Translations under genes and position numbers: made by a program | IMG/VR virus record: IMGVR_UViG_3300045988_160612 | Location: 1-53,202 of that record | Origin: a virus | Reading direction: 5' to 3' (one strand) | DNA length: 53,202 nucleotides | Notes under the pieces: model-generated | The model's database searches: none | Told to the model about the DNA's origin: nothing | The model's input: the letters and a program-made list of their open reading frames with translations, nothing else | Part shown: positions 1-53,202 of the stretch, piece after piece | How the letters are laid out: the number at the start of each line of letters is the position of its first letter | Numbering within the stretch: position 1 is the stretch's first letter

Positions 1-6043: not shown

Positions 6044-8785
6044 TTACCCTTTCTTTAATCCTCTGGAATACAACGCCACATTATATTTTTTTACTCTTGA
6101 TAAATAAATACCTCTTTTAAACTCTAACGCTCCATGCTCCTTTAATATGTCAATTACTCTTGACGTAACTACCCTTGATTTGCACCTATCATAAAAATCA
6201 TCATAAGACTTAAATTTTCCATTCTTCTCTCTCTCTGATTCTATATAATCTGCTGCTTTTTTGCCAACACCCTTAATGGAAGATAACCCCATCTGTATTA
6301 TATTTTCGCCCTCTTCTTTCCTGAGTGCAAAATCGCTATAATAATTTACGTGCGGTAAAAATATTACAGCTTCATCTAAAACAGCTTTGGAAGCAAATTT
6401 ATCCATTTCCATCTCATCTTTAGCATACTTCATTTTTGCGTACCAATATTCATTGGGATAATAAATTTTATAAAACATTTCTTCGACACTTATCAAAGAA
6501 TATCCTACACCGTGACCTTTGTTAAATGAATATGAATCTGTCATTTTTGCAAAAAGGTCCTCGGCCTCATCTTTTTTAAAACCCTTTTTCTTAGCGCCCT
6601 CCCAGAACTCTGCAAACAAAATATCATACAAATTTTTCTGCTGTACTCGCTCTTCGTCTTTCTGGCTAGTAGATTTCATCATTTTCAAAATCTTATCAGT
6701 TGTCGCCCATTCCATGCCACCAATATACACACAAATCATCATTATTTGCTCTTGATATATAACAGTACCATAGGTGTCCTGTGTGTACTTATAATACTTT
6801 ACAGACATCGCCTTTTCCTTGTTATATTTGTTATGAGCATACATATCAGGCATCTTCAGGGATAATGGGCCGGGTCTATTCATGGAGGAAGCTGCAACTA
6901 TATCCTCAAAACAATCACAGTTGATTTTTGTTAAAATATCTCTGGGTGTAAAGGATTCAAACTGGAATATTCCATCACAATTTCCTTTTCCAAACTCGCT
7001 GATTATTTTTTTATCCTGTACGATTTTTGTATAATCAACTTGCACACCTGTTACCTTTCTTAAATCGTCCAAACTTTCCATAGTTTTTAAACCTAAGATA
7101 TCAAATTTGATAACATTGATTTTTTCAATATCCACCAAATCATAATTAGTAAACAGGTTGCCATCTTTATCTATTTTTAACGCTGTGTATTGTGTGATAT
7201 CACCACCAGTAATAGCAACACCAGCTGCATGAGTACCTATATATCTTACCTTTTTAAACAGCTTTGTGAAATGGATAATTATATCATCATAGCGCTGATT
7301 ATACATTACCGCTCTACTGTCAGACAATAAGCCGACTATATTTAAATCGTCATCGGCTGCATACGGTTTAATAAAATTCTTTATCTCTGCTATAGTCCTT
7401 TTTCTCTCAGCTATTTCTTCTGGAGTTGCATCTTTATCAATGGTATTTAAACCACAAACCTTAGCCAAATCATTTATCAGATTATCAGTTTTATACAAAC
7501 CATATGCACAAATTCTTGCAGCATGACCAGCATATTTTTTACAAAGATATTCTATAACTTCATGCCTGCGGGAAGTCTGAAAATCAAGGTCAATATCGGG
7601 AATTTTCTTTTTATCCATACGCAGGAAGCGCCTAAAATCTAATCCAAAAAATATAGAATCTACTTCCGTTATTCCAAGAACATAAGCAACTTCACTGTTG
7701 CAAACTGAACCTCTTCCGGGACCTACTGCAATACCACGATTCTTAGCCCATTTTACATAATCCTGCACAATAAGGAAATAATCAGCAAAACCATGATGTA
7801 CTATAACATCATATTCTTCTTTGCACCTTGCTATATACTCTTTGTTTTTTTCTTTACCTCTGTAAACTAATCCTTTCTTGATATTTTCCTTTAAGATTTT
7901 TGCGGAATCTTGACCCTCAATTTTGGGGAAAATCAATTCCAACTGGCTTAAAATATCCCCATCAACTTTATCCTCTATTTCATCTAAAGCTGCATACATT
8001 TCCTTAGCCAGCTTCTTTGTCTCGGCTTCTCCAAAATCCTTTTTGTGCATCTTATAAAAACGCTTTTTCATTTCATCTGGTGCAGGCATATAGCGCTCCG
8101 CATAAGTTGCTTCTATATCGGCAAAATTATGTCCCGCTATCTCGTGCATCTTCATGTATGTGGGGAAGTCCTCTTTTCTTCCTCTATGGGAATCAGAGGT
8201 TAATATGCACTTAATGTTTAATTTCTTAGCTAACTTAATTGATTCTATATTTACCTTTTCCTGCAATCCTACATCTGATACTTTATACGGCTGTACTTCC
8301 ACATACAAATCATCTTTAAAAATCTTTTTGAGCTTTAGCAAAAACTTTTCCGCTTTTACTAAATCGTCCTTAATTATACACTGAGCTAAATATCCTGCAA
8401 CACACGCTGTAGTGCAGATTAAGCCCTCATGATATTTTTCTAACATATCAAAATCCCAAATGGGATTATAAAATTTCTGTTTTTCTCCCTCATATTGCAC
8501 GTTATTCAGATTCTCAAATCCTTTTAAATTCTTAGCCACTAATATCATATGGTAACCACGATTCTGTGGTACATATTTAGGAAGAAAATAGCCCTCTACT
8601 CCAAGAACTGGCTTTATCTCACATTCCTTGCAAGCAAAATAGTGCTTCACTAATCCGTGAGCATTACCATGATTTGTTAAACCAAGAGCCTTATATCCCA
8701 GCTCTTTTGCTAACGCTGCTAATTCTCTTGCTTTGCCAAATCCATCAAATGTGGAATACTCATCATGCCTATGCAAATCAAACAT
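6044..8785 (-). CDS. dnaE: DNA polymerase III alpha-subunit-like replicative polymerase (PHP domain plus Pol IIIA core).
   Basis: N-terminal PHP motifs (DLHRHDEYSTFDGFG, TNHGN) and core motifs (GPGRGSVCNSEVAYVLGITEVD, PDIDLDF). 913 aa. Confidence 0.9.
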   Translation of the reverse strand: MFDLHRHDEYSTFDGFGKARELAALAKELGYKALGLTNHGNAHGLVKHYFACKECEIKPVLGVEGYFLPKYVPQNRGYHMILVAKNLKGFENLNNVQYEGEKQKFYNPIWDFDMLEKYHEGLICTTACVAGYLAQCIIKDDLVKAEKFLLKLKKIFKDDLYVEVQPYKVSDVGLQEKVNIESIKLAKKLNIKCILTSDSHRGRKEDFPTYMKMHEIAGHNFADIEATYAERYMPAPDEMKKRFYKMHKKDFGEAETKKLAKEMYAALDEIEDKVDGDILSQLELIFPKIEGQDSAKILKENIKKGLVYRGKEKNKEYIARCKEEYDVIVHHGFADYFLIVQDYVKWAKNRGIAVGPGRGSVCNSEVAYVLGITEVDSIFFGLDFRRFLRMDKKKIPDIDLDFQTSRRHEVIEYLCKKYAGHAARICAYGLYKTDNLINDLAKVCGLNTIDKDATPEEIAERKRTIAEIKNFIKPYAADDDLNIVGLLSDSRAVMYNQRYDDIIIHFTKLFKKVRYIGTHAAGVAITGGDITQYTALKIDKDGNLFTNYDLVDIEKINVIKFDILGLKTMESLDDLRKVTGVQVDYTKIVQDKKIISEFGKGNCDGIFQFESFTPRDILTKINCDCFEDIVAASSMNRPGPLSLKMPDMYAHNKYNKEKAMSVKYYKYTQDTYGTVIYQEQIMMICVYIGGMEWATTDKILKMMKSTSQKDEERVQQKNLYDILFAEFWEGAKKKGFKKDEAEDLFAKMTDSYSFNKGHGVGYSLISVEEMFYKIYYPNEYWYAKMKYAKDEMEMDKFASKAVLDEAVIFLPHVNYYSDFALRKEEGENIIQMGLSSIKGVGKKAADYIESEREKNGKFKSYDDFYDRCKSRVVTSRVIDILKEHGALEFKRGIYLSRVKKYNVALYSRGLKKG

Positions 8786-8807
8786 TAAAAACCACCCTTA
8801 AACCAAT

Positions 8808-9743
8808 TTATTTAATCAAATCATTTTGTTTCAGAATATCTAAAAATTCTATCTTTTTATTTTTCGCTTTATTCTTTTCTGGACTTCCGATATTGTAGTG
8901 AACTATAGATTTATTTAATAATAATTTTGGATTTTTAGGCATCTGTTTTAAAGAACTTATTTTCCTAACATACTTACCTAATTCAAAATTATATAAATCA
9001 TTTTCACACACAAATGAATTTTCAAAATTTTGGTCTTGAAAAAATCCTTTGGTTTTATCCGTATTAAATTTACACCAGTTTTCAAAATAAAAACATAAAA
9101 GCTTATTTTCAAAAAACTTTTCCAAAAGTTTTTTATAAGATTCTAAAAGGCTGTTATTCATAACATAAATTCTGGTTCCACTATTGAAATAATTATCAAC
9201 ATATTTGCTTAAAATATCCTGAGGAATAGGATTTTTATTATTCCATAAATTTATCAATTCTGACTGCACATCGTTAGAATAATAAATTTTATTACCTTGT
9301 TTATCCTTTTTAACCAAAAATCCTGTCATTCCGTCCCGTACAAAAGAGCAACAATTTATATTTTCAAAAATATTTATCAAATCAGAGGTTATTAAAATAT
9401 CATCATCAAGAAAAAGTATTTTTTTACAATTCGTTTTCTTAAACAAATAATATTGTGGCAAAATATTCATTCCCATTTTATACACATTTAAAAAATGCTG
9501 TCCCTGCTCTGATAATTTGAGATTCTTTAAACAAAAATCATTTACCTTTTCGGAACCTATTACTTTAAAATTACTGATATATTTATTAGCTATATCAGCA
9601 ATTTTGCCAGTCCTATCTGATAGCCGCTGTTCATTAACAAAAACAAATAATATCTTATTACTTTGCTTTGGCATATTCTTTAGCATAGATTCAAAATATG
9701 CCATATTATTTGCCAAAACACAAACTATATATTTAAAAGCCAT
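8808..9743 (-). CDS. Glycosyltransferase family 8-like (retaining GT-A) protein.
   Basis: LPQYYLFKKTNCKKILFLDDDILITSDLINIF contains a DxD motif. YFNSGTRIYVMN and FFQDQNFEN resemble the GT8 YFNsGV and DQD.lN blocks. Confidence 0.6.
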   Translation of the reverse strand: MAFKYIVCVLANNMAYFESMLKNMPKQSNKILFVFVNEQRLSDRTGKIADIANKYISNFKVIGSEKVNDFCLKNLKLSEQGQHFLNVYKMGMNILPQYYLFKKTNCKKILFLDDDILITSDLINIFENINCCSFVRDGMTGFLVKKDKQGNKIYYSNDVQSELINLWNNKNPIPQDILSKYVDNYFNSGTRIYVMNNSLLESYKKLLEKFFENKLLCFYFENWCKFNTDKTKGFFQDQNFENSFVCENDLYNFELGKYVRKISSLKQMPKNPKLLLNKSIVHYNIGSPEKNKAKNKKIEFLDILKQNDLIK

Positions 9744-10421
9744 TTACTGTTCTCCTTTAGCAATCAAATCTCTTGCATACAAATGCAATGACCCAGCAAC
9801 ATGGGTATAAGTTCCTAAACCTATACCCAACTCCATCGACATTAAAATCTGCATACAAGTGAACTGGAAAACATCATACGGAAAACCTAACCAAATGTCA
9901 TTGCTGCGCATATAAACAGTTAAATACAGTTTATCATGTCTGATTAAAAATTGCAAGCATACTGTACAATTTACGTCTTTGGATTCTTTGTTATCTGCTG
10001 TCTTGATATGGATAACTGCCTGACGCGTATTAGGGTCTTTTTTCAACAGATTCTTAACATATTCCCACTGGTCAAAATCAAATTTATTTTTGATACAATA
10101 ACCATAATTGGAATTTACTGTTTTACCATCATCTGACATTCTATCCCAATTTTTTGTATATTTCTGTATTTCCTTTAAGCTATTATTTCCAGACAAATAC
10201 CACAAAAGCTCTCCTACTGCATATCTCATAGACAGCTTGCGGATATCAGATGCAAGTATATTTTTAGTAGGGTCTTTTATCTCAGTAATAGCATTTATAA
10301 CTTCCCCGCAAATTTCTCCATCACGACTGCTTTCATTATCTTTCATAGTAGATAAAACATTGTACCAACGGTCCCATGCCTGAGTTATATTTTCACATGA
10401 CATATAATAATTAAATAACAT
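9744..10421 (-). CDS. ThyA-family pyrimidine C5 transferase. Probably a deoxycytidylate hydroxymethylase or methylase rather than a thymidylate synthase.
   Basis: NCTVCLQF aligns with ThyA PCHAFFQF (catalytic Cys). MRSNDIWLGFPYDVFQF aligns with YQRSCDVFLGLPFNIASY, placing Asp where ThyA has the uracil-specifying Asn. GSLHLY aligns with GDTHLY. Confidence 0.75.
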   Translation of the reverse strand: MLFNYYMSCENITQAWDRWYNVLSTMKDNESSRDGEICGEVINAITEIKDPTKNILASDIRKLSMRYAVGELLWYLSGNNSLKEIQKYTKNWDRMSDDGKTVNSNYGYCIKNKFDFDQWEYVKNLLKKDPNTRQAVIHIKTADNKESKDVNCTVCLQFLIRHDKLYLTVYMRSNDIWLGFPYDVFQFTCMQILMSMELGIGLGTYTHVAGSLHLYARDLIAKGEQ

Positions 10422-10424
10422 TTT

Positions 10425-10886
10425 TCAAAACTTCCTTTCTTTCCTTACTTTTTCTACAAGGCTGCTTGATGATTCTATTTTATTACCTAAACCATCAACT
10501 ATTTTGATTCCCAACTCAGCACAAATTTTAGCTTCTGGAATCTCACTTGCGTATCTATCGCCGCCCTTAGCAAATATAAAATTGCTCACTGTGTCTTTAT
10601 AATCGCGGTAAATGCTGCCTATCGTTCGGCTAACAGACATATCAGTGTCTATAGATATAACTACCCTATCTACACATCTAAGCTCACTGAGAAGCGCCAG
10701 ACGCTGTTCTTGTGTATAGAAGCAATAACCCTTTTTCTTGATAAGAAAATCATCTGTATTTAAGATGCAAACATGATAACCGCCTAAAGCATAACCGCCT
10801 AAAGCTTTTGCTTGCTTTAAATATTCTATATGACCAATGTGCAAAGGGTCAAATCCACCAGAGGTTATAATTAACGTTGATTCCAT
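10425..10886 (-). CDS. Cytidylyltransferase-superfamily nucleotidyltransferase (TagD / RfaE-domain-II-like).
   Basis: TSGGFDPLHIGHIEYLKQAKALG carries the HxGH motif. VDRVVISID and FAKGGDRY resemble heptose-1-P adenylyltransferase or glycerol-3-P cytidylyltransferase. Confidence 0.75.
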   Translation of the reverse strand: MESTLIITSGGFDPLHIGHIEYLKQAKALGGYALGGYHVCILNTDDFLIKKKGYCFYTQEQRLALLSELRCVDRVVISIDTDMSVSRTIGSIYRDYKDTVSNFIFAKGGDRYASEIPEAKICAELGIKIVDGLGNKIESSSSLVEKVRKERKF

Positions 10887-10892
10887 ATCACA

Positions 10893-12080
10893 TTACTTTC
10901 CTTTCTTAGACTTTACAATATTTTCCAAATAGGTATTTATTTTATCTGCTACAATTACACAGCTGTTTTTTCTAACACTCCGATTATCATACAAATCAAT
11001 AATATCCTGCAAATATAGTTTACTGTACGTTTCATTGTGTTTTCCAAGTTCTACGGTTGCTATCAGTTTAGTTAATTTTGCGCTCATCTCTGCTGGGGTC
11101 TGACAATAACCATAATAGTTATCATTAAATATTTCTGCATAGCCAAAGCTTTTAGGCAGCAAACAAATATTGCCTGTTATTGCACAATCTACTGTTGACA
11201 TTGACCACATTCCACATGATGTAAAAAATGTATTCAAATGCCCGAGAATCTTATCGGAACGCAAGAAATTATAATATTCTTCTGTGCTGCCCAAGGATAT
11301 AGATTTAAAATATGGTTTGTCAAGTTTAAAATCTTTTCCACTGGGATTTGTAAAATAAATCGTGGGCATATCCTCAATTTTTATTGAGCATTCCAAACTG
11401 TCGCAAATACGCAATAAAGTTTGATAAGCATTTAAATAATAACTGTCGCTGCTTAACCGATGATTATAAACAAATGCAAACTCAGCACTTGCATTCTTGT
11501 CTTTGCTTTTAAACAACTCTCTCTCATCGTAACAAGGCTGGGCTTTGATAATATTCCCTATCTTACAATTATATTTTTTATGATAATAGCTAATAATCTC
11601 ATTTTTAGCATAATCAGAATTTACAAAACAAATATCAGCTGCTTTCATGCCCTCAAACTGTCTCAACTCTATCTCTGGCATATTCTTAAATGCTAACCAA
11701 TGGTTATATGTAGCTATTGCACTATTAGGGAAAATCTTTTTCAATGGAATTACCTTTGTTGGCTCATTCACAAACACAACATCAAAATCCGCCATCTTGC
11801 TTACACGCTGGAAGAAATTTGCATCAAAAGAAAAACGCTCCAGCATCGCATTTGTAAATGTTCTGGTATTATTAAAAATCGAATAGAAACTCTCTTCAAA
11901 CTCGCTATCTAAGACTGTGCAATTATCCTGTGAAAACTCAAACGCAACATATACATTATTAGTTCTTGTAAATTTTGTACCTATCAAACTCCTAAGAAAA
12001 TTTATGTTGCTATCCTTATTTAACAAAACAATTCCGTCAGATGATAAACTACTTATTTGTGGAATCCATAAAATTCTCAT
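10893..12080 (-). CDS. Putative GT-B fold glycosyltransferase.
   Basis: It starts MRILWIPQ, and the C-terminal half (FTSCGMWSMSTVDCAITGNICLLPKSFGYAEIF) resembles the GT1/GT4 donor-binding region. This is weak by eye. It is coupled by TAATG to the upstream gene. Confidence 0.45.
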   Translation of the reverse strand: MRILWIPQISSLSSDGIVLLNKDSNINFLRSLIGTKFTRTNNVYVAFEFSQDNCTVLDSEFEESFYSIFNNTRTFTNAMLERFSFDANFFQRVSKMADFDVVFVNEPTKVIPLKKIFPNSAIATYNHWLAFKNMPEIELRQFEGMKAADICFVNSDYAKNEIISYYHKKYNCKIGNIIKAQPCYDERELFKSKDKNASAEFAFVYNHRLSSDSYYLNAYQTLLRICDSLECSIKIEDMPTIYFTNPSGKDFKLDKPYFKSISLGSTEEYYNFLRSDKILGHLNTFFTSCGMWSMSTVDCAITGNICLLPKSFGYAEIFNDNYYGYCQTPAEMSAKLTKLIATVELGKHNETYSKLYLQDIIDLYDNRSVRKNSCVIVADKINTYLENIVKSKKGK

Positions 12081-12964
12081 TACAGAAACAACTCCTTTTT
12101 ATCTTTGTAATCGTCCCAGTGTGCATTAAATTTTACGTATCTATCGCAATCCTTGCAAAAATCATACAGCACATTTGGATTATCCAAATCATTCAAATTT
12201 CCTAAACTAAACTTTCCTTTCCAGTCTCTGCCATTATCGTTTATCGCTCTGCAACACGGGTATTCCTTACCAGATTCATCAATGATTCTGTGAGCAGATT
12301 TTACATAGCATCTACTGGGCTTTGGAAGATTTTTACTGTTATAAATTTTAAGAAAATTATTAACCTCTTCCGGGACAGGCTCGCAATTTTCCACAAAAGA
12401 ATTTATGATATAATCTATCATGTACTGCTGTAACATTGCATTTTCATCTGTATGTACCGGGAAAAATCTTACTGGAATTTTTATGTTTTTACAAAGGTTA
12501 TAAATATTTCTGACATCAAAATAATTCCTACATGATACCGTACAATTTGCTTTGATTTTGTTTGCATAGGATAGGATATTTTCTATCACAGTATTAAAAC
12601 CAAATTCCGTGCATCTTCTAACACTATAATAAGTTGCGTGGTCAGAACCATCTAAGCTAACTTGTATGCACTTTGCATTGTCTAAAAACATATGCTGTTC
12701 ATAGGTTAAAATATAATTCATATTTGTAAAAACCTGATACACTATATCGTTCTGCTCCAGCACCTGATTCAATGTATGTAATTCTGAGTAGTTTAAAGGG
12801 TCCCCGCCAGAAAAGGTAAATGTGGAATCATAATACTTTGTTATCTTACGTATCAAAGTATTGATATCAATTTCCTTGCTCTCCCAGGTATATTTTCTAC
12901 ACATAAAACAACGTTCATTGCATTTTGTAGTCAACTGCACCTGCACACTTTTAATTTCACTCAT
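12080..12964 (-). CDS. Radical SAM enzyme with a Cys-rich C-terminal (SPASM/twitch-like) region.
   Basis: TTKCNERCFMCRKY gives CX3CX2C, and FSGGDPL is present. C-terminal cysteines occur in YPCCRAINDNG and DFCKDCDRY. The start was set to the ATG at 12964 after GAGGGAAAAG. Confidence 0.8.
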   Translation of the reverse strand: MSEIKSVQVQLTTKCNERCFMCRKYTWESKEIDINTLIRKITKYYDSTFTFSGGDPLNYSELHTLNQVLEQNDIVYQVFTNMNYILTYEQHMFLDNAKCIQVSLDGSDHATYYSVRRCTEFGFNTVIENILSYANKIKANCTVSCRNYFDVRNIYNLCKNIKIPVRFFPVHTDENAMLQQYMIDYIINSFVENCEPVPEEVNNFLKIYNSKNLPKPSRCYVKSAHRIIDESGKEYPCCRAINDNGRDWKGKFSLGNLNDLDNPNVLYDFCKDCDRYVKFNAHWDDYKDKKELFL

Positions 12965-13532
12965 GAGACTTTTCCCTCTTTTCATCTTCTAACTTTTTCC
13001 TTAATCTTACAAAATTTACAACCTCTGGAATGCTTTTGTAATTTGCATTTTTAGCATAAAAACCAGAACCTATAATATCAGATTTTATTCCGCCTAAAGC
13101 AAAATGACTTTGCCAGATTTCATTAAACATTCTGCTGTAATAGCTCAAATCTGCGCCATGTTCTTTGGAAGATTCTTCAAGTGATGTGGGCTGCATTAAA
13201 AACACAAAAACAGAATTTCCTTTATCTGCATACTGCTGCAATCTCTTGTTGATTAACCTAACATTTTTTAACGCTTTCCCTACCTTGTAACCTCTTTCCA
13301 CTATACCATAAACACAGTCCGTAAGATATGACCTATCTATAATCAAATCAGCTTTTAACTCTTCCACAGTCTGTATCAGCATCAATGTTTTATCGGTTTC
13401 CTGCTTATTTTTCATTTCATCATACGGAATTATTCCATTGTATTTATGCACAGGAATCTTAGTTTCTTCTAATATTTTATTGCACAAAGTTGTTTTACCA
13501 ACTCTGTCTATTCCCTCCACTATGATTATCAT
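12957..13532 (-). CDS. Thymidylate-kinase-like (d)NMP kinase.
   Basis: MIIIVEGIDRVGKTTL is a Tmk-type P-loop, and DRSYLTDCVYG resembles the Tmk DR.. motif. Confidence 0.7.
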   Translation of the reverse strand: MIIIVEGIDRVGKTTLCNKILEETKIPVHKYNGIIPYDEMKNKQETDKTLMLIQTVEELKADLIIDRSYLTDCVYGIVERGYKVGKALKNVRLINKRLQQYADKGNSVFVFLMQPTSLEESSKEHGADLSYYSRMFNEIWQSHFALGGIKSDIIGSGFYAKNANYKSIPEVVNFVRLRKKLEDEKREKSHE

Positions 13533-13554
13533 AAATATTTCCTTTCAAAATAAA

Positions 13555-13602
13555 ATACAGGCAATCAAAGTTCAAATCTAATCAAACTAAAATTGCCTGT
13601 AT
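13555..13602 (-). terminator. Hairpin (11-bp stem, 26-nt loop) followed by a U-run. Possible terminator or attenuator in front of the modification operon.
   Basis: atacaggcaat / attgcctgtat. The minus strand continues TTTATTTTGAAAGG straight into the kinase RBS. Confidence 0.45.
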
Positions 13603-13652
13603 AAGTTATTCATATTTTTTATTTTACTTATCCAAGCAAATTTTAATTACAA

Positions 13653-14027
13653 TCAAGCATCACTTATCCTTTTGTTATTTTCTTCTATCTTAGCCAAAAT
13701 TACCTTTTCAAACTCAGCAGCAGACAAACCGGAGAAAATTGCAATGTTCATGACAAAAATTATTGCATCTGCTATTTCCTCATGTTTATTTGTCAAATCC
13801 ACTTTATCGTCACGATAATTCTTCCAACGCTTATCAGCTTGGAGTATTTCCCCAATCTCTCCAATAAGAGCCTGAACATGATAAGAAGCTAAATCAACAT
13901 TATCAACAGGCAAAGTCATATTTGCGGCTTCTTTGGAAGTCAAACAATTATAACCTTTCTTATTGATAACATCTTTCTGGAACTGTACCTGTTTACTGTA
14001 AATTTCTGAAAACTGCATTTTTCTCAC
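13653..14027 (-). CDS. MazG-like all-alpha NTP pyrophosphohydrolase.
   Basis: IGEIGEILQADKRWKNY and HEEIADAIIFVMNIA match the MazG EExxE/D-type helices. Confidence 0.7.
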   Translation of the reverse strand: MRKMQFSEIYSKQVQFQKDVINKKGYNCLTSKEAANMTLPVDNVDLASYHVQALIGEIGEILQADKRWKNYRDDKVDLTNKHEEIADAIIFVMNIAIFSGLSAAEFEKVILAKIEENNKRISDA

Positions 14028-14054
14028 CTCATAATTTATTACATTTATTACAAA

Positions 14055-14858
14055 TTACTCGTCATCTTCCTCATCGTCCCACTCATCTTCATCATCTGCT
14101 TCTTCCAGAAGATTTATGTAATAGTCTGCAACTTTCTTGGGCTTTGCTTCTATACCACGCTTCTTACACAGATTAAACAGCTCTTTTGCAGACATTTCCT
14201 CATAATCAATGTCGGAATCATCTTCATCTGCTTCTTCCTCAGCAGCTTCTTCTTCCTCATCGTCATAATCCTCATCAACTTTTGTCTTGGTCTTTTTGTT
14301 GACAGCAGATTTCTTCTTTTTCTTCTTGTTGTCCTCTTCTTCCTCATCTTCCATAGGATAAGCCTTTTCAAGAATTTCAAGAATTTTCTGCTCTGAGAGG
14401 GGCTTGACCTTTGTATTTCTGAATTTCACCTTGTCCATAGGAACCACAGAATAAGTTGTGTTCTGCTGCTTGCCGTTTTTAGTAATAACATAATCCCTAT
14501 CAGTCAATGTACCATATACATCAAACATTCCAACAATAGCAGGAATAGGACTACAGTTATTAACAGGTGCCATAAGGAGCTTAACCTCACTTGCTTCATA
14601 ATCAAATACACTCCAAATATACTGGTCTCTTGTTCTCAGTGTATCATCTTCGCAAAGTGGGCAATCTTCTCCAAAAGTTTCTCTGCAAGGGGTATTTATT
14701 CCTCTGTCAAACGAATCGTGAAATGTAACTTTCATTCCATCGTCCATATCAGAAAGGAATCTAACCCTTACTTTCTGACCCTCACGAAAAAACAAAATCT
14801 TTGCTTTATTAGCTCCAGACCTTGCAGCTGCTGCTTTAATATCGTTAAGTATTCCCAT
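14055..14858 (-). CDS. ssDNA-binding protein (gp32-like OB and zinc motif) with a SAP/HeH motif and a long acidic tail.
   Basis: VRVRFLSD...HDSF...CRETFGEDCPLCED supplies a zinc-binding pattern. MSAKELFNLCKKRGIEAK is the HeH motif. The tail ends DEDEWDDEEDDE. Confidence 0.55.
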   Translation of the reverse strand: MGILNDIKAAAARSGANKAKILFFREGQKVRVRFLSDMDDGMKVTFHDSFDRGINTPCRETFGEDCPLCEDDTLRTRDQYIWSVFDYEASEVKLLMAPVNNCSPIPAIVGMFDVYGTLTDRDYVITKNGKQQNTTYSVVPMDKVKFRNTKVKPLSEQKILEILEKAYPMEDEEEEDNKKKKKKSAVNKKTKTKVDEDYDDEEEEAAEEEADEDDSDIDYEEMSAKELFNLCKKRGIEAKPKKVADYYINLLEEADDEDEWDDEEDDE

Positions 14859-14879
14859 ATAGCAACTTCCTTTTCTTAA

Positions 14880-15809
14880 TCAATAATAATTGTAATTTAG
14901 CTGTCGCAATGCTTTCCGAATCTGCTTATTATTCATATCTCCAGCATCTTTGACTTCTTTGGAATATGGAAAACGAATAACTTTAAAATGCTTTTTCAGA
15001 TACTCCGTACCTTTAATTCCACATTCGTCATTATCCAATGCAGAAATTACAGTTGTAATTCCTTTTGATTTCAGTTTTTGTATTTGCTCATCTGTAATTT
15101 TCCAACCCAAAATAGATATCGCATAATCACAACCAACTCTTACAAAACTTAACCTATCCATATATCCCTCGCATATAATTGGAATATGTTTAGCATCATA
15201 ATTTCCAACTAATGTATTTGACCGTCTGAACCCTTTGTTGTACAAATATTTTCTGTACTGCTCAACCTGTTTATTATTGGTCCTGCATACCCAGCCTTTA
15301 AATTTGCCATTATCAAACATTGGAAAAATTATCGGGTAAGAATCGCTATAGTTTATTTTTGCTTTGACTTTATTCAGCACATCAGCCGTAAAGCCTCTTG
15401 CAGCCATATACTTAAATTCCTCTGTATCTGCTAATTTGTTCCAATCTGTTGTTTTTAACCCATGGTAATAATCATAAGCCTCTATGTATGCCGTACCATT
15501 TTTGCTGTTATGTACAGACTTCCTTACTGTTTTTACAGTAGATTCGAGCCGTTTATTTTTAGCATTTATTATGCTGTAATATTTTTTTAATTTACCCAAA
15601 TCATCTAACGACTTTTCCATTTCCGAGACAAATTTTATTGCATCGCCAGAAGCACAACACCCAAAGCAATAATATCTACCCTCAGAAATATTTATCAGCA
15701 TAGAAGCGTTTTGGTCATTGTGAAATGGGCAAACAATTTTATACATTGCCCGAGCCTGATATAAACCATAATAATCAAGCACCTTTGCTAATGCTTCGCC
15801 ATTTTCCAT
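14880..15809 (-). CDS. dnaG: DNA primase (DnaG-type CHC2 zinc finger plus TOPRIM).
   Basis: CPFHNDQNASM...YYCFGCCASGD forms the zinc finger. ICEGYMDRLS and SALDNDECG form the TOPRIM acidic motifs. Confidence 0.85.
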   Translation of the reverse strand: MENGEALAKVLDYYGLYQARAMYKIVCPFHNDQNASMLINISEGRYYCFGCCASGDAIKFVSEMEKSLDDLGKLKKYYSIINAKNKRLESTVKTVRKSVHNSKNGTAYIEAYDYYHGLKTTDWNKLADTEEFKYMAARGFTADVLNKVKAKINYSDSYPIIFPMFDNGKFKGWVCRTNNKQVEQYRKYLYNKGFRRSNTLVGNYDAKHIPIICEGYMDRLSFVRVGCDYAISILGWKITDEQIQKLKSKGITTVISALDNDECGIKGTEYLKKHFKVIRFPYSKEVKDAGDMNNKQIRKALRQLNYNYY

Positions 15810-15821
15810 TTATACCACCCG

Positions 15822-16307
15822 TCAATACAAGCGTATATAACGGGATTTCTGTTTAACAAACGCTATTTCTTTCAAAATTTTCGGGTCAATTTCACCCTTA
15901 TCTATCAGCTCTGATAATTTTTCAGAACTTACACTGTATTCCACATTCATCGTTTTTAAAATCTCCTGACACTGCTTTTTATCAATACCCAGCTTTTTCA
16001 GACAAACAATGAAATGTGTTTTATTTTCATCATTCAATGTGTATTCCTTTTTGACTATTTCTGGGCACTTTTCCATAGCCTTTTCTAAATCATAATCAAC
16101 CTTTGTTGTTTCCACCAATTTTATTTTTATTGGCGCAGATGATTCATCGGAGCTTTCCGACGGAATATTCACACTGACCTCTTTTATGGATTTTTTATCC
16201 ATTGCAGCAATTATTTGCTGCTGTAAATCCTTACACTTCTCGTTAGCCCTTTCAATTTTCGCTTTGAGCGCACTGTACTCTGATACAAGAGATTTAAAGG
16301 AAGCCAT
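15822..16307 (-). CDS. Hypothetical protein with an N-terminal coiled coil (Gp157/Gam-like position, unverified).
   Basis: 161-aa ORF after GAGGAGGAATTTAAATG. Confidence 0.5.
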   Translation of the reverse strand: MASFKSLVSEYSALKAKIERANEKCKDLQQQIIAAMDKKSIKEVSVNIPSESSDESSAPIKIKLVETTKVDYDLEKAMEKCPEIVKKEYTLNDENKTHFIVCLKKLGIDKKQCQEILKTMNVEYSVSSEKLSELIDKGEIDPKILKEIAFVKQKSRYIRLY

Positions 16308-16327
16308 TTAAATTCCTCCTCGCTAAA

Positions 16328-16918
16328 TTAAAAAGTTTCAGATTCTTCTTTTATCTCAGCCGTAGCTTCTTCTCTCTTGACATAAGAATTTCTGAGTTTG
16401 TCATAAATACCTCTGGGCCAACGGTGCCCGGTCTTTACCCAAATAATAGCTGCTCTGGGTACCTTATATGTATATCCATTCTTACTTACTGCAAGAACTT
16501 CCTTTACTCCGTTATCCTCAGCCCTGAAGATTTCCTTTACCTTTGCAGAAATTGCCTTTTCAGGCTCAGTCGCAAAAGCAATAATCATACCAACCTCTAC
16601 ATTGTCAATATACTCGCCAGGGGTCTTTTTGTGAGAAATAAGTGTAGCATAGCTGTTATCAGCTATTTCATCTTCTGCTGTCTGTACAGCCCCTACCTTT
16701 TCCACTGTTGAATCCTCAGAAATAGTAGCTTCTCTGATTTCTTCCATATTATCGTTTTCCTCCACATTTATATTATTTTCAGCAGTTGCTTCCAGAATGC
16801 CAGAAACTAACTCTGCCTTTGTCTTATTGTACCAAAACTTGATTTTAAGAGACTTTGCTTCCTCTCTTAATTCCTTGACTGTAAAACCTCTGAGTTCTGA
16901 TTCTGAATAAATATACAT
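16328..16918 (-). CDS. Hypothetical protein with an N-terminal SAP/HeH (Rho_N-like) motif.
   Basis: FTVKELREEAKSLKIKFWYNKTKAELVSGILE. The start was set to the ATG at 16918 after GGAGGTAGTTATC. Confidence 0.5.
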   Translation of the reverse strand: MYIYSESELRGFTVKELREEAKSLKIKFWYNKTKAELVSGILEATAENNINVEENDNMEEIREATISEDSTVEKVGAVQTAEDEIADNSYATLISHKKTPGEYIDNVEVGMIIAFATEPEKAISAKVKEIFRAEDNGVKEVLAVSKNGYTYKVPRAAIIWVKTGHRWPRGIYDKLRNSYVKREEATAEIKEESETF

Positions 16919-16984
16919 GATAACTACCTCCATAAAACTTAAATTTATTAACTGTATTTAATACACAATAAGTATTATAAATAT

Positions 16985-17013
16985 ATTATATAACATACAG
17001 GATAATTTGTAAA
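16985..17013 (-). promoter_or_regulatory. Sigma-A-type promoter: TTTACA-N17-TATAAT.
   Basis: The minus strand reads TTTACAAATTATCCTGTATGTTATATAATAT, upstream of the 16918 gene. Confidence 0.55.
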
Positions 17014-17088
17014 TACTGTTTTTGTATAGTTTACAAATTATTTACAATTTACTTTATTATCAATAAAATTTCGTATTTCGTATTATGA

Positions 17089-17174
17089 ACCAGGATTCAG
17101 CTGGTTTAATTTTAAGTATCAGATAAATAAAATCCATTACTTACCCAATTTGATTAAACTGGCTGAATCCTGGT
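17089..17174 (-). repeat. CCAGGAT-family long hairpin: 22-nt arms (20/22 complementary) with a 42-nt loop.
   Basis: accaggattcagctggtttaat ... attaaactggctgaatcctggt. Intergenic, immediately after the stop at 17194. Confidence 0.8.
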
Positions 17175-17193
17175 ATCGTCCTCATTTAAACTT

Positions 17194-17439
17194 TTAAACT
17201 TTGAATACGTCTACAAAAGAATTTCTAAAAGTGGATTCTGACCCATTTGTAAAATGGAATGTTACATACTCATCAAAGGGGTCAACCTCATCATAACCAA
17301 GCTTATGAATTTCATCTGTAGGCAATGTTGCCATTGTCATAGATTCTACTTCCTTATAAAACACTTCGGTTTCAACAACTGAATCGGGAAGATACTTCGC
17401 CTTGTTATAAACTTTCAAAATAAAATTCATCATTTCCAC
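17194..17439 (-). CDS. Hypothetical protein.
   Basis: 81-aa ORF that overlaps the upstream gene by 10 nt. Confidence 0.5.
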   Translation of the reverse strand: MEMMNFILKVYNKAKYLPDSVVETEVFYKEVESMTMATLPTDEIHKLGYDEVDPFDEYVTFHFTNGSESTFRNSFVDVFKV

Positions 17440-17696
17440 CTCCCCTCAAAAGTCTCAACATCGCAATGACCGTCTTCCGAATAATAATTAACCCTTTCCC
17501 AACCATTGTTCTGGAAGGTTCTCAGTTCAGCAGTTGAATCAGAAAAGAAACTTATTTCTATTTCTTCATTATTCTGATTTCTGCCGCTGAATATCCCAGG
17601 GCAATCTTTAAAACGGGATATTGCCTCTCTTGCTTCTTCAGGATTTGAAAAATCCAATTTAAGAGTTGCCTTAATTTCTTCTTTACTTTTTACCAT
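17430..17696 (-). CDS. Hypothetical protein. Its start codon is supplied by copy 2 of the 112-bp repeat.
   Basis: AGGAGGAATTTAAAATG. 88 aa. Confidence 0.55.
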   Translation of the reverse strand: MVKSKEEIKATLKLDFSNPEEAREAISRFKDCPGIFSGRNQNNEEIEISFFSDSTAELRTFQNNGWERVNYYSEDGHCDVETFEGRWK

Positions 17697-17805
17697 TTTA
17701 AATTCCTCCTGAATGTTTTTATTAGGTTTTTGTTTATATTTATATTATATACCAAAAAATTGGGCTTGTAAATACCTTTTGAGGGAAATTAACAAATTGT
17801 TTACA
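17694..17805 (-). repeat. 112-bp exact direct repeat, copy 2.
   Basis: Identical to 5931-6042. Confidence 0.95.
17744..17772 (-). promoter_or_regulatory. Sigma-A-type promoter TTTACA-N17-TATAAT (repeat copy 2).
   Basis: Same sequence as 5981-6009. Confidence 0.6.
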
Positions 17806-17812
17806 TATTTAT

Positions 17813-17847
17813 TGGCAAAAGAAAAAAGCCACCCATTAAGAGTGGCT
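17813..17847 (-). terminator. Canonical rho-independent terminator.
   Basis: The minus-strand RNA reads AGCCACUC-UUAAU-GGGUGGCU (8 bp including one G.U) followed by UUUUUUCUUUUG. It lies just after the stop at 17857. Confidence 0.75.
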
Positions 17848-17856
17848 AATCTAATA

Positions 17857-18483
17857 TTATTTTATATGCTTCATTTTCTTTTTATATTTTTCGTGAATAT
17901 CATGCTGCATTTCAGAAATATACATCATATTAAAATCTGTTGCCTTTAATTTAATGTATATCTTTTCCAAACACTTTAATTCGTGAGACACATCACAAAT
18001 CAAGCAGCTTATAAACTCGGCATCTGCTATAGCTCCTAACTGCATCAATTCCTGATATGCTGTCTCATAAATCCACTTTGTTTCTCTTTCCCAGTTTCTA
18101 TATTCCTCAAAAGTCTTTTCGGTGTACTGTCTCTTTATCTGTGCTGATACATCGAATTTATCATAATTAAACCAATCCTGTGGAATATACTGTTTAGTCT
18201 GCACATCTGTCTCTTCTAACAGCATATTATGGTTAGCCATAAAATACTTCTTTGTCTCTTTAAATTCAGCACTTTCGGAAAAATATTGACACTCGTGCAT
18301 TCTTTTAAAGCCAGACAAACCGAGAAAATTATACATATCAGACATTTTATCATGGAACATTAGGGCTTCAATCTGTCTGTTGGTAATTCTCTGGAAAATT
18401 TCCCTACAATCTTTTGACCTACCTTTTGCTTCTTCTTTTGACATAGACACCTTGTTAGTGCTATTCGGAGATACTGTTGGCAT
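17857..18483 (-). CDS. Hypothetical protein, possibly a ferritin-like four-helix fold.
   Basis: IEALMFHDKMSDMYNFLGLSGFKRMHECQYFSESAEFKE and ICDVSHELKCLEK weakly resemble ferritin or rubrerythrin helices. The start is uncertain, with an alternative ATG at 18444. Confidence 0.4.
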   Translation of the reverse strand: MPTVSPNSTNKVSMSKEEAKGRSKDCREIFQRITNRQIEALMFHDKMSDMYNFLGLSGFKRMHECQYFSESAEFKETKKYFMANHNMLLEETDVQTKQYIPQDWFNYDKFDVSAQIKRQYTEKTFEEYRNWERETKWIYETAYQELMQLGAIADAEFISCLICDVSHELKCLEKIYIKLKATDFNMMYISEMQHDIHEKYKKKMKHIK

Positions 18484-18652
18484 CTTGATTCAACTCCTTT
18501 TCGATTTCTAAAAGCTTGGAATATATTTTATCCAGATATATTTTTATATTTTCCTGTTCTTGCTGCTGACCAGTATTTTTGCTATAGTTATTTAAACCAA
18601 TATCCATATTAGTCAACGCAAGAAGCAAGAAAATTAAATCCACATTAGACAT
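18461..18652 (-). CDS. Hypothetical small protein.
   Basis: 63-aa ORF. Confidence 0.4.
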   Translation of the reverse strand: MSNVDLIFLLLALTNMDIGLNNYSKNTGQQQEQENIKIYLDKIYSKLLEIEKELNQDANSISE

Positions 18653-19098
18653 TATGCAAGCTTATAAACCACTGCATTTACATGAGAGAATGTAGTTGAT
18701 ACACCAGTATTAACAAATGTAAACTGAGCAGAGTTATCAACAGCACAGCATGACGGAGATACCTGTACCAACTTTGCAAAACTGAGAGATACATTATCTG
18801 TAGAAGAAGCGGAAGTTGATGAAGAAAAAGCATCAGGAACTGCAATTCCATTTTTGTAAAGCTGAACTGTCACATCTCCAGAAACTAAAGTTGAATTTGC
18901 TCCTACAGCATCAAACGTAATTAAATATAAACCAGGATTTTTGATTGACAAAGAGGTGCTTCCTGAGGTATGACAGATTGAACAGCCAGTATCAACGGAA
19001 GTATTTCCCAGATTTACAAATGAATTTGCTGCTACTGTCTGAGCTGAATTATTATATGTCTGAACCGAACTTTTCTGATATCTTACATTTCCGCACAT
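18652..19098 (-). CDS. Hypothetical Ser/Thr/Asn-rich beta protein. Possibly a C1q/TNF-like (BclA C-terminal-like) jelly roll.
   Basis: The composition and strand pattern (GLYLITFDAVG, VTVQLYKNGIAVP, AQFTFVNTG, AVVYKLA) suggest this fold. The start was set to the ATG at 19098 after AAAGGAGGA. Confidence 0.4.
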   Translation of the reverse strand: MCGNVRYQKSSVQTYNNSAQTVAANSFVNLGNTSVDTGCSICHTSGSTSLSIKNPGLYLITFDAVGANSTLVSGDVTVQLYKNGIAVPDAFSSSTSASSTDNVSLSFAKLVQVSPSCCAVDNSAQFTFVNTGVSTTFSHVNAVVYKLA

Positions 19099-19131
19099 GA
19101 TTAAAAATCCTCCTTTTAATATAAAGCATAT

Positions 19132-19155
19132 GGGGCACAACTATTGCTGCACCCC
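19132..19155 (-). terminator. GC-rich hairpin (8-bp stem with two G.U pairs, 8-nt loop). Possible terminator or attenuator.
   Basis: The minus strand reads GGGGUGCA-GCAAUAGU-UGUGCCCC followed by AUAUGCUUUAUAUU. Confidence 0.45.
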
Positions 19156-19188
19156 ACAAATTTAGCTATGAAATACAGTTAATGTATA

Positions 19189-19869
19189 TTAGTTGCAAGA
19201 ACCACAAGCACCCCTATAATAGCCATTGCAACAAGAAGCTGCCTCATAAGGGCTGCAAGTTACATAAGCAGGAATGGGTGTAGGTCTTACAGCATTGATA
19301 ATTGTGCTTGTCTGAGACAGCGTACCAAGCTGAAGCTGTGCAGCCTGAAGCTGGTCCCTAAGCTCCTGAACAGTGTTCTGTGTCATTGTATCAATGATTC
19401 TCTGGGTATTTCTATCGTTATTCTGCATAATATCGCAAGTGTTCTTAGCATTTTCATAACGGATAGAATCAATGTTACGATTAGTTTCACAACAGCAATT
19501 CTGCATCTGATAACCTAAATTTGTAACATTGTTGTTTACACCATTAAATCCCTGACATAATGCACGTTCCACACCATTGAAGCCCTGAAGCATTGTAGTG
19601 TTCTGAGCATAGAAGCCATCACATAAACCGTTGGAAATTCCATCAAGTTTACTGATAACAGCCTGGTTGTTTAAGCCCTCGTTAAGTTCGGCTCTGGTCA
19701 ATGCACCCTGCATTCCATTGCTGCCGAAGCCGCCAAAGCCACCGTTGCCCCACGCAAGCAGGAAAAACAAGAAGAATACCCACGAACCGGAACCACCAAA
19801 CCAGCCGTCATTCTCATTGTTCTTGGTGAGGGCCATTGCATCTGCTACGGATAAACCATTGTCCATCAT
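19189..19869 (-). CDS. Membrane-anchored Gly-, Asn- and Cys-rich hypothetical protein.
   Basis: WFGGSGSWVFFLFFLLAWGNGGFGGFG forms a TM segment with Gly-rich flanks. It also contains NCCCETNR and the C-terminal CSPYEAASCCNGYYRGACGSCN. Confidence 0.5.
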   Translation of the reverse strand: MMDNGLSVADAMALTKNNENDGWFGGSGSWVFFLFFLLAWGNGGFGGFGSNGMQGALTRAELNEGLNNQAVISKLDGISNGLCDGFYAQNTTMLQGFNGVERALCQGFNGVNNNVTNLGYQMQNCCCETNRNIDSIRYENAKNTCDIMQNNDRNTQRIIDTMTQNTVQELRDQLQAAQLQLGTLSQTSTIINAVRPTPIPAYVTCSPYEAASCCNGYYRGACGSCN

Positions 19870-19890
19870 TGTGTAACCTCCTATTAAAAA

Positions 19891-20091
19891 TTATATTTTA
19901 AAACCATTGCCACCAAATTGAGAATTGAATTGTGCAGCTGCTTCTTCAATATCAATTCCCCTTTGCTGACATAGATTTTTACAAACTTGCCGAAGCTCCT
20001 GTTCGCTTTTTCCTTTTGCCATCTGCTGGGCACGTTTAAATAATGGATTATTTTGTATTTGCTGCATCATTTGGAACGGATTGACATTCAT
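19891..20091 (-). CDS. Hypothetical small protein.
   Basis: 66 aa. ATG follows AAAGGAG. Confidence 0.5.
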   Translation of the reverse strand: MNVNPFQMMQQIQNNPLFKRAQQMAKGKSEQELRQVCKNLCQQRGIDIEEAAAQFNSQFGGNGFKI

Positions 20092-20578
20092 TGTTTTTTA
20101 CTCCTTTCCTATTACTCCAATTATTATTTTGATTCTGCTGTATAGATTCTATCCTTGTTTGCATTTCTGCAACCATATTTTTAATTGTAGAAATATCATC
20201 GGCAATAACAGATACACCTTTTTGACTATCAATATTTATCTGCTCATTTTGATTAGGCTCTACCTGCTGCAATTTATAAACATTCACAGAAGCTGTACCG
20301 TCTAAATTTATTTGTTTTGTGTATATCGCTTTATTGGATATATCTGGGAAAATAAATATTGACCCATCTAAATCTATCATAGCAGCCTTGGCTTCATCAA
20401 ATGAAGTTACCGCTCTACCTTTTAATAACTGCTGCTGATTATTGTAATTATAATTTTGCATCATAGGACCATTATAAAATCCTTGTTGATTCTGCTGTGG
20501 ATATTGCTGCTCCATATTCTGCAACCTCTGCTGCATAACTGGATAGGAATATGGATTTCCGCCATATGGATTAAACAA
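20048..20578 (-). CDS. Hypothetical protein with a Q/N/Y-rich N-terminus.
   Basis: NPYGGNPYSYPVMQQRLQNMEQQYPQQNQQGFYNGPMMQNYNYNNQQQ. The track start is TTG, so the start is uncertain. Confidence 0.45.
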   Translation of the reverse strand: MFNPYGGNPYSYPVMQQRLQNMEQQYPQQNQQGFYNGPMMQNYNYNNQQQLLKGRAVTSFDEAKAAMIDLDGSIFIFPDISNKAIYTKQINLDGTASVNVYKLQQVEPNQNEQINIDSQKGVSVIADDISTIKNMVAEMQTRIESIQQNQNNNWSNRKGVKNNECQSVPNDAANTK

Positions 20579-20676
20579 TTCTTATCCCTGCTTTCTTGTT
20601 TTCATTTGTTAATTATATTATAACACTTCTAATTTACCACAATTATAACATAATTATATTATTTTTATACAAATAA

Positions 20677-20718
20677 AAACCACTATATCTACCCAATTAC
20701 GGATAAACATAGTGGTTT
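20677..20718 (-). terminator. Hairpin (10-bp stem, 22-nt loop) followed by a U-tract.
   Basis: aaaccactat / atagtggttt. The minus strand continues TTATTTGTAT. The loop contains ATTGGGTA, as does the 17.1-kb hairpin loop. Confidence 0.5.
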
Positions 20719-20724
20719 AAGATT

Positions 20725-20958
20725 TTATCTTAATACTTTACTCAGCTTCTTCAAAATCTTGCAATGCTTTTTATTTACGGTTATCTCGGCATAGCCTAAA
20801 GAATCGGCAATAAAAGCAAAATTCTTTCCTTTCAGATAATACATTTTCAAGATGTATTTTTCTTCATCGGACAAAGTGACAGATTCTAAAATCTGATTAA
20901 ATTCTGATATTGTAGCTATATTCTGTAGTTTATTTCTTGTTTTAATATGTTCGGTCAC
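20725..20958 (-). CDS. Small sigma-70 region-4-like HTH regulator (candidate late-gene activator).
   Basis: LSDEEKYILKMYYLKGKNFAFIADSLGYAEITVNKKHCKILKKL. GTG start after AAGGGG. Confidence 0.55.
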   Translation of the reverse strand: MTEHIKTRNKLQNIATISEFNQILESVTLSDEEKYILKMYYLKGKNFAFIADSLGYAEITVNKKHCKILKKLSKVLR

Positions 20959-20963
20959 TTTTA

Positions 20964-21089
20964 TTACCCCTTTTTATATGGCCTACCGCAAGTAGGACAT
21001 TTTCCTGAGGAACTACTACCTTTCTTTTGATGATAGGTTGTTGTCTTTGTCTTAGTAGTTTTTGTATAATGATTCTCAATTTTCGCCAT
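20964..21089 (-). CDS. Possible 41-aa basic peptide.
   Basis: MAKIENHYTKTTKTKTTTYHQKKGSSSSGKCPTCGRPYKKG. AAGGAG lies 13 nt upstream. Weak. Confidence 0.3.
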   Translation of the reverse strand: MAKIENHYTKTTKTKTTTYHQKKGSSSSGKCPTCGRPYKKG

Positions 21090-21112
21090 AGCTTATTATT
21101 CACTCCTTAAAA

Positions 21113-21409
21113 TCAATTTTGGTTATGTGTTGCATAATCATTATATTGATTTCCGTTTACTATATCCGCACTGGAATTATCACCATTAACCGAATTATCA
21201 TAACTTTCAGTAGTTGTAGTTTCTGTTACGATAACTGTATCATACGTTGATAACTCATAGCCTAAAGCAATACAAAATACTGACATCAACAAAAGCAATG
21301 CTGCTAAAACATAGTTTATGATTAAATATCTTGTGGACTTTTTGCATTCCTGTTTGTACAAATCCTTGACTATTTCTAACAATGCCTTTTCTTTTTCTTC
21401 CATAATCAT
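21113..21409 (-). CDS. Single-pass membrane protein (lysis-module accessory).
   Basis: TM segment YLIINYVLAALLLLMSVFCIALGY. Confidence 0.5.
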   Translation of the reverse strand: MIMEEKEKALLEIVKDLYKQECKKSTRYLIINYVLAALLLLMSVFCIALGYELSTYDTVIVTETTTTESYDNSVNGDNSSADIVNGNQYNDYATHNQN

Positions 21410-21684
21410 TTAGCCTCCAAGCGCAATATTCTTTCATCTAATTTATTACACGTTTCCTCAACGTGCTTTATTCTACATTCTTGGCTTTCTGAGATAATTT
21501 TCTGTTTTTCCACATCTTGACTTTTTTCCTTTAGCGTTGTTTTTATCTCCAACAAATCTTGCTGTATCTGCTCAATACTCGCTAAAACTTTACCGTCATT
21601 CTGGGCCTTTGTTATTAAGCCAGAAATAAAAGTAATTATGGAAATAACAAACAATACAATGCTGCTAATAGTAGCAAAATCCAT
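21406..21684 (-). CDS. N-terminal TM plus coiled-coil protein (lysis-module accessory).
   Basis: TM segment ISSIVLFVISIITFISGLI followed by heptad-like sequence. Confidence 0.5.
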   Translation of the reverse strand: MDFATISSIVLFVISIITFISGLITKAQNDGKVLASIEQIQQDLLEIKTTLKEKSQDVEKQKIISESQECRIKHVEETCNKLDERILRLEAK

Positions 21685-21686
21685 GT

Positions 21687-22466
21687 TTACACCCTCGTTA
21701 TGCTAACAGACATTCCCAATTTTTGTAAATAAACAGACATCTCATCAGCCCTTTCCTTGGTTAAATTTGATGATACAGCAGTCAACTTATAGTCATTTAA
21801 CTTAAAACCATTCTTGCCTGCATTTTCTATCAATTTTTTATAATCTTTATAACTGATATCTAAATCAACATCACCAGAAATTCCTGGAATATTTCCTTTA
21901 AAGGAATATTGATGTATTCCTACATTTGCACTATTTACTGCACTGGGACATATTATTGTTTTTGCATCATCAAAATCAGGAACCCTTGCAACCCAAGTTG
22001 CATATCTCTGCGGAATTGAACTATCAAGGTTACTCTGGAAAAACGAATCAAAAGAATAAATGCCAGCCCAATAACCGTGCTTTTCCAACTCATCACAAAA
22101 TGTTTTTACCATTTGTGTACAATTAGCTTTGCTCAGTTCTACCTGAAATTTTTCTTCCATATCCATAAAAATAGGATATTCAAACTTTTTGCCGTCAAGC
22201 AACTTTAAAGCAAACTTAGCTTCCTGATATGCTTCTTGCACTGTATTTGCATAACTATAATGATATGCTCCTACGGGGATTCCTAAGCGCTTACACTCTG
22301 AATAATTATAATCAAAACAAGCATCTTTTTGTTTAGGGGATTCTACTCCATAGCCCATACGAATCAAAACAAAATCAACTAATCCAGAAGATTTTACTTT
22401 TGTCCAGTTAATTTTCCCATTGTGATTAGATACGTCTATACCTTTAGTTATTTTCATCTCCATCAT
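21687..22466 (-). CDS. Endolysin: GH25 muramidase with a C-terminal binding domain.
   Basis: GIDVSNHNGKINWTKVKSSGLVDFVLIRMGYG and FMDMEE. The start is ambiguous among ATGs at 22466, 22463 and 22457, because the track start lies upstream inside the holin gene. Confidence 0.85.
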   Translation of the reverse strand: MMEMKITKGIDVSNHNGKINWTKVKSSGLVDFVLIRMGYGVESPKQKDACFDYNYSECKRLGIPVGAYHYSYANTVQEAYQEAKFALKLLDGKKFEYPIFMDMEEKFQVELSKANCTQMVKTFCDELEKHGYWAGIYSFDSFFQSNLDSSIPQRYATWVARVPDFDDAKTIICPSAVNSANVGIHQYSFKGNIPGISGDVDLDISYKDYKKLIENAGKNGFKLNDYKLTAVSSNLTKERADEMSVYLQKLGMSVSITRV

Positions 22467-22668
22467 CACTCTTTTCTGCTGTTTTAGCATCAACAAAACC
22501 CTCGGACAAAGTATAAGCAATCACTGTAGAGGCTGCTGTTATCAACGCTGTTATTCTTTCTGTGGAAGCATTATCTACATTGAAAATAACAGCAATGGAG
22601 ATAACCAAGCTGATAATAGATGCCCACCACTTACGACTTGTGAGTTTTCTTTTCCAATCAATTTTCAT
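22444..22668 (-). CDS. Holin.
   Basis: 74 aa with two hydrophobic helices (WWASIISLVISIAVIF and ITALITAASTVIAYTL) and a charged C-terminus, immediately upstream of the endolysin. Confidence 0.65.
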   Translation of the reverse strand: MKIDWKRKLTSRKWWASIISLVISIAVIFNVDNASTERITALITAASTVIAYTLSEGFVDAKTAEKSDDGDENN

Positions 22669-22688
22669 AATAACTCCTCCTTTAAATT

Positions 22689-23681
22689 TTAAGCTCCAAA
22701 GCGCTCTTTATCCTTAGTATAGTGTGCATTTAACTGCTGTTGAGATAAAGCGCTGTTATAATATGCTACCCTATAAAGGTTATATGCCCCTTGGGAGTAA
22801 TATGTGCCCCCTCCTCCAACACACCCGATGTATGGCGCTTTTGTAGATTTTTTGTAGTCTGCCAAAATCAAGTTCAAACTTTCGCTGAGTTCTCCGTTCA
22901 AATAGAGGTTAACAACTTTGCCATCATAAGCTACAGCTACATGGTATTTTGTATCATTATTATAGGGAACTCCAGCAGTGTAGATATATTCTCCTGTAGT
23001 TCCATTAAAGATACCAAAGTTGAGTTTATTGTTTTCTGTAAAAACACCAAAACCTGCTCTGTCAAAATTGTTTATTATATCATTTTCAGAGGTATTACCA
23101 CCTGTAATCTCAAAAAACAACTCCAGCGTGAAATTGTCAGCATCAAAGAGTATCGGTATTCTTAAAGCGCTGTCTGCTCCTGACTCTTTAATGTAATGGT
23201 CTGAGGACAAAAGGGCTTTGCCTGTATCAACCAAATAACGCCTCATTATTGCTTCACTTGACATATCAAGCCAATATGCTCCGTTATCAGCATGACCTTG
23301 ACAAAAATTATAAATACCATCAAAAAATAATTCTGACCCAGAAGTATATCCCAAAATTTCTGGCGTTATTCTTACCCCATCACCCCCTTTCTGACTTGAA
23401 TTAAAATTTGAGCCAGGCGCCGATGTGCCTGCTACAGTAACAGACCCTGAACCAGTCAAATAAAAAGTATCTCTATGCTCTAAATGTAAATAATTGTAGC
23501 TCTCTCCATTTGGAATTGTTACAACTCCATCATCTCCTGCAGCCCTACCAGGAATAAGAGACATAATTACATCTGAGCCAGAGTTATTTTTTACTTCAAA
23601 GCCTAAATAGGTCCTATCAAATTTTATTTCATTTTCACCTGATTCCAATGTTATCTCTTTTACTCTCGCACTTATTACCAT
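22689..23681 (-). CDS. Tail fibre or receptor-binding protein with a C-terminal LamG/concanavalin-like domain.
   Basis: FTLELFFEITGG...YHVAVAYDGKVVNLYLNGEL. The start was set to the ATG at 23681 after AAGGAGG. Confidence 0.6.
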   Translation of the reverse strand: MVISARVKEITLESGENEIKFDRTYLGFEVKNNSGSDVIMSLIPGRAAGDDGVVTIPNGESYNYLHLEHRDTFYLTGSGSVTVAGTSAPGSNFNSSQKGGDGVRITPEILGYTSGSELFFDGIYNFCQGHADNGAYWLDMSSEAIMRRYLVDTGKALLSSDHYIKESGADSALRIPILFDADNFTLELFFEITGGNTSENDIINNFDRAGFGVFTENNKLNFGIFNGTTGEYIYTAGVPYNNDTKYHVAVAYDGKVVNLYLNGELSESLNLILADYKKSTKAPYIGCVGGGGTYYSQGAYNLYRVAYYNSALSQQQLNAHYTKDKERFGA

Positions 23682-23704
23682 AACAAAAACCTCCTTTTTC
23701 AAAA

Positions 23705-24472
23705 TTATGCTGCTGAATTGGAAACTATCCAACTATCTGTATATGTACCAGCACCAACAAAACCGCGGTCGATTCTTCTAAATCCACCGTTTGTATCACG
23801 AACTGTACCGTCCTCATTATATCGGGTCATACTGTAGTTAATTTCACAAAAACTTGAACCATATGTAATGGAAGTTATTTCAAACAATGGCTCTTTTGTC
23901 GTGGCTTCATTCCAGCCCCAGTTGACTGAATAGCAGTTTCCTGTAACCGACTCCCCTGTATTTAAATTAGTTACCGTATATTTATATGATAACGTCCAAT
24001 ATTTTTCCTGTATCGGGTGGGGAGTTTTCTCAACCCAGAATTTAATTTGGACAGAATTTCCTGAATTAGTTACTGTATCAAAATCGCCAGCAGAAATATT
24101 CAAATAATCATTTGTATTATCTGTATTACCTGTTGGAATGGAATCGGGAACATTTATTCCATCATCTGTAGTGTTGTCTGTGCCACCGTTTACTGTGTAA
24201 TTATACAAGTCTTTGTACACACTTGATACATTTACAGGGTCAAAACCTTGTACCCCATAATCTGCAGCGTGATATGTGCCAGGCTCTGTTACCGATAATT
24301 CTTGCAAACTTACAATTTTTTTTACATCAACTATAACCGGATTATAACCTATATATCCTTGCTCTTTTTCAGTGTCAGATAACTGCACAATACCATTTTG
24401 AGCTATAATTATAGACTTTACTTTGCCAGCAGTTGTACCATAGCTGGCGAGAGCGCTTGATATCAAACCCAT
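23705..24472 (-). CDS. Tail fibre or receptor-binding paralog B.
   Basis: The N-terminal ~95 aa are homologous to 24484..25272 (GKVK, GYIGYNPV, LQELSVTEPGTY, GFDPVNVS..YKDLY). The C-termini are unrelated. Confidence 0.55.
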   Translation of the reverse strand: MGLISSALASYGTTAGKVKSIIIAQNGIVQLSDTEKEQGYIGYNPVIVDVKKIVSLQELSVTEPGTYHAADYGVQGFDPVNVSSVYKDLYNYTVNGGTDNTTDDGINVPDSIPTGNTDNTNDYLNISAGDFDTVTNSGNSVQIKFWVEKTPHPIQEKYWTLSYKYTVTNLNTGESVTGNCYSVNWGWNEATTKEPLFEITSITYGSSFCEINYSMTRYNEDGTVRDTNGGFRRIDRGFVGAGTYTDSWIVSNSAA

Positions 24473-24483
24473 TTTGCTCCTCC

Positions 24484-25272
24484 TTAGGAATAGACAGCCT
24501 GTAAAAATACTGGGTGGTCATCTGAAAAAAACCCAGCTTTTACCGAACTTGCCTGTAAGTAAAATGCAAAATATGCTTTGTTAGCGCTAACTTTCTCATT
24601 TCCTGAGTAGGTATTGCCCTCAATTATTAGCTCCCCCAAAGTAATTCTTATACCCTCTGGGCGGAAGTTTATTAGAGAGATACCAGAAGCTGTTGTATTG
24701 GTGTACCAATAGCGACTTGCCATGCTTGAATAGGTGTCTCCAGTTTTAAGGTTGGTCATCTCAACTTGTAAACATTTTTGATACTCTAAAAACGCCCCAG
24801 TATGAGTATGGTAAACCTCTTCAGTTATGGTGTAGAGACGCACTTTAACACCAGTCTTTGGGTCAACTACTGTAACCTCGTCATTTACCATTACCCCTGT
24901 CCAGCCAGTCCATGTCGTCTCTACCGCATTATCCAGCACAATTTCATTGCCGTCCTCGTCAGTAATTCCTGTATCTATGCTTTCACCCTCACCCTTTGCT
25001 TGTTCATACAATTTCTTGTACTTATCGCTCACAATTACAGGGTCAAACCCGTCACAGCTGTAGGTCTTAGCATAGTAGGTTCCTGGTTCGGAGACCGCCA
25101 ACTCCTGGATTTTCGGGGTGACATCGACATTGGTGGTGATAGGGTTAAAGCCTACATACCCGCTTGGAGCCGTATAGGTTCCGTTTTTTGTGATGGTAAG
25201 CTCTTTGACCTTGCCAGGCTCAGAACCATATTGCGCCATCGCATAAGCGATTAAACCACCAACGTTCTTCAT
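24484..25272 (-). CDS. Tail fibre or receptor-binding paralog A.
   Basis: See paralog B. ATGA overlap with the upstream gene. Confidence 0.55.
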   Translation of the reverse strand: MKNVGGLIAYAMAQYGSEPGKVKELTITKNGTYTAPSGYVGFNPITTNVDVTPKIQELAVSEPGTYYAKTYSCDGFDPVIVSDKYKKLYEQAKGEGESIDTGITDEDGNEIVLDNAVETTWTGWTGVMVNDEVTVVDPKTGVKVRLYTITEEVYHTHTGAFLEYQKCLQVEMTNLKTGDTYSSMASRYWYTNTTASGISLINFRPEGIRITLGELIIEGNTYSGNEKVSANKAYFAFYLQASSVKAGFFSDDHPVFLQAVYS

Positions 25273-25502
25273 GATGTACCGCCTCCAGAGGACTTATATG
25301 TGCGTTGCCAAGTAGGGTTTTGCTTGCTGCCGTCCTCCGCTAAAGTCCAAGAGACTGTAACATCATACGGAGCGTAGTGAAATGTAAGGGAGTTAGTACC
25401 TGGCATTGTACCTAATAATGGATAAGTACAAATAAGGTCTCCGCCAAAGTAGTACAACCCATCTTTGAGCGCAACTGCTTTTAATTTGGTGTCATTAGCC
25501 AC
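25269..25502 (-). CDS. Small tail-module protein, hypothetical.
   Basis: The start was set to the GTG at 25502 after GGGAGG. The track start at 25520 is TTG. Confidence 0.45.
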   Translation of the reverse strand: MANDTKLKAVALKDGLYYFGGDLICTYPLLGTMPGTNSLTFHYAPYDVTVSWTLAEDGSKQNPTWQRTYKSSGGGTS

Positions 25503-26556
25503 TGTTTGTCGCCTCCCCAACTCCAGAATCGTCCCAAACTGCTCCTATTTCCTGAGACACTGTAAACCCATTATATTTTACATTTAACTCTACTCTTCTT
25601 TGCAAATCTCTTTCCGTCATTCCGATGTACTCAAAATCTGATATCTGCCTACCATTACATGATACAGATGTATAAATTCCTTTTGTTGTCAATTTATAAT
25701 CTGCATTCATAACATAATAGGTTGCTGTCTCATTTACAAACTTTATCTGACACATAGGCGGTAAGAATCTATCAACTTTTACAGTTTCACATGATACATC
25801 TGCACCAAACGATTTACCAATTAAGCTTGTCAAACTAACATTAGTTGTTATATTAGGGTCTGCTAATGGGCATACTAATCTTAGCACTCCAGATGGCTTT
25901 GGCTCCTCTGAACCTCTGATTATGTATATTCCCATACTCTCTAACGTTTTCCCCTCTGCTGTTTGCCCATTGCTTAAAAGTGTGGGCATTTCCATATTTG
26001 ATTTAAAAATATCAATTTCAGAAATTTTTACATCTGTAAATCCTTTTGTTAATACAGAATAATCATCTTGACCAATTTCCAAATAATCAGAAGTCAAAGA
26101 AAATTTTGCTTTTCCAAATTCAGAAACTTCTACAGCATAATTGGCTGCACTTAGCATCGAACCATAAGAAAACAAATCCCTTATACTCCAACCAGTTTCT
26201 CCCTCTGTATTTTTAGTTGCTGCTGCCGATGGAATATCAACATCTATTGTAATTCCCGATAATATTGTTAATTCCTCTTTTGCTTTCTGGAATTGCTCCC
26301 CAACAGTACCAACCATTTGATAAGAGTTATCAAGATAAGCGCTTACATCTTGCCCCGAAAACTGTAAAGAATTTTCCACAACTGCACATGATTTCATGAC
26401 CCATTGATGTAAAACTTTTAAGGTTCTATCTGCCAATTTCCTGTACAGCGTAATAAAAGCATTTAACTGTATATCATTATTTTTATAAACTATATTTCCA
26501 GAAATTGTTAAACCAGCACATTGACCAACGGTAAAACCATCAGAAGATACTGACAT
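25495..26556 (-). CDS. Tail (baseplate or tip) protein. The frame stays open to 26664 upstream of the first ATG, so it may be made as a +1 frameshift fusion with 26639..27034.
   Basis: 353-aa ORF in the tail module. There is no SD in front of the ATG at 26556. The 36 in-frame codons upstream contain no ATG, GTG or TTG. Confidence 0.6.
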   Translation of the reverse strand: MSVSSDGFTVGQCAGLTISGNIVYKNNDIQLNAFITLYRKLADRTLKVLHQWVMKSCAVVENSLQFSGQDVSAYLDNSYQMVGTVGEQFQKAKEELTILSGITIDVDIPSAAATKNTEGETGWSIRDLFSYGSMLSAANYAVEVSEFGKAKFSLTSDYLEIGQDDYSVLTKGFTDVKISEIDIFKSNMEMPTLLSNGQTAEGKTLESMGIYIIRGSEEPKPSGVLRLVCPLADPNITTNVSLTSLIGKSFGADVSCETVKVDRFLPPMCQIKFVNETATYYVMNADYKLTTKGIYTSVSCNGRQISDFEYIGMTERDLQRRVELNVKYNGFTVSQEIGAVWDDSGVGEATNSG

Positions 26557-26638
26557 TGATATGGATAAATCTTCTGGAATTTCATCATTTCCATACTGAA
26601 TTCCACCAACTTCTAAAATATAATCCCAGTAATCTGAG

Positions 26639-26653
26639 CTACCCCGAACCTCC
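26639..26653 (-). other. Candidate programmed +1 frameshift site: GGAGGU-UCG-GGG-UAG.
   Basis: An SD-like GGAGGU is followed by a 3-nt spacer, a GGG codon and an in-frame UAG. The +1 frame (GGU AGC UCA...) is the open frame of 25495..26556. Confidence 0.45.
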
Positions 26654-27034
26654 AGAAAAATTTGTTACTTCTTCCAACAAAACATCTGGCAAGGTCCAAA
26701 ATTTTCTGCCATCATCGGACACAAAGTAGGAAGCTGCTGGGAGATTTTCACAAGTAAATTTCTTTGTAACCGAGCCCAGTTGCGGGTCAATATACTCAAC
26801 AGAAATTTCTCTTGATGATTTTATACTTGTGAACAATGTTTGTATCTGACTATTTTCCATAGGCTCAAAAGATATAGTTAATTGTCTTTTATCGCCTAAG
26901 TAATTCCTAATTGTTTTTCCTGAAACTGCTACATAATTTGGAGAGCTTGAAAACTGCTCAACTATTTTTACATCATAACTTTTTAAATACTTGTCAATTA
27001 TCGTACCGTTAATTTTTATCGAAAACATCTGCAT
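26639..27034 (-). CDS. Minor or distal tail protein, directly downstream of the tape measure gene.
   Basis: Its position after the TMP. 131 aa. Confidence 0.55.
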   Translation of the reverse strand: MQMFSIKINGTIIDKYLKSYDVKIVEQFSSSPNYVAVSGKTIRNYLGDKRQLTISFEPMENSQIQTLFTSIKSSREISVEYIDPQLGSVTKKFTCENLPAASYFVSDDGRKFWTLPDVLLEEVTNFSGGSG

Positions 27035-27048
27035 AATTCAAGCCCTCC

Positions 27049-30000
27049 TTATACCCTAAGATTTAAGTTACCAGAACTTTGAGCATATGAATTTAATGCT
27101 GCTCTGGAAACTCTTGCAAACTCTGTCTCATCAATTTCTAACACGATATCCCCATCGGGCTGTGCTTCTTTTATAGCACTTACCACATCTGCTTTTGTAA
27201 GCCCGCTACCACCATAATAGCGATTAAATGTGTTGTTATATGCTGCTGTATTTTGCGTGCCATATCCGCCACCGTAGATGGGTGCAAACGCCTGTGCAGT
27301 TGCTCCGGCTACACCAGAAGTTCCTGACATAAACTGATTTACACTACCAAAGACTGTAGCCCAGTCAATATTAAAATTATCTGTAAATGTTTTTGCTGCT
27401 CTCTCAGCCAAATTAGAAAATACATCTAATACACTTTGCTGATATCCAGACAAACCATTTATAAATCCTTGCATTACATTCTGTCCTACTTCCTCATACA
27501 CTGTGGAGGGGGAATGTATTCCAAGAAGATTCTTAACTTCATCAAGATTTTTAGTCATGATTTCCTTTAATGCACCCTCACTCTGGTCTGCATTATCCTC
27601 AATTCCTTTAACAAAACCTTGAATGATTTCCTCACCTACTAATTCAATTCCCTCAGGAATTTTACTAAATATATTTTTAAACTTTTTACCATAATCCTTT
27701 TCAAAAGCATCAATTTGTGTCTGATAAAATTTATCAGAAAACTGCTTGCTTTCATCGACCAATTTATCATACTGTTTGCTATATGTTTTTAAACTCTGAG
27801 CAGACATATTGTTTAAACTCTCGGCATACTTAGAACCCTCTTCCATATCCATGCCAAGAATTTTCTGTAACAGATTTTGACTAATTCCTTTTGACTGCAA
27901 TTTTTCTAATGTTTTATTATACTTCTCAACCTGCTTTATCTGGTCTTTTAAACCCTGAGTAGAAGCTGTAAAAGTTTCTTTCTCCTCATAAGCCTGCTTT
28001 GTACTATTCCAAACTCGCTTTGTTTGTCTCTCATACAAATCAACGGAATTTACTAAATTATTATATAATGTTTTTTGTGATTCAGATATTTTGCTATATG
28101 CTGTACTTGCCTCAGACTGTAAATCTTCATAAGACTTTTGCCAAGTCGAAAATGCTTTTTCTGCATTTTCCTGGTCTTGCTTTGCGACCTTATCGCCCAT
28201 TTCTTTTCTGCCCAAAACAATTTTTTTATTTATCTCTTTGTACAGGGAATCTGTCTTATCTAATCCATCACGGATTATCTCCATATCCTTGTACATCATT
28301 TCCTCGGTGTAGCCCTCTTCTACGCTATTTCTGTATTCTAAATCCGATATTCTTTCTCTAATGTTATTTTCAAATTCTGTCCTTTGCTGTTCTACCAACT
28401 GCTCTTGTTCTTTTGCATCTTGCTCCTGCTGCCTCTTTCTTTCTTCCGCCTGCTGTTCCTCATACTTTAATGATTTATTATATTCCTTTATCCAGGTCTG
28501 GTCGTATTCCTGCCTTGACGTTTCAAGCAATTCTTTTCTTTGTTTTTGGTACTCTTCTTCCGAAGATATTTGACGTAATTGCCATTTCCTATCAAGCTCA
28601 CTTATATCTTCCCACATTTTCTCGGTTTTTCTTGCTTGCTCTTCCGCTTGCCTTTCCTTTTCTGCTATCTCATCTGCATGGATTTCTTTATCCTTTGCTT
28701 CTCTGTCCCTTGCATACTGATTCTGAGTATCAATAGTTGCCTCTAACGAATCTCTATAAACACCCTCTACTTTTTCGCCAGCATCAAGTCTAAGCTGTAC
28801 CATTTTTTGTTCGCCCTCGGCTAACTGTTGCTCTGCTTCAAACTGTACATTAGTAGCTTGTACCCATGCTTCTGATAATTCTTGCCATTGCTCCTTGGCA
28901 TTATTATAATACGTTCTCATGTAATTGTCAATATCCATGCCAAATTCTTTAGCTTCTTTTATCCTCTTGCCACTAACATCGGCAGTTCCATATTTAGCAA
29001 ACTTTTGCCACTCTTTTTCTGCCTGTAAATAAGCATCATGAGCATCTAAAACTTTTTGCTCTAACTCCTCAGCCTGTTCTTTAGCTTCATTCAAAGTATT
29101 ATACAGTGTAACATTTTTCTGAGACTGTGCTTCCAACTCTGCCTGCGCTGCCAACTTTTGTGTATAGGCATCAACTTGGAAAACCAAATCTTTATATCCT
29201 TGTACCTGGTCATCAATATAAGCTTTATTTTCTGGGAAAATCTCATTTAATTGCTCAATAATTTGCTGCGCTGCTGACAACTCAGTCGCTGTCAAATTAG
29301 CTTTATCTGCATATTCTCCTAACATATTAGTTAGAGTAACCAACTGATTTATCTGCTCATTATTTGCCGAAGCAGTTTCATTATATTGATTCTGTGCATC
29401 TACCATGGAATTTTCTAACTTCTCAGAATTTTCCACCAGTTCTTTATACTCAGAATTTAATTCCTTATATTGTTGAATTGCTTCCGATATTTTTTCACTA
29501 TGCCTAACATATGCAGCAACTACTAACGCTATACCAGCTGCAACTGCTGTATATGGATTAGCTAACATTGCTGCATTGGCTGCTAATTGTGCAGTTTTTA
29601 ATGCTATCAATTTGGCAATAGATGTTTGTACAACAGTATTGCAGGCAACTAAGCCGGCTGTAAAAATAGGTATTGCAGTTACAATTCCCGCCAAAGCTGC
29701 TTTTACATCAATTATGATATCTTTTATTTTGGTACCAAAATTGATTAAATTAGGAATTGCAGTATTAGCAGCAAAATCCACAATCTTTACAAACAAATCC
29801 CCAGCTTCCTGAGATATCTTTTGTAAAGCTTCTTGCATCTCGCTTGACTGCAATTTTTTGTTTAGCTCATCGATAGATGTAGTTGCTGATTCTACAGCCT
29901 GAGTAAAATTAACTTTTAAGGAATCATATGCAGCAATTCCAGCACCCTCTAACGCAGATTGGAAAATTGTTATTGCACCTTTCAAATTTTGCTGCATTGT

Positions 30001-31026
30001 CTCAGCCATCATTGCTGCTGCATCATTACTATTTTCTATGTTATTATATAAATTATCCCATTCTTCACTATATCCTGCCAGCAAAGCTCTCGCCGATTTC
30101 AGCTGTCTTGCATCAAAGATATTTGCAAGTGCTGTGTCTCTTTCTTGCTGGGTGGCCATGTTATTAAGAATATCATTTAATTCTCCGAAAATCTGATTTA
30201 ATGGCTTCATATTGCCAACTGCATCATACGCAGACAAACCAATGGAGTTCATATATTCCGCAGCTTTTTCTGTGGGAACTGTCAAGTTAAGTAAAACTTG
30301 TCTTAATGCTGTGCCACCCTCGGCTGCCTTAATACCATTATTTGCAAGAATACCTAAAGCTGTATCAAGTTCTGTAACCCCACCAGCTAAACTTCTTGCT
30401 GTACCACCAATAGTGAGAATACCCTCCCCTAATTGTGCTACATTGGTATTTGATTTCTGGGAAGTTTTTGCCAATTTATCTGTAAATGAAGCAGCTTCAT
30501 CTATAGACAAGCCCAAAGCTGACATACTATCCGTAACCATGTCGGAAGCTTTTGCTAAGTCCATATCTCCAGCAGCTGCTACATTAAGAATTGTAGGGAG
30601 TAACGATATACTTTCCTCAACATTATAACCTGCTAATGCTAAATAGTTCAAAGCATCAGCAGCCTGTGTTGCTGTGTATTTTGTTGTTGCTCCCATTTCC
30701 TTGGCTGCTTCTGCCAAAGCATTATACTCATCAACATTATTTGCTACATCTTCCGCAGTCATGCCCATTGTAGCTGCTACTTGCGCCATAGAAGCTTCAA
30801 AGCTCTGGCCTACGTCCAAAACAGACTTCATTGCTAATGTAGCTGCTGTTGTAACTGCTGCAAATGCAGCTGCTGCCGCTTTTCCTGCTACATCAAAAAC
30901 ATTACTTAAACCATCAACAGCTGCATCTAGCTGCTCTGTTTTGGTATGGACCTCATCATACTTGCTTTGGAAGTCACTAATGTTTAATTTTATGTAGCCT
31001 ATCGCATCTCCAAGATTATATGCCAT
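27049..31026 (-). CDS. Tail tape measure protein.
   Basis: 1325 aa with an Ala/Gly-rich helical N-terminus containing hydrophobic segments and long E/K/Q coiled-coil repeats. It follows the chaperone pair. Confidence 0.9.
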   Translation of the reverse strand: MAYNLGDAIGYIKLNISDFQSKYDEVHTKTEQLDAAVDGLSNVFDVAGKAAAAAFAAVTTAATLAMKSVLDVGQSFEASMAQVAATMGMTAEDVANNVDEYNALAEAAKEMGATTKYTATQAADALNYLALAGYNVEESISLLPTILNVAAAGDMDLAKASDMVTDSMSALGLSIDEAASFTDKLAKTSQKSNTNVAQLGEGILTIGGTARSLAGGVTELDTALGILANNGIKAAEGGTALRQVLLNLTVPTEKAAEYMNSIGLSAYDAVGNMKPLNQIFGELNDILNNMATQQERDTALANIFDARQLKSARALLAGYSEEWDNLYNNIENSNDAAAMMAETMQQNLKGAITIFQSALEGAGIAAYDSLKVNFTQAVESATTSIDELNKKLQSSEMQEALQKISQEAGDLFVKIVDFAANTAIPNLINFGTKIKDIIIDVKAALAGIVTAIPIFTAGLVACNTVVQTSIAKLIALKTAQLAANAAMLANPYTAVAAGIALVVAAYVRHSEKISEAIQQYKELNSEYKELVENSEKLENSMVDAQNQYNETASANNEQINQLVTLTNMLGEYADKANLTATELSAAQQIIEQLNEIFPENKAYIDDQVQGYKDLVFQVDAYTQKLAAQAELEAQSQKNVTLYNTLNEAKEQAEELEQKVLDAHDAYLQAEKEWQKFAKYGTADVSGKRIKEAKEFGMDIDNYMRTYYNNAKEQWQELSEAWVQATNVQFEAEQQLAEGEQKMVQLRLDAGEKVEGVYRDSLEATIDTQNQYARDREAKDKEIHADEIAEKERQAEEQARKTEKMWEDISELDRKWQLRQISSEEEYQKQRKELLETSRQEYDQTWIKEYNKSLKYEEQQAEERKRQQEQDAKEQEQLVEQQRTEFENNIRERISDLEYRNSVEEGYTEEMMYKDMEIIRDGLDKTDSLYKEINKKIVLGRKEMGDKVAKQDQENAEKAFSTWQKSYEDLQSEASTAYSKISESQKTLYNNLVNSVDLYERQTKRVWNSTKQAYEEKETFTASTQGLKDQIKQVEKYNKTLEKLQSKGISQNLLQKILGMDMEEGSKYAESLNNMSAQSLKTYSKQYDKLVDESKQFSDKFYQTQIDAFEKDYGKKFKNIFSKIPEGIELVGEEIIQGFVKGIEDNADQSEGALKEIMTKNLDEVKNLLGIHSPSTVYEEVGQNVMQGFINGLSGYQQSVLDVFSNLAERAAKTFTDNFNIDWATVFGSVNQFMSGTSGVAGATAQAFAPIYGGGYGTQNTAAYNNTFNRYYGGSGLTKADVVSAIKEAQPDGDIVLEIDETEFARVSRAALNSYAQSSGNLNLRV

Positions 31027-31328
31027 TAAGTATTAGTCACCCCCAAACTTGCATAAAAATCGGACATTGATTTATAGTGTTTTTTAGGTTTGTCCCCATT
31101 ATCAAACTTCAATTCTTTTCCATCTTCCAACGCATCTAATAAAAAAATACAAGCTTCATCAAAGCAATATGCAGCATATTCTTTCCGAATATTTAAAATA
31201 TCACTTGGACGTTGCTTGTATTTTTTTGACATAGCTAAAATATTAAGAATTTGCGGGGACCTCACAAAATTTAGACAATTTTGCTGCATCAAGCTTAACA
31301 GCATCAAAAATAGCAAAAATCTGCTCAT
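31026..31328 (-). CDS. Frameshift extension (T-like part) of the tail assembly chaperone.
   Basis: It overlaps the 3' end of 31243..31674 in the +1 frame, has no RBS of its own, and ends at the TMP start. Confidence 0.5.
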   Translation of the reverse strand: MSRFLLFLMLLSLMQQNCLNFVRSPQILNILAMSKKYKQRPSDILNIRKEYAAYCFDEACIFLLDALEDGKELKFDNGDKPKKHYKSMSDFYASLGVTNT

Positions 31329-31674
31329 CTGTTAAACCACCAGTATATTTGTTAATATCCTCTATTGTAGGATTTACCAAACAGCTTTCTGCAACATATT
31401 TCATAAACTTTATAGATTCTATCTTTGCTTTTCTGCTCTGCTCTTCTCGTGCTTCCTTTTCTGCTTCACTTATGTTTTCCTTAGCAGCTTCCTCGCCAAT
31501 AACTTTCATTGCATCACCGATAATGGGATTATAAATCCTGCCGGAACATACCATATCAATGATAGAGGGATTTTTTAACTCTACTGTTAATTTACTTCCA
31601 TCTGCAAAAGGAGGAAGCTCAACAACAAATGTATTTTTTATTTTCGCAAGTTCTTCTATTGTAGTCACTGACAT
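31243..31674 (-). CDS. Tail assembly chaperone (G-like).
   Basis: It lies between the major tail protein and the TMP. It is acidic, 143 aa, and has an overlapping downstream frame. Confidence 0.7.
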   Translation of the reverse strand: MSVTTIEELAKIKNTFVVELPPFADGSKLTVELKNPSIIDMVCSGRIYNPIIGDAMKVIGEEAAKENISEAEKEAREEQSRKAKIESIKFMKYVAESCLVNPTIEDINKYTGGLTDEQIFAIFDAVKLDAAKLSKFCEVPANS

Positions 31675-31702
31675 CTTTTATTTCCTCATTTCTTAAATCT
31701 TA

Positions 31703-32290
31703 TTAGGTTGCCCAGGAAGCCTCTCCAAGTTCAGGCAAGCTCTTAACCATTGTTATCTTATAGGGCGCTTCTCCATCGCCAGGTGCAGAAATAATGCTAT
31801 ATTCAGGAGTTGTAAATGTATCGTCCTGTACAGACATAGAAACAGGAACGCCAGTACAGTTAGGGTACTCTGTTTTCTCATAGTCAAGAATGATACCAGA
31901 AGCATCATAGTGTGCAGCATAAACATTGAGAGTAAACGGAGTTGCTTCATTCTCTGCTCCAGCAACAGGTGGAGTGTAACTCTCAAACGCTCCATCAGTA
32001 CCATATGTAATGGAACCACCCTGAAGAACCTTAACAAGTTCGGGATTGAACACGTTATCTGTAAGGGTAATTGTATTACCTGTGAGAGTATCAACCTGTC
32101 TCTTTTGGGCAATAAGTACACCCTTAACAATCAACTTAATTGCATCTGTAGTTTCAATAGATGGGTCAACCTGAATCTGTGTAGCTGTTTTCAAGCCGAT
32201 TTCAGTTGTGGCACCAACTTCCCCGCCAACGGTAATTGTTACCATAGCAACATCTATTGTAGCAATTTCATGACCTTTTTTAAATGCCAT
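31703..32290 (-). CDS. Major tail protein.
   Basis: Its position is conserved, it is 195 aa and beta-rich, and it has a strong RBS. Confidence 0.7.
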   Translation of the reverse strand: MAFKKGHEIATIDVAMVTITVGGEVGATTEIGLKTATQIQVDPSIETTDAIKLIVKGVLIAQKRQVDTLTGNTITLTDNVFNPELVKVLQGGSITYGTDGAFESYTPPVAGAENEATPFTLNVYAAHYDASGIILDYEKTEYPNCTGVPVSMSVQDDTFTTPEYSIISAPGDGEAPYKITMVKSLPELGEASWAT

Positions 32291-32307
32291 ATCTCTTTAT
32301 CCTCCTT

Positions 32308-32652
32308 TTAATCAACTTTACGATAATTGCGATACTCCACACTTGCCATATATGCTTTGACTGTATCATCATAATAGGCTTGCGTTTCATTATATGTAGG
32401 TCTTACGGAATCCCCCGTTAATTTCATTATGTTTTTAACTTTTTCCTTTAAATTCAGACAATCAGTATAATTTTTAGCATAACACAAAATATCATACAAA
32501 ACCATCTGAGTTGAGTAATTAACATATCTTGCACCAGTATCTTGTTTTACCACCACATAAGGTTTTGTACATTCCCCTAAATGGGAACCTGGTGAAAATA
32601 CATCAATTTTATTTTCTTTCAGCGTTTTAAATATCAAATCATATATTATCAT
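32308..32652 (-). CDS. Tail completion or tail terminator-like protein.
   Basis: Synteny only. Confidence 0.4.
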   Translation of the reverse strand: MIIYDLIFKTLKENKIDVFSPGSHLGECTKPYVVVKQDTGARYVNYSTQMVLYDILCYAKNYTDCLNLKEKVKNIMKLTGDSVRPTYNETQAYYDDTVKAYMASVEYRNYRKVD

Positions 32653-32999
32653 AAATGTATATTCGTTTTTATTTTGCCAAGCAAATTATCAAACGCCTCC
32701 AAAACTTCTGGACCGTGAGCCTGAATTGTAGGTTTTATTATTGCAAATCTTTTTTCATGTGCTAACTCCAGGAATACCCCATAATTAACTCCATGTGCTA
32801 ATTTGATAATATATCCACTGTTATCTTCCGCTTTATATCCTGTGCCTGTGAGCGTTTGTCTTGCTCTGCCTGTCCTATCTTTCCACGGCGCATTTGACCT
32901 CATGCTATTCTGTAATTTTAATGCTGACGTTTTTGTGTACAACAGTAATGCTGCATCAGCTTTCTTTTTCATGGTTTCCAATCCGTCTGTCAAGCTCAT
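32649..32999 (-). CDS. HK97 gp10-like neck or tail component.
   Basis: LQNSMRSNAPWKDRTGRARQTL resembles the gp10-family signature, and synteny agrees. Confidence 0.5.
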   Translation of the reverse strand: MSLTDGLETMKKKADAALLLYTKTSALKLQNSMRSNAPWKDRTGRARQTLTGTGYKAEDNSGYIIKLAHGVNYGVFLELAHEKRFAIIKPTIQAHGPEVLEAFDNLLGKIKTNIHL

Positions 33000-33379
33000 A
33001 TTTCTTGCACCTCACAAATGGAAATATCCATTACTTTATTTGATAAATTGTAATTACAGATATCAGTAACCACATATTCTTTGCCATTAACAAAGCAATG
33101 ATTTCCAATTTTTACACTATCATCAAACTTAGCCAAAAGCATTTGCTGATAATAGCCTGGATTTTTTCCACCGTCTGAATTATTAAAATCTGAATACCGT
33201 GAATCGGTCAAATGATATATACATTTCAATGTTACTGTTTTTTCTTCAAACTCACCTTGAACAGGCTCATTATAATCATTTAATTTAACTGTTTTAAACT
33301 CTATATCTTTTCCATACATCACTATTCTTTTGGTAATCACATTTAACGCATAATTATTTATAACGTCCAATATAATCAC
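32996..33379 (-). CDS. Head closure or neck protein (by synteny).
   Basis: 127 aa with 4-nt overlaps on both sides. Confidence 0.4.
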   Translation of the reverse strand: MIILDVINNYALNVITKRIVMYGKDIEFKTVKLNDYNEPVQGEFEEKTVTLKCIYHLTDSRYSDFNNSDGGKNPGYYQQMLLAKFDDSVKIGNHCFVNGKEYVVTDICNYNLSNKVMDISICEVQEI

Positions 33380-33648
33380 CTCAATTTTTTGCTCTTTAAA
33401 ATTCCAGAGTGGTTTGGCTTATATCTCAGGGACAATCTTCTAAAGTAGGAAGAACTATCACTCGCAGTCAGTCCGGAGATATTTAATGTGTTATTTTCTG
33501 CTTTTATCTGTAAGCATTCATAAGCTGTATCATTAAAAACCCCCTTATTTTTACTGTAATAAAAATCCAATTCCTCATCTGAGAAAAATGGAATTTCTTC
33601 CTCTCTAAGAATAATTTTTAAAGATTTTAAATCTTCCTGAGATATCAT
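33376..33648 (-). CDS. Head-tail connector (gp6-like) protein (by synteny).
   Basis: 90 aa, downstream of the capsid gene. Confidence 0.4.
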   Translation of the reverse strand: MISQEDLKSLKIILREEEIPFFSDEELDFYYSKNKGVFNDTAYECLQIKAENNTLNISGLTASDSSSYFRRLSLRYKPNHSGILKSKKLR

Positions 33649-33672
33649 GCCAACACCCTCTTTCCTTTTAAA

Positions 33673-33957
33673 TTATATACCCACCGCAGATTCAAGAATT
33701 GCTATCAGCTGCTTTTTATTGGAAGCTTCCGAAATATCAATCTGATTATCAGCTGCATACTGCTTTAGCTCCGATGTACTCATCGAACTAAAATCAATAG
33801 TATCTGCTGCTTCCTCTACAGATTCCACAACATTTGCTTCCTCTATAGATTCTGTCTGCTTGATATCTCTGCACTTCCAACCCAGCTGCTTATAAGAACT
33901 CTCATAAACTGACTTAGGGACAATTCTTATCTGATTCCCTTTCTTGATTTTTACCAT
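33673..33957 (-). CDS. Small protein with a C-terminal SAP/HeH (Rho_N-like) motif.
   Basis: MSTSELKQYAADNQIDISEASNKKQLIAILE. Confidence 0.5.
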   Translation of the reverse strand: MVKIKKGNQIRIVPKSVYESSYKQLGWKCRDIKQTESIEEANVVESVEEAADTIDFSSMSTSELKQYAADNQIDISEASNKKQLIAILESAVGI

Positions 33958-33975
33958 TATGATAACCTCCTCAAA

Positions 33976-35010
33976 TTATCCTTCGGAAGCATCAATAATA
34001 GCAATCTGGTCTGCCATCTCAAAAGAGGGTAAGCAAATCATGCTAACTTTTGTCTCAACGTTTACAGGGTCCTCACGCTTCATGGTGGTAATTGCAACAC
34101 CAACATCAGTAATGGAGACATTAGCAGATGAGCCAGACATCAAATCAGATTCCTCAGGAGTTGTACCAAACCAGGTTGTACCCAAATCACCGTCGGGGAA
34201 AAGTACCAACATATCATCGGGAACATATGCCTTAGTTGCGCCGGTTTCGTCCTTGTATCTCTTGCTATATACTTCAAGAGTAACGCCTGTCTGGTCCTCA
34301 ATGTAAGCAATAGCATTCTTAGCGTTAATTGTACCCACGCCATTGGTAAGCACATAAATGTTCTTCTTTAGCACTGTATTCTGCATAATTTTGTTAAGCT
34401 GCGCTCTGGAGCATATGCCTCTTGTAGGTCTTACTCCGGTATCGTCCTCAATCTTATCAAGGCACCCAATAAGATACTGGCAAATATCAAAATCAGCTGT
34501 GTTAAAATTATGCTCAGTAAACTTGTGGTCTGCGGGGACGTTATAATCATAGCTGTATTCCTGACCATTAGCAGCCATTGCTACAGTACCAGAAGTTACG
34601 GCCATTGCACGCATTCTCTCTCTGGAAACTGCTGCGGATTCAAGAAGTCTAACGGTATCGTTAAAAATCTTGTTCATAACTGTATCAATGTATGCCTGGT
34701 TGCCTGTCTGGAGTACCATGTTCAATTCCTGTCTCAGTCTTTCAGAAATGGTCATAGATTCCTTGAAGAAGGGCATCTCTGCATACATCTTGTCAAAACC
34801 GATTCTGGGACGAGGTACAGCCTTGACATCAAAAGCTGATACATTTAAAACAACAGGAAGTCCAGCGGAACCCTTGATATAGCTCAAATCAAGTCCAAGC
34901 TTCTTATCAGAGGGGAACATTGTCTCGAATAAATAGGGCGCTCTGTCCTGCGATAAGGTTTCCCAATATGCAACGATATTCTGGGAAGTCATCAAATCAA
35001 AAATAGTCAT
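33976..35010 (-). CDS. Major capsid protein (lambda gpE-like family).
   Basis: 344 aa. The gene order is scaffold, decoration-like protein, then capsid. The N-terminus (TIFDLMTSQNIVAYWETLSQDRAPYLFETMFP) is typical of E-like capsids. Confidence 0.75.
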   Translation of the reverse strand: MTIFDLMTSQNIVAYWETLSQDRAPYLFETMFPSDKKLGLDLSYIKGSAGLPVVLNVSAFDVKAVPRPRIGFDKMYAEMPFFKESMTISERLRQELNMVLQTGNQAYIDTVMNKIFNDTVRLLESAAVSRERMRAMAVTSGTVAMAANGQEYSYDYNVPADHKFTEHNFNTADFDICQYLIGCLDKIEDDTGVRPTRGICSRAQLNKIMQNTVLKKNIYVLTNGVGTINAKNAIAYIEDQTGVTLEVYSKRYKDETGATKAYVPDDMLVLFPDGDLGTTWFGTTPEESDLMSGSSANVSITDVGVAITTMKREDPVNVETKVSMICLPSFEMADQIAIIDASEG

Positions 35011-35031
35011 GTATTATCCTCCTCCAATCTA

Positions 35032-35433
35032 TTACTTTAAGAATGTTACCTTGGCATTAAGTGCAGCTGTAACAGTATCATCAATGAGCTTTACAGTTTC
35101 TGCATCTATTCTGTCAAGATTTACAAAACCGAAAATCAACATTGTGGCGTTATCGTTGCCATCTGTTACATCTACATCATGTAACAAAATACCAACTGCA
35201 TCTGTAGTCTTTGTACCACCAGAGCCGGGGTCAGTAGTTGTTGCCTTTTTAAAAGCTGTATTTCTTGCTGTAAGACTACCTGCAAGAGGGGTACCAGCCT
35301 TAAGAATCTTCTTGCCATTGCTATCTGCTTCCAGTCCAGTATTACCTACTACAACTCCAACAGCTGCATAAGGCTCGGTGTAAAACAAAATCTGATTAGG
35401 ATTTGTCAAACTTACCTTTTTAAAACCATTCAT
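35032..35433 (-). CDS. Head decoration-like protein.
   Basis: 133 aa, beta-rich, between the scaffold and capsid genes. Confidence 0.45.
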   Translation of the reverse strand: MNGFKKVSLTNPNQILFYTEPYAAVGVVVGNTGLEADSNGKKILKAGTPLAGSLTARNTAFKKATTTDPGSGGTKTTDAVGILLHDVDVTDGNDNATMLIFGFVNLDRIDAETVKLIDDTVTAALNAKVTFLK

Positions 35434-35450
35434 GTGTTATTTCCTCCTTG

Positions 35451-36095
35451 TTAATTTGTATTTGTATTGCGGGATTTTACTTTGCTTTTTGCTAATCTTG
35501 CTCCATAACTTTCGGTACCATTATCATTTACATTCTGTATTCTGGGAATAGGATTCCCAGTACCAGAATTAGGTGCAGATGTGAAGAATCCAGAAAAAGC
35601 AGGATTTTTCTTCATGTCCTCAATTACTGACTTTACATCATTTTCCTCGGTTACCTTTGCTAACACAATAGGAATGATATCTGATACAACTGTGGAATTT
35701 ACACCACAAGAAATAGCATCAAAACTTGCCTGTAAGAATGCAACCTTTCCATTCTTTTCTTTAAGTTCCTCAGACATCTGAGCATTAGCTTCCTGTGCTT
35801 TCTGTAAATCCGACTTACTATCCTCTACTGACTGTAAATACTTAGCTAATCCGTCTTTTGCAGTATTAAAATCAGATACACCCAATTCCTTTAACAAAGC
35901 TGATTTTGACTTTTCCTTTTCTGCTTTCAAAAGCTTATTAAGCTCTGCCTGGGTAAAAACTCTTTCAGGCTCATTGTTACTGGAATTATCAGGATTATTA
36001 TTCTGGTTATTAGTCTGCTGACCCTCAATAGGAGGCTCGTTATTAGGATTAGGATTATTCTGAGAATTTGTATTATTACCGTTTTCAATAGCCAT
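35451..36095 (-). CDS. Scaffolding protein (GP20-like).
   Basis: N/Q-rich N-terminus followed by helical FTQAELNKLLKAEKEKSKSALLKELG. Its position is also consistent. Confidence 0.6.
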   Translation of the reverse strand: MAIENGNNTNSQNNPNPNNEPPIEGQQTNNQNNNPDNSSNNEPERVFTQAELNKLLKAEKEKSKSALLKELGVSDFNTAKDGLAKYLQSVEDSKSDLQKAQEANAQMSEELKEKNGKVAFLQASFDAISCGVNSTVVSDIIPIVLAKVTEENDVKSVIEDMKKNPAFSGFFTSAPNSGTGNPIPRIQNVNDNGTESYGARLAKSKVKSRNTNTN

Positions 36096-36100
36096 ATTGT

Positions 36101-36547
36101 TTATTCCTCCACATTTTCATTCTCAACTTTACACCCAGAAATTTTAACGTCTGGTACGTTTAAACTTATTTTGTTTTCTTTGCCCTCAAAATAATAAACA
36201 GAGCCATTATATTTTAGATTCAGTTCTTTTCTTTTCTGAATCAATAATGCAGAAATTTGTTTTAATCTTTTTGTATAATGCTTTCTCAGTTTCCCATTGA
36301 TTTTATATCGTGTGCTATCAATAGCAGCATTAGCATTTATTAAAAACTGTTTTTTCAGTAATTCCATTGTTTCCACATTATCTATTTGTACACATGATTC
36401 GTGCTGACACAATGGACATTTTAAAATCTTCAAAAATAATTTTTCCTCATATATCTCCACCTGGATATCTGATAAATTACTATTCAACAAACTAAATTCT
36501 TCTTTACACCAATCACAGGTACAAACTAAATTTTCAATGTTTGGCAA
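36101..36547 (-). CDS. Hypothetical Cys-containing protein.
   Basis: CTCDWCKEEF...CPLCQHESC. TTG start after AGAGGTGA. Confidence 0.5.
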   Translation of the reverse strand: MPNIENLVCTCDWCKEEFSLLNSNLSDIQVEIYEEKLFLKILKCPLCQHESCVQIDNVETMELLKKQFLINANAAIDSTRYKINGKLRKHYTKRLKQISALLIQKRKELNLKYNGSVYYFEGKENKISLNVPDVKISGCKVENENVEE

Positions 36548-36579
36548 TGTTAATCACCTCTTTTAAATTTTAGGAACTG

Positions 36580-36666
36580 TGGTGCTGGCAACGGGATTTG
36601 AACCCGTATGATATTTCTACCGAGGGATTTTAAGTCCCTTGTGTCTGCCGATTCCACCATGCCAGC
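36580..36666 (-). tRNA. tRNA-Leu (anticodon UAA), type II, CCA encoded.
   Basis: GCUGGCA acceptor pairs with UGCCAGC. The D region is GGAAUCGGCAGAC. The anticodon loop CUUAAAA sits on a 5-bp stem. It has a long variable arm and the T arm ACGGG-UUCAAAU-CCCGU. Confidence 0.9.
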
Positions 36667-36672
36667 AATTTC

Positions 36673-36759
36673 AGAACACAGCTAAAGTGCAGAAGCAAAA
36701 CCCTTTCATAAATTTTAGCTAAACTCATAAAACAAGATTTGCCATAATAGCTGTGTTCT
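36673..36759 (-). other. Unassigned structured spacer: 12-bp perfect stem (agaacacagcta / tagctgtgttct) closing a 63-nt loop between the two tRNA-Leu genes.
   Basis: Read directly. It has no tRNA T-loop or anticodon architecture. Confidence 0.6.
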
Positions 36760-36761
36760 TT

Positions 36762-36846
36762 TGGTACTCCAAGTGGGATTTGAACCCACACGCCTTTCAG
36801 CAGCAGTTTTTGAGACTACCTTGTCTGCCCATTCCAACATTGGAGT
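36762..36846 (-). tRNA. tRNA-Leu (anticodon CAA), type II, CCA encoded.
   Basis: ACUCCAA pairs with UUGGAGU. The D region is GGAAUGGGCAGAC. The anticodon stem GUAGU/ACUGC carries the loop CUCAAAA. It has a long variable arm and the T arm GUGGG-UUCAAAU-CCCAC. Confidence 0.85.
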
Positions 36847-36848
36847 AT

Positions 36849-36870
36849 ATTCCGCGGGGTACCGCGGAAT
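36849..36870 (-). other. GC-rich 9-bp hairpin (attccgcgg-ggta-ccgcggaat) abutting the 5' end of tRNA-Leu(CAA).
   Basis: Read directly. It is strikingly GC-rich for this genome. A U-run follows it only on the plus strand. Confidence 0.7.
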
Positions 36871-36925
36871 TTCGTTTTTCATTTTTAACCAGGTTGAAAT
36901 GCTTATTAAAAACTTTCCTGGTTTT

Positions 36926-37001
36926 TGGTGTGCCTGGAGAGACTTGAACTCTCGACCCATAGATTAAAAGTCTATTGCTCTACCGACTGAGCTACAAACA
37001 C
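36926..37001 (-). tRNA. tRNA-Lys (anticodon UUU), CCA encoded.
   Basis: The acceptor GUGUUUG/CAGGCAC has two G.U pairs. The D arm is GCUC-AGUCGGUA-GAGC. The anticodon arm is AUAGA-CUUUUAA-UCUAU. The T arm is GAGAG-UUCAAGU-CUCUC. Confidence 0.9.
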
Positions 37002-37014
37002 ACAAATGGATTTT

Positions 37015-37090
37015 TGGTTAGGATAGCCGGATTTGAACCGGCGAAATGACGGGGTCAAAGTCCGTTGCCTTACCTCTTGGCCATATCCTA
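37015..37090 (-). tRNA. tRNA-Gln (anticodon UUG), CCA encoded.
   Basis: The acceptor UAGGAUA/UAUCCUA has U1-A72, as in bacterial tRNA-Gln. The D region is GCCAAGAGGUAAGGC. The anticodon loop is CUUUGAC. The T arm is GCCGG-UUCAAAU-CCGGC. Confidence 0.9.
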
Positions 37091-37226
37091 TAATAATATA
37101 TATCTATAATAATATAAAATAATATAACAGAAAATAAAATATAAAAACACAAAATAATAAATAATTTATTTATATAATTTATTAAATACATAAATCATAT
37201 AATCATCATCATTTATTATTAAATAT

Positions 37227-37255
37227 ATTATATCATATTTCTTTTTACGAGTAAA
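37227..37255 (-). promoter_or_regulatory. Sigma-A-type promoter TTTACT-N17-TATAAT upstream of the tRNA cluster.
   Basis: The minus strand reads TTTACTCGTAAAAAGAAATATGATATAATAT. Confidence 0.5.
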
Positions 37256-37314
37256 TAAATATTTATAATGATTTACAAAAAAGTTACAATTACACCTTTA
37301 TTAAATTAAACATA

Positions 37315-37400
37315 AACCAGGATTCACCATAATTAAGACTAATAATAAGATAATAATTTATATTACCCATTATATTAGAATCAATCCTGGTGAATCCTGG
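37315..37400 (-). repeat. CCAGGAT-family long hairpin: 12-bp perfect arms (ccaggattcacc / ggtgaatcctgg) with a ~60-nt loop.
   Basis: Read directly. An extra half-site, aatcctgg, lies at 37383-37390. Confidence 0.8.
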
Positions 37401-37422
37401 AAACTCCTACTGATATTGTGAG

Positions 37423-37563
37423 TTAAGTGATATCGTCCTCATCTGGAGTGTTATTGGCTATTTCAAAATTCTCTTTTAGCTGTTGGTAAATAGCAATGAT
37501 TCCTAAAAGAACTGCTGCAATGCCTGAAATACGTTGAATACCTAATAAAATGATTCCTACCAT
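37423..37563 (-). CDS. Possible 46-aa membrane peptide, coupled by TAATG to the Spo0A_C paralog.
   Basis: MVGIILLGIQRISGIAAVLLGIIAIYQQLKENFEIANNTPDEDDIT. It is below the track cutoff. Confidence 0.4.
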   Translation of the reverse strand: MVGIILLGIQRISGIAAVLLGIIAIYQQLKENFEIANNTPDEDDIT

Positions 37564-37961
37564 TACTGTACATCTCCTATCCCAAAAATAGATATTGCTA
37601 CACCAAAAAGGAAATTTTTGCTGGTCATTTTTCCAGTTTCATAGGAAATACTTGACCCAAAAAGTTCTGTAAGTTCTGCCGTATTTGAGCCACTTGTAAA
37701 AGTTCTTTCGATAGAATTTCTTACTACTCTTTCTACAGAACGCCAAGAAGTATTGTGCTTCTTTCCCTCTTCTTTGTACATATCCAAAACATTAGGCTTA
37801 GAGGACATAAGAGTGTTTGTTCTGATTAAATCCTTAATCATTTCAAGAATCTCTACTGAATAGCAAAAGCCTAAAGTTCCTGGCTCCATTCCCAGCCTCA
37901 TAAGAGTTGAGATAATCAGTTTTCTTTCTTCCTGCTTCTTTTCATATACTTCTAACAACAT
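37563..37961 (-). CDS. Stand-alone Spo0A C-terminal domain protein, paralog 2 (more divergent).
   Basis: LMRLGMEPGTLGFCYSVEIL, HNTSWRSVERVVRNSIERTF and ELFG...GKMTSKNFLFGVA follow the same block order as Spo0A_C. Confidence 0.6.
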   Translation of the reverse strand: MLLEVYEKKQEERKLIISTLMRLGMEPGTLGFCYSVEILEMIKDLIRTNTLMSSKPNVLDMYKEEGKKHNTSWRSVERVVRNSIERTFTSGSNTAELTELFGSSISYETGKMTSKNFLFGVAISIFGIGDVQ

Positions 37962-37981
37962 AATTTGATTCCTCCAAATAT

Positions 37982-38440
37982 TTATTTTTTTAAATTAAGT
38001 AAACGTAAATGTTCTGATTCGATGATACTCCATTCATTAGCTGGAATTCCACCACAATCAAATTTTTCTGATAAATTATAATAACACTGAATAAAATATT
38101 TTGCTGTATGCCAACCCTCATAAAGTTCATTATAAGGAATTGAATCTGCTTCCTCCTTGAGTCTTTCAATGTCATATCCAACAGGGAGGCCATTAGGAAA
38201 TAAATAATTATAAAATTTTTCTTCCTTAACTTTATAGCCCCTTTTCTTCATTTCAGATACAACTAAATTAGTGTATTTGATAAAATGATTCATAGGATAA
38301 TGCAGCATTTTATTTACAAGAAGGTGGTTAGGAGTTCCGTTAGCTGATATATTTTTAGCAATACAACAGCATTCTCTCCACTGACTTATTAACTGTTGGG
38401 CTGGTAAAATTTTGATTAAATCTTTATGCCAAAGCCTCAT
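37982..38440 (-). CDS. Pyrimidine-dimer DNA glycosylase (endonuclease V / DenV)-like protein.
   Basis: MRLWHKDLIKILPAQQLISQWRECCCI...EMKKRGYKV matches the MRLWH..LI..LP.QQL..Q.REC family signature. The start was set to the ATG at 38440 after GGAGGAAATTAAA. Confidence 0.55.
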   Translation of the reverse strand: MRLWHKDLIKILPAQQLISQWRECCCIAKNISANGTPNHLLVNKMLHYPMNHFIKYTNLVVSEMKKRGYKVKEEKFYNYLFPNGLPVGYDIERLKEEADSIPYNELYEGWHTAKYFIQCYYNLSEKFDCGGIPANEWSIIESEHLRLLNLKK

Positions 38441-38463
38441 TTTAATTTCCTCCAAAAAACTAA

Positions 38464-38670
38464 TTATTTTTCCTGCTTGTAATACTCACAACTTTCATTA
38501 TTTGCAAGTATGCCTATTGGTTTCGTTTTGGGCCACTCAAACACTTTACAGCTTATTTTGCGATAATCATTACTAAACTGTGTTTTGCCTATTTTGTTTG
38601 CGCAATCCTTGCAAATGATATCAGCCCCAGGAGAGTGACAATTAAACATCTCATTATCATCAAAAGACAT
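38464..38670 (-). CDS. Hypothetical Cys-containing small protein.
   Basis: 68 aa. Confidence 0.45.
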   Translation of the reverse strand: MSFDDNEMFNCHSPGADIICKDCANKIGKTQFSNDYRKISCKVFEWPKTKPIGILANNESCEYYKQEK

Positions 38671-38763
38671 AAGCCTAACCCCCTTTCTGAATATTCAATT
38701 TTGTTTTATTATAAAATAAATGTATTACCATTTATATACCTATTATATTAAAAATTTGTAAAT

Positions 38764-41100
38764 TTAATACTTTTGACCTGATACAGCACATTCCAGGTAT
38801 ATCTGTCCGTATTCTGAACGAATCTTAGTAATTACAAAACTTGTACCTCTTTGGATAATAGTTTCATCTTCGGAGCCAAAGTGGTTTTGCTTTTTCTTAC
38901 CGTCCCAGAAGTTTTCATATACATTAGAATTATATTGATTATAATTACTTTTATTTCCACCATAATGGCTCCATGGCTCGGCATATATCATATGAGTTCC
39001 AGCAGGACAGAATATATTCATTTTGTGACCACCAAAACCTGTACCTTTTGTAGTACCACATGACATAAAGCCCTCATCTGTAACAACTTTACCGACTAAA
39101 GACTGCAAATCTTCATTACTTGCATTTATTAACCAGTCTGCTTTTACTCCAAGGAATGAAGCCATACCCTCGTCAGTTCCAACACCACGGTTAAGCCAAT
39201 AGTCTTTGTTATAAAATGATTTAGATATTGCTTCCGTCATTTTGTTAATGTAATACTCACCCTTATCGTTTTCATTATCCAAACTTACCTTTCCAATGCC
39301 TAAGAAATTTGACCAAGAATAATCATATCCCCTAAGTGGACGATTCATAAAGCCCGACCCATATGTATATAAATACAAAGCTTCTTTCTGTGGCTCTGTG
39401 TAGGTATTTTTCCATAACTGAGCTATCTTGCTTCTCAAAGCTGCATCTGCATCTTTAGCATCATAAAACCAAATTCCAGCATCTAATCTTTCTTGACTAT
39501 AAGCATTGCTCAGAATCGCTTTAGATTCTTTGGTTAATAAGCTTTTTACTCCTAAATTATTTACTGTGTCTTTTACCTCTGGAAATTTTAAGTTGTTATT
39601 ATAATATTTTTTTAATTTATATAATACGTCTGTTGTATCATTTGACCAAATTACCTGATTTATTCCTGCATTAGTTTCAAGCATTTTCCAATAATCATAA
39701 TTATTTAAATACTCTGTGGAAGTAAGATTCTGGTATTTATCATATACAAATTCTGCAAATTGCTTTCCACTCTTTGGCATATTCTCAGGACTAAATCCTA
39801 ATGGGGATAACATTTCCTTTTGTATCTCATTAAATACTTTTTCCACTGTTGATTTTTCTTTTGCAGCTAATTCCTTTTCTGCTGCTAACTCAAAGGAATA
39901 TTTAGACACTGATAAATTTTCATTATACCACAATTCCATTTTCTGAAATGGGTGAGCTTCGGAATGCAAATTTAATACATCAAACAACTCTGTTTTTTCT
40001 TCACTAGTAAGTTTATGTGACCACTCAGAAAATTCTGGAGTTGTATATGGATTGTACCCCTTAGTAGCAAGCCACATTTCTTGCAACTCATTATATTGCT
40101 TGTGGAAGTCCTCACCTGTAAGATATGTCATATAGTCATCTAACTGCTCATTATCTTCTCCGTTTACCCAATTAGCTAAGTCATCTGATATAGCATCTAA
40201 ATTCTTAGTTAATACTGCTTCAAATGTACACATTCCATTAGGGTGGTCCATTGGTACACTATTTAAATCATACATCTTGCCATTACGTGATTCACACAGT
40301 TCACAAGTTCTTTCTACCATAGCAGCTCTCCACATGATTTTTTCAACATATGGATTCTGTTTGCAAGTTTCTATGATACTTTGCTGGTAAGCATGAGCCA
40401 CCATTGTACGTGCTAGCCTCTGAGCATTATAATCTACATTTCCAAAATAAAACTTTCCATATTTCCCAGGAATAGGAATCCTTTTACCATTAGCATCTTT
40501 TTTAAACGTACCGTCTGGATTTTTTTCATACTTAGGATATTTTATTACTCTACTTGGTTTGCTCTGTGCTGGAGTAACATATTTTTCTAAGTCTTTTGCT
40601 ATTTCTAATGATGATTTATTTTCTGCTATACCCTTTGACACAATATCAGATAAAACACCTTTAGATTTATTATTGATACCCCAAATAGCACTACTGAAAT
40701 TCCAATCATTTCCATATAACTTACCCGACATAATATTAGCTATTACATCTTGTGGAACATGAGCAACTTTTCCCTCAAATGTCAAACCTAAACCAGATAA
40801 CCAACTTAGATTATTCTGTACTACTGCATTAGATACCTTGTAAACACTTCCTTTTATTAGTTGTGACTGCTGCTCTTCTAATTCTTTTAAATTATGATTT
40901 ATTGATTCTAACAGATGATTTAACTGTGTTTTCCTTAACGATTCAGAGACAGCAAGGGAAGATTTTAGATTCAATTTTGATATTTCATGTAACGTTTCTG
41001 ATTTAGCTTTCTTGTACATCTCTATAATAGCCTTAGAATCATCTGTGGTCAAGTCTGATAAACTTTTATAAGCTTTCCCGAATGTTATCATATTAGCCAT
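38764..41100 (-). CDS. Minor head protein (SPP1 gp7 / Mu F-like) fused to a C-terminal R-S-E ADP-ribosyltransferase domain.
   Basis: The gp7-like block is CELCESRNGKMYDLNSVPMDHPNGMCTF. The ART motifs are FMNRPLRG (Arg), GFMSCGT (STS-like) and SEDETIIQRGTSFVITKI (ExE). Confidence 0.8.
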   Translation of the reverse strand: MANMITFGKAYKSLSDLTTDDSKAIIEMYKKAKSETLHEISKLNLKSSLAVSESLRKTQLNHLLESINHNLKELEEQQSQLIKGSVYKVSNAVVQNNLSWLSGLGLTFEGKVAHVPQDVIANIMSGKLYGNDWNFSSAIWGINNKSKGVLSDIVSKGIAENKSSLEIAKDLEKYVTPAQSKPSRVIKYPKYEKNPDGTFKKDANGKRIPIPGKYGKFYFGNVDYNAQRLARTMVAHAYQQSIIETCKQNPYVEKIMWRAAMVERTCELCESRNGKMYDLNSVPMDHPNGMCTFEAVLTKNLDAISDDLANWVNGEDNEQLDDYMTYLTGEDFHKQYNELQEMWLATKGYNPYTTPEFSEWSHKLTSEEKTELFDVLNLHSEAHPFQKMELWYNENLSVSKYSFELAAEKELAAKEKSTVEKVFNEIQKEMLSPLGFSPENMPKSGKQFAEFVYDKYQNLTSTEYLNNYDYWKMLETNAGINQVIWSNDTTDVLYKLKKYYNNNLKFPEVKDTVNNLGVKSLLTKESKAILSNAYSQERLDAGIWFYDAKDADAALRSKIAQLWKNTYTEPQKEALYLYTYGSGFMNRPLRGYDYSWSNFLGIGKVSLDNENDKGEYYINKMTEAISKSFYNKDYWLNRGVGTDEGMASFLGVKADWLINASNEDLQSLVGKVVTDEGFMSCGTTKGTGFGGHKMNIFCPAGTHMIYAEPWSHYGGNKSNYNQYNSNVYENFWDGKKKQNHFGSEDETIIQRGTSFVITKIRSEYGQIYLECAVSGQKY

Positions 41101-41143
41101 AAGCGCTCCTTATACGTTAACCTGGTGCATCTCAGATGGGGCT

Positions 41144-42625
41144 TTAATTATTGTTGTTAAATGTGTTAGGAGTGGGGAAAAATGAATCATCTAACATCTG
41201 TCTTTCAAGAGCTATTTGCTTGATTTCATCATCTGCTTCCTGGTCGGTCAAATTTCTCCATTTCTTCATATATGCTTTCTTTGACATTGTTTGGTTGGAA
41301 ACTTCCTCAAGGTCTAAGGTCTTTTCCTCGTTCTCATCTTCTGGAAGTGGATATTGATTTACTATATCTATAGTATAATCCACTTGCTGCAATGGAGTAT
41401 CAATATAAATTTTAGCAATATCAGGGTACAATAAAGCGCCATCAATAAGGCATTTGATAATCAGTTCAAGTTCATATTTCCAAGACATCATTTTTTCATC
41501 ACATCTAACAATTAAGCCCCAATAAATAGCTTTTAATGTTTTACCAGATGTAACAATTCCTTTCAAGTCATCTGCACTAATTTGTGGCATATCTATAGTT
41601 TCATACATTGTGTCATTTATACGACTGAGTGTTGTATCTAATGACTGACTATATGACATCTGAGATTCTAAGATACCTAAATCACCTGTTGTGGAATCGT
41701 CAGTGCTTTTGTCAGATGATAAATCCCAGAACGAACCAGGAGCTATAGGCAAGTCCTTAGTCGATTCGGGAGACATATCCCTAACCCATCTAATAGGGCT
41801 CATAGACTGTCTTTCTGCATCAATATCCTTGTTTGATAATTTACTGTAGTATTGCTCATAATCAAACAAATTAGCTACCTCTGATTCTCCACTATTATCA
41901 TTTAATAATCCATCGTTAAGAATTACAACAGCAGGAATATATTCAAACTTTGTTGCTGCATCTTCTATGATAACTTCCACAAGACTTCCTGCACCATCAT
42001 ATATAGCTTCCGTTACATGACATAAATTATCTTCTGCCATATAATATTTCTTTTTATATATTCTTTGGTCTGCTGCATTATTAGCATCGTTCATAGAATA
42101 AAATGTAATTATCTTTGCCAGCCTATTGTACTTATCTACTTCATAGACAAATTCTAAGGACGGGATAAAGCTAACAACTATTCCAGCATCATTAAAATTA
42201 CACACAATAGCTATACGTTTTCCTATTAAACAATCTCTTGCGGATTTAACTAATGTAGCATTAAAATGGTTTTCTTTTAACACCTCACTAATATACTTCC
42301 TATAAGTATCAATCTTAGTATCATTAGCTTCATTTGGCGTTACTGCTTTTAAATTGATATCAGGAGATTTAGCAAACATAAACCTTGATTCCTTGTCAAT
42401 CAATCCTCTTATCTTTTTATAGTGCATATCTGAGGGAACAAAATCCTCTGTGCTTGTAACAGGAAAATCAGCACCCCATTGATATATATTATAATACTTT
42501 ATAATCTCCCCAAATTCAGCTAATAAAGCATTACCATATACACCAGATATTTCCTCAGTTATCAAATTCCTTGGAACCCAAGGTCTTAAAATCCTTTTAA
42601 ATATATCAGTTGCAAAATTATCCAT
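41144..42625 (-). CDS. Portal protein (SPP1 gp6-like).
   Basis: 493 aa, between TerL and the gp7-like gene, with an acidic C-terminal region. Confidence 0.8.
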   Translation of the reverse strand: MDNFATDIFKRILRPWVPRNLITEEISGVYGNALLAEFGEIIKYYNIYQWGADFPVTSTEDFVPSDMHYKKIRGLIDKESRFMFAKSPDINLKAVTPNEANDTKIDTYRKYISEVLKENHFNATLVKSARDCLIGKRIAIVCNFNDAGIVVSFIPSLEFVYEVDKYNRLAKIITFYSMNDANNAADQRIYKKKYYMAEDNLCHVTEAIYDGAGSLVEVIIEDAATKFEYIPAVVILNDGLLNDNSGESEVANLFDYEQYYSKLSNKDIDAERQSMSPIRWVRDMSPESTKDLPIAPGSFWDLSSDKSTDDSTTGDLGILESQMSYSQSLDTTLSRINDTMYETIDMPQISADDLKGIVTSGKTLKAIYWGLIVRCDEKMMSWKYELELIIKCLIDGALLYPDIAKIYIDTPLQQVDYTIDIVNQYPLPEDENEEKTLDLEEVSNQTMSKKAYMKKWRNLTDQEADDEIKQIALERQMLDDSFFPTPNTFNNNN

Positions 42626-42628
42626 ATA

Positions 42629-43996
42629 TCAATACCTGCTTCCTTTTCTCGTATTTGTTGTTATTTCCTTAGGGTCAGCTATATCAACTCTATCTAACGC
42701 ATACCAAATAGCTGATAATGTATGTGGGTCAATATTAAAATCATCATATACTAAATTACCTTGCTTATCCTTTTTATACGTTAGATTTTTTAATTCCCTT
42801 ATTACGTTAATACAACATGGGGCACAAATGATTCTTTTAAATCTTTTAACTTTTTTAGTATAACTTAATCTACTTCCTGCAAACTTCTTAGCTCCACGCA
42901 TTCTATATCCCATATCGTTATAAAACTTTATTGCCTTAGGGTCCTCACTATCTGCTATTATATTATATTTCTTAAATTTCTTAAATTGTTCATCATTAGC
43001 CGTTTCCATATCTGTCATGTGGTTTTTATAATATTCCCTATAAATATATAATATCTTATTTTCCTTATCCACTGCTACATTAACTAAAGCATTATAAGAT
43101 TCCTCAAATCCAAAGTCCATTCCTGTAAATATATTTCTTGCTCCTAAATCTCTTACTTTTTCATATACTTCCTTGTTAGTTTCTGCTACTTCAAACTGAG
43201 GCAATACCCGCATTCCATTGGCGCCAAATTTGCCTAATTTAGCTACTCTGTATAAATCAATATCATATGACTTCATATCCTCTAATCTGTCCAAATATGC
43301 TTGCGGTAAATAGGGATTATCTTCTGGGATAGAATGATGATAATATGTTTTTCCTAACCTTATAACTTTCTTTTCGTATAACTCTTCATCATCTAAAATA
43401 ACTTGCTCTTTTCCTAAATTATCAACTCGCTTGAAAAACATACGATATACCCAGTTATTTTTATCCACTGGATTAAATGTTAAAATAAAGTGCATTGATA
43501 AATCTGGGCATCTTACACGACCTAAAAGCTCATTATAACCTGCTGCTTTTACCTCACTTGCTTCCTCTATCCATACAATAGAGACATTATTTATAGACTT
43601 TACCTTTTCTGGATTATCCATTCCTTTAAATATGATTCTGGAACCATTAGGGAATTTAAACTGCAAAGGGGATTTGTGAGCAACCACCTTTGTCTTTGCT
43701 ATTTGCCTATTTCCACGCCCTATTTCTAACATATCCATATCATCTAATATTTCATATAATAAACTATAACAACTTTCAAATATAGTATCAAAAACTTCTC
43801 TAACAACTAAAACTGTACGTTTTTCCTGAAAACATTTTAAAACAATTTTTAATGCTGTATTATAACTTTTACTGCTTCCATAGCCTCCACAAACTACATA
43901 TATTTCAGAATCCCAATCAAAAATATAATCATAAAATCTAGGGGCTACTTCCTTATTTACCTGTTTAGGCTCGCTTTTTCTTTGCTGTCTTACCAC
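42629..43996 (-). CDS. terL: Terminase large subunit.
   Basis: VVCGGYGSSKSYNTA is Walker A-like and VSIVWIEEASE is Walker B. The C-terminal nuclease half and the synteny also agree. Confidence 0.9.
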   Translation of the reverse strand: MVRQQRKSEPKQVNKEVAPRFYDYIFDWDSEIYVVCGGYGSSKSYNTALKIVLKCFQEKRTVLVVREVFDTIFESCYSLLYEILDDMDMLEIGRGNRQIAKTKVVAHKSPLQFKFPNGSRIIFKGMDNPEKVKSINNVSIVWIEEASEVKAAGYNELLGRVRCPDLSMHFILTFNPVDKNNWVYRMFFKRVDNLGKEQVILDDEELYEKKVIRLGKTYYHHSIPEDNPYLPQAYLDRLEDMKSYDIDLYRVAKLGKFGANGMRVLPQFEVAETNKEVYEKVRDLGARNIFTGMDFGFEESYNALVNVAVDKENKILYIYREYYKNHMTDMETANDEQFKKFKKYNIIADSEDPKAIKFYNDMGYRMRGAKKFAGSRLSYTKKVKRFKRIICAPCCINVIRELKNLTYKKDKQGNLVYDDFNIDPHTLSAIWYALDRVDIADPKEITTNTRKGSRY

Positions 43997-44474
43997 TTAC
44001 ATTTTTCACCTCTATTTCCTCATCTGGGCTTCTTTTCTTAATGATATTTATTTGTACACTACCTTCGTTTTCAGATATTGTATAATTATCTCTATTTCGT
44101 TTCCATTCATCAGGTTTTCTATTATTTAACCATATGGCACAGGCTGTAACATCAGGTGGCATATATTTTTTAACTTTCTTTTCTGAAATAACTATACCAT
44201 CTTTTCTGATTCTTTCAGTTTCCACATAATCATAACCCAAGCAGCGTTTAAGAAGCGCATTTTCCACCATTCTATCTACTACTTCTTTACCTTTTACCAT
44301 TGCTTCAGCAAATTCAGGATATCTTGATATCCACTTGTATAATGTACTATAGCTAATACCTATTAACTCACAAACATCTCTATCAGAGGCTCCATCTCTG
44401 CACCAACCTTCTAATAAGATTAAATTTTCTTTACTGTACCACTCTTTATATGTGGTCCCTTTCTTTTGCTCCAT
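43965..44474 (-). CDS. terS: Terminase small subunit.
   Basis: The HTH is DRDVCELIGISYSTLYKWISRYPEF, followed by ALLKRCLGYDY. It overlaps terL. Confidence 0.75.
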   Translation of the reverse strand: MEQKKGTTYKEWYSKENLILLEGWCRDGASDRDVCELIGISYSTLYKWISRYPEFAEAMVKGKEVVDRMVENALLKRCLGYDYVETERIRKDGIVISEKKVKKYMPPDVTACAIWLNNRKPDEWKRNRDNYTISENEGSVQINIIKKRSPDEEIEVKNVSGKTAKKKRA

Positions 44475-44537
44475 ATTGTTGATTATTCCCTCCTATAATA
44501 AATTTAAAATATTATACAAATTGTATTCATTAACAAA

Positions 44538-44633
44538 GAGACCACCAGGATGCACCAGGATTAACTTTAAATTTTTATAATATAATTCCATTACACTATA
44601 TATTAAAGTTAATCCAGCTTAATCCTGGTGGTC
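44538..44633 (-). repeat. CCAGGAT-family long hairpin with two nested perfect 13-bp inverted repeats, immediately upstream of terS.
   Basis: The outer pair is agaccaccaggat / atcctggtggtct. The inner pair is ggattaactttaa (44557-69) / ttaaagttaatcc (44602-14). Confidence 0.85.
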
Positions 44634-44659
44634 TTTGCTTATATTATATGCTTTGATAT

Positions 44660-44830
44660 TTACTTGATATATGCTTTAAATAATTTTGATTCCTTTAAAC
44701 TCATTTCTTCAATTGTATATTCCCCTCTGCCAAATTTACCTTCGATATGCTTCTTTACTTTGGCTATGCTTGGAAAACGTTTTTGGTCAATTTTCTTTCC
44801 ATTTTTATCATATATTTTATAAACTCTCAC
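44660..44830 (-). CDS. Possible 56-aa protein (GTG start).
   Basis: GAGGGAGATAGG precedes the GTG. The translation is (M)RVYKIYDKNGKKIDQKRFPSIAKVKKHIEGKFGRGEYTIEEMSLKESKLFKAYIK. It is not in the track. Confidence 0.4.
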   Translation of the reverse strand: MRVYKIYDKNGKKIDQKRFPSIAKVKKHIEGKFGRGEYTIEEMSLKESKLFKAYIK

Positions 44831-44866
44831 CCTATCTCCCTCTTTTTAATTATTGAAAACTCTGCT

Positions 44867-45235
44867 TCAAGTTTCCTTGTCATTGAGTTTATCTTGTTGC
44901 ATTTTAGCTAAACTTTTTACCCTTAAAGCTAATTCCTTCCTATAAGCTTTCATTCTGCATACTTCACAATTATTTTCCTCATTGATAAAAAATGCATGAT
45001 GAAATTCTTTGCATATCATGCACCTATGAGAAGCAAGCTGTTTTTCATCAAATGTAAAAAATATGATTAAATTTATGGACCTGCCATCTTGTTGTTTTTC
45101 AAACTTAAAAGTGAAGTTGTCGTTCTTAATAAATTTTCCAAGGTATTTTATAGCTTGCATATATGAATCCTTATAATTATAAGAACTAAACAATTTCTCA
45201 CTTATTTTTTGGGAGACTAACATTATAAGTGGCAC
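44867..45235 (-). CDS. Hypothetical Cys/His-containing protein. The start is uncertain.
   Basis: HRCMICKEFHH...CEVCRMKAY. The track start overlaps the RNase H gene by 38 nt, and an alternative ATG lies at 45160. Confidence 0.45.
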   Translation of the reverse strand: MPLIMLVSQKISEKLFSSYNYKDSYMQAIKYLGKFIKNDNFTFKFEKQQDGRSINLIIFFTFDEKQLASHRCMICKEFHHAFFINEENNCEVCRMKAYRKELALRVKSLAKMQQDKLNDKET

Positions 45236-45719
45236 CTCCAGTTAAGTTTTCCATTTCTATATCTTGGCAAGCTTTTACAGCCAGGGAATCAACTAACTCA
45301 TTAAACTTTTCTCCTGAATGCCCCTTTACTTTCTGCATTATTATCTCAACATCGTTAGAACAATCAAGAAATTTTTTCCAAAGGTCTTTGTTCTTAACCG
45401 GTTGCTTGCTGGAAGTTACCCACCCTTTGTTAATCCAATTTCTTATCCAGTTTTTATTATATGCCTCTACAACATAGGCTGAATCTGAGAAAATATTGAT
45501 TTTATTTATTCCATGAGATTTAGCAAGATTTACTGCTTCTATCACTGCCGTTAATTCCATCCTGTTATTAGTTGTATAGGCTTCTCCTCCATAATAGGCA
45601 GATAAAATCTTTTGCTTAGAATCAAGAAACACTATTCCATATCCACCAACCCCGGGATTATAACTACAAGCTCCATCAGTATAGCAATATATTTCCTTTT
45701 TTACTTTTTCCTCACTCAT
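45198..45719 (-). CDS. rnhA: Ribonuclease HI.
   Basis: YTDGACSYNPGVGGYG, TNNRMELTAV, FSDSAYV and KVKGHSGEKFNELVDSLA supply the DEDD catalytic pattern. Confidence 0.9.
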   Translation of the reverse strand: MSEEKVKKEIYCYTDGACSYNPGVGGYGIVFLDSKQKILSAYYGGEAYTTNNRMELTAVIEAVNLAKSHGINKINIFSDSAYVVEAYNKNWIRNWINKGWVTSSKQPVKNKDLWKKFLDCSNDVEIIMQKVKGHSGEKFNELVDSLAVKACQDIEMENLTGGATYNVSLPKNK

Positions 45720-46287
45720 TTTCTATTTCCTCTGCTGATTCAAAAAGCTTATCAACTTCTTCCTGAGAATGTAAGATTATCCTCTCAACTTCTGGCACAT
45801 TATAAGGAAATGTTACGGGAACTTTACTTGCACTACAAGAAAACCAAGATTCTCCATTATCATCTGAGAACACCTTGCCGTTAATATTGTAAGCTGTTGC
45901 ATTATCATTACAAACTCTAAAAATGCTTGGACATCTCTTATTCTGCTGTACACTTGCTTTATCCCCATAGAAATCACTAACATCTTTCCACTCTTCCTCA
46001 GAGCCAGTAAGAGCTGTCAGTGGCTTGTATTCCACAAGTGTTTTAAACAAACTCATAACAAAACCGATAGACAAGCCCGAGTGGCCTTGCTCATCGATAA
46101 CCTTGATAAGCTCCATAACATTTTCTTTTGCAAATTTAGCAGCTTTACATTCAAATGTTCTTGTTTTTGCTGCATCTTCTACAGTCTCAATATAAGAATC
46201 TTCCTTGATATAATCCTCAAGTGGCTTATCCTCTATATTTTTGATAAAAATATCAAGCTCATTTTCTGCAAACTGTACAATACTCAT
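45712..46287 (-). CDS. Hypothetical protein.
   Basis: 191-aa ORF. Confidence 0.5.
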   Translation of the reverse strand: MSIVQFAENELDIFIKNIEDKPLEDYIKEDSYIETVEDAAKTRTFECKAAKFAKENVMELIKVIDEQGHSGLSIGFVMSLFKTLVEYKPLTALTGSEEEWKDVSDFYGDKASVQQNKRCPSIFRVCNDNATAYNINGKVFSDDNGESWFSCSASKVPVTFPYNVPEVERIILHSQEEVDKLFESAEEIENE

Positions 46288-46289
46288 TT

Positions 46290-46649
46290 TTACTCATTTC
46301 CTTTCTTAGCATATAAATAAATACAAACTATGGCCTTTTTAAATAACTCATCAAAAGTGCTTGCGTAAATAGTAAAACATAAATTTCTTTTTTCATCTCT
46401 TTTCAGAACCGAGGAAGTAAAGAATATTTCACCATTTGAATTTTTAGAATTAAAAATATAACTGATTCCCAATCCAGTCTTTCTGCTTAACTTCTCGTAA
46501 AGCTTAAAAAGCTGGTCAACTGTTAAATCCTTGTCACTAAATTTCTCCATAAAGGGAATTTTGTTGTACAAAAATTTATCTAAGTTTTCTTTGTTTTTTG
46601 GAATTTTACAATCCAAAATATTTATCTTATCATATGTAATTTTGGCCAT
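46290..46649 (-). CDS. Hypothetical protein.
   Basis: 119-aa ORF. Confidence 0.5.
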   Translation of the reverse strand: MAKITYDKINILDCKIPKNKENLDKFLYNKIPFMEKFSDKDLTVDQLFKLYEKLSRKTGLGISYIFNSKNSNGEIFFTSSVLKRDEKRNLCFTIYASTFDELFKKAIVCIYLYAKKGNE

Positions 46650-46674
46650 TTTATCACCTAAACTTGTTAAAATA

Positions 46675-46721
46675 AAAGTCGCCCTTAGCCCAGAATAAAC
46701 ACTGAACTATTGGGCGACTTT
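46675..46721 (-). terminator. Hairpin (10-bp stem, 27-nt loop) followed by U-rich sequence.
   Basis: aaagtcgccc / gggcgacttt. The minus strand continues TATTTTAAC. Confidence 0.4.
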
Positions 46722-46757
46722 GTTTTCATTTAAGAATATTACTTTTTATTTACTTAC

Positions 46758-47216
46758 TTAGATATCCCAATCATCATCGTCATCTTCGTCCTTTGCCTTC
46801 TTCTTAGACTTAGGGGCTTCCTTAGCAGCAGGAGCCTTCTTCTTGGACTTAGGCTTTACCTCTTCTTCCTCTTCCTCCTCATCGTCACCCTCGTCTTCAT
46901 CTTCTTCCTCGGGTTCAACCTTCTTCTTAGACTTCTTTGCGGGCTTTTCCTCAGCCTTCTTCTTGGGCTTTGCTTCTTCCTCCTCATCGTCAGAATCTTC
47001 TTCTGACTCAGCAGATGTATCAACGTCACCCTTAAGAATTGCCTCAATCTTTCTTGCTGAAATGTACTCGGGAATTGCCTCGATAATTCCTACAGGATTA
47101 GAGGCTGCCATGAATACAAAGAGGGGGAATCTTCTACCGATATCCTGAATAGCTGCCTTATCCTTACCCTCACGAATTACCTTTACAGCCTCAGCTGTAG
47201 ACCAGTTCTTTGCCAT
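46758..47216 (-). CDS. Hypothetical protein with a structured N-terminal ~65 aa and an extreme alternating acidic and basic tail.
   Basis: The tail runs SEEDSDDEEEEAKPKKKAEEKPAKKSKKK...DEDDDDDWDI. The RBS is AGGAGGAATTTAATT. Confidence 0.55.
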   Translation of the reverse strand: MAKNWSTAEAVKVIREGKDKAAIQDIGRRFPLFVFMAASNPVGIIEAIPEYISARKIEAILKGDVDTSAESEEDSDDEEEEAKPKKKAEEKPAKKSKKKVEPEEEDEDEGDDEEEEEEEVKPKSKKKAPAAKEAPKSKKKAKDEDDDDDWDI

Positions 47217-47265
47217 AATTAAATTCCTCCTAAAAAATATTTTTGTTTAATTTATTAGTGGTTAT

Positions 47266-47324
47266 CCACCGACCGAGGTTTCCCTCGGTTTCGTCTTAAT
47301 TTTCAAAGAACTCATCAGGGTGGC
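47266..47324 (-). ncRNA. Hammerhead self-cleaving ribozyme, type I topology. Predicted cleavage between 47271 and 47270.
   Basis: The minus strand reads GCCACC-CUGAUGA-G[U]UCUU-UGAAAAUU-AAGAC-GAAA-CCGAGG-GAAA-CCUCGG-U-C/GGUGG. All invariant core positions, G10.1-C11.1, A15.1-U16.1 and the GUC cleavage triplet are present. Confidence 0.85.
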
Positions 47325-47329
47325 TTTTA

Positions 47330-47518
47330 TTACTTTACATAATAAGAAATAAAACGATAATTTGTACTCTTAGGATTATGAGAATAAACTACATATCCAG
47401 TTCCGAATCTTCCAGAATACTCTGTGATTGTCTCACCTTTAACTGACTGATAACCTCTGCAAAGAGAAGTGTGGTGAAGAGTGTAGCCTGCATTTTTGAT
47501 TTCATTAACTGTTTTCAT
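47330..47518 (-). CDS. Hypothetical small protein.
   Basis: 62 aa. The RBS is ACGGAGGTAATTAAAA. Confidence 0.5.
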   Translation of the reverse strand: MKTVNEIKNAGYTLHHTSLCRGYQSVKGETITEYSGRFGTGYVVYSHNPKSTNYRFISYYVK

Positions 47519-47663
47519 TTTTAATTACCTCCGTAAACTTGAAACTTATTTTTGATTTAAGTTTTGTTTTTGTTTTGTTATTTTAATTATACACTTTAAT
47601 TGTTAATAAATTTATATGAATTATATTAACATACTGTAAATTTAACAAGAATTTAGATTATTT

Positions 47664-48143
47664 TTAATTTTCAAAGTCCCACACAAATTTTCTAAGTTGT
47701 ATACCTGCCTCATTCAACAAATTATCTGCCAACTGAGATGGGTAAAAATCATCATATATAACTACAGATATTCCAGCATTAATAATCAGCTTTGCGCATT
47801 CTGCACATGGTTTATGTGTACAGTACATAATTGTATCTTTGCAGCTGATTCCCAACGCTGCTGCCTGTAAAATAGCATTTGCTTCGGCGTGTACAGCTAA
47901 ACACTCATCATGCCCTTGACCATGACCAAAGCCCAGCTGTCTTTTCCGACAAAAACCATAATCATATGCGCAATTTTTAATGCCCTTAGGAGCACCAGAA
48001 TACCCTGTAGCAATTATTCTTTTATCTTTTATGATAACAGCACCTTTATGTGCAGATAAGCAGGTACTTCTTTCGGAAGCTGCGTATGCTATTTTCATAA
48101 AATATTCGTCCCATGAAATTCTACTCTTCTTCTTTGATTCCAT
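47664..48143 (-). CDS. dCMP deaminase (ComEB / T4 Cd-like).
   Basis: The zinc motifs HAEANAI and PCAECAKLI are present, and the N-terminus is WDEYFM. Confidence 0.9.
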   Translation of the reverse strand: MESKKKSRISWDEYFMKIAYAASERSTCLSAHKGAVIIKDKRIIATGYSGAPKGIKNCAYDYGFCRKRQLGFGHGQGHDECLAVHAEANAILQAAALGISCKDTIMYCTHKPCAECAKLIINAGISVVIYDDFYPSQLADNLLNEAGIQLRKFVWDFEN

Positions 48144-48447
48144 TTACCGATTCCTCTTTTTCTTTTATCTCATCTAATTGGTCACCAATATTGGCCAAAA
48201 TATGATAATACTGAATATTATACTGCTGCAAAAATGGCTTTAATTTAAATATTAGCTGCTGTTGTTCCAGCAAAACTTCCTTTTTATTTTTAAATTTTTC
48301 GAACATTCCATATGTGTAAATAGTAGTCAGATATTTTTTACCACATTTAGGACACTGAATATACCTTACAACGACATTAGACCGAAGCGGTAACGTTTTT
48401 TTGACTTCTAACATTAAATAAGCTTCCACAACCGTCTTCTGCATCAC
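48121..48447 (-). CDS. Hypothetical protein.
   Basis: 108 aa containing CPKCGKK. Confidence 0.5.
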   Translation of the reverse strand: MMQKTVVEAYLMLEVKKTLPLRSNVVVRYIQCPKCGKKYLTTIYTYGMFEKFKNKKEVLLEQQQLIFKLKPFLQQYNIQYYHILANIGDQLDEIKEKEESVNGIKEEE

Positions 48448-48479
48448 ATTTAACTCTTACTATCTTTGCCCGCCTTGCT

Positions 48480-48842
48480 TTACTCTTCATTTTCTTCTTC
48501 TCCCTCTATATCAATTTCTGCTATCAAAGCAACCTTAAACACATCTGTAGAAATTATCTTTGAGATGTTTTCAAGCTCAACATAATCTATCTGGGAGTTA
48601 AATTTTATCTTACCTGCTCCATCATGGTCTACATTGATACTATTAACCATGAATGACCCTAACTTAATTTTTTCATTATCAATTATGGCAATAATTGTAA
48701 CATCTTCATTCAACATCTGAATAGCCTGAATATATTTAGTTATTGTATCATATGTAAACTTCAAAGTTAGGGAGATATTCTTTGCCTGATTTACATTATG
48801 ACCGCCATAAGAAGCTACTGTTTTAATGCTTATTTTTTTCAT
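48480..48842 (-). CDS. Hypothetical protein with an acidic C-terminus.
   Basis: The start was set to the internal ATG at 48842 (MKKISIKT...), because the upstream part of the track ORF overlaps the preceding gene. Confidence 0.45.
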   Translation of the reverse strand: MKKISIKTVASYGGHNVNQAKNISLTLKFTYDTITKYIQAIQMLNEDVTIIAIIDNEKIKLGSFMVNSINVDHDGAGKIKFNSQIDYVELENISKIISTDVFKVALIAEIDIEGEEENEE

Positions 48843-49320
48843 TGTACATTTTCTCTCTTTCTTTATAAAATTTATTTCTAGCAGATTTGCTGCCAGTTTT
48901 GACTTTTGGAGTATTTTGCTTGGTCGTTCCAGGAGCCACCAGAAGCCCCTCAGATTCAACTTTGCTTTTAGACAATAATTTATATTTATGATTATGCTTG
49001 ATTCCCCTGGCAATGTCCTGGACATCCTCTGGTCGAATCAATATGTATTCTTCATTAATGCTAAGGAACTGTATCATAAACACGCCAGATTTGTGTGATG
49101 TATCGCAATGATAAAACAGTTTGTGTAAATCCAGCAGATTTATTTTGATACTCTCAGCATCTGTACTTTTTAACTGGCACAATAAAATATCATTCTCGCC
49201 ATCTTCTTTTTCTATCCAACCAGAACCAGAATTTTTAGTAGGATTCAATCCATATTTTTTCATTGTCTCTGATTCATTATTTCTATAAAATTTTCCTGTT
49301 CTTTTCATTTTCAATTTCAA
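48823..49320 (-). CDS. Possible PD-(D/E)XK-type endonuclease (Hjc/RecU-like pattern).
   Basis: GSGWIEKEDGENDILLCQLKST gives a D...Q-x-K pattern. Weak. Confidence 0.35.
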   Translation of the reverse strand: MKLKMKRTGKFYRNNESETMKKYGLNPTKNSGSGWIEKEDGENDILLCQLKSTDAESIKINLLDLHKLFYHCDTSHKSGVFMIQFLSINEEYILIRPEDVQDIARGIKHNHKYKLLSKSKVESEGLLVAPGTTKQNTPKVKTGSKSARNKFYKEREKMYNEKNKH

Positions 49321-49631
49321 TTCCTTTGTTTTGATAATTTTAATGCAAATTCTGCATCTCTGGCTATAATGCCTCTATGTTCTTTTTTCAAGCGTTTATA
49401 CAGGTCAAAACCTGTACCACTCTCAAAATTTTTGAAGGCATAACTGTACATTGTTTTGATTTCCTTGTTTTCCTTTTGCAGCCTTATCAACTGCTGCGCA
49501 TTCATGTCATACACACGGTCAGCCACGATATTATCATCTAAATAATAATACACATATGACTGTACTAAAATCCAGCGTTGTAACATTCTAATTTTATCAG
49601 CTGTACCTAAATATGGATTCTTAAAATTCAT
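49317..49631 (-). CDS. Hypothetical protein.
   Basis: 104 aa. VYYYLDDNIVADRVYDMNAQQL faintly resembles the N-terminal helix of NAD-dependent ligases, which is not enough for a call. Confidence 0.45.
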   Translation of the reverse strand: MNFKNPYLGTADKIRMLQRWILVQSYVYYYLDDNIVADRVYDMNAQQLIRLQKENKEIKTMYSYAFKNFESGTGFDLYKRLKKEHRGIIARDAEFALKLSKQRN

Positions 49632-49708
49632 GTTTTTACCTCAAATATAAATCAACTCAGAGAGACTTTTTATTTGGTTTATTGGTCTCTCTGGGTGTAT
49701 TATTTATG

Positions 49709-50800
49709 TTATGCTATCTGTTTTAATGCAGCTGCATATTTATTATCTTTTGCGTTGTTTGCAAGAAGCTGTATAGTGTCTTTGGTCAGCCCCTTTACAA
49801 CAGCAATTTCAAGGATTTTTGCAAGGTCAAGCTTGTTTTCGAGCTTTGCTATCATTGTAATGCATCTGTAAGAAAATGTAGCTCTTACAAGATTTACCTC
49901 GGCAATATTTCTGATATCTTCTATAAAATTTACAAGCTCCACATTTCCTTTTGCAAGATATAATTCAATGTCCCTATCATAATTGAACTCAATAATTACG
50001 AACCTATCAAGCGTAGCCTGGTCAAGAACCATTCTTCCTGTATAGTTTTCATCTGCTCCTTGACCTACTGTATTACCAGCAGCCACTACCCTAAAGTTTT
50101 CATTTGCATTGATTCTACCATTGGGAAATTCAAAGTAACCATTTGCTATTGCAGCATTCAAAAGGACCAAGACCTCAGGAATGGAAGCATCCATCTCATC
50201 GAGGAAGAACAAACCTCCATTTTTAAATGCCTTATAAAATTCAGTTTCGTGATAAACTCCACCTGCATCTATAAAACCAGTAAGCTTGTATTCCTGCTGA
50301 ACTGAGTTTGTGAAGTAAAACTCTAAGCCCATATCCTTTGCTATCTGCTCCAAAGTGTGATTCTTACCAGAACCGGCAGGACCAGCAAGATAAACAGGAA
50401 CATTGTTTTCAATACAAGTCTTAATAGTCTCATATTCCTTATGGTGTACTTCTCCTTTGGGAATTTCAACCTTAGGAATCTCAATCTCCTGTTCCTCGAT
50501 TTCTTTCTTGATGTCTTCCTTTACAGAACCAGACTTCTTAGAATTGATAAAAGAACTGGACTTCTTAATTCCTTTAGTCTCATACTTAACATTCATGGAA
50601 TCAAAGGTATAGCTTCCATCATCTTCATTATTGAACACAATGTCAATGCCCTCAATAACAGTATGGAAGTTTCCTTCCTTATCAACGTAAGCCTTACGAA
50701 TGTAATTATAAATCTTTTCAGAATTAGGGTACTTAACGTATACCACTACATAATTTCCCTTGTTGGCATCTTCAATTTTAATAACTGTAAACTTTTCCAT
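49709..50800 (-). CDS. AAA+ ATPase (MoxR / CobS / AAA_5-like).
   Basis: Walker A is LAGPAGSGKN, Walker B is GGLFFLDEMD and sensor-1 is VVAAGNT. The N-terminal ~130 aa are unassigned. Confidence 0.8.
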   Translation of the reverse strand: MEKFTVIKIEDANKGNYVVVYVKYPNSEKIYNYIRKAYVDKEGNFHTVIEGIDIVFNNEDDGSYTFDSMNVKYETKGIKKSSSFINSKKSGSVKEDIKKEIEEQEIEIPKVEIPKGEVHHKEYETIKTCIENNVPVYLAGPAGSGKNHTLEQIAKDMGLEFYFTNSVQQEYKLTGFIDAGGVYHETEFYKAFKNGGLFFLDEMDASIPEVLVLLNAAIANGYFEFPNGRINANENFRVVAAGNTVGQGADENYTGRMVLDQATLDRFVIIEFNYDRDIELYLAKGNVELVNFIEDIRNIAEVNLVRATFSYRCITMIAKLENKLDLAKILEIAVVKGLTKDTIQLLANNAKDNKYAAALKQIA

Positions 50801-50858
50801 AATTTTTACCTCCGTAAACTTTTGGTTTTTGTATTTGCATTTGGTTTATGTTTATTAT

Positions 50859-50887
50859 ATTATATACTATATTTTAGCAAAAGTAAA
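50859..50887 (-). promoter_or_regulatory. Sigma-A-type promoter: TTTACT-N17-TATAAT.
   Basis: The minus strand reads TTTACTTTTGCTAAAATATAGTATATAATATAAT. Confidence 0.5.
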
Positions 50888-50891
50888 TAGG

Positions 50892-50930
50892 AAAAGGGCA
50901 AAATTAACAAAAAGTTAATAAAGCCCTTTT
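50892..50930 (-). terminator. Hairpin (8-bp aaaagggc / gccctttt, 23-nt loop) with a U-rich tail.
   Basis: Read directly. It lies just after the stop at 50939. Confidence 0.45.
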
Positions 50931-50938
50931 TTATATTT

Positions 50939-51805
50939 TTATATTTTATTGAATTTTTCTACCTCATCATCTACACTTGATATAAAATTGTGCAGGTATT
51001 TTTCTCCAGGTTTTAAAAATTCCTCTGTAATAATTTCCCTATCGTATATAGTGCTACCAGCACTATTAGCAAAAGTTGTTTTGGGAATATCTGGAATATT
51101 TTCATCAAATGCCACACAAACTCTTGCAGCAAATATTATTCTTCTCAGCATATCTGGGTGAGACAATGCAAATGCTATGACACCCAGATTAAGTTTTTCT
51201 GTGGAGTTTTTTATTCTTACCCGAATTGTTAATACTTGTTTTCCATTTGGTATAATTACTGGAGATATAATATCTAAATTGCATCTAACACCCTGAGATT
51301 CCAATTTCTGAACTATTGCTAAAGCCTTAGCAGAATTATCAATTATAGTATCAGTTGACACGGTGGCTAAAAAACCAATATGTTTAACAACTGTCATTGT
51401 TTTTTGCTTTGTTGGAACTCTCTTGCTATTTATCATATTAGTAGGAATGCCCTGTAAATATCTTGGTACTGAACACTGATAACCAGCTATAGAATACTCT
51501 GGCTTAGTTTTTATAGAATTAGCATTGATATTATATTTTGTGTTAAGAAGATTATTTATGTTTTCTTTTCCCTTTTCCCAGCCTGTTTTTGCAAGCTTAA
51601 CAGCTTCTTCATAATTTTCCGCTAAATTAAAGTTTTGTTTAGGTTTATAATCTGCTATACACTCAAAATTACACTTAAAATCAAAAGAATTTTTTTCAAT
51701 GAATTTGTTTATATAGTTTAATATTTCAGACAAAGAGTTAAAATAAACTATTGTTGCTTTCTCATCATAAAAAGATTTTTTTATTATTTTAATTTCTGTG
51801 TACAT
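50939..51805 (-). CDS. Hypothetical protein (partner of the AAA+ ATPase by position).
   Basis: 288 aa. No MIDAS/vWA motif was seen. Confidence 0.5.
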   Translation of the reverse strand: MYTEIKIIKKSFYDEKATIVYFNSLSEILNYINKFIEKNSFDFKCNFECIADYKPKQNFNLAENYEEAVKLAKTGWEKGKENINNLLNTKYNINANSIKTKPEYSIAGYQCSVPRYLQGIPTNMINSKRVPTKQKTMTVVKHIGFLATVSTDTIIDNSAKALAIVQKLESQGVRCNLDIISPVIIPNGKQVLTIRVRIKNSTEKLNLGVIAFALSHPDMLRRIIFAARVCVAFDENIPDIPKTTFANSAGSTIYDREIITEEFLKPGEKYLHNFISSVDDEVEKFNKI

Positions 51806-51824
51806 AATTATTATTTACCTTCCG

Positions 51825-51860
51825 TAAGATTATTAAGATTATTAAGATTATTAAGATTAT
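51825..51860 (-). repeat. Four perfect tandem copies of a 9-bp unit (taagattat) in a 5' leader.
   Basis: Read directly. They are followed by two copies of ttatttgttttttgta at 51858-73 and 51877-92. Confidence 0.9.
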
Positions 51861-51950
51861 TTGTTTTTTGTATTATTATTTGTTTTTTGTACTGTAGATA
51901 ATTACTTATTACTTATTGTTATGTAATATATATAAGTATTATATAATTAT

Positions 51951-51978
51951 ATTATAATCTAAAATACCGAAAAGTAAA
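51951..51978 (-). promoter_or_regulatory. Sigma-A-type promoter: TTTACT-N16-TATAAT.
   Basis: The minus strand reads TTTACTTTTCGGTATTTTAGATTATAATATAAT. Confidence 0.45.
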
Positions 51979-52034
51979 TAGGTTTAAAGTAAGATTTACA
52001 AAATATTTACATTTGTTAATATAAATATAAAAGA

Positions 52035-52128
52035 TGTACCAGGATAAACCACATTTAACTTTATTATTTAGATATAGTAATTATATTACTCAATATCTTA
52101 AAGTTTATCTGGACTTTATCCTGGTACA
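52035..52128 (-). repeat. CCAGGAT-family long hairpin: 14-bp perfect arms (tgtaccaggataaa / tttatcctggtaca) with nested inner stems.
   Basis: The inner pairs are aacttta/taaagtt, agatat/atatct and agtaat-ata-attact. The apical 16-mer is shared with 2134-2149. Confidence 0.85.
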
Positions 52129-52150
52129 CCAGGGGCATATTATTTGATTA

Positions 52151-52855
52151 TTATTTTTCTTCTTTTAACGTTGTTTGATTTTTCGGGAGATTTCCATATA
52201 ATGCTATACAACAACTATCAGCTGCATCATCATTAAATAAATATTTATCTCCGTTAATTTCAAAGTATTTTTTTATTTTAGTATTTTCTGGGAGTTTTAC
52301 GATAATGTCTTCTTTATGTCCTAAACTACAAACATATTTTATTGTAGGCCATTTCTTTGGGTCAACATAGTAATTATTATTTTGTGGCTTTGATGTGCCT
52401 ACTACTTTAGATTTCCATGCCCTTGTATCTGCTGAATAAATAGGATATGCGTATTTGACAGCACAATCAATTATAACAGCGTTTAATGCTCCTATTGATT
52501 TTATATAGTTAATGTTTAAAAACCCCTCAGAACGTAACCTAATACGCTCTATGACCACTATTATATTATCTGATTTATAGCTCAGATTCTTAAACAGGAC
52601 ATCTAATTTTTCCCTTAAACATTCTCGCTTTTCCGAATTATTTGCAAAATGCTTGAAGTCTATATAGGTTATTTTTTTTATTTGATTATCTGCTATAATT
52701 GTTATTCCTGTTCGTTTATAACTCTGGTCAATTCCTATTGTTATTTTATTATATTTCATTTTCTTTATTTCCTTTCTGCATGGTTTATCATCGCATTCCA
52801 AACAATCAGCGTAAATTGCTATTCCATAAATTGGGCAACGTTTAGACATCATCAA
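52151..52855 (-). CDS. ruvC: RuvC-like Holliday junction resolvase with a Cys-rich N-terminal extension.
   Basis: ITIGIDQSYKRTGITI holds the first catalytic Asp and NDDAADSCCIALYG the C-terminal Asp. The N-terminus is CPIYG...CLECDDKPC. Confidence 0.7.
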   Translation of the reverse strand: MMMSKRCPIYGIAIYADCLECDDKPCRKEIKKMKYNKITIGIDQSYKRTGITIIADNQIKKITYIDFKHFANNSEKRECLREKLDVLFKNLSYKSDNIIVVIERIRLRSEGFLNINYIKSIGALNAVIIDCAVKYAYPIYSADTRAWKSKVVGTSKPQNNNYYVDPKKWPTIKYVCSLGHKEDIIVKLPENTKIKKYFEINGDKYLFNDDAADSCCIALYGNLPKNQTTLKEEK

Positions 52856-53202
52856 CTTTCCTTTCTTGCATCAACATTCCTAATTTATGGGATAAAATTC
52901 TGCCTTGCCAGATATCCATATTATAATAGGGAGTAGTCCAGATTAAACTGTTATCTTTGAAATAATCAATAGTAGGCATTGTTAATGTGTTTGCATGGAT
53001 TATGTACCCAGCTAAACCTAACAAGCTAATTTGTATATAAGACATATGGCAGCAAGTAATATCTATATCTTGACCTACAAAATAAACATGATTCTTATAG
53101 TTTAATCGTTTAAACAAATCATTACATATCTCAGCAGCAGCTATAAGCATTCCACCAGCACCAACACTCGGGTCATTAACGCTAACATATCCTTTGTCAT
53201 GC
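52842..53202 (-). CDS. 3' part of the methyltransferase-like gene that starts at 565 (wraps the junction).
   Basis: The same frame as 1..565 runs through the 119-bp overlap. It contains YFVGQDIDITCCHMSYIQISLLG, and TTPYY stands where NPPY/F is expected. Confidence 0.6.
   Translation of the reverse strand, partial: HDKGYVSVNDPSVGAGGMLIAAAEICNDLFKRLNYKNHVYFVGQDIDITCCHMSYIQISLLGLAGYIIHANTLTMPTIDYFKDNSLIWTTPYYNMDIWQGRILSHKLGMLMQERKVDDV
53084..53202. repeat. Terminal overlap, copy 2 (identical to 1-119).
   Basis: Exact identity, read directly. Confidence 0.95.

Follow-up and report, generated by a model that had tools for sequence, protein, structure and literature searches.

The window, a stretch of 53,202 nucleotides, comes from an uncultured phage of gut Clostridia, a Firmicute siphovirus that encodes a DnaE polymerase. 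All seven minus-strand open reading frames named in the original prediction were found in it, directly upstream of the DnaE-type replicative polymerase gene (6044..8785, minus strand), whose product shows 63-71% identity to orthologues with PHP, DNA_pol3_alpha and HHH_6 domains. In the order of transcription, they encode an all-alpha NTP pyrophosphatase of the dimeric dUTPase/MazG type (13653..14027), a Tmk/YorR-like P-loop nucleoside-monophosphate kinase (12957..13532), a radical SAM (rSAM) enzyme (12080..12964), a GT4-like GT-B glycosyltransferase (10893..12080), a HIGH-motif nucleotidyltransferase (10425..10886), a ThyA-fold enzyme (9744..10421) and a GT8-like GT-A glycosyltransferase (8808..9743). 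The genes had been described as one coupled operon with tight junctions. Six of them do run tightly coupled into dnaE, and their five internal junctions vary from an 8-nt overlap to a 6-nt gap. With 12964 as the rSAM start, a position taken from the start of its homologues (the longest ORF starts at 12985), the kinase and rSAM genes overlap by 8 nt (ATGAGTGA). The rSAM stop codon overlaps the GT-B start by 1 nt (TAATG). Gaps of 6 nt (GT-B/nucleotidyltransferase), 3 nt (nucleotidyltransferase/ThyA) and 0 nt (ThyA/GT8) follow, and 22 nt separate the GT8 gene from dnaE. The MazG-like gene, in contrast, is split off by a 120-nt spacer. This spacer holds a terminator-like or attenuator hairpin (13547..13602, minus strand) with arms at 13602-13592 and 13565-13555, an inner stem and a U-run at 13554-13547. 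The hairpin has 11-12 bp plus the U-run and a dG of -24.1 kcal/mol (z=-6.96), and 0 of 200 shuffles folded equally well. At this junction, divergent relatives (L002, L009, L017 and L005) also have GC-rich hairpins with U-tails. Because a conserved terminator-like hairpin separates the MazG-like gene from the others, the seven genes are not one coupled unit.

Pfam, AF2 and Foldseek searches placed both glycosyltransferases and the ThyA-like protein in the families proposed for them. Overall, six of the seven family assignments held; the Tmk likeness of the kinase is loose. The ThyA homologue matched Pfam Thymidylat_synt at E=1e-27, and its best PDB match was MilA (1e-29), followed by ThyA (3e-18) and T4 dCH (9e-14). 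About 45 residues at the C-terminus of ThyA are missing from it (the Pfam match spans 10-215 of 266). In the numbering of the E. coli enzyme, Asp occupies positions 143, 169 and 177, Cys occupies 146, and Ser 167 and Arg 126 are of the deoxyribose type; all of these are identical in T4 gp42. All orthologues examined (10/10) share the gp42-type diagnostic residues with the window protein. The residue rules for specificity in the ThyA family are backed by experiment (PMC13326640, PMC5175136). Since the protein carries the T4 gp42 signature (Asp 143/169/177 with Ser and Arg), we predict that it is a dCMP 5-hydroxymethylase of the gp42 type. The same signature speaks against a dTMP, 5-hydroxy-dCMP or CMP enzyme. 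The homologue in phage VPE25 shares this pattern, and experiments have shown the DNA of VPE25 and VFW to be cytosine-modified. In line with the original prediction, the cluster looks like a pre-replicative 5-hydroxymethyl-pyrimidine pathway with glycosyltransferases and donor or tailoring enzymes, and residues 143, 169 and 177 narrow the predicted base to cytosine.

The genes for nucleotide supply fit a 5-hydroxymethylcytosine (hmC) pathway, as NTP pyrophosphatase, kinase and dCMP deaminase families are all encoded. The NTP pyrophosphatase passes the gathering score of Pfam dUTPase_2 (26.3 bits, cut-off 22.9, E=1.1e-5) and matches phrog_173 (E=1e-10). Its similarity to T4 gp56 is weak and marginal and is confined to the C-terminal motif. 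The gene is kept in all related loci, and by analogy with gp56 we propose that the enzyme may clear dCTP and dUTP. The kinase matched phrog_761 (E=6e-13). A search with the single sequence matched the P-loop alone; the family profile matched SPbeta YorR (1e-9) and thymidylate kinases (8e-7) over the P-loop and the DR...Y motif. Its match to M6 gp54, a 5-hmdU DNA kinase, is confined to the P-loop. From this family likeness we propose it as a candidate hm-dCMP kinase. The dCMP deaminase predicted elsewhere in the genome (47664..48143, minus strand) was confirmed by Pfam dCMP_cyt_deam_1 (E=7e-24), and we propose that it balances the dUMP/dTMP supply. The ThyX-like label given to the protein at 2786-3442 could not be upheld: no match was found in Pfam searched to E<=10 or in the PDB, and the protein is a member of phrog_6721, a group of unknown function.

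The rSAM enzyme (about 294 aa) represents a new subfamily of the twitch/SPASM type. It has the motifs CX3CX2C and GGDP and conserved C-terminal cysteines at 219, 237/238, 270 and 273 (numbering of the 294-aa form from 12964). It reached no family cut-off in NCBIfam. Its profile matched viperin-like enzymes (1e-8), SkfB (2e-7) and BlsE (4e-6) in the PDB, and the PADLOC pVip models matched at 1e-10 to 3e-18. However, it scored 28 bits against the curated viperin family, whose cut-off is 180, and the likeness extends no further than the generic rSAM core. It turned out to be roughly equidistant from viperin, BlsE, MoaA and peptide maturases, with no characterised family above its cut-off.

The GT-B protein (395 aa) has no match in Pfam or NCBIfam, and its fold is known from the structure model only (AF2 pLDDT 91.3). 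In Foldseek, this model matched the GT4 enzymes ManT, BshA, MshA and PimA (E about 1e-11, TM 0.67) as well as phage glycosyltransferases, SP-15 among them. R208, K249 and E316 are invariant in the family. Some homologues in sister lineages carry a C-terminal PMI-type cupin, and these fusions may indicate that the sugar is a manno-configured hexose or heptose. We propose that the protein puts a sugar on 5-hmC. With a median pI of 5.8, its family ranges from acidic to neutral; in this it differs from T4 beta-gt and the GT8-like protein, and therefore a small-molecule acceptor is possible. The GT8-like protein (311 aa) matched Pfam GT8 below the cut-off (6e-4), and 22 of 54 family members gave a GT8 match. 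Its model (AF2 pLDDT 94.6) led Foldseek to glycogenin, LARGE1, XXYLT1 and LgtC. It is basic (pI 9.2) and has a DxD…His triad, with D113-x-D115, H282 and K297 conserved. Both confident glycosyltransferase models keep their catalytic motifs. We propose it as a putative second DNA glycosyltransferase, present in some lineages only. The nucleotidyltransferase is HldC/RfaE-II and TagD-like. It matched Pfam CTP_transf_like (E=1e-11), HldC in the PDB (5x9q) over its full length and rfaE_dom_II, also over its full length (E=9e-17), although the 61 bits fall short of the cut-off (181). We propose that it makes the activated donor. The gene is optional, being missing in L007, L009/L011, L013, L015 and L026. 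Among the genes scanned, none was seen to encode a sugar-phosphate mutase, kinase or phosphatase.

In all 14 related phage contigs, the rSAM gene overlaps the GT-B gene, which always follows directly, and the kinase and ThyA genes lie on either side. The order primase-SSB-PPase-kinase-rSAM-GT-B-(NT)-ThyA-(GT8)-DnaE was likewise found at 14/14 loci. The cluster has the rSAM/GT-B pair as its conserved core, and this pair was found in none of the sequenced cultured phages. The rSAM, GT-B and GT8 proteins gave zero matches among 50,697 GenBank phages, and their homologues lie on phage-like contigs only. The GT8 gene is restricted to some lineages, and its relatives occupy the slot between ThyA/ThyX and DnaE in L020, L023 and L025. 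A cultured relative, Agathobaculum phage AB434P2, has the same flanks around another cassette, made up of genes for an APH-like kinase, a CTP_transf_like protein and two unknown products. Such a swap is the diversification pattern expected for an arms-race glycan cassette.

The cluster had been read as a one-for-one mirror of the T-even system. The two do share a gp42-type hydroxymethylase whose diagnostic residues are identical, along with an all-alpha NTP pyrophosphatase, an NMP kinase and a dCMP deaminase, and in both the glycosyltransferase genes adjoin the hydroxymethylase gene, upstream of the polymerase gene. The mirror fails elsewhere: the GT4-like and GT8-like enzymes are unrelated to T4 alpha- or beta-gt, no Td/ThyX equivalent was detected, the gp56 likeness is marginal, the kinase is Tmk/YorR-like and the polymerase is DnaE. 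The window also adds the rSAM enzyme and the HIGH-motif nucleotidyltransferase, in a phage of an anaerobic Firmicute. This setting was correctly recognised as a Firmicute siphovirus with DnaE, but it is not new, since Firmicute siphophages with DnaE, gp42-type ThyA and beta-gt are known. Enterococcus VPE25/VFW and Lactobacillus ATCCB have adjacent glycosyltransferase or nucleotide-sugar genes, and their gp42-pattern ThyA homologues are 41-48% identical to the window protein; the DNA of VPE25 and VFW resists bisulfite conversion. In contrast to the window, these phages use a T4-like beta-gt with a galactofuranosyl-type enzyme or UDP-Galp mutase, and a search of them for rSAM, GT4-like and GT8-like homologues found none. 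ThyS-associated glycosyltransferase clusters have already been surveyed; those with GT-B are described as common, and in the metavirome contig 53 a HAD/APH enzyme, a cytidylyltransferase and a GT-B enzyme lead to heptosyl-5hmC (Pyle et al., bioRxiv 10.1101/2023.12.21.572611). The window shares the cytidylyltransferase-like enzyme and the BshA/MshA-like GT-B fold in a 5hmC context. It differs in the strictly coupled rSAM gene and the extra GT8-like enzyme, and it lacks the HAD/APH enzyme of contig 53 (AB434P2 has one). Thymidine hypermodification in M6, ViI and PaMx11 (5-HMUDK, AADT, gp53) also combines a ThyA-family hydroxymethylase with post-replicative tailoring, and the M6 isomerase gp53 is the only known rSAM enzyme that installs a DNA modification. 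There, however, uracil/thymine is modified, not cytosine. The window's kinase and rSAM enzyme are unrelated to gp54/gp53 beyond the superfamily, and the window has no aGPT-Pplase or PLP enzyme. The mildiomycin/blasticidin S pathways have three enzyme classes in common with the window (MilA hydroxymethylase, CGA synthase glycosyltransferase, BlsE/MilG rSAM decarboxylase), with MilA the top PDB match of the ThyA homologue and BlsE among the best matches of the rSAM profile. Yet MilA has Ala and Lys in place of the deoxyribose-type Ser and Arg, the rSAM score is far under the BlsE cut-off, no MilB N-glycosidase was seen, and the window genes lie in a phage replication module. Arabinosyl-5-hydroxycytosine synthesis in RB69/DLP3 likewise joins a ThyA homologue, a dNMP kinase, NDP-sugar synthesis and DNA glycosyltransferases, but the window enzyme retains Asp where D169N is diagnostic, and flavin/O2 chemistry is unlikely for a phage of strict anaerobes.

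Most likely, this cluster just upstream of the polymerase replaces cytosine with 5-hydroxymethylcytosine, to which sugars are then attached. An alternative is that the viperin-like rSAM enzyme, the acidic GT4-like enzyme and the nucleotidyltransferase use free nucleotides as substrates, for example to glycosylate or remodel hm-dCMP or an NTP, and that DnaE polymerises the finished base. All neighbouring genes encode nucleotide-pool enzymes, the best PDB/PADLOC matches of the rSAM profile are viperin-like NTP-modifying enzymes, pVips are typically kinase-associated, and the GT-B family combines an acidic median pI with nearest folds (MshA, BshA) that take small-molecule acceptors. We nevertheless consider this unlikely: every characterised phage DNA glycosylation takes place on the polymer, a bulky substrate would have to fit the Tmk-like kinase, and the viperin likeness covers the generic core only, the conserved C-terminal Cys cluster being missing from viperins. 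The matches to pVip models, together with "viperins" beside ThyS/GT clusters in the published survey (bioRxiv 10.1101/2023.12.21.572611), could also mean that the rSAM enzyme is a viperin-type weapon or anti-defence tool, which makes a chain-terminating or signalling nucleotide outside DNA modification. This is very unlikely, given the score far under the curated viperin cut-off, the foreign twitch-like Cys set, the danger of chain terminators to the phage's own replication and the strict rSAM/GT-B overlap at every locus, which points to a shared pathway.

It is also quite unlikely that hmC alone concerns DNA and that both glycosyltransferases, the nucleotidyltransferase and the rSAM enzyme act on wall teichoic acid/polysaccharide (superinfection exclusion) or virion proteins. 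GT4, GT8 and TagD/HldC-type enzymes are typical of cell-envelope glycans, and ~65% of phage glycosyltransferase contigs have no base-modification neighbour (bioRxiv 10.1101/2023.12.21.572611). However, at 14/14 loci the genes are translationally coupled within the replication module, between kinase and hydroxymethylase. In other lineages, the place between ThyA or ThyX and DnaE is repeatedly taken by GT8-like relatives, and no features of membrane or secreted proteins were seen. Ordinary nucleotide metabolism, with a plain dTMP synthase and canonical virion DNA, is hardly credible. GenBank relatives are annotated "thymidylate synthase", but Asp replaces Asn177 and Leu143 as in T4 gp42, the ThyA C-terminus is missing, and MilA and hydroxymethylases outscore ThyA by far.

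On balance, the cluster probably serves the biosynthesis of a hypermodified cytosine in phage DNA. We drew its pre-replicative steps from family and active-site residues, and the post-replicative ones from fold, synteny and analogy. The NTP pyrophosphatase would remove dCTP (and dUTP) and yield dCMP, which the ThyA homologue would convert with methylene-tetrahydrofolate to 5-hydroxymethyl-dCMP. The Tmk-like kinase may then form the diphosphate and the host NDP kinase the triphosphate, which DnaE would build into DNA; the distant dCMP deaminase would supply dTMP synthesis. After replication, the GT-B enzyme would use an NDP-sugar to glycosylate the 5-hydroxymethyl group. The rSAM enzyme, fused in expression to the GT-B enzyme, may remodel the sugar; the reaction could be a dehydration, decarboxylation, epimerisation or oxidation, with the NDP-sugar donor or the DNA-linked sugar as its substrate. 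The nucleotidyltransferase, where present, would boost or create the activated donor, and in this lineage the basic GT8-like enzyme may add a second sugar or glycosylate a further subset of hmC. Precedents exist for the cytidylyltransferase/GT-B route to heptosyl-5hmC in ThyS-linked clusters (bioRxiv 10.1101/2023.12.21.572611) and, in M6 gp53, for an rSAM enzyme acting in DNA hypermodification. The chemistry of the final modification is plausibly an undescribed one, and its likely purpose is to shield the phage DNA from restriction and CRISPR nucleases.

All seven open reading frames that the original prediction had grouped into a DNA base hypermodification operon are present on the minus strand, between positions 14027 and 8808. 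From the second gene onward they are tightly packed. The kinase and radical SAM genes overlap by 8 nt, the radical SAM and GT-B genes share a 1-nt TAATG overlap, gaps of 6, 3 and 0 nt follow, and 22 nt separate the last gene from dnaE. The NTP pyrophosphatase and kinase genes are separated by a 120-nt spacer, in which a strong hairpin runs into a stretch of U (13547-13602, minus strand; dG -24.1 kcal/mol, z = -7). Therefore, the proposed translational coupling was only partly confirmed: genes 2 to 7 run closely into dnaE, but genes 1 and 2 are uncoupled. At this junction, divergent relatives carry GC-rich hairpins of their own, unrelated in sequence and also ending in U-tails (related phage loci L002:6515-6585, L009:6480-6560, L017:3640-3715 and L005:6420-6520). 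The spacer hairpin thus resembles a terminator or attenuator that has been conserved, and not a coupling element. Such an arrangement suggests that the replication module is divided into two expression units.

The ThyA homologue (10421-9744, minus strand; Pfam 1e-27) determines which base may be modified. In the ThyA family, replacement of Asn177 by Asp moves the substrate from dUMP to dCMP (PMC13326640), an acidic residue at position 143 accompanies a hydroxymethyl rather than a methyl product (water access), and replacement of Asp169 by Asn marks the flavin-dependent 5-hydroxy-dCMP synthases of the RB69 gp48/DLP3 gp80 type. Mutational work on MilA has linked Ala176 and Lys133 to a preference for ribo-CMP, and Ser and Arg at these positions to a preference for dCMP (PMC5175136). 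In an alignment of the window protein with ten orthologues, all eleven sequences carry Asp143, Cys146, Asp169, Asp177, Ser167 and Arg126 (E. coli ThyA numbering), which is the set of T4 gp42. The database alignments of T4 gp42, MilA and B. subtilis ThyA agree with the E. coli ThyA row of this alignment. Thus the catalytic Cys (E. coli C146) and the Asp at the position of E. coli N177 are present throughout. The acidic residue at the position of E. coli L143 lies in the motif D-V-N-C (D-V-A-C in MilA, D-F-M-C in T4), and the motifs YMRSND and NTR, aligned with MilA, contain the deoxyribose-type Ser and Arg at the positions of A176 and K133. The Pfam match does not include the ThyA C-terminus, and among solved structures the cytosine hydroxymethylase MilA matches best (1e-29, vs 3e-18 for ThyA). 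On the strength of the residue set, the missing C-terminus and the match to MilA, we read the protein as a predicted dCMP 5-hydroxymethylase of the gp42 type. An ordinary dTMP synthase is contradicted by Asp177 and Asp143. A 5-hydroxycytosine synthase was rejected because the window protein, like every orthologue, retains Asp169 and has no Asn there, and a MilA-type ribo-CMP hydroxymethylase was rejected because of the Ser and Arg.

Two further nucleotide enzymes had been proposed elsewhere in the genome. The dCMP deaminase was confirmed (47664-48143; Pfam dCMP_cyt_deam_1, E=7e-24). The "ThyX-like" protein found no support in Pfam (E<=10), PHROGs, the PDB or a comparison with a real ThyX-family protein from the related locus L020. 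This 218-aa product (2786-3442, minus strand) belongs to phrog_6721 (E=7e-70), a family whose function is unannotated; it has no Pfam or PDB match and lacks the RHR/SxRY motif of ThyX.

The first gene of the cluster (14027-13653, minus strand) encodes an all-alpha NTP pyrophosphatase. A single-sequence PDB search gave marginal matches only. At the family level it matches Pfam dUTPase_2 above the cut-off and phrog_173, and its pairwise similarity to T4 gp56 is marginal (E=0.035). The kinase (13532-12957, minus strand) matched PDB entries only in the P-loop when its single sequence was used. A profile built from nine orthologues matched SPbeta YorR (1e-9) and thymidylate kinases (8e-7) by way of the P-loop and DR...Y motifs. 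A DNA base kinase of the 5-HMUDK type was rejected, as the profile matched gp54 of phage M6 in the P-loop only (2 bits).

The radical SAM protein (12964-12080, minus strand) has the motif CNERCFMC (CX3CX2C), the GGE-like SAM motif SGGDP and the cysteines 219, 237/238, 270 and 273, all conserved in 31 sequences. The four to five C-terminal cysteines appear to be of the twitch/SPASM type and are a candidate set of auxiliary-cluster ligands. None of the curated NCBIfam cut-offs was reached (viperin, 28 vs 180 bits; BlsE, 23 vs 400; MoaA, 35 vs 231-325), and NCBIfam and PDB profile searches did not place the protein in any characterised family. Among solved structures it comes closest to viperin-like enzymes, to SkfB and to BlsE, a cytosylglucuronate decarboxylase, in each case over the core only. 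An isomerase of the M6 gp53 type was rejected because the profile had no match to gp53. An NrdG-type activase was rejected as well, given weak matches, no NrdD-like gene among the large ORFs scanned and the extra Cys-rich C-terminal domain. In a scan of 185,579 GTDB species genomes, the sole match was a 6.7-kb MAG contig that itself carries the same phage cluster, so there is no cellular context from which a function could be borrowed. The PADLOC pVip models for viperins, both kinase-associated and not kinase-associated, match the protein and its homologues P0074, P0086 and P0090 at 1e-10 to 3e-18. The family is thus open to mislabelling by automated pipelines as an antiviral "viperin" defence gene. 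A published survey noted "viperins" beside ThyS/GT clusters (bioRxiv 10.1101/2023.12.21.572611), and mislabelling of this kind may explain them.

The GT-B protein (12080-10893, minus strand) gave no profile match at all, and its fold comes from a structural model only (pLDDT 91.3). The model contains two Rossmann domains, and Foldseek aligned it with ManT, BshA, MshA and PimA (E~1e-11, TM 0.67). R208, K249 and E316, the Arg/Lys and Glu residues of the C-terminal domain, are invariant; the EX7E motif varies at its second Glu. A precomputed annotation of one homologue lists a Glyco_transf_4 match. By its confidently modelled fold, the protein is a GT4-like GT-B enzyme, nearest to the retaining GT4 transferases. 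Three related loci encode a GT4-like protein that ends in a fused cupin of the mannose-6-phosphate-isomerase type (PF01050, 1e-16; L002:8001-9482, L012:8001-9482, L027:6888-8369), and the nucleotidyltransferase is present in all three. Together with the mannosyltransferases among the best structural matches, these fusions weakly hint at a manno-configured hexose or heptose. The nucleotidyltransferase itself (10886-10425, minus strand) has a HIGH motif and aligns over its full length with TIGR02199 (RfaE domain II heptose-1-phosphate adenylyltransferase; 61 bits vs a cut-off of 181.5) and with HldC (5x9q). TagD and ECT match its N-terminal half about equally well.

The last gene before dnaE encodes the GT8-like protein (9743-8808, minus strand). 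It was modelled as a GT-A fold (pLDDT 94.6), for which Foldseek returned glycogenin, LARGE1, XXYLT1 and LgtC with probability 1.0 and TM 0.45-0.52. The conserved D113-x-D115 and H282 correspond to the DxD motif and the C-terminal His metal ligand. Against Pfam PF01501 the protein scores 19.8 bits, under the gathering score of 24.3, and 22 of 54 family members reach E<=0.01. As soft evidence, this protein is basic (pI 9.2, near the 9.05 of T4 beta-gt), and members of the GT-B family tend to be acidic (median 5.8). Kinship with T4 alpha-gt or beta-gt was rejected for both transferases. T4 beta-gt gave no significant BLASTP match to the GT-B protein, whose best 50 Foldseek PDB matches belong to GT4, GT5 and GT20; the second transferase has a GT-A fold instead.

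The window, about 53 kb, is a nearly complete phage genome with every gene on the minus strand. It includes four tRNA genes and the genes for a large terminase, a major capsid protein of the E type and a tape-measure protein of 1325 aa. The nearest relatives of the terminase are in Clostridium, Bacillus and Anoxybacillus phages (~55% identity), and the DnaE and ThyA-like genes are nearest to those of the Agathobaculum phages AB434P2/AB434P3 (63% and 68% identity). Therefore, a Firmicute siphovirus with a DnaE polymerase, as had been assumed, is a reasonable setting. Across the region, the window shares ~97% identity with a 53,454-bp contig from IMG/VR. The tRNA genes (Leu-TAA, Leu-CAA, Lys-TTT and Gln-TTG) are grouped at 36580-37090 (minus strand). 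A 778-aa protein (38764-41100, minus strand) joins a Mu-F-like head morphogenesis domain to a C-terminal ADP-ribosyltransferase exoenzyme/toxin domain (PF03496, 3e-10) and is possibly an injected effector. The early region encodes an AAA_5 (MoxR-like) ATPase beside a DUF7192 protein (49709-50800 and 50939-51805), a DUF3310 protein with the PHROG label "nucleotide kinase" (2185-2823) and a Cas4/RecB-like exonuclease (678-1508).

We compared the cluster with related loci. All homologues found for the GT-B protein and for the radical SAM protein lie on metagenomic contigs that are phage-like and 40-60 kb long. Megablast with the cluster and tblastn with the radical SAM, GT-B and GT8-like proteins gave zero matches among 50,697 GenBank phages. 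Fourteen loci had sufficient sequence, and in every one the genes run primase, SSB, NTP pyrophosphatase, kinase, radical SAM, GT-B, an optional nucleotidyltransferase, the ThyA homologue, an optional GT8-like gene and DnaE, and the radical SAM stop codon overlaps the GT-B start each time. The nucleotidyltransferase is absent from about half of the lineages. A GT8-like gene of the window type occurs only in close relatives of the window; homologues of 29-45% identity fill the slot between the ThyA homologue and DnaE in other lineages, in L020 with a ThyX-family protein instead of the ThyA homologue. In this locus (JGI 3300068068, 1697-2668 and 2665-3540), the 323-aa ThyX-family protein (Pfam Thy1, 6e-17) overlaps the GT8-like gene upstream of DnaE, and the pair adjoins a weak HAD-like phosphatase. 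The ThyX-family protein is possibly a pyrimidine-modifying enzyme that feeds a DNA glycosyltransferase. The cultured phage AB434P2 (OP172633, 1314-5582) keeps the pyrophosphatase, kinase, ThyA homologue and DnaE and encloses a different cassette: a 366-aa protein weakly resembling choline/APH kinases, a 151-aa CTP_transf_like protein, and proteins of 328 and 361 aa with only faint GT10/GT47 matches. Its ThyA homologue is labelled deoxyuridylate hydroxymethyltransferase in GenBank despite Asp at the cytosine-specifying position. The different cassette between the same flanks and the conserved radical SAM/GT-B order argue for a fixed frame, predicted to serve 5-hydroxymethylcytosine (hmC) synthesis and polymerization, that holds swappable sugar cassettes; the radical SAM/GT-B pair would be one conserved cassette core.

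The cluster is real, conserved and phage-specific, and it is most likely a system for hmC glycosylation with a proposed radical SAM step. Family and residue evidence suggests that the pyrophosphatase would clear dCTP/dUTP, the ThyA homologue would convert dCMP to hm-dCMP, the Tmk-like kinase would phosphorylate hm-dCMP and DnaE would incorporate the modified nucleotide. By fold, synteny and analogy, the HldC/TagD-like nucleotidyltransferase may activate a sugar donor, the GT4-like enzyme may move the sugar onto the hydroxymethyl group, the radical SAM enzyme may remodel it radically, either on the donor or on DNA, and the basic GT8-like protein may add a second glycosylation. We tentatively propose that the coupled radical SAM/GT4-like pair places a radically remodelled sugar (e.g., deoxygenated, decarboxylated or epimerised) on hmC; the product would be a hypermodified cytosine whose structure has not been described before.

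In a bolder form of this proposal, the adduct would be built on the free nucleotide before replication. The acidic GT-B family, the small acceptors used by its fold neighbours and the neighbouring genes, all of which encode nucleotide enzymes, favour such a pathway, to which we assign a low probability. Glycosylation of a target other than DNA is unlikely, since the transferases are invariantly embedded in the replication module. It is also unlikely that the radical SAM protein has a stand-alone viperin-type function, given its invariant overlap with the transferase gene and its extra Cys domain. The active-site residues contradict a role in ordinary thymidylate synthesis.

The one-for-one likeness to the T-even system in the original prediction is overstated. 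The pathway would work like that of T-even glucosyl-hmC, but only the hydroxymethylase could be assigned to the type of its T-even counterpart, and the transferases belong to other families, GT4-like and GT8-like. Unlike the thymidine hypermodification systems (5-HMUDK/AADT/radical SAM isomerase), the cluster has a kinase and a radical SAM protein unrelated to M6 gp54 and gp53. The mildiomycin and blasticidin pathways use the same trio of enzyme classes (ThyA homologue, glycosyltransferase, radical SAM), which is a resemblance and not membership. To our knowledge, only one radical SAM enzyme shapes a DNA base adduct, and it acts on thymidine. The combination of DnaE, a gp42-pattern enzyme and a beta-gt has precedents in Firmicute siphophages, and experiments have shown the DNA of VPE25/VFW to be cytosine-modified. 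Surveys list GT clusters associated with ThyS by the thousand, among them one with a cytidylyltransferase and GT-B route to heptosyl-5hmC (bioRxiv 10.1101/2023.12.21.572611). The literature searched describes no cytosine pathway with a radical SAM enzyme, and it does not name the present GT4-like and GT8-like families as DNA-modification candidates.

Phage DNA hypermodifications set resistance to restriction enzymes and CRISPR nucleases and are a source of enzymes used in epigenomics and to label DNA. Systems of this category are known and have been surveyed intensively; within it, the radical SAM/GT pair offers a specific lead to new DNA chemistry that can be tested, and cassette swapping makes this phage group a natural library of DNA glycosyltransferases. 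If our proposal is true, a conserved radical SAM/GT pair is tied to a dCMP hydroxymethylase in abundant phages of gut Clostridia, and radical chemistry would reach cytosine glycans. A pathway of cytosine modification in DNA would then have its first radical SAM step, an oxygen-independent route that fits phages of strict anaerobes.

Follow-up and report, generated by a model that had tools for sequence, protein, structure and literature searches.

Two adjacent tail-tip genes on the minus strand of a 53,202-nucleotide stretch of viral DNA (IMGVR_UViG_3300045988_160612, analyzed over its whole length and called the window throughout) most probably form a single translational unit, in which the first gene (ORF A) would be joined to the second (ORF B) by a programmed +1 frameshift at the sequence GGG_UAG_C, stimulated by the UAG stop codon and an upstream SD-like GGAGGU. 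Alignment with homologous loci shows A and B to be one gene by ancestry, and, judged from sequence conservation among diverged relatives, the codons at the junction are under selection, namely the TAG stop, the rare GGG before it and the C that follows. That the event is ribosomal, that it takes place at GGG within a 26-nt overlap of the two frames, how efficient it is and what the SD-like element contributes are all inferred.

Architecture of the tail-tip locus

The locus runs on the minus strand from a tape measure protein gene (27049..31026; 1325 aa, with PF10145 PhageMin_Tail on the equivalent gene of relatives) directly into ORF A (26639..27034), which encodes a small putative Dit-like protein of tail-tube fold whose 131-aa zero-frame product ends at UAG, and then into ORF B, which spans 353 aa when counted from its first ATG (25495..26556). 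The same order is found in all relatives, and the position of the tape measure gene shows that the tail-tip genes begin with ORF A and ORF B. ORF A ends with GTA ACA AAT TTT TCT GGA GGT TCG GGG TAG followed by C, and ORF B lies in the +1 frame relative to it (start offset 478 mod 3 = 1), both as read in a first-pass annotation of the window. Frame B is open from position 26664, immediately past a TAA at 26667..26665, and the 36 codons that follow contain no ATG, GTG or TTG, the first start codon being the ATG at 26556; translation bears out the earlier description of this stretch, which reads QIFLEVRGSSDYWDYILEVGGIQYGNDEIPEDLSIS and is the longest run of start-free open codons among the 70 ORFs in the window (runner-up, 19). 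Any change from frame A to frame B has to fall within the 26 nt between the +1-frame TAA and the frame-A stop (26639..26664).

The ATG at 26556 is a poor candidate for a start site. We found no SD in the 20 nt on its 5′ side (CAGAAGATTTATCCATATCA), in agreement with the first-pass annotation, whose accompanying remark that nearly every other gene carries a GGAGG-type ribosome-binding site was overstated: GGAG, GAGG or AGGA occurs at −20 to −4 in 47 of the 70 ORFs, a count that is an underestimate because the longest ORF was taken as the start. Apart from this remark, all checkable details of the first-pass annotation were confirmed. In all likelihood the annotated ATG, which would give ORF B the N-terminus MSVSSDGF..., is an internal methionine of an A–B fusion. 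Decoded after the shift, ORF B would occupy 25495..26640 (381 codons plus stop), would begin with the new codon AGC at 26640..26638 and would encode a gp27-like baseplate hub of Tal type, with homologs covering the codons before the ATG. The conceptual fusion therefore comprises 131 + 381 = 512 aa (~57 kDa), the size predicted at the outset.

The 3′ end of ORF A contains every part of the prfB-like layout to which it had been likened, with an SD-like element, a 3-nt spacer, a re-pairable codon and a stop followed by C. The SD-like GGAGGU (26653..26648), a putative stimulator acting through the anti-SD of 16S rRNA, is separated by the spacer TCG (26647..26645) from the shift codon GGG (26644..26642), which is followed by the in-frame stop TAG (26641..26639) and by C at 26638, so that the whole proposed shift site GGG_UAG_C covers 26644..26638. 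Re-pairing from GGG to the overlapping GGU (26643..26641) would retain the first two base pairs, as it would in all relatives of the same junction class, and leads into AGC UCA..., which is frame B, as had been deduced. GGG is the rarest of the glycine codons in the 70 window ORFs (89 of 876), and directly 5′ of the stop it overlaps in the +1 frame the frequent synonymous codon GGT (341 of 876). TAG ends 3 of the 70 ORFs (TAA, 49; TGA, 18); the remaining two TAG-ended ORFs (4400..5341 and 48121..48447) are ordinary, and recoding at their ends was rejected because the next gene has an SD and an ATG in each case. A search for a downstream stimulatory RNA structure found none that was significant, the fold being no better than that of shuffled sequence (z = 0.14), so the stop codon and the SD-like element would have to provide all of the stimulation. 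Reassignment or readthrough of the TAG was rejected, because frame A meets a TGA 18 codons past it and the 53-kb window encodes no suppressor tRNA among its tRNAs (Leu-UAA, Leu-CAA, Lys and Gln).

In the mechanism we propose, the ribosome would translate the Dit-like ORF A as far as the rare GGG, bringing UAG into the A site. UAG is read by RF1 only. Termination would be slow at this RF1-only stop followed by C, with GGAGGU placed 3 nt upstream for what we infer to be pairing with the anti-SD of 16S rRNA. Some ribosomes would then let their peptidyl-tRNA-Gly slip +1 from GGG to the common GGU, and decoding would resume with AGC UCA GAU UAC UGG... and continue through the gp27-like hub. Two products would result, the 131-aa A protein by termination and the 512-aa A–B fusion with the junction ...NFSGGSG-SSDYWDYILEVGG..., from which a shift at GGG is predicted to give the Glu-C junction peptide VTNFSGGSGSSDYWDYILE. 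A tail-tip hub, such as the Tal and hub proteins of siphophages, is normally indispensable; as ORF B lacks its own start codon, infectivity would probably require the shift.

Structure prediction is consistent with a fusion of two folded units. An AF2 model of the fusion, built from a 43-sequence alignment, has a mean pLDDT of 87.5, and residues 126–133, at the junction, form its sole disordered internal stretch, between two confident folds. From residue ~134 onward, Foldseek matches gp27-like hubs and Tal N-terminal modules with a probability of 1.0 for the top 40 matches, and the matches to ORF B include 3cdd (MuSo2 43-kDa protein; E 3e-12), the Mu hub 9ki1_G, Listeria prophage gp18 3gs9, the NF5 Tal 9m7n_A, T4 gp27 1k28_D and VgrG (VgrG1); on these predicted structures, ORF B is a gp27/VgrG-type multi-domain hub fold. 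ORF A modeled alone has a pLDDT of 86.6, matches phrog_1194 (E 9e-16) and resembles in Foldseek a lambda tail-tip chain of 109 residues (8iyk_E, taken to be gpM), the T5 tail tip 7qg9_G, the NF5 baseplate 9m8o_I and GTA 6toa_G, as well as many ~120-aa stand-alone proteins of uncultivated gut siphophages (BFVD, TM 0.75–0.85). The tail-tube-like fold superfamily of the ORF A model is clear; its TM values of ~0.45–0.55 are alike for tube, terminator and Dit proteins, so the Dit label rests on gene position. Fold and position together suggest that A is a putative minimal Dit-like ring subunit and B the hub, and the assignment of the pair as tail genes made in the first-pass annotation is upheld by these predicted folds and by their place directly after the tape measure gene. 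Pfam gave no family for ORF A or ORF B, megablast of the locus and tblastn of ORF A and of the fused homolog P0033 returned nothing from phage records, a PDB sequence-profile search returned nothing meaningful, and scans of metagenomes and genomes yielded nothing with the full-length alignment and few loci with the ORF A alignment.

Fused and split forms of the junction among relatives

In 10 relatives with 29–46% identity (P0002–P0006, P0028, P0030, P0032, P0033 and P0037), A, the linker, the 36 codons and B lie in a single ORF of 516–551 aa. BLASTP with the conceptual fusion recovered five of these proteins (516–529 aa, 38–44% identity) with 98–100% coverage that includes the linker and the 36 codons, an exhaustive profile search added five further single-ORF forms of 526–551 aa, and reading of DNA revealed two more, L016 and L018, of which L018 comes from a Clostridia MAG. 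The stretch before the ATG carries the motif W.Y.L..GG..Y.NDEI..L.IS, conserved across all lineages, and where near-identical contigs differ in it, the changes fall at third positions of frame B codons or are conservative in that frame; motif and substitution pattern together indicate that the stretch is translated, which initiation at ATG 26556 cannot achieve. The impression that the peptide upstream of the ATG looked like protein thus gained support from a conserved family motif and from single-ORF homologs that cover the same codons.

Conceptual +1 products depart from the single-ORF relatives by ≤2 residues in linker length for most lineages, and single-ORF forms are distinguished from their split neighbors by 1-nt indels at the site, with GCG GGG TTA ATT in L016 against TCG GGG TAG C, and GGT TTG GGC in the single-ORF L004 against the split GGT TAG GC. 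A rough NJ tree of the A domains places the single-ORF forms inside at least three clades. This distribution implies that an A-only product or a fixed ratio is not obviously essential; it weakens a reading of two products by design and makes possible a tolerated translational correction of an old 1-nt indel. A search of the single-ORF relatives for a hidden shift-to-stop device that would yield A alone gave no firm result.

The frame break recurs at the same disordered linker in 11 further diverged lineages whose DNA was read (L003, L007, L008, L009, L012, L017, L020, L021, L022, L023 and L025), and the order of tape measure gene, A and B with an intact frame B is kept in 11 of 11. Comparison of the junction in related phages, which the first-pass annotation had proposed, therefore returned both a break retained in diverged lineages and single-ORF forms that span A and B. 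In nine of the 11, the called start codon lies 23–61 frame-B codons past the point where the frame opens; this does not apply to L008, where TTG is the first open codon, or to L023, where an ATG follows after 10 codons, and in L020 in-frame ATGs also occur within this stretch. ORF A stops at TAG in 11 of 12 lineages (the window group and the 11), compared with 3 of 70 ORFs in the window, and all eight lineages with B in the +1 frame have C next to the stop, the stop standing directly 3′ of the shift codon as TAG-C or TAA-C, as it does in the window.

These junctions fall into three classes. Class I has GGG TAG C (TAA in L020) with B in the +1 frame and comprises the window group, L008, L017 (a Ruminococcus MAG), L022 and L020; class II has CTT TAG C TGG CAA TAT, also with B in +1 (L012, L021 and L023/L024); and class III has GGT TAG GT or GGT TAG GC with B in +2 (L003, L007, L009 and L025). 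In every class I lineage, ORF A closes with GGG before the stop, and GGG_UAG_C recurs in L008, L017 and L022, which are just 50–60% identical in ORF A. A purine-rich SD-like element lies 3–5 nt 5′ of the class I shift codon: 3 nt in the window (GGAGGU-UCG-GGG), with the variants GGAGGT in L008, GGGGGT in L005/L006/L015, GGAGGC in L017, GGAGAT in L022 and GGAG-TAT-GGG in L020. Class III loci have GGAGG 1–2 nt upstream. The class II relatives, with CUU_UAG_C, are without an SD-like element, and that the element is not universal counts against the main reading. In the rough NJ tree, class I is widespread and paraphyletic, and classes II and III form one clade each.

A search with ORF A alone found 20 protein clusters of 131–136 aa, with 50–64% identity except for one near-identical cluster, and all 20 end in Gly or Leu. 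Several B-only proteins (P0042, MKTFQEVRGS...; P0061, MEGRGS...; P0031; P0041; and P0044) have miscalled N-termini that include an out-of-frame CGG/CAG GGT AGC, visible as the class I footprint xRGS/QGS, so the class I site probably reaches lineages that are 25–30% identical in B. A frame-B ATG is present at the site itself (AT GGG TAR) in L020 and probably in P0029 and P0049, so B could start separately there.

The +2 relatives of class III appear to use a different device. A −1 slip was rejected as a general answer for them, because the L007 and L025 sequences do not permit −1 re-pairing. In all four loci, a Gly take-off codon GGU stands before UAG and a matching GGY landing codon follows (GGU UA GGY), and the hop products have exactly the linker length of the nested single-ORF form P0002. 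From these sequences, GGU_UAG_GY, where a 5-nt hop would re-pair perfectly, is best read as such a hop; its 2-nt gap would make it a short stop-hop, distinct from bypassing of the gene-60 type.

Alternative explanations for the break

Six separate assemblies of near-identical phages share the junction (the window, L001, L002, L005/L013, L006/L014 and L015, with L005/L013 and L006/L014 being two IMG/VR contigs) and differ in flanking synonymous changes that include GGA→GGG and TCG→TCA, which makes an assembly error unlikely. The overlap does contain the short homopolymers G4 and T5, where assembly or sequencing might introduce an indel or RNA polymerase might slip during transcription, but such an artifact or RNA-level event is exceedingly improbable for a break common to all six assemblies. 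The L005 junction reads TCT GGG GGT TCA GGG TAG: its TCA GGG TAG has GGG only, so the G4 run is dispensable and a homopolymer miscall is excluded, and its GGG GGT indicates that the SD-like GGAGG is replaceable by GGGGG. Class II and class III relatives have no homopolymer at the junction at all, and runs of 4–5 bases are shorter than the lengths that give useful transcriptional slippage. Taking the break as real DNA, one might instead suppose a broken gene, in which a 1-nt deletion split an ancestral ORF and left the hub improperly made in a defective or decaying element or, in a milder version, rescued by trace unprogrammed slippage. The 1-nt indels that separate single-ORF from split relatives exactly here would fit such a history, but decay is highly improbable for a split state that persists across lineages 50–60% identical in A, with ORF B intact and conserved in all of them, specific codon selection at the site, an otherwise intact 53-kb genome and a tail-tip hub that phages can normally not dispense with.

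Gene callers annotate two separate proteins in every assembly, with A ending at UAG and B starting at ATG 26556; B might also start by termination–reinitiation at a non-canonical codon near the stop, again with no fusion. Stand-alone A-like proteins of ~120 aa are common in other siphophages, and the few relatives in which frame B has an ATG at the junction (L020, and probably also P0029 and P0049) lend this reading some support. We nevertheless regard it as unlikely: frame B lacks ATG, GTG and TTG for 36 codons here and 23–61 in most relatives, ATG 26556 has no SD, and the codons that would be skipped are conserved as protein and form part of the fold of the single-ORF homologs. A near-cognate start (ATT, ATC, ATA or CTG) at SD distance from GGAGG is likewise missing, and separate initiation leaves selection for GGG and TAG-C unexplained. 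A ribosomal +1 shift at the T5 (U5) run and not at GGG_UAG is very unlikely. That run, in AAU UUU UCU (26660..26656) and named as an alternative slip site in the first-pass annotation, lies inside the 26-nt overlap 12–16 nt upstream; UUU_U allows perfect re-pairing and reaches frame B, the product would read ...VTNF-LEVRGSSDYW..., and L008 too has TTTT here. This run is missing, however, in L017 and L022, which retain GGG_TAG_C, neither a slow codon nor a stimulator is placed to act on it, and the conserved elements are GGG, TAG and C. A shift at U5 would give the Glu-C peptide VRGSSDYWDYILE. Because GGG, the stop, the following C and the SD-like element are conserved across class I and the U5 run is not, a slip at GGG is the best-supported form of the +1 shift. 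Comparison with relatives favors the recoding event at this site that the first-pass annotation had read.

Relation to known recoding systems and tail assembly

The mechanism proposed for GGG_UAG_C, a +1 shift, belongs to a known kind. In bacterial prfB (release factor 2), the site is AGGGGG-UAU-CUU_UGA_C, in which the 3-nt spacing of the SD-like element favors forward slippage. The window site shares with it the SD-like element, 3-nt spacer, shift codon, in-frame stop and C, together with, on the proposed mechanism, P-site +1 re-pairing that keeps two of three pairs, and class II relatives (L012, L021 and L023) have the same CUU_U shift codon followed by UAG C. It differs in its shift codon GGG and in its stop, UAG (RF1) rather than UGA (RF2). 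The likeness to the prfB site drawn in the first-pass annotation holds for the layout and does not extend to the autoregulatory circuit: the products have tail-tube-like and gp27-like predicted folds and are not a release factor, so there would be no autoregulation of the RF2 type. The CUU_stop +1 cases in RECODE are all prfB genes (PMC10885494), which places a phage tail-gene use of CUU_stop outside that set.

Among phages, the closest analog is SPP1 gene 17.1/17.1*, where a +1 shift at CCC_UAA moves from rare CCC to frequent CCU (PMC6316719), and the window site would be its glycine counterpart; in the Listeria phages PSA, A118 and A500, tsh shifts at CCC_UGA (PMC5009743). In both systems, as in the window, the genes encode structural tail proteins, a rare NNN_U codon stands directly before a stop that occupies the A site, and a short and a long product with a shared N-terminus are expected; the P-site tRNA slips +1 to a commoner synonymous codon, from CCC to CCU there and, as proposed, from GGG to GGU here. 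The window site differs in using a Gly rather than a Pro codon, in its SD-like element 3 nt upstream and in a stop that is UAG in nearly all lineages. The extension differs as well, being an FN3/Ig-like domain that decorates the tube protein and is dispensable in SPP1 and Listeria phages and a 381-residue gp27-like hub without its own start here.

The tail assembly chaperone frameshift (lambda gpG/gpGT) is similar in being conserved, in lying in the tail block beside the tape measure gene and in giving two products of different length that begin with the same N-terminus. That shift is usually −1 on a heptanucleotide, upstream of the tape measure gene, and yields chaperones outside the virion, whereas the shift in the window would be +1 at a stop, downstream of the tape measure gene, and would join two structural tail-tip proteins. 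Class III can be compared with the synthetic ‘stop-hops’ of Weiss et al. 1987, as summarized in PMC5009743, and with T4 gene 60, in all of which a Gly take-off codon followed by UAG is matched by a landing codon further downstream. The two codons are 2 nt apart in class III, where the hop is deduced from sequence, and 50 nt apart in T4 gene 60, whose bypassing signals also include a take-off stem-loop and the nascent peptide. No natural in-frame stop-hops were known to a 2016 review (PMC5009743). Our literature searches for a frameshift in Dit/Tal or hub genes found no description of one, and in the literature searched we found none of the Dit-like–hub context, the SD-GGG_UAG_C site or three devices at one junction.

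Gene callers split this gene in every assembly seen, so the hub is annotated with a wrong, truncated N-terminus and the Dit–hub link is missed; recognizing the site corrects the annotation of uncultivated Firmicutes phages from gut and rumen as a whole group. The family is also of use to the study of recoding, because nature has here varied the device at one position: the series includes a signal like that of prfB in a gene other than prfB, a Gly counterpart of the SPP1/Listeria device and a candidate natural stop-hop, with single-ORF revertants usable as built-in controls.

More speculatively, the purpose of the shift may be to set the ratio of A to A–B, that is, of a six-fold ring subunit to a covalently attached three-fold hub. 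One possibility, itself speculative, is a six-fold ring of A domains of which three carry the trimeric hub (three A and three A–B), an arrangement that would need another solution in single-ORF phages. For a selected short product or ratio speak a device kept and re-invented in three forms over long divergence and the existence of stand-alone A-like proteins elsewhere; against it, plain fused ORFs arose several times. It is conceivable, though on balance doubtful, that one Dit–hub junction is served by three interchangeable devices (SD-assisted GGG_UAG +1, RF2-type CUU_UAG +1 and, in one clade, a GGU-UA-GGY 5-nt hop) with repeated reversion to a fused ORF, recoding being used to fix the ratio of free ring subunit to ring–hub. 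If true, the class III hop would be the first naturally used short stop-hop, and three of each chain would reconcile a six-fold ring with a three-fold hub.

Forms of the junction between the Dit-like and hub genes

In single-ORF relatives of the phage, the small Dit-like tail protein gene (ORF A) and the gp27-like hub gene (ORF B) are fused (loci L016, 2001-3635; L018, 2001-3584; and L004, 579-2147), and these sequences differ from the split relatives, which have a frame break between the two genes, by 1-nt indels located exactly at the recoding site. L016 reads GCG GGG TTA ATT at this position, where a +1 slip at GGG_U would lead to an immediate UAA, so that an A-only product could in principle be made in this relative. 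At locus L020 (2380-2400), AT GGG TAR C with an ATG in frame B was read directly in the DNA, and from protein N-termini we infer the same arrangement for the database proteins P0029 and P0049. The frame-B ATG in these relatives sits directly at the shift codon, and the GGAG of L020 is spaced 3 nt from GGG versus only 1 nt from the ATG. The hub may be separately initiated in this group, or both routes might be in use. Another junction, CTT TAG C TGG CAA TAT, occurs in one clade of relatives (L012, 2880-2915; L021 and L023/L024, 2380-2415). This clade shares the shift site CUU_U with prfB (RF2), although the stop is UGA in prfB and UAG in the clade, and none of its members has an SD-like element upstream of the CUU_UAG site.

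Relatives with ORF B in the +2 frame

ORF B lies in the +2 frame relative to ORF A in four relatives from related lineages (L003, 2110-2135; L007, L009 and L025, where ORF A ends, near 2890-2920 or 2395-2415), and the junction in each is GGAGG-N(1-2)-GGT TAG GT/GC. In L007 and L025 the junction sequence allows no -1 re-pairing. All four lineages are compatible with tRNA-Gly hopping 5 nt from GGU, across UA, to GGY, and the linker in the predicted hop products has exactly the length of that in the single-ORF relative P0002. We consider this junction a candidate natural short stop-hop.

Lineage and gene content of the phage

For the large terminase (window 42629..43996, minus strand), identity to the terminase of any phage record searched does not exceed about 56%, with Clostridium phage phiCp-D and bajarodcaudo virus 5 as the matches named. 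Among phage records, tblastn with the ORF A protein and with a fused homologue gave no match, and neither did megablast with the locus DNA. Sources of the relatives are MAGs of Ruminococcus and Clostridia as well as assemblies from gut or rumen. The phage is a member of an uncultivated Firmicutes siphophage lineage. Four clustered tRNA genes (36580..37090, minus strand) specify Leu-UAA, Leu-CAA, Lys-UUU and Gln-UUG, and include neither a suppressor tRNA nor tRNA-Gly. Downstream of the hub gene, a 347-aa protein (22689..23732, minus strand) with a Laminin_G_3/concanavalin-A-like lectin domain (E 2.5e-16) is likely a receptor-binding tail protein; L004 and L009 also have a counterpart of this gene.

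The presumed tail assembly chaperone pair

Two ORFs within 31026..31674 (minus strand), namely 31243..31674 (143 aa) and 31026..31328, are presumed to encode the tail assembly chaperones and lie upstream of the tape measure gene. The frame offset between them is +1, in contrast to the usual -1, and their 89-nt overlap holds GUC CCC GCA and ends in AAU UCU UAA. Given this offset and overlap, the phage may use a second +1 shift among its tail genes.

Follow-up and report, generated by a model that had tools for sequence, protein, structure and literature searches.

A type I hammerhead ribozyme of a gut-phage subfamily in the spacer between two cistrons of a tailed phage

Results

The locus and its genomic setting

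The window (the whole stretch of 53,202 nucleotides of the virus record IMGVR_UViG_3300045988_160612 that was analysed) derives from a tailed phage whose gut host is a low-GC Gram-positive bacterium. Its GC content is 32–38%, and its large terminase (42629-43996) is about 55% identical to the terminases of Clostridium, Bacillus and Anoxybacillus phages and of animal-gut viromes. The open reading frames of at least 150 aa are all located on the minus strand, except for two plus-strand ones that overlap minus-strand ORFs. The region of interest lies between the gene of a dCMP deaminase (47664-48143) and a series of genes that encode a Tad3-like protein (45712-46287), RNase H (45198-45719), the terminase, the portal (41144-42625) and a Mu-F-like/ADP-ribosyltransferase head protein (38764-41100).

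Two minus-strand cistrons are found here. The upstream one is a 62-aa ORF (47330..47518) that has its own GGAGG ribosome binding site (RBS) and ends with the TAA stop codon at 47332-47330. The downstream one (46758..47216) encodes a 152-aa protein whose conserved N-terminal domain is followed by a highly charged tail rich in K, E and D, and for which no Pfam or PHROG match was obtained. The start codon of this gene at 47216 is preceded on the same strand by an A/U-rich leader (47217..47256) with the AGGAGG RBS at 47231-47226. A promoter-like site (47648-47620) precedes the 62-aa ORF, and no minus-strand promoter-like or terminator-like sites were found between the 62-aa and the 152-aa ORFs. 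A 13-mer is repeated in this region, with copies at 47676-47664 and 47308-47296; this is probably a coincidence rather than a recombination scar since one of the copies encodes the conserved C-terminus of the deaminase.

Neither megablast of positions 46000-49000 nor tblastn of the 152-aa protein yielded a match among GenBank phages. The scans of viral contigs seeded with the N-terminal domain of the 152-aa protein and with the 62-aa ORF returned only one near-identical contig, and DNA patterns with stem III or stem II of the element described below held fixed returned the same contig only.

Structure of the intercistronic element

The 113-nt spacer between the two genes (47329-47217) contains a type I hammerhead ribozyme (47266..47324, minus strand, read from 47324 to 47266), recognized by its sequence, by its fold, by a descriptor scan and by a covariance model designated R1. 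It begins 5 nt past the stop codon of the 62-aa ORF, from which it is separated by the A-rich 5' flank UAAAA (47325..47329, minus strand). In the minus-strand orientation, stem I is formed by CCACC (47323-47319) and GGUGG (47270-47266) and consists of 5 bp with an open end. It is followed by the core strand CUGAUGA (C3–A9, 47318-47312) and by stem II (47311-47306 with 47297-47293), which comprises 5 bp with one bulged U and is closed by the 8-nt loop II UGAAAAUU (47305-47298). The GAA stretch corresponding to G12-A13-A14 (47292-47290) leads into stem III of 7 bp (47289-47283 with 47278-47272) capped by the GAAA loop III (47282-47279), and C17 is located at 47271. The scissile bond, placed from the hammerhead consensus, is predicted between 47271 and 47270, i.e. 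3' of C17 and 5' of G1.1, which is 39 nt ahead of the AGGAGG motif and 54 nt ahead of the ATG that opens the 152-aa gene.

The invariant hammerhead core (C3 U4 G5 A6 N7 G8 A9; G12 A13 A14; A15.1-U16.1; H17) is thus complete on the minus strand, and the pairs adjoining it are all standard: G47311-C47293 (10.1-11.1), C47319-G47270 (1.1-2.1) and A47289-U47272 (15.1-16.1). The loops close stems II and III while both the 5' and the 3' end exit via stem I, as the type I topology implies. The minimum free energy (MFE) fold of the 76 nt between 47330 and 47255 is a three-way junction of −20.5 kcal/mol with a z-score of −2.67. Stem III is not followed by a U-tract.

The first-pass annotation of this sequence had proposed a complete type I hammerhead with an open 5-bp helix I and a GUC cleavage triplet on the coding strand. 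Direct reading bears out the strand and direction, the core, the triplet, the helix lengths and the loops, and the type I assignment is upheld by both the sequence and the local fold. The position of the element 5 nt after the stop codon in a 113-nt spacer, and its location on the transcribed strand between two cistrons, agree with the ORF layout. The element had also been described as the only full match in the window, and the descriptor scan of both strands and the covariance model indeed find this one site only.

Covariance models and the Rfam thresholds

The pattern CTGATGAG..CGAAA..TC was not encountered in any of 100 dinucleotide shuffles of the window. Model R1 was built from 59 lineages of the subfamily to which the element belongs (see below), the lineage of the window being excluded from training. 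It aligns to the element over the full model length with a score of 60.6 bits (E 2.6e-16), and this is the sole significant match in the window. The score falls inside the 55–79 bit range of R1 scores of the complete members from an independent set of bacterial genomes.

The Rfam models behaved differently. At the gathering thresholds no Rfam hammerhead family (RF00163, RF00008, RF02275-7, RF03152) matches anywhere in the window, and the only matches of any kind are four tRNAs. These tRNAs are Leu-UAA, Leu-CAA, Lys-UUU and Gln-UUG. In a permissive scan of positions 47200-47400 the best Rfam match was RF03152, whose 27.6 bits (local E 0.0064) compare with a gathering score of 56.3, and RF00163 reached 13.3 bits, its gathering score being 34. 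In a control set of 15 loci with consensus members of the subfamily no hammerhead match was obtained at the gathering score either, the best values being 25.9–43.8 bits, and the hammerhead at the syntenic position of the related contig L210 (see below) gave no Rfam hammerhead match at E up to 0.5. The first-pass annotation had suggested the Rfam scan as a check and regarded a score below the gathering threshold as evidence against the ribozyme. The score does lie below the threshold, but the check does not discriminate, since the consensus members and the L210 element fail as well; the sub-threshold score therefore reflects the coverage of the seed alignments and not a defect of the element.

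The alignment to RF00163 (Hammerhead_1) spans model positions 1–45 and includes the open stem I and the core; this model, however, expects very short stem II and stem III hairpins and treats the 7-bp stem III and the 8-nt loop II of our element as insertions, and a consensus subfamily member fails with this model too (25.9 bits). With RF03152 (RAGATH-1) the element shares the core, a stem I of 5 bp preceded by an A-rich AUAAAA sequence, and a long stem III. Stem II of the RAGATH-1 model amounts to 1 bp, against 5 bp with the 8-nt conserved loop in our element, and the model also includes a conserved 5' hairpin. The RAGATH-1 alignment drew attention to an upstream AU hairpin (47345-47327) as a candidate conserved part. 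We rejected it because a T-to-C change disrupts it in L002, L006 and L212, and because L210 lacks it.

An abundant subfamily of gut-phage hammerheads

The element belongs to an abundant gut-phage subfamily of type I hammerheads, delineated in the present analysis, with the loop II sequence UGAAAAUU, a stem I of 5–6 bp and AA 5' of stem I. A scan of viral contigs keyed on the core and loop II only (CTGATGAG-N4-5-TGAAAATT-N4-5-CGAAAC) retrieved at least 119 viral stretches. Complete type I hammerheads account for 125 of the 141 matches listed and represent 83 unique elements, and several of the other matches listed combine the same stem II with a permuted, type III arrangement. Among these 83 unique elements from the matches listed, stem I is 5–6 bp long in 79, AA occupies positions −2/−1 in 79–80, and position 17 is C in 70. 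The stem II variants covary (GUCUU/AAGAC, GUCGC/GCGAC, GUCGU/ACGAC, GUAUC/GAUAC and others).

The first-pass annotation had called for a test of covariation in the helices, and strong covariation is present across the subfamily. In the alignment of 59 lineages, from which the lineage of the window was left out and in which only the three outer pairs of stem III are in register, 96.4% of the pair cells are standard pairs compared to 27–43% with slid partners. Compensatory changes on both sides occur in 10 of the 14 pairs, and the covariation score is 0.635 vs 0.129, values that have to be read with regard to the pre-selection of the members for at least three contiguous pairs in stems I and III.

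Members of the subfamily are found in crAss-like phages as well as in phages and prophages associated with Clostridia. It is present in at least 70 species-representative bacterial genomes, mostly metagenome-assembled genomes of gut Clostridia, and the same 30-mer is found, unannotated in GenBank, in the crAss-like phages cr53_1, cr131_1, cr272_1 and cr273_1. Some subfamily loci carry 2–5 hammerhead copies, and at the locus L048 two Pistol ribozymes scoring above threshold are situated around the hammerhead.

The position of these elements relative to the genes is stereotyped. The median distance from a same-strand stop codon to the start of the element is 4 nt (5 nt in the window), and that from the cleavage site to the next start codon on the same strand is 40 nt, 53 of 78 cases being within 60 nt (54 nt in the window). 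The flanking proteins are diverse, with 51 clusters among 65 upstream and 36 clusters among 54 downstream proteins, which rules out a constant partner gene. A small Rho-N/SAP-like protein, which is not related to the product of the 152-aa gene of the window, makes up the largest downstream cluster (8 loci).

The copy in the window deviates from the subfamily in two respects. The 5' strand of its stem II contains the extra bulged U, found in 2 of the 83 unique elements among the matches listed, both of which come from the lineage of the window. In addition, G47324 at position −1 stands opposite A47265, where the subfamily shows the AA flank or else extends stem I by a sixth pair; this G is preceded by AAAA, and a 6-bp register fits only if G47324/A47265 is taken as a mismatch. 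A single-nucleotide bulge at the same position of stem II has arisen independently in L248 (A) and L280 (G), whose elements score 59.8 and 55.5 bits, respectively, so this bulge is evidently tolerated. The A-rich 5' flank is the putative tertiary-contact partner of loop II, and the bulged U and/or the G at −1 could weaken the presumed contact of loop II with stem I and slow down the cleavage at physiological Mg2+.

Syntenic relatives and selection at the locus

Fifteen homologues with identities of 50–100% were retrieved for the N-terminal domain of the 152-aa protein, and the slot upstream of their genes is found in three states among the relatives' contigs. It is occupied by a hammerhead in the window, L001-3, L006, L009, L010, L212 and L210. 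In L004, L005, L211 and L213 a spacer of about 150 nt contains an 8-bp GC hairpin and an imperfect hairpin of about 25 bp, and in L007, L008, L011 and L012 the spacer is only 22 nt long. The possibility that the L004-type spacer is another known ribozyme was rejected, as no Rfam ribozyme match was obtained for it at E below 10. The existence of the two hammerhead-less states indicates that the ribozyme is dispensable for the downstream gene.

Conservation of the element at the syntenic position of related phages, another check proposed at the first pass, was observed at two levels of divergence. In L006 the ribozyme is identical to that of the window at 58 of 59 positions, the sole change being located in loop III (GAAA to GGAA). 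The flanking genes of these two phages are 80–94% identical overall and 62–86% identical at third codon positions, and the spacer between the deaminase gene and the 62-aa ORF is 77.5% identical, a contrast that argues for purifying selection on the ribozyme.

The hammerhead of L210 is found in the corresponding place ahead of the gene for a homologue of the 152-aa protein (87% identity), behind a different upstream gene. This means that the ribozyme travels with the downstream gene, and the idea that it accompanies the 62-aa ORF was rejected. Stem I of the L210 element is that of the window and the AA flank conforms to the consensus, with A at N7. Its stem II, GUAUU/AAUAC, is free of the bulge and differs from that of the window by a compensatory change from C-G to A-U, and its stem III of 10 bp is wholly different. 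This element scores 59.9 bits with R1 and folds with a z-score of −5.5.

Folding of the predicted 3' product and of the longer transcript

The first 14 nt of the predicted 3' cleavage product fold into the hairpin GGUGG-AUAA-CCAC(U) (47257..47270, minus strand), which re-uses the 3' strand of stem I. Such a 5'-terminal refolding of the downstream RNA had been proposed at the first pass; the hairpin does form in folding and is kept in L210 as GGUGG-AAAAA-CCAC, but across the subfamily it amounts to a real but modest tendency. The best hairpin of the stem I 3' strand with the next 20 nt has on average 3.19 bp over 85 lineages, against 2.83 bp in shuffled and 2.78 bp in swapped controls, and none of 2000 replicates reached the observed mean in either case. 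Hairpins of at least 5 bp are found in 10 of the 85 lineages, with 5.6 expected from shuffling (P 0.038) and 4.8 from swapping (P 0.012). The mirror test on the 5' side across the subfamily gave no enrichment. The tendency is strongest in the group that has the stem I of the window together with the AUAA loop (L114, L141, L153 and L174).

In a longer context an alternative pairing appears. The sequence CAAAGAACU, which covers codons 2–4 of the 152-aa gene (47204..47212, minus strand), is a perfect complement of AGUUCUUUG (47312-47304), i.e. of core sequence and of the 5' strand of stem II. The complement extends over 9 nt perfectly and over 12 bp with one mismatch, and a 9-nt complement was reached in 13 of 1000 shuffles. 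In the optimal fold of a 231-nt context, GAUGAGUUCUUUG pairs with CAAAGAACUGGUC (codons 2–6 of the 152-aa gene) and GGUGG enters the AUAA hairpin. This candidate competing helix has a pairing probability of 0.99, and the fold in which the ribozyme is enforced is 9.3 kcal/mol worse. Across the subfamily members, however, the pairing probability of stem I in long-context folding has a median of 0.08, so the absence of the hammerhead from the long-context MFE fold is non-specific, being shared by most members, and was discarded as evidence against function.

Discussion

The identity of the element as a hammerhead is established by the fit of its sequence and structure, by its membership in the subfamily, by the covariation, by the purifying selection and by its intercistronic placement. 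It is a genuine, selected hammerhead of a large and already known kind of phage ribozymes and adds no new principle. Its most probable interpretation, by a wide measure, is that of a functional type I ribozyme embedded in a polycistronic phage mRNA which would cleave itself; from the sequence we infer that it is cleaved at all, as well as the cellular rate of the reaction and what it does to gene expression.

Under this interpretation the minus-strand transcript running through the 62-aa ORF would fold co-transcriptionally into the three-helix junction, and self-cleavage would take place 3' of C17, between 47271 and 47270. The upstream message would then end in a 2',3'-cyclic phosphate and be capped by the compact ribozyme body made of stems II and III, while the downstream message would start with a 5'-hydroxyl G, its first 13–14 nt snapping into GGUGG-AUAA-CCAC ahead of an unstructured A/U-rich leader, the AGGAGG motif and the ATG of the 152-aa gene. 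As a likely consequence the two cistrons would end up on distinct mRNA molecules, each with a stability and translation of its own, and the 152-aa gene would gain a defined leader, free of the upstream context and with a protected 5' end, as a natural counterpart of a ribozyme insulator. The 5'-end-dependent decay of RNA in Bacillota (RNase J) needs an accessible 5' end, and the hairpin could for this reason protect the new downstream message. That the phage would benefit from the cleavage through such stabilization or insulation is our conjecture.

Three other readings of the same data have to be weighed. That the similarity to a hammerhead arose by chance, or that the spacer is merely a generic structured one such as a terminator or a nuclease site devoid of ribozyme activity, is extremely improbable. 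The score below the gathering threshold of every Rfam hammerhead family would agree with it, but bona fide consensus members fail in the same way, the shuffled sequences gave no match, the independent model assigns an E-value of about 3e-16, and neither a U-tract past stem III nor a terminator-like site on the minus strand is present; the shuffles, the model, the strong covariation of the subfamily and the L210 element effectively refute this reading. It is also very unlikely, though somewhat less so, that the element is a decaying or very slow relic of an active hammerhead, in which the tertiary contact has been disabled by the bulge of stem II and by the G at −1, so that useful cleavage in vivo has been lost and the sequence persists only through recent common ancestry. 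The two deviations from the subfamily consensus and the dispensability of the element at homologous loci would suit a relic, and Perreault et al. found that changes of stem length near the tertiary contact lower the activity by orders of magnitude (PMC3088659). A relic is hard to reconcile, however, with only one change, confined to loop III, against L006, while neutral-like sites have diverged to 62–86% identity, or with the intact core, the recurrence of the bulge in independent lineages and a model score within the range of the other members.

The third reading takes the competing helix at face value. Codons 2–6 of the 152-aa gene (CAAAGAACUGGUC) would pair with GAUGAGUUCUUUG, GGUGG would flip into the AUAA hairpin and the ribozyme would be dismantled, so that cleavage would be confined to a short co-transcriptional window or would become possible again once ribosomes that start on the 152-aa gene unwind the competing helix, coupling the processing to translation. 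We consider such a conditional hammerhead unlikely, albeit worth keeping in mind. The high pairing probability and the energy difference in the 231-nt context speak for it, as does the rarity of so long a complement in shuffled sequences, the lineage of the window ranking highest within the family in this respect. The complement includes the extra stem II U that is specific to this lineage, and CAAAGAAC is kept in all the hammerhead-bearing relatives while the hammerhead-less ones use AAT or AAA AAT at this place. On the other hand, the complement was spotted post hoc, the relatives in which it is preserved are too closely related to tell much, and in the diverged syntenic L210 it is not conserved, the corresponding strand being AGUAUUUG. 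Long-context folds disfavour stem I in most subfamily members anyway, and the energy model ignores both the tertiary stabilization and the co-transcriptional order of folding. The idea that the extra U is an adaptation to the alternative helix is weakened by the independent A and G bulges at the same position in L248 and L280, and the bulge needs no special explanation. A broader proposal of the same kind, in which the lineage of the window would possess a transcription- or translation-coupled conditional ribozyme and the subfamily at large would represent a natural insulator cassette of ribozyme, 5' hairpin and a leader of about 40 nt, is a speculation to which we give about one chance in ten.

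Returning to the unconditional self-cleaving hammerhead, its closest precedents are well documented. Hammerheads in the intergenic regions of phages and prophages, often flanking single genes, have been described since 2011 (PMC3088659), and the gene-flanking ones of phages and prophages cleave both in vitro and in vivo and have been proposed to process polycistronic RNA (PMC3088659, PMC6765202). Like the hammerheads of Perreault et al. (PMC3088659), which comprise types I, II and III, the element of the window combines the catalytic core and the three-helix junction with an intergenic location on the coding strand of a phage and the lack of a constant partner gene, the proposed role being the cutting of long phage transcripts into gene-length mRNAs; multi-copy loci or mixtures with Pistol ribozymes also occur in some of its relatives. 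In contrast to the flanking pairs of that work, the window has a single copy, and the spacing of stop codon, about 4 nt, ribozyme, about 40 nt and start codon has been quantified in the present analysis.

Two further kinds of devices may be compared with this arrangement. In synthetic insulators of the RiboJ type, a hammerhead of type III derived from sTRSV is followed by a hairpin ahead of the RBS. The order of hammerhead, hairpin at the new 5' end, leader, RBS and gene is the same in the window, which points to a possible functional equivalence at the level of inference from the layout; here, however, the ribozyme is natural, of another lineage and of type I, and the hairpin re-uses the 3' strand of stem I. 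Phage mRNAs may also contain intercistronic nuclease sites, for example long hairpins cut by a double-strand-specific RNase. The hammerhead occupies the same slot as the imperfect hairpin of about 25 bp in L004, L005, L211 and L213, which by analogy suggests an mRNA-processing point that may be filled by different devices; unlike a nuclease site, the hammerhead needs no host enzyme.

Phage hammerheads have been known for about 15 years, and processing of polycistronic mRNA is the standard hypothesis of what they do there, plausible but still unproven (PMC6765202). The stereotyped intercistronic layout of the present subfamily would agree with a function in defining where the downstream mRNA has its 5' end. 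At the same time this coherent gut-phage subfamily sits under every Rfam gathering threshold and is unannotated in the GenBank phage records, so that routine annotation misses it. From this point of view, the main value of the locus lies in the annotation gap that it exposes and in the natural allelic series that it offers for the mRNA-processing hypothesis, with a hammerhead, a long hairpin or a 22-nt spacer placed ahead of the same gene.

Results and Discussion

The type I hammerheads that share the loop II of the window element form a large subfamily (loci L015–L283) in gut phages and prophages, whose members score below the gathering score of every Rfam hammerhead model and are without annotation in GenBank phage records, those of crAss-like phages included (NC_055889.1, NC_055902.1, NC_055903.1 and NC_055904.1). 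The 5' strand of stem II carries a single-nucleotide bulge in two further loci, an A in L248 (near 82-112, minus strand) and a G in L280 (near 803-833, minus strand), at the same position as the extra U of the window element; these bulges are independent of that U. Stem II and loop II UGAAAAUU recur unchanged in type III circular permutations of the ribozyme on six viral contigs (L120, L128, L146, L158, L168 and L197), the stem I loops of which terminate in A. The identity of stem II and loop II, together with these terminal A residues, suggests that the type I and type III topologies have a loop II tertiary partner in common.

The subfamily also occurs beside other ribozymes. In L048, a viral contig unrelated to the window, the hammerhead (3260-3338) has one Pistol ribozyme on each side, at 2806-2875 and 3609-3678 (both minus strand; 69.2 and 60.2 bits, respectively; gathering score 34.5), and the three form a cluster of mixed ribozyme classes around short genes.

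Within the window, codons 2–4 of the 152-aa gene downstream of the ribozyme (CAAAGAACU, 47204-47212, minus strand) are perfectly complementary to AGUUCUUUG (47304-47312, minus strand), which spans the hammerhead core and the 5' strand of stem II with its lineage-specific extra U. This helix has a probability of 0.99 in a fold of 231 nt; a 9-nt complement was reached in 13 of 1000 shuffles, and the complementarity is not conserved in the diverged syntenic locus L210. Stem II and loop II also hold one copy (47296-47308, minus strand) of an exact 13-mer, CTTTGAAAATTAA, whose other copy lies about 370 nt away across the 62-aa ORF, in the final codons and stop (DFEN*) of the dCMP deaminase gene (47664-47676, minus strand). 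The repeat, found also in L006 and L009, may be a recombination joint; it is probably a coincidence.

The 152-aa protein and its 15 homologues (P0001-P0015), for which no family match was found, share a conserved N-terminal domain of about 70 aa, and the length of the K/E/D-rich charged tail (46758-46997, minus strand, in the window) differs greatly between close relatives (87-155 aa of total protein). Two genes downstream of the ribozyme, a 191-aa protein (45712-46287, minus strand) matches Tad3, the type I Thoeris inhibitor (PF25185, 100.5 bits), and is by this match a candidate anti-defence gene product. The minus strand also encodes four clustered phage tRNAs, Leu(UAA), Leu(CAA), Lys(UUU) and Gln(UUG) (36580-37090), and a 778-aa protein (38764-41100) with an N-terminal Mu-F-like head-morphogenesis part and a C-terminal ADP-ribosyltransferase domain (PF03496); this protein may be an injected effector.

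At homologous loci lacking the hammerhead, the corresponding slot is occupied by an 8-bp GC-rich hairpin and an imperfect hairpin of about 25 bp (L004:2846-3000, L211:1039-1182 and L213:1-150). This spacer gave no Rfam ribozyme match and may be a nuclease processing site, with a role equivalent to that of the hammerhead.
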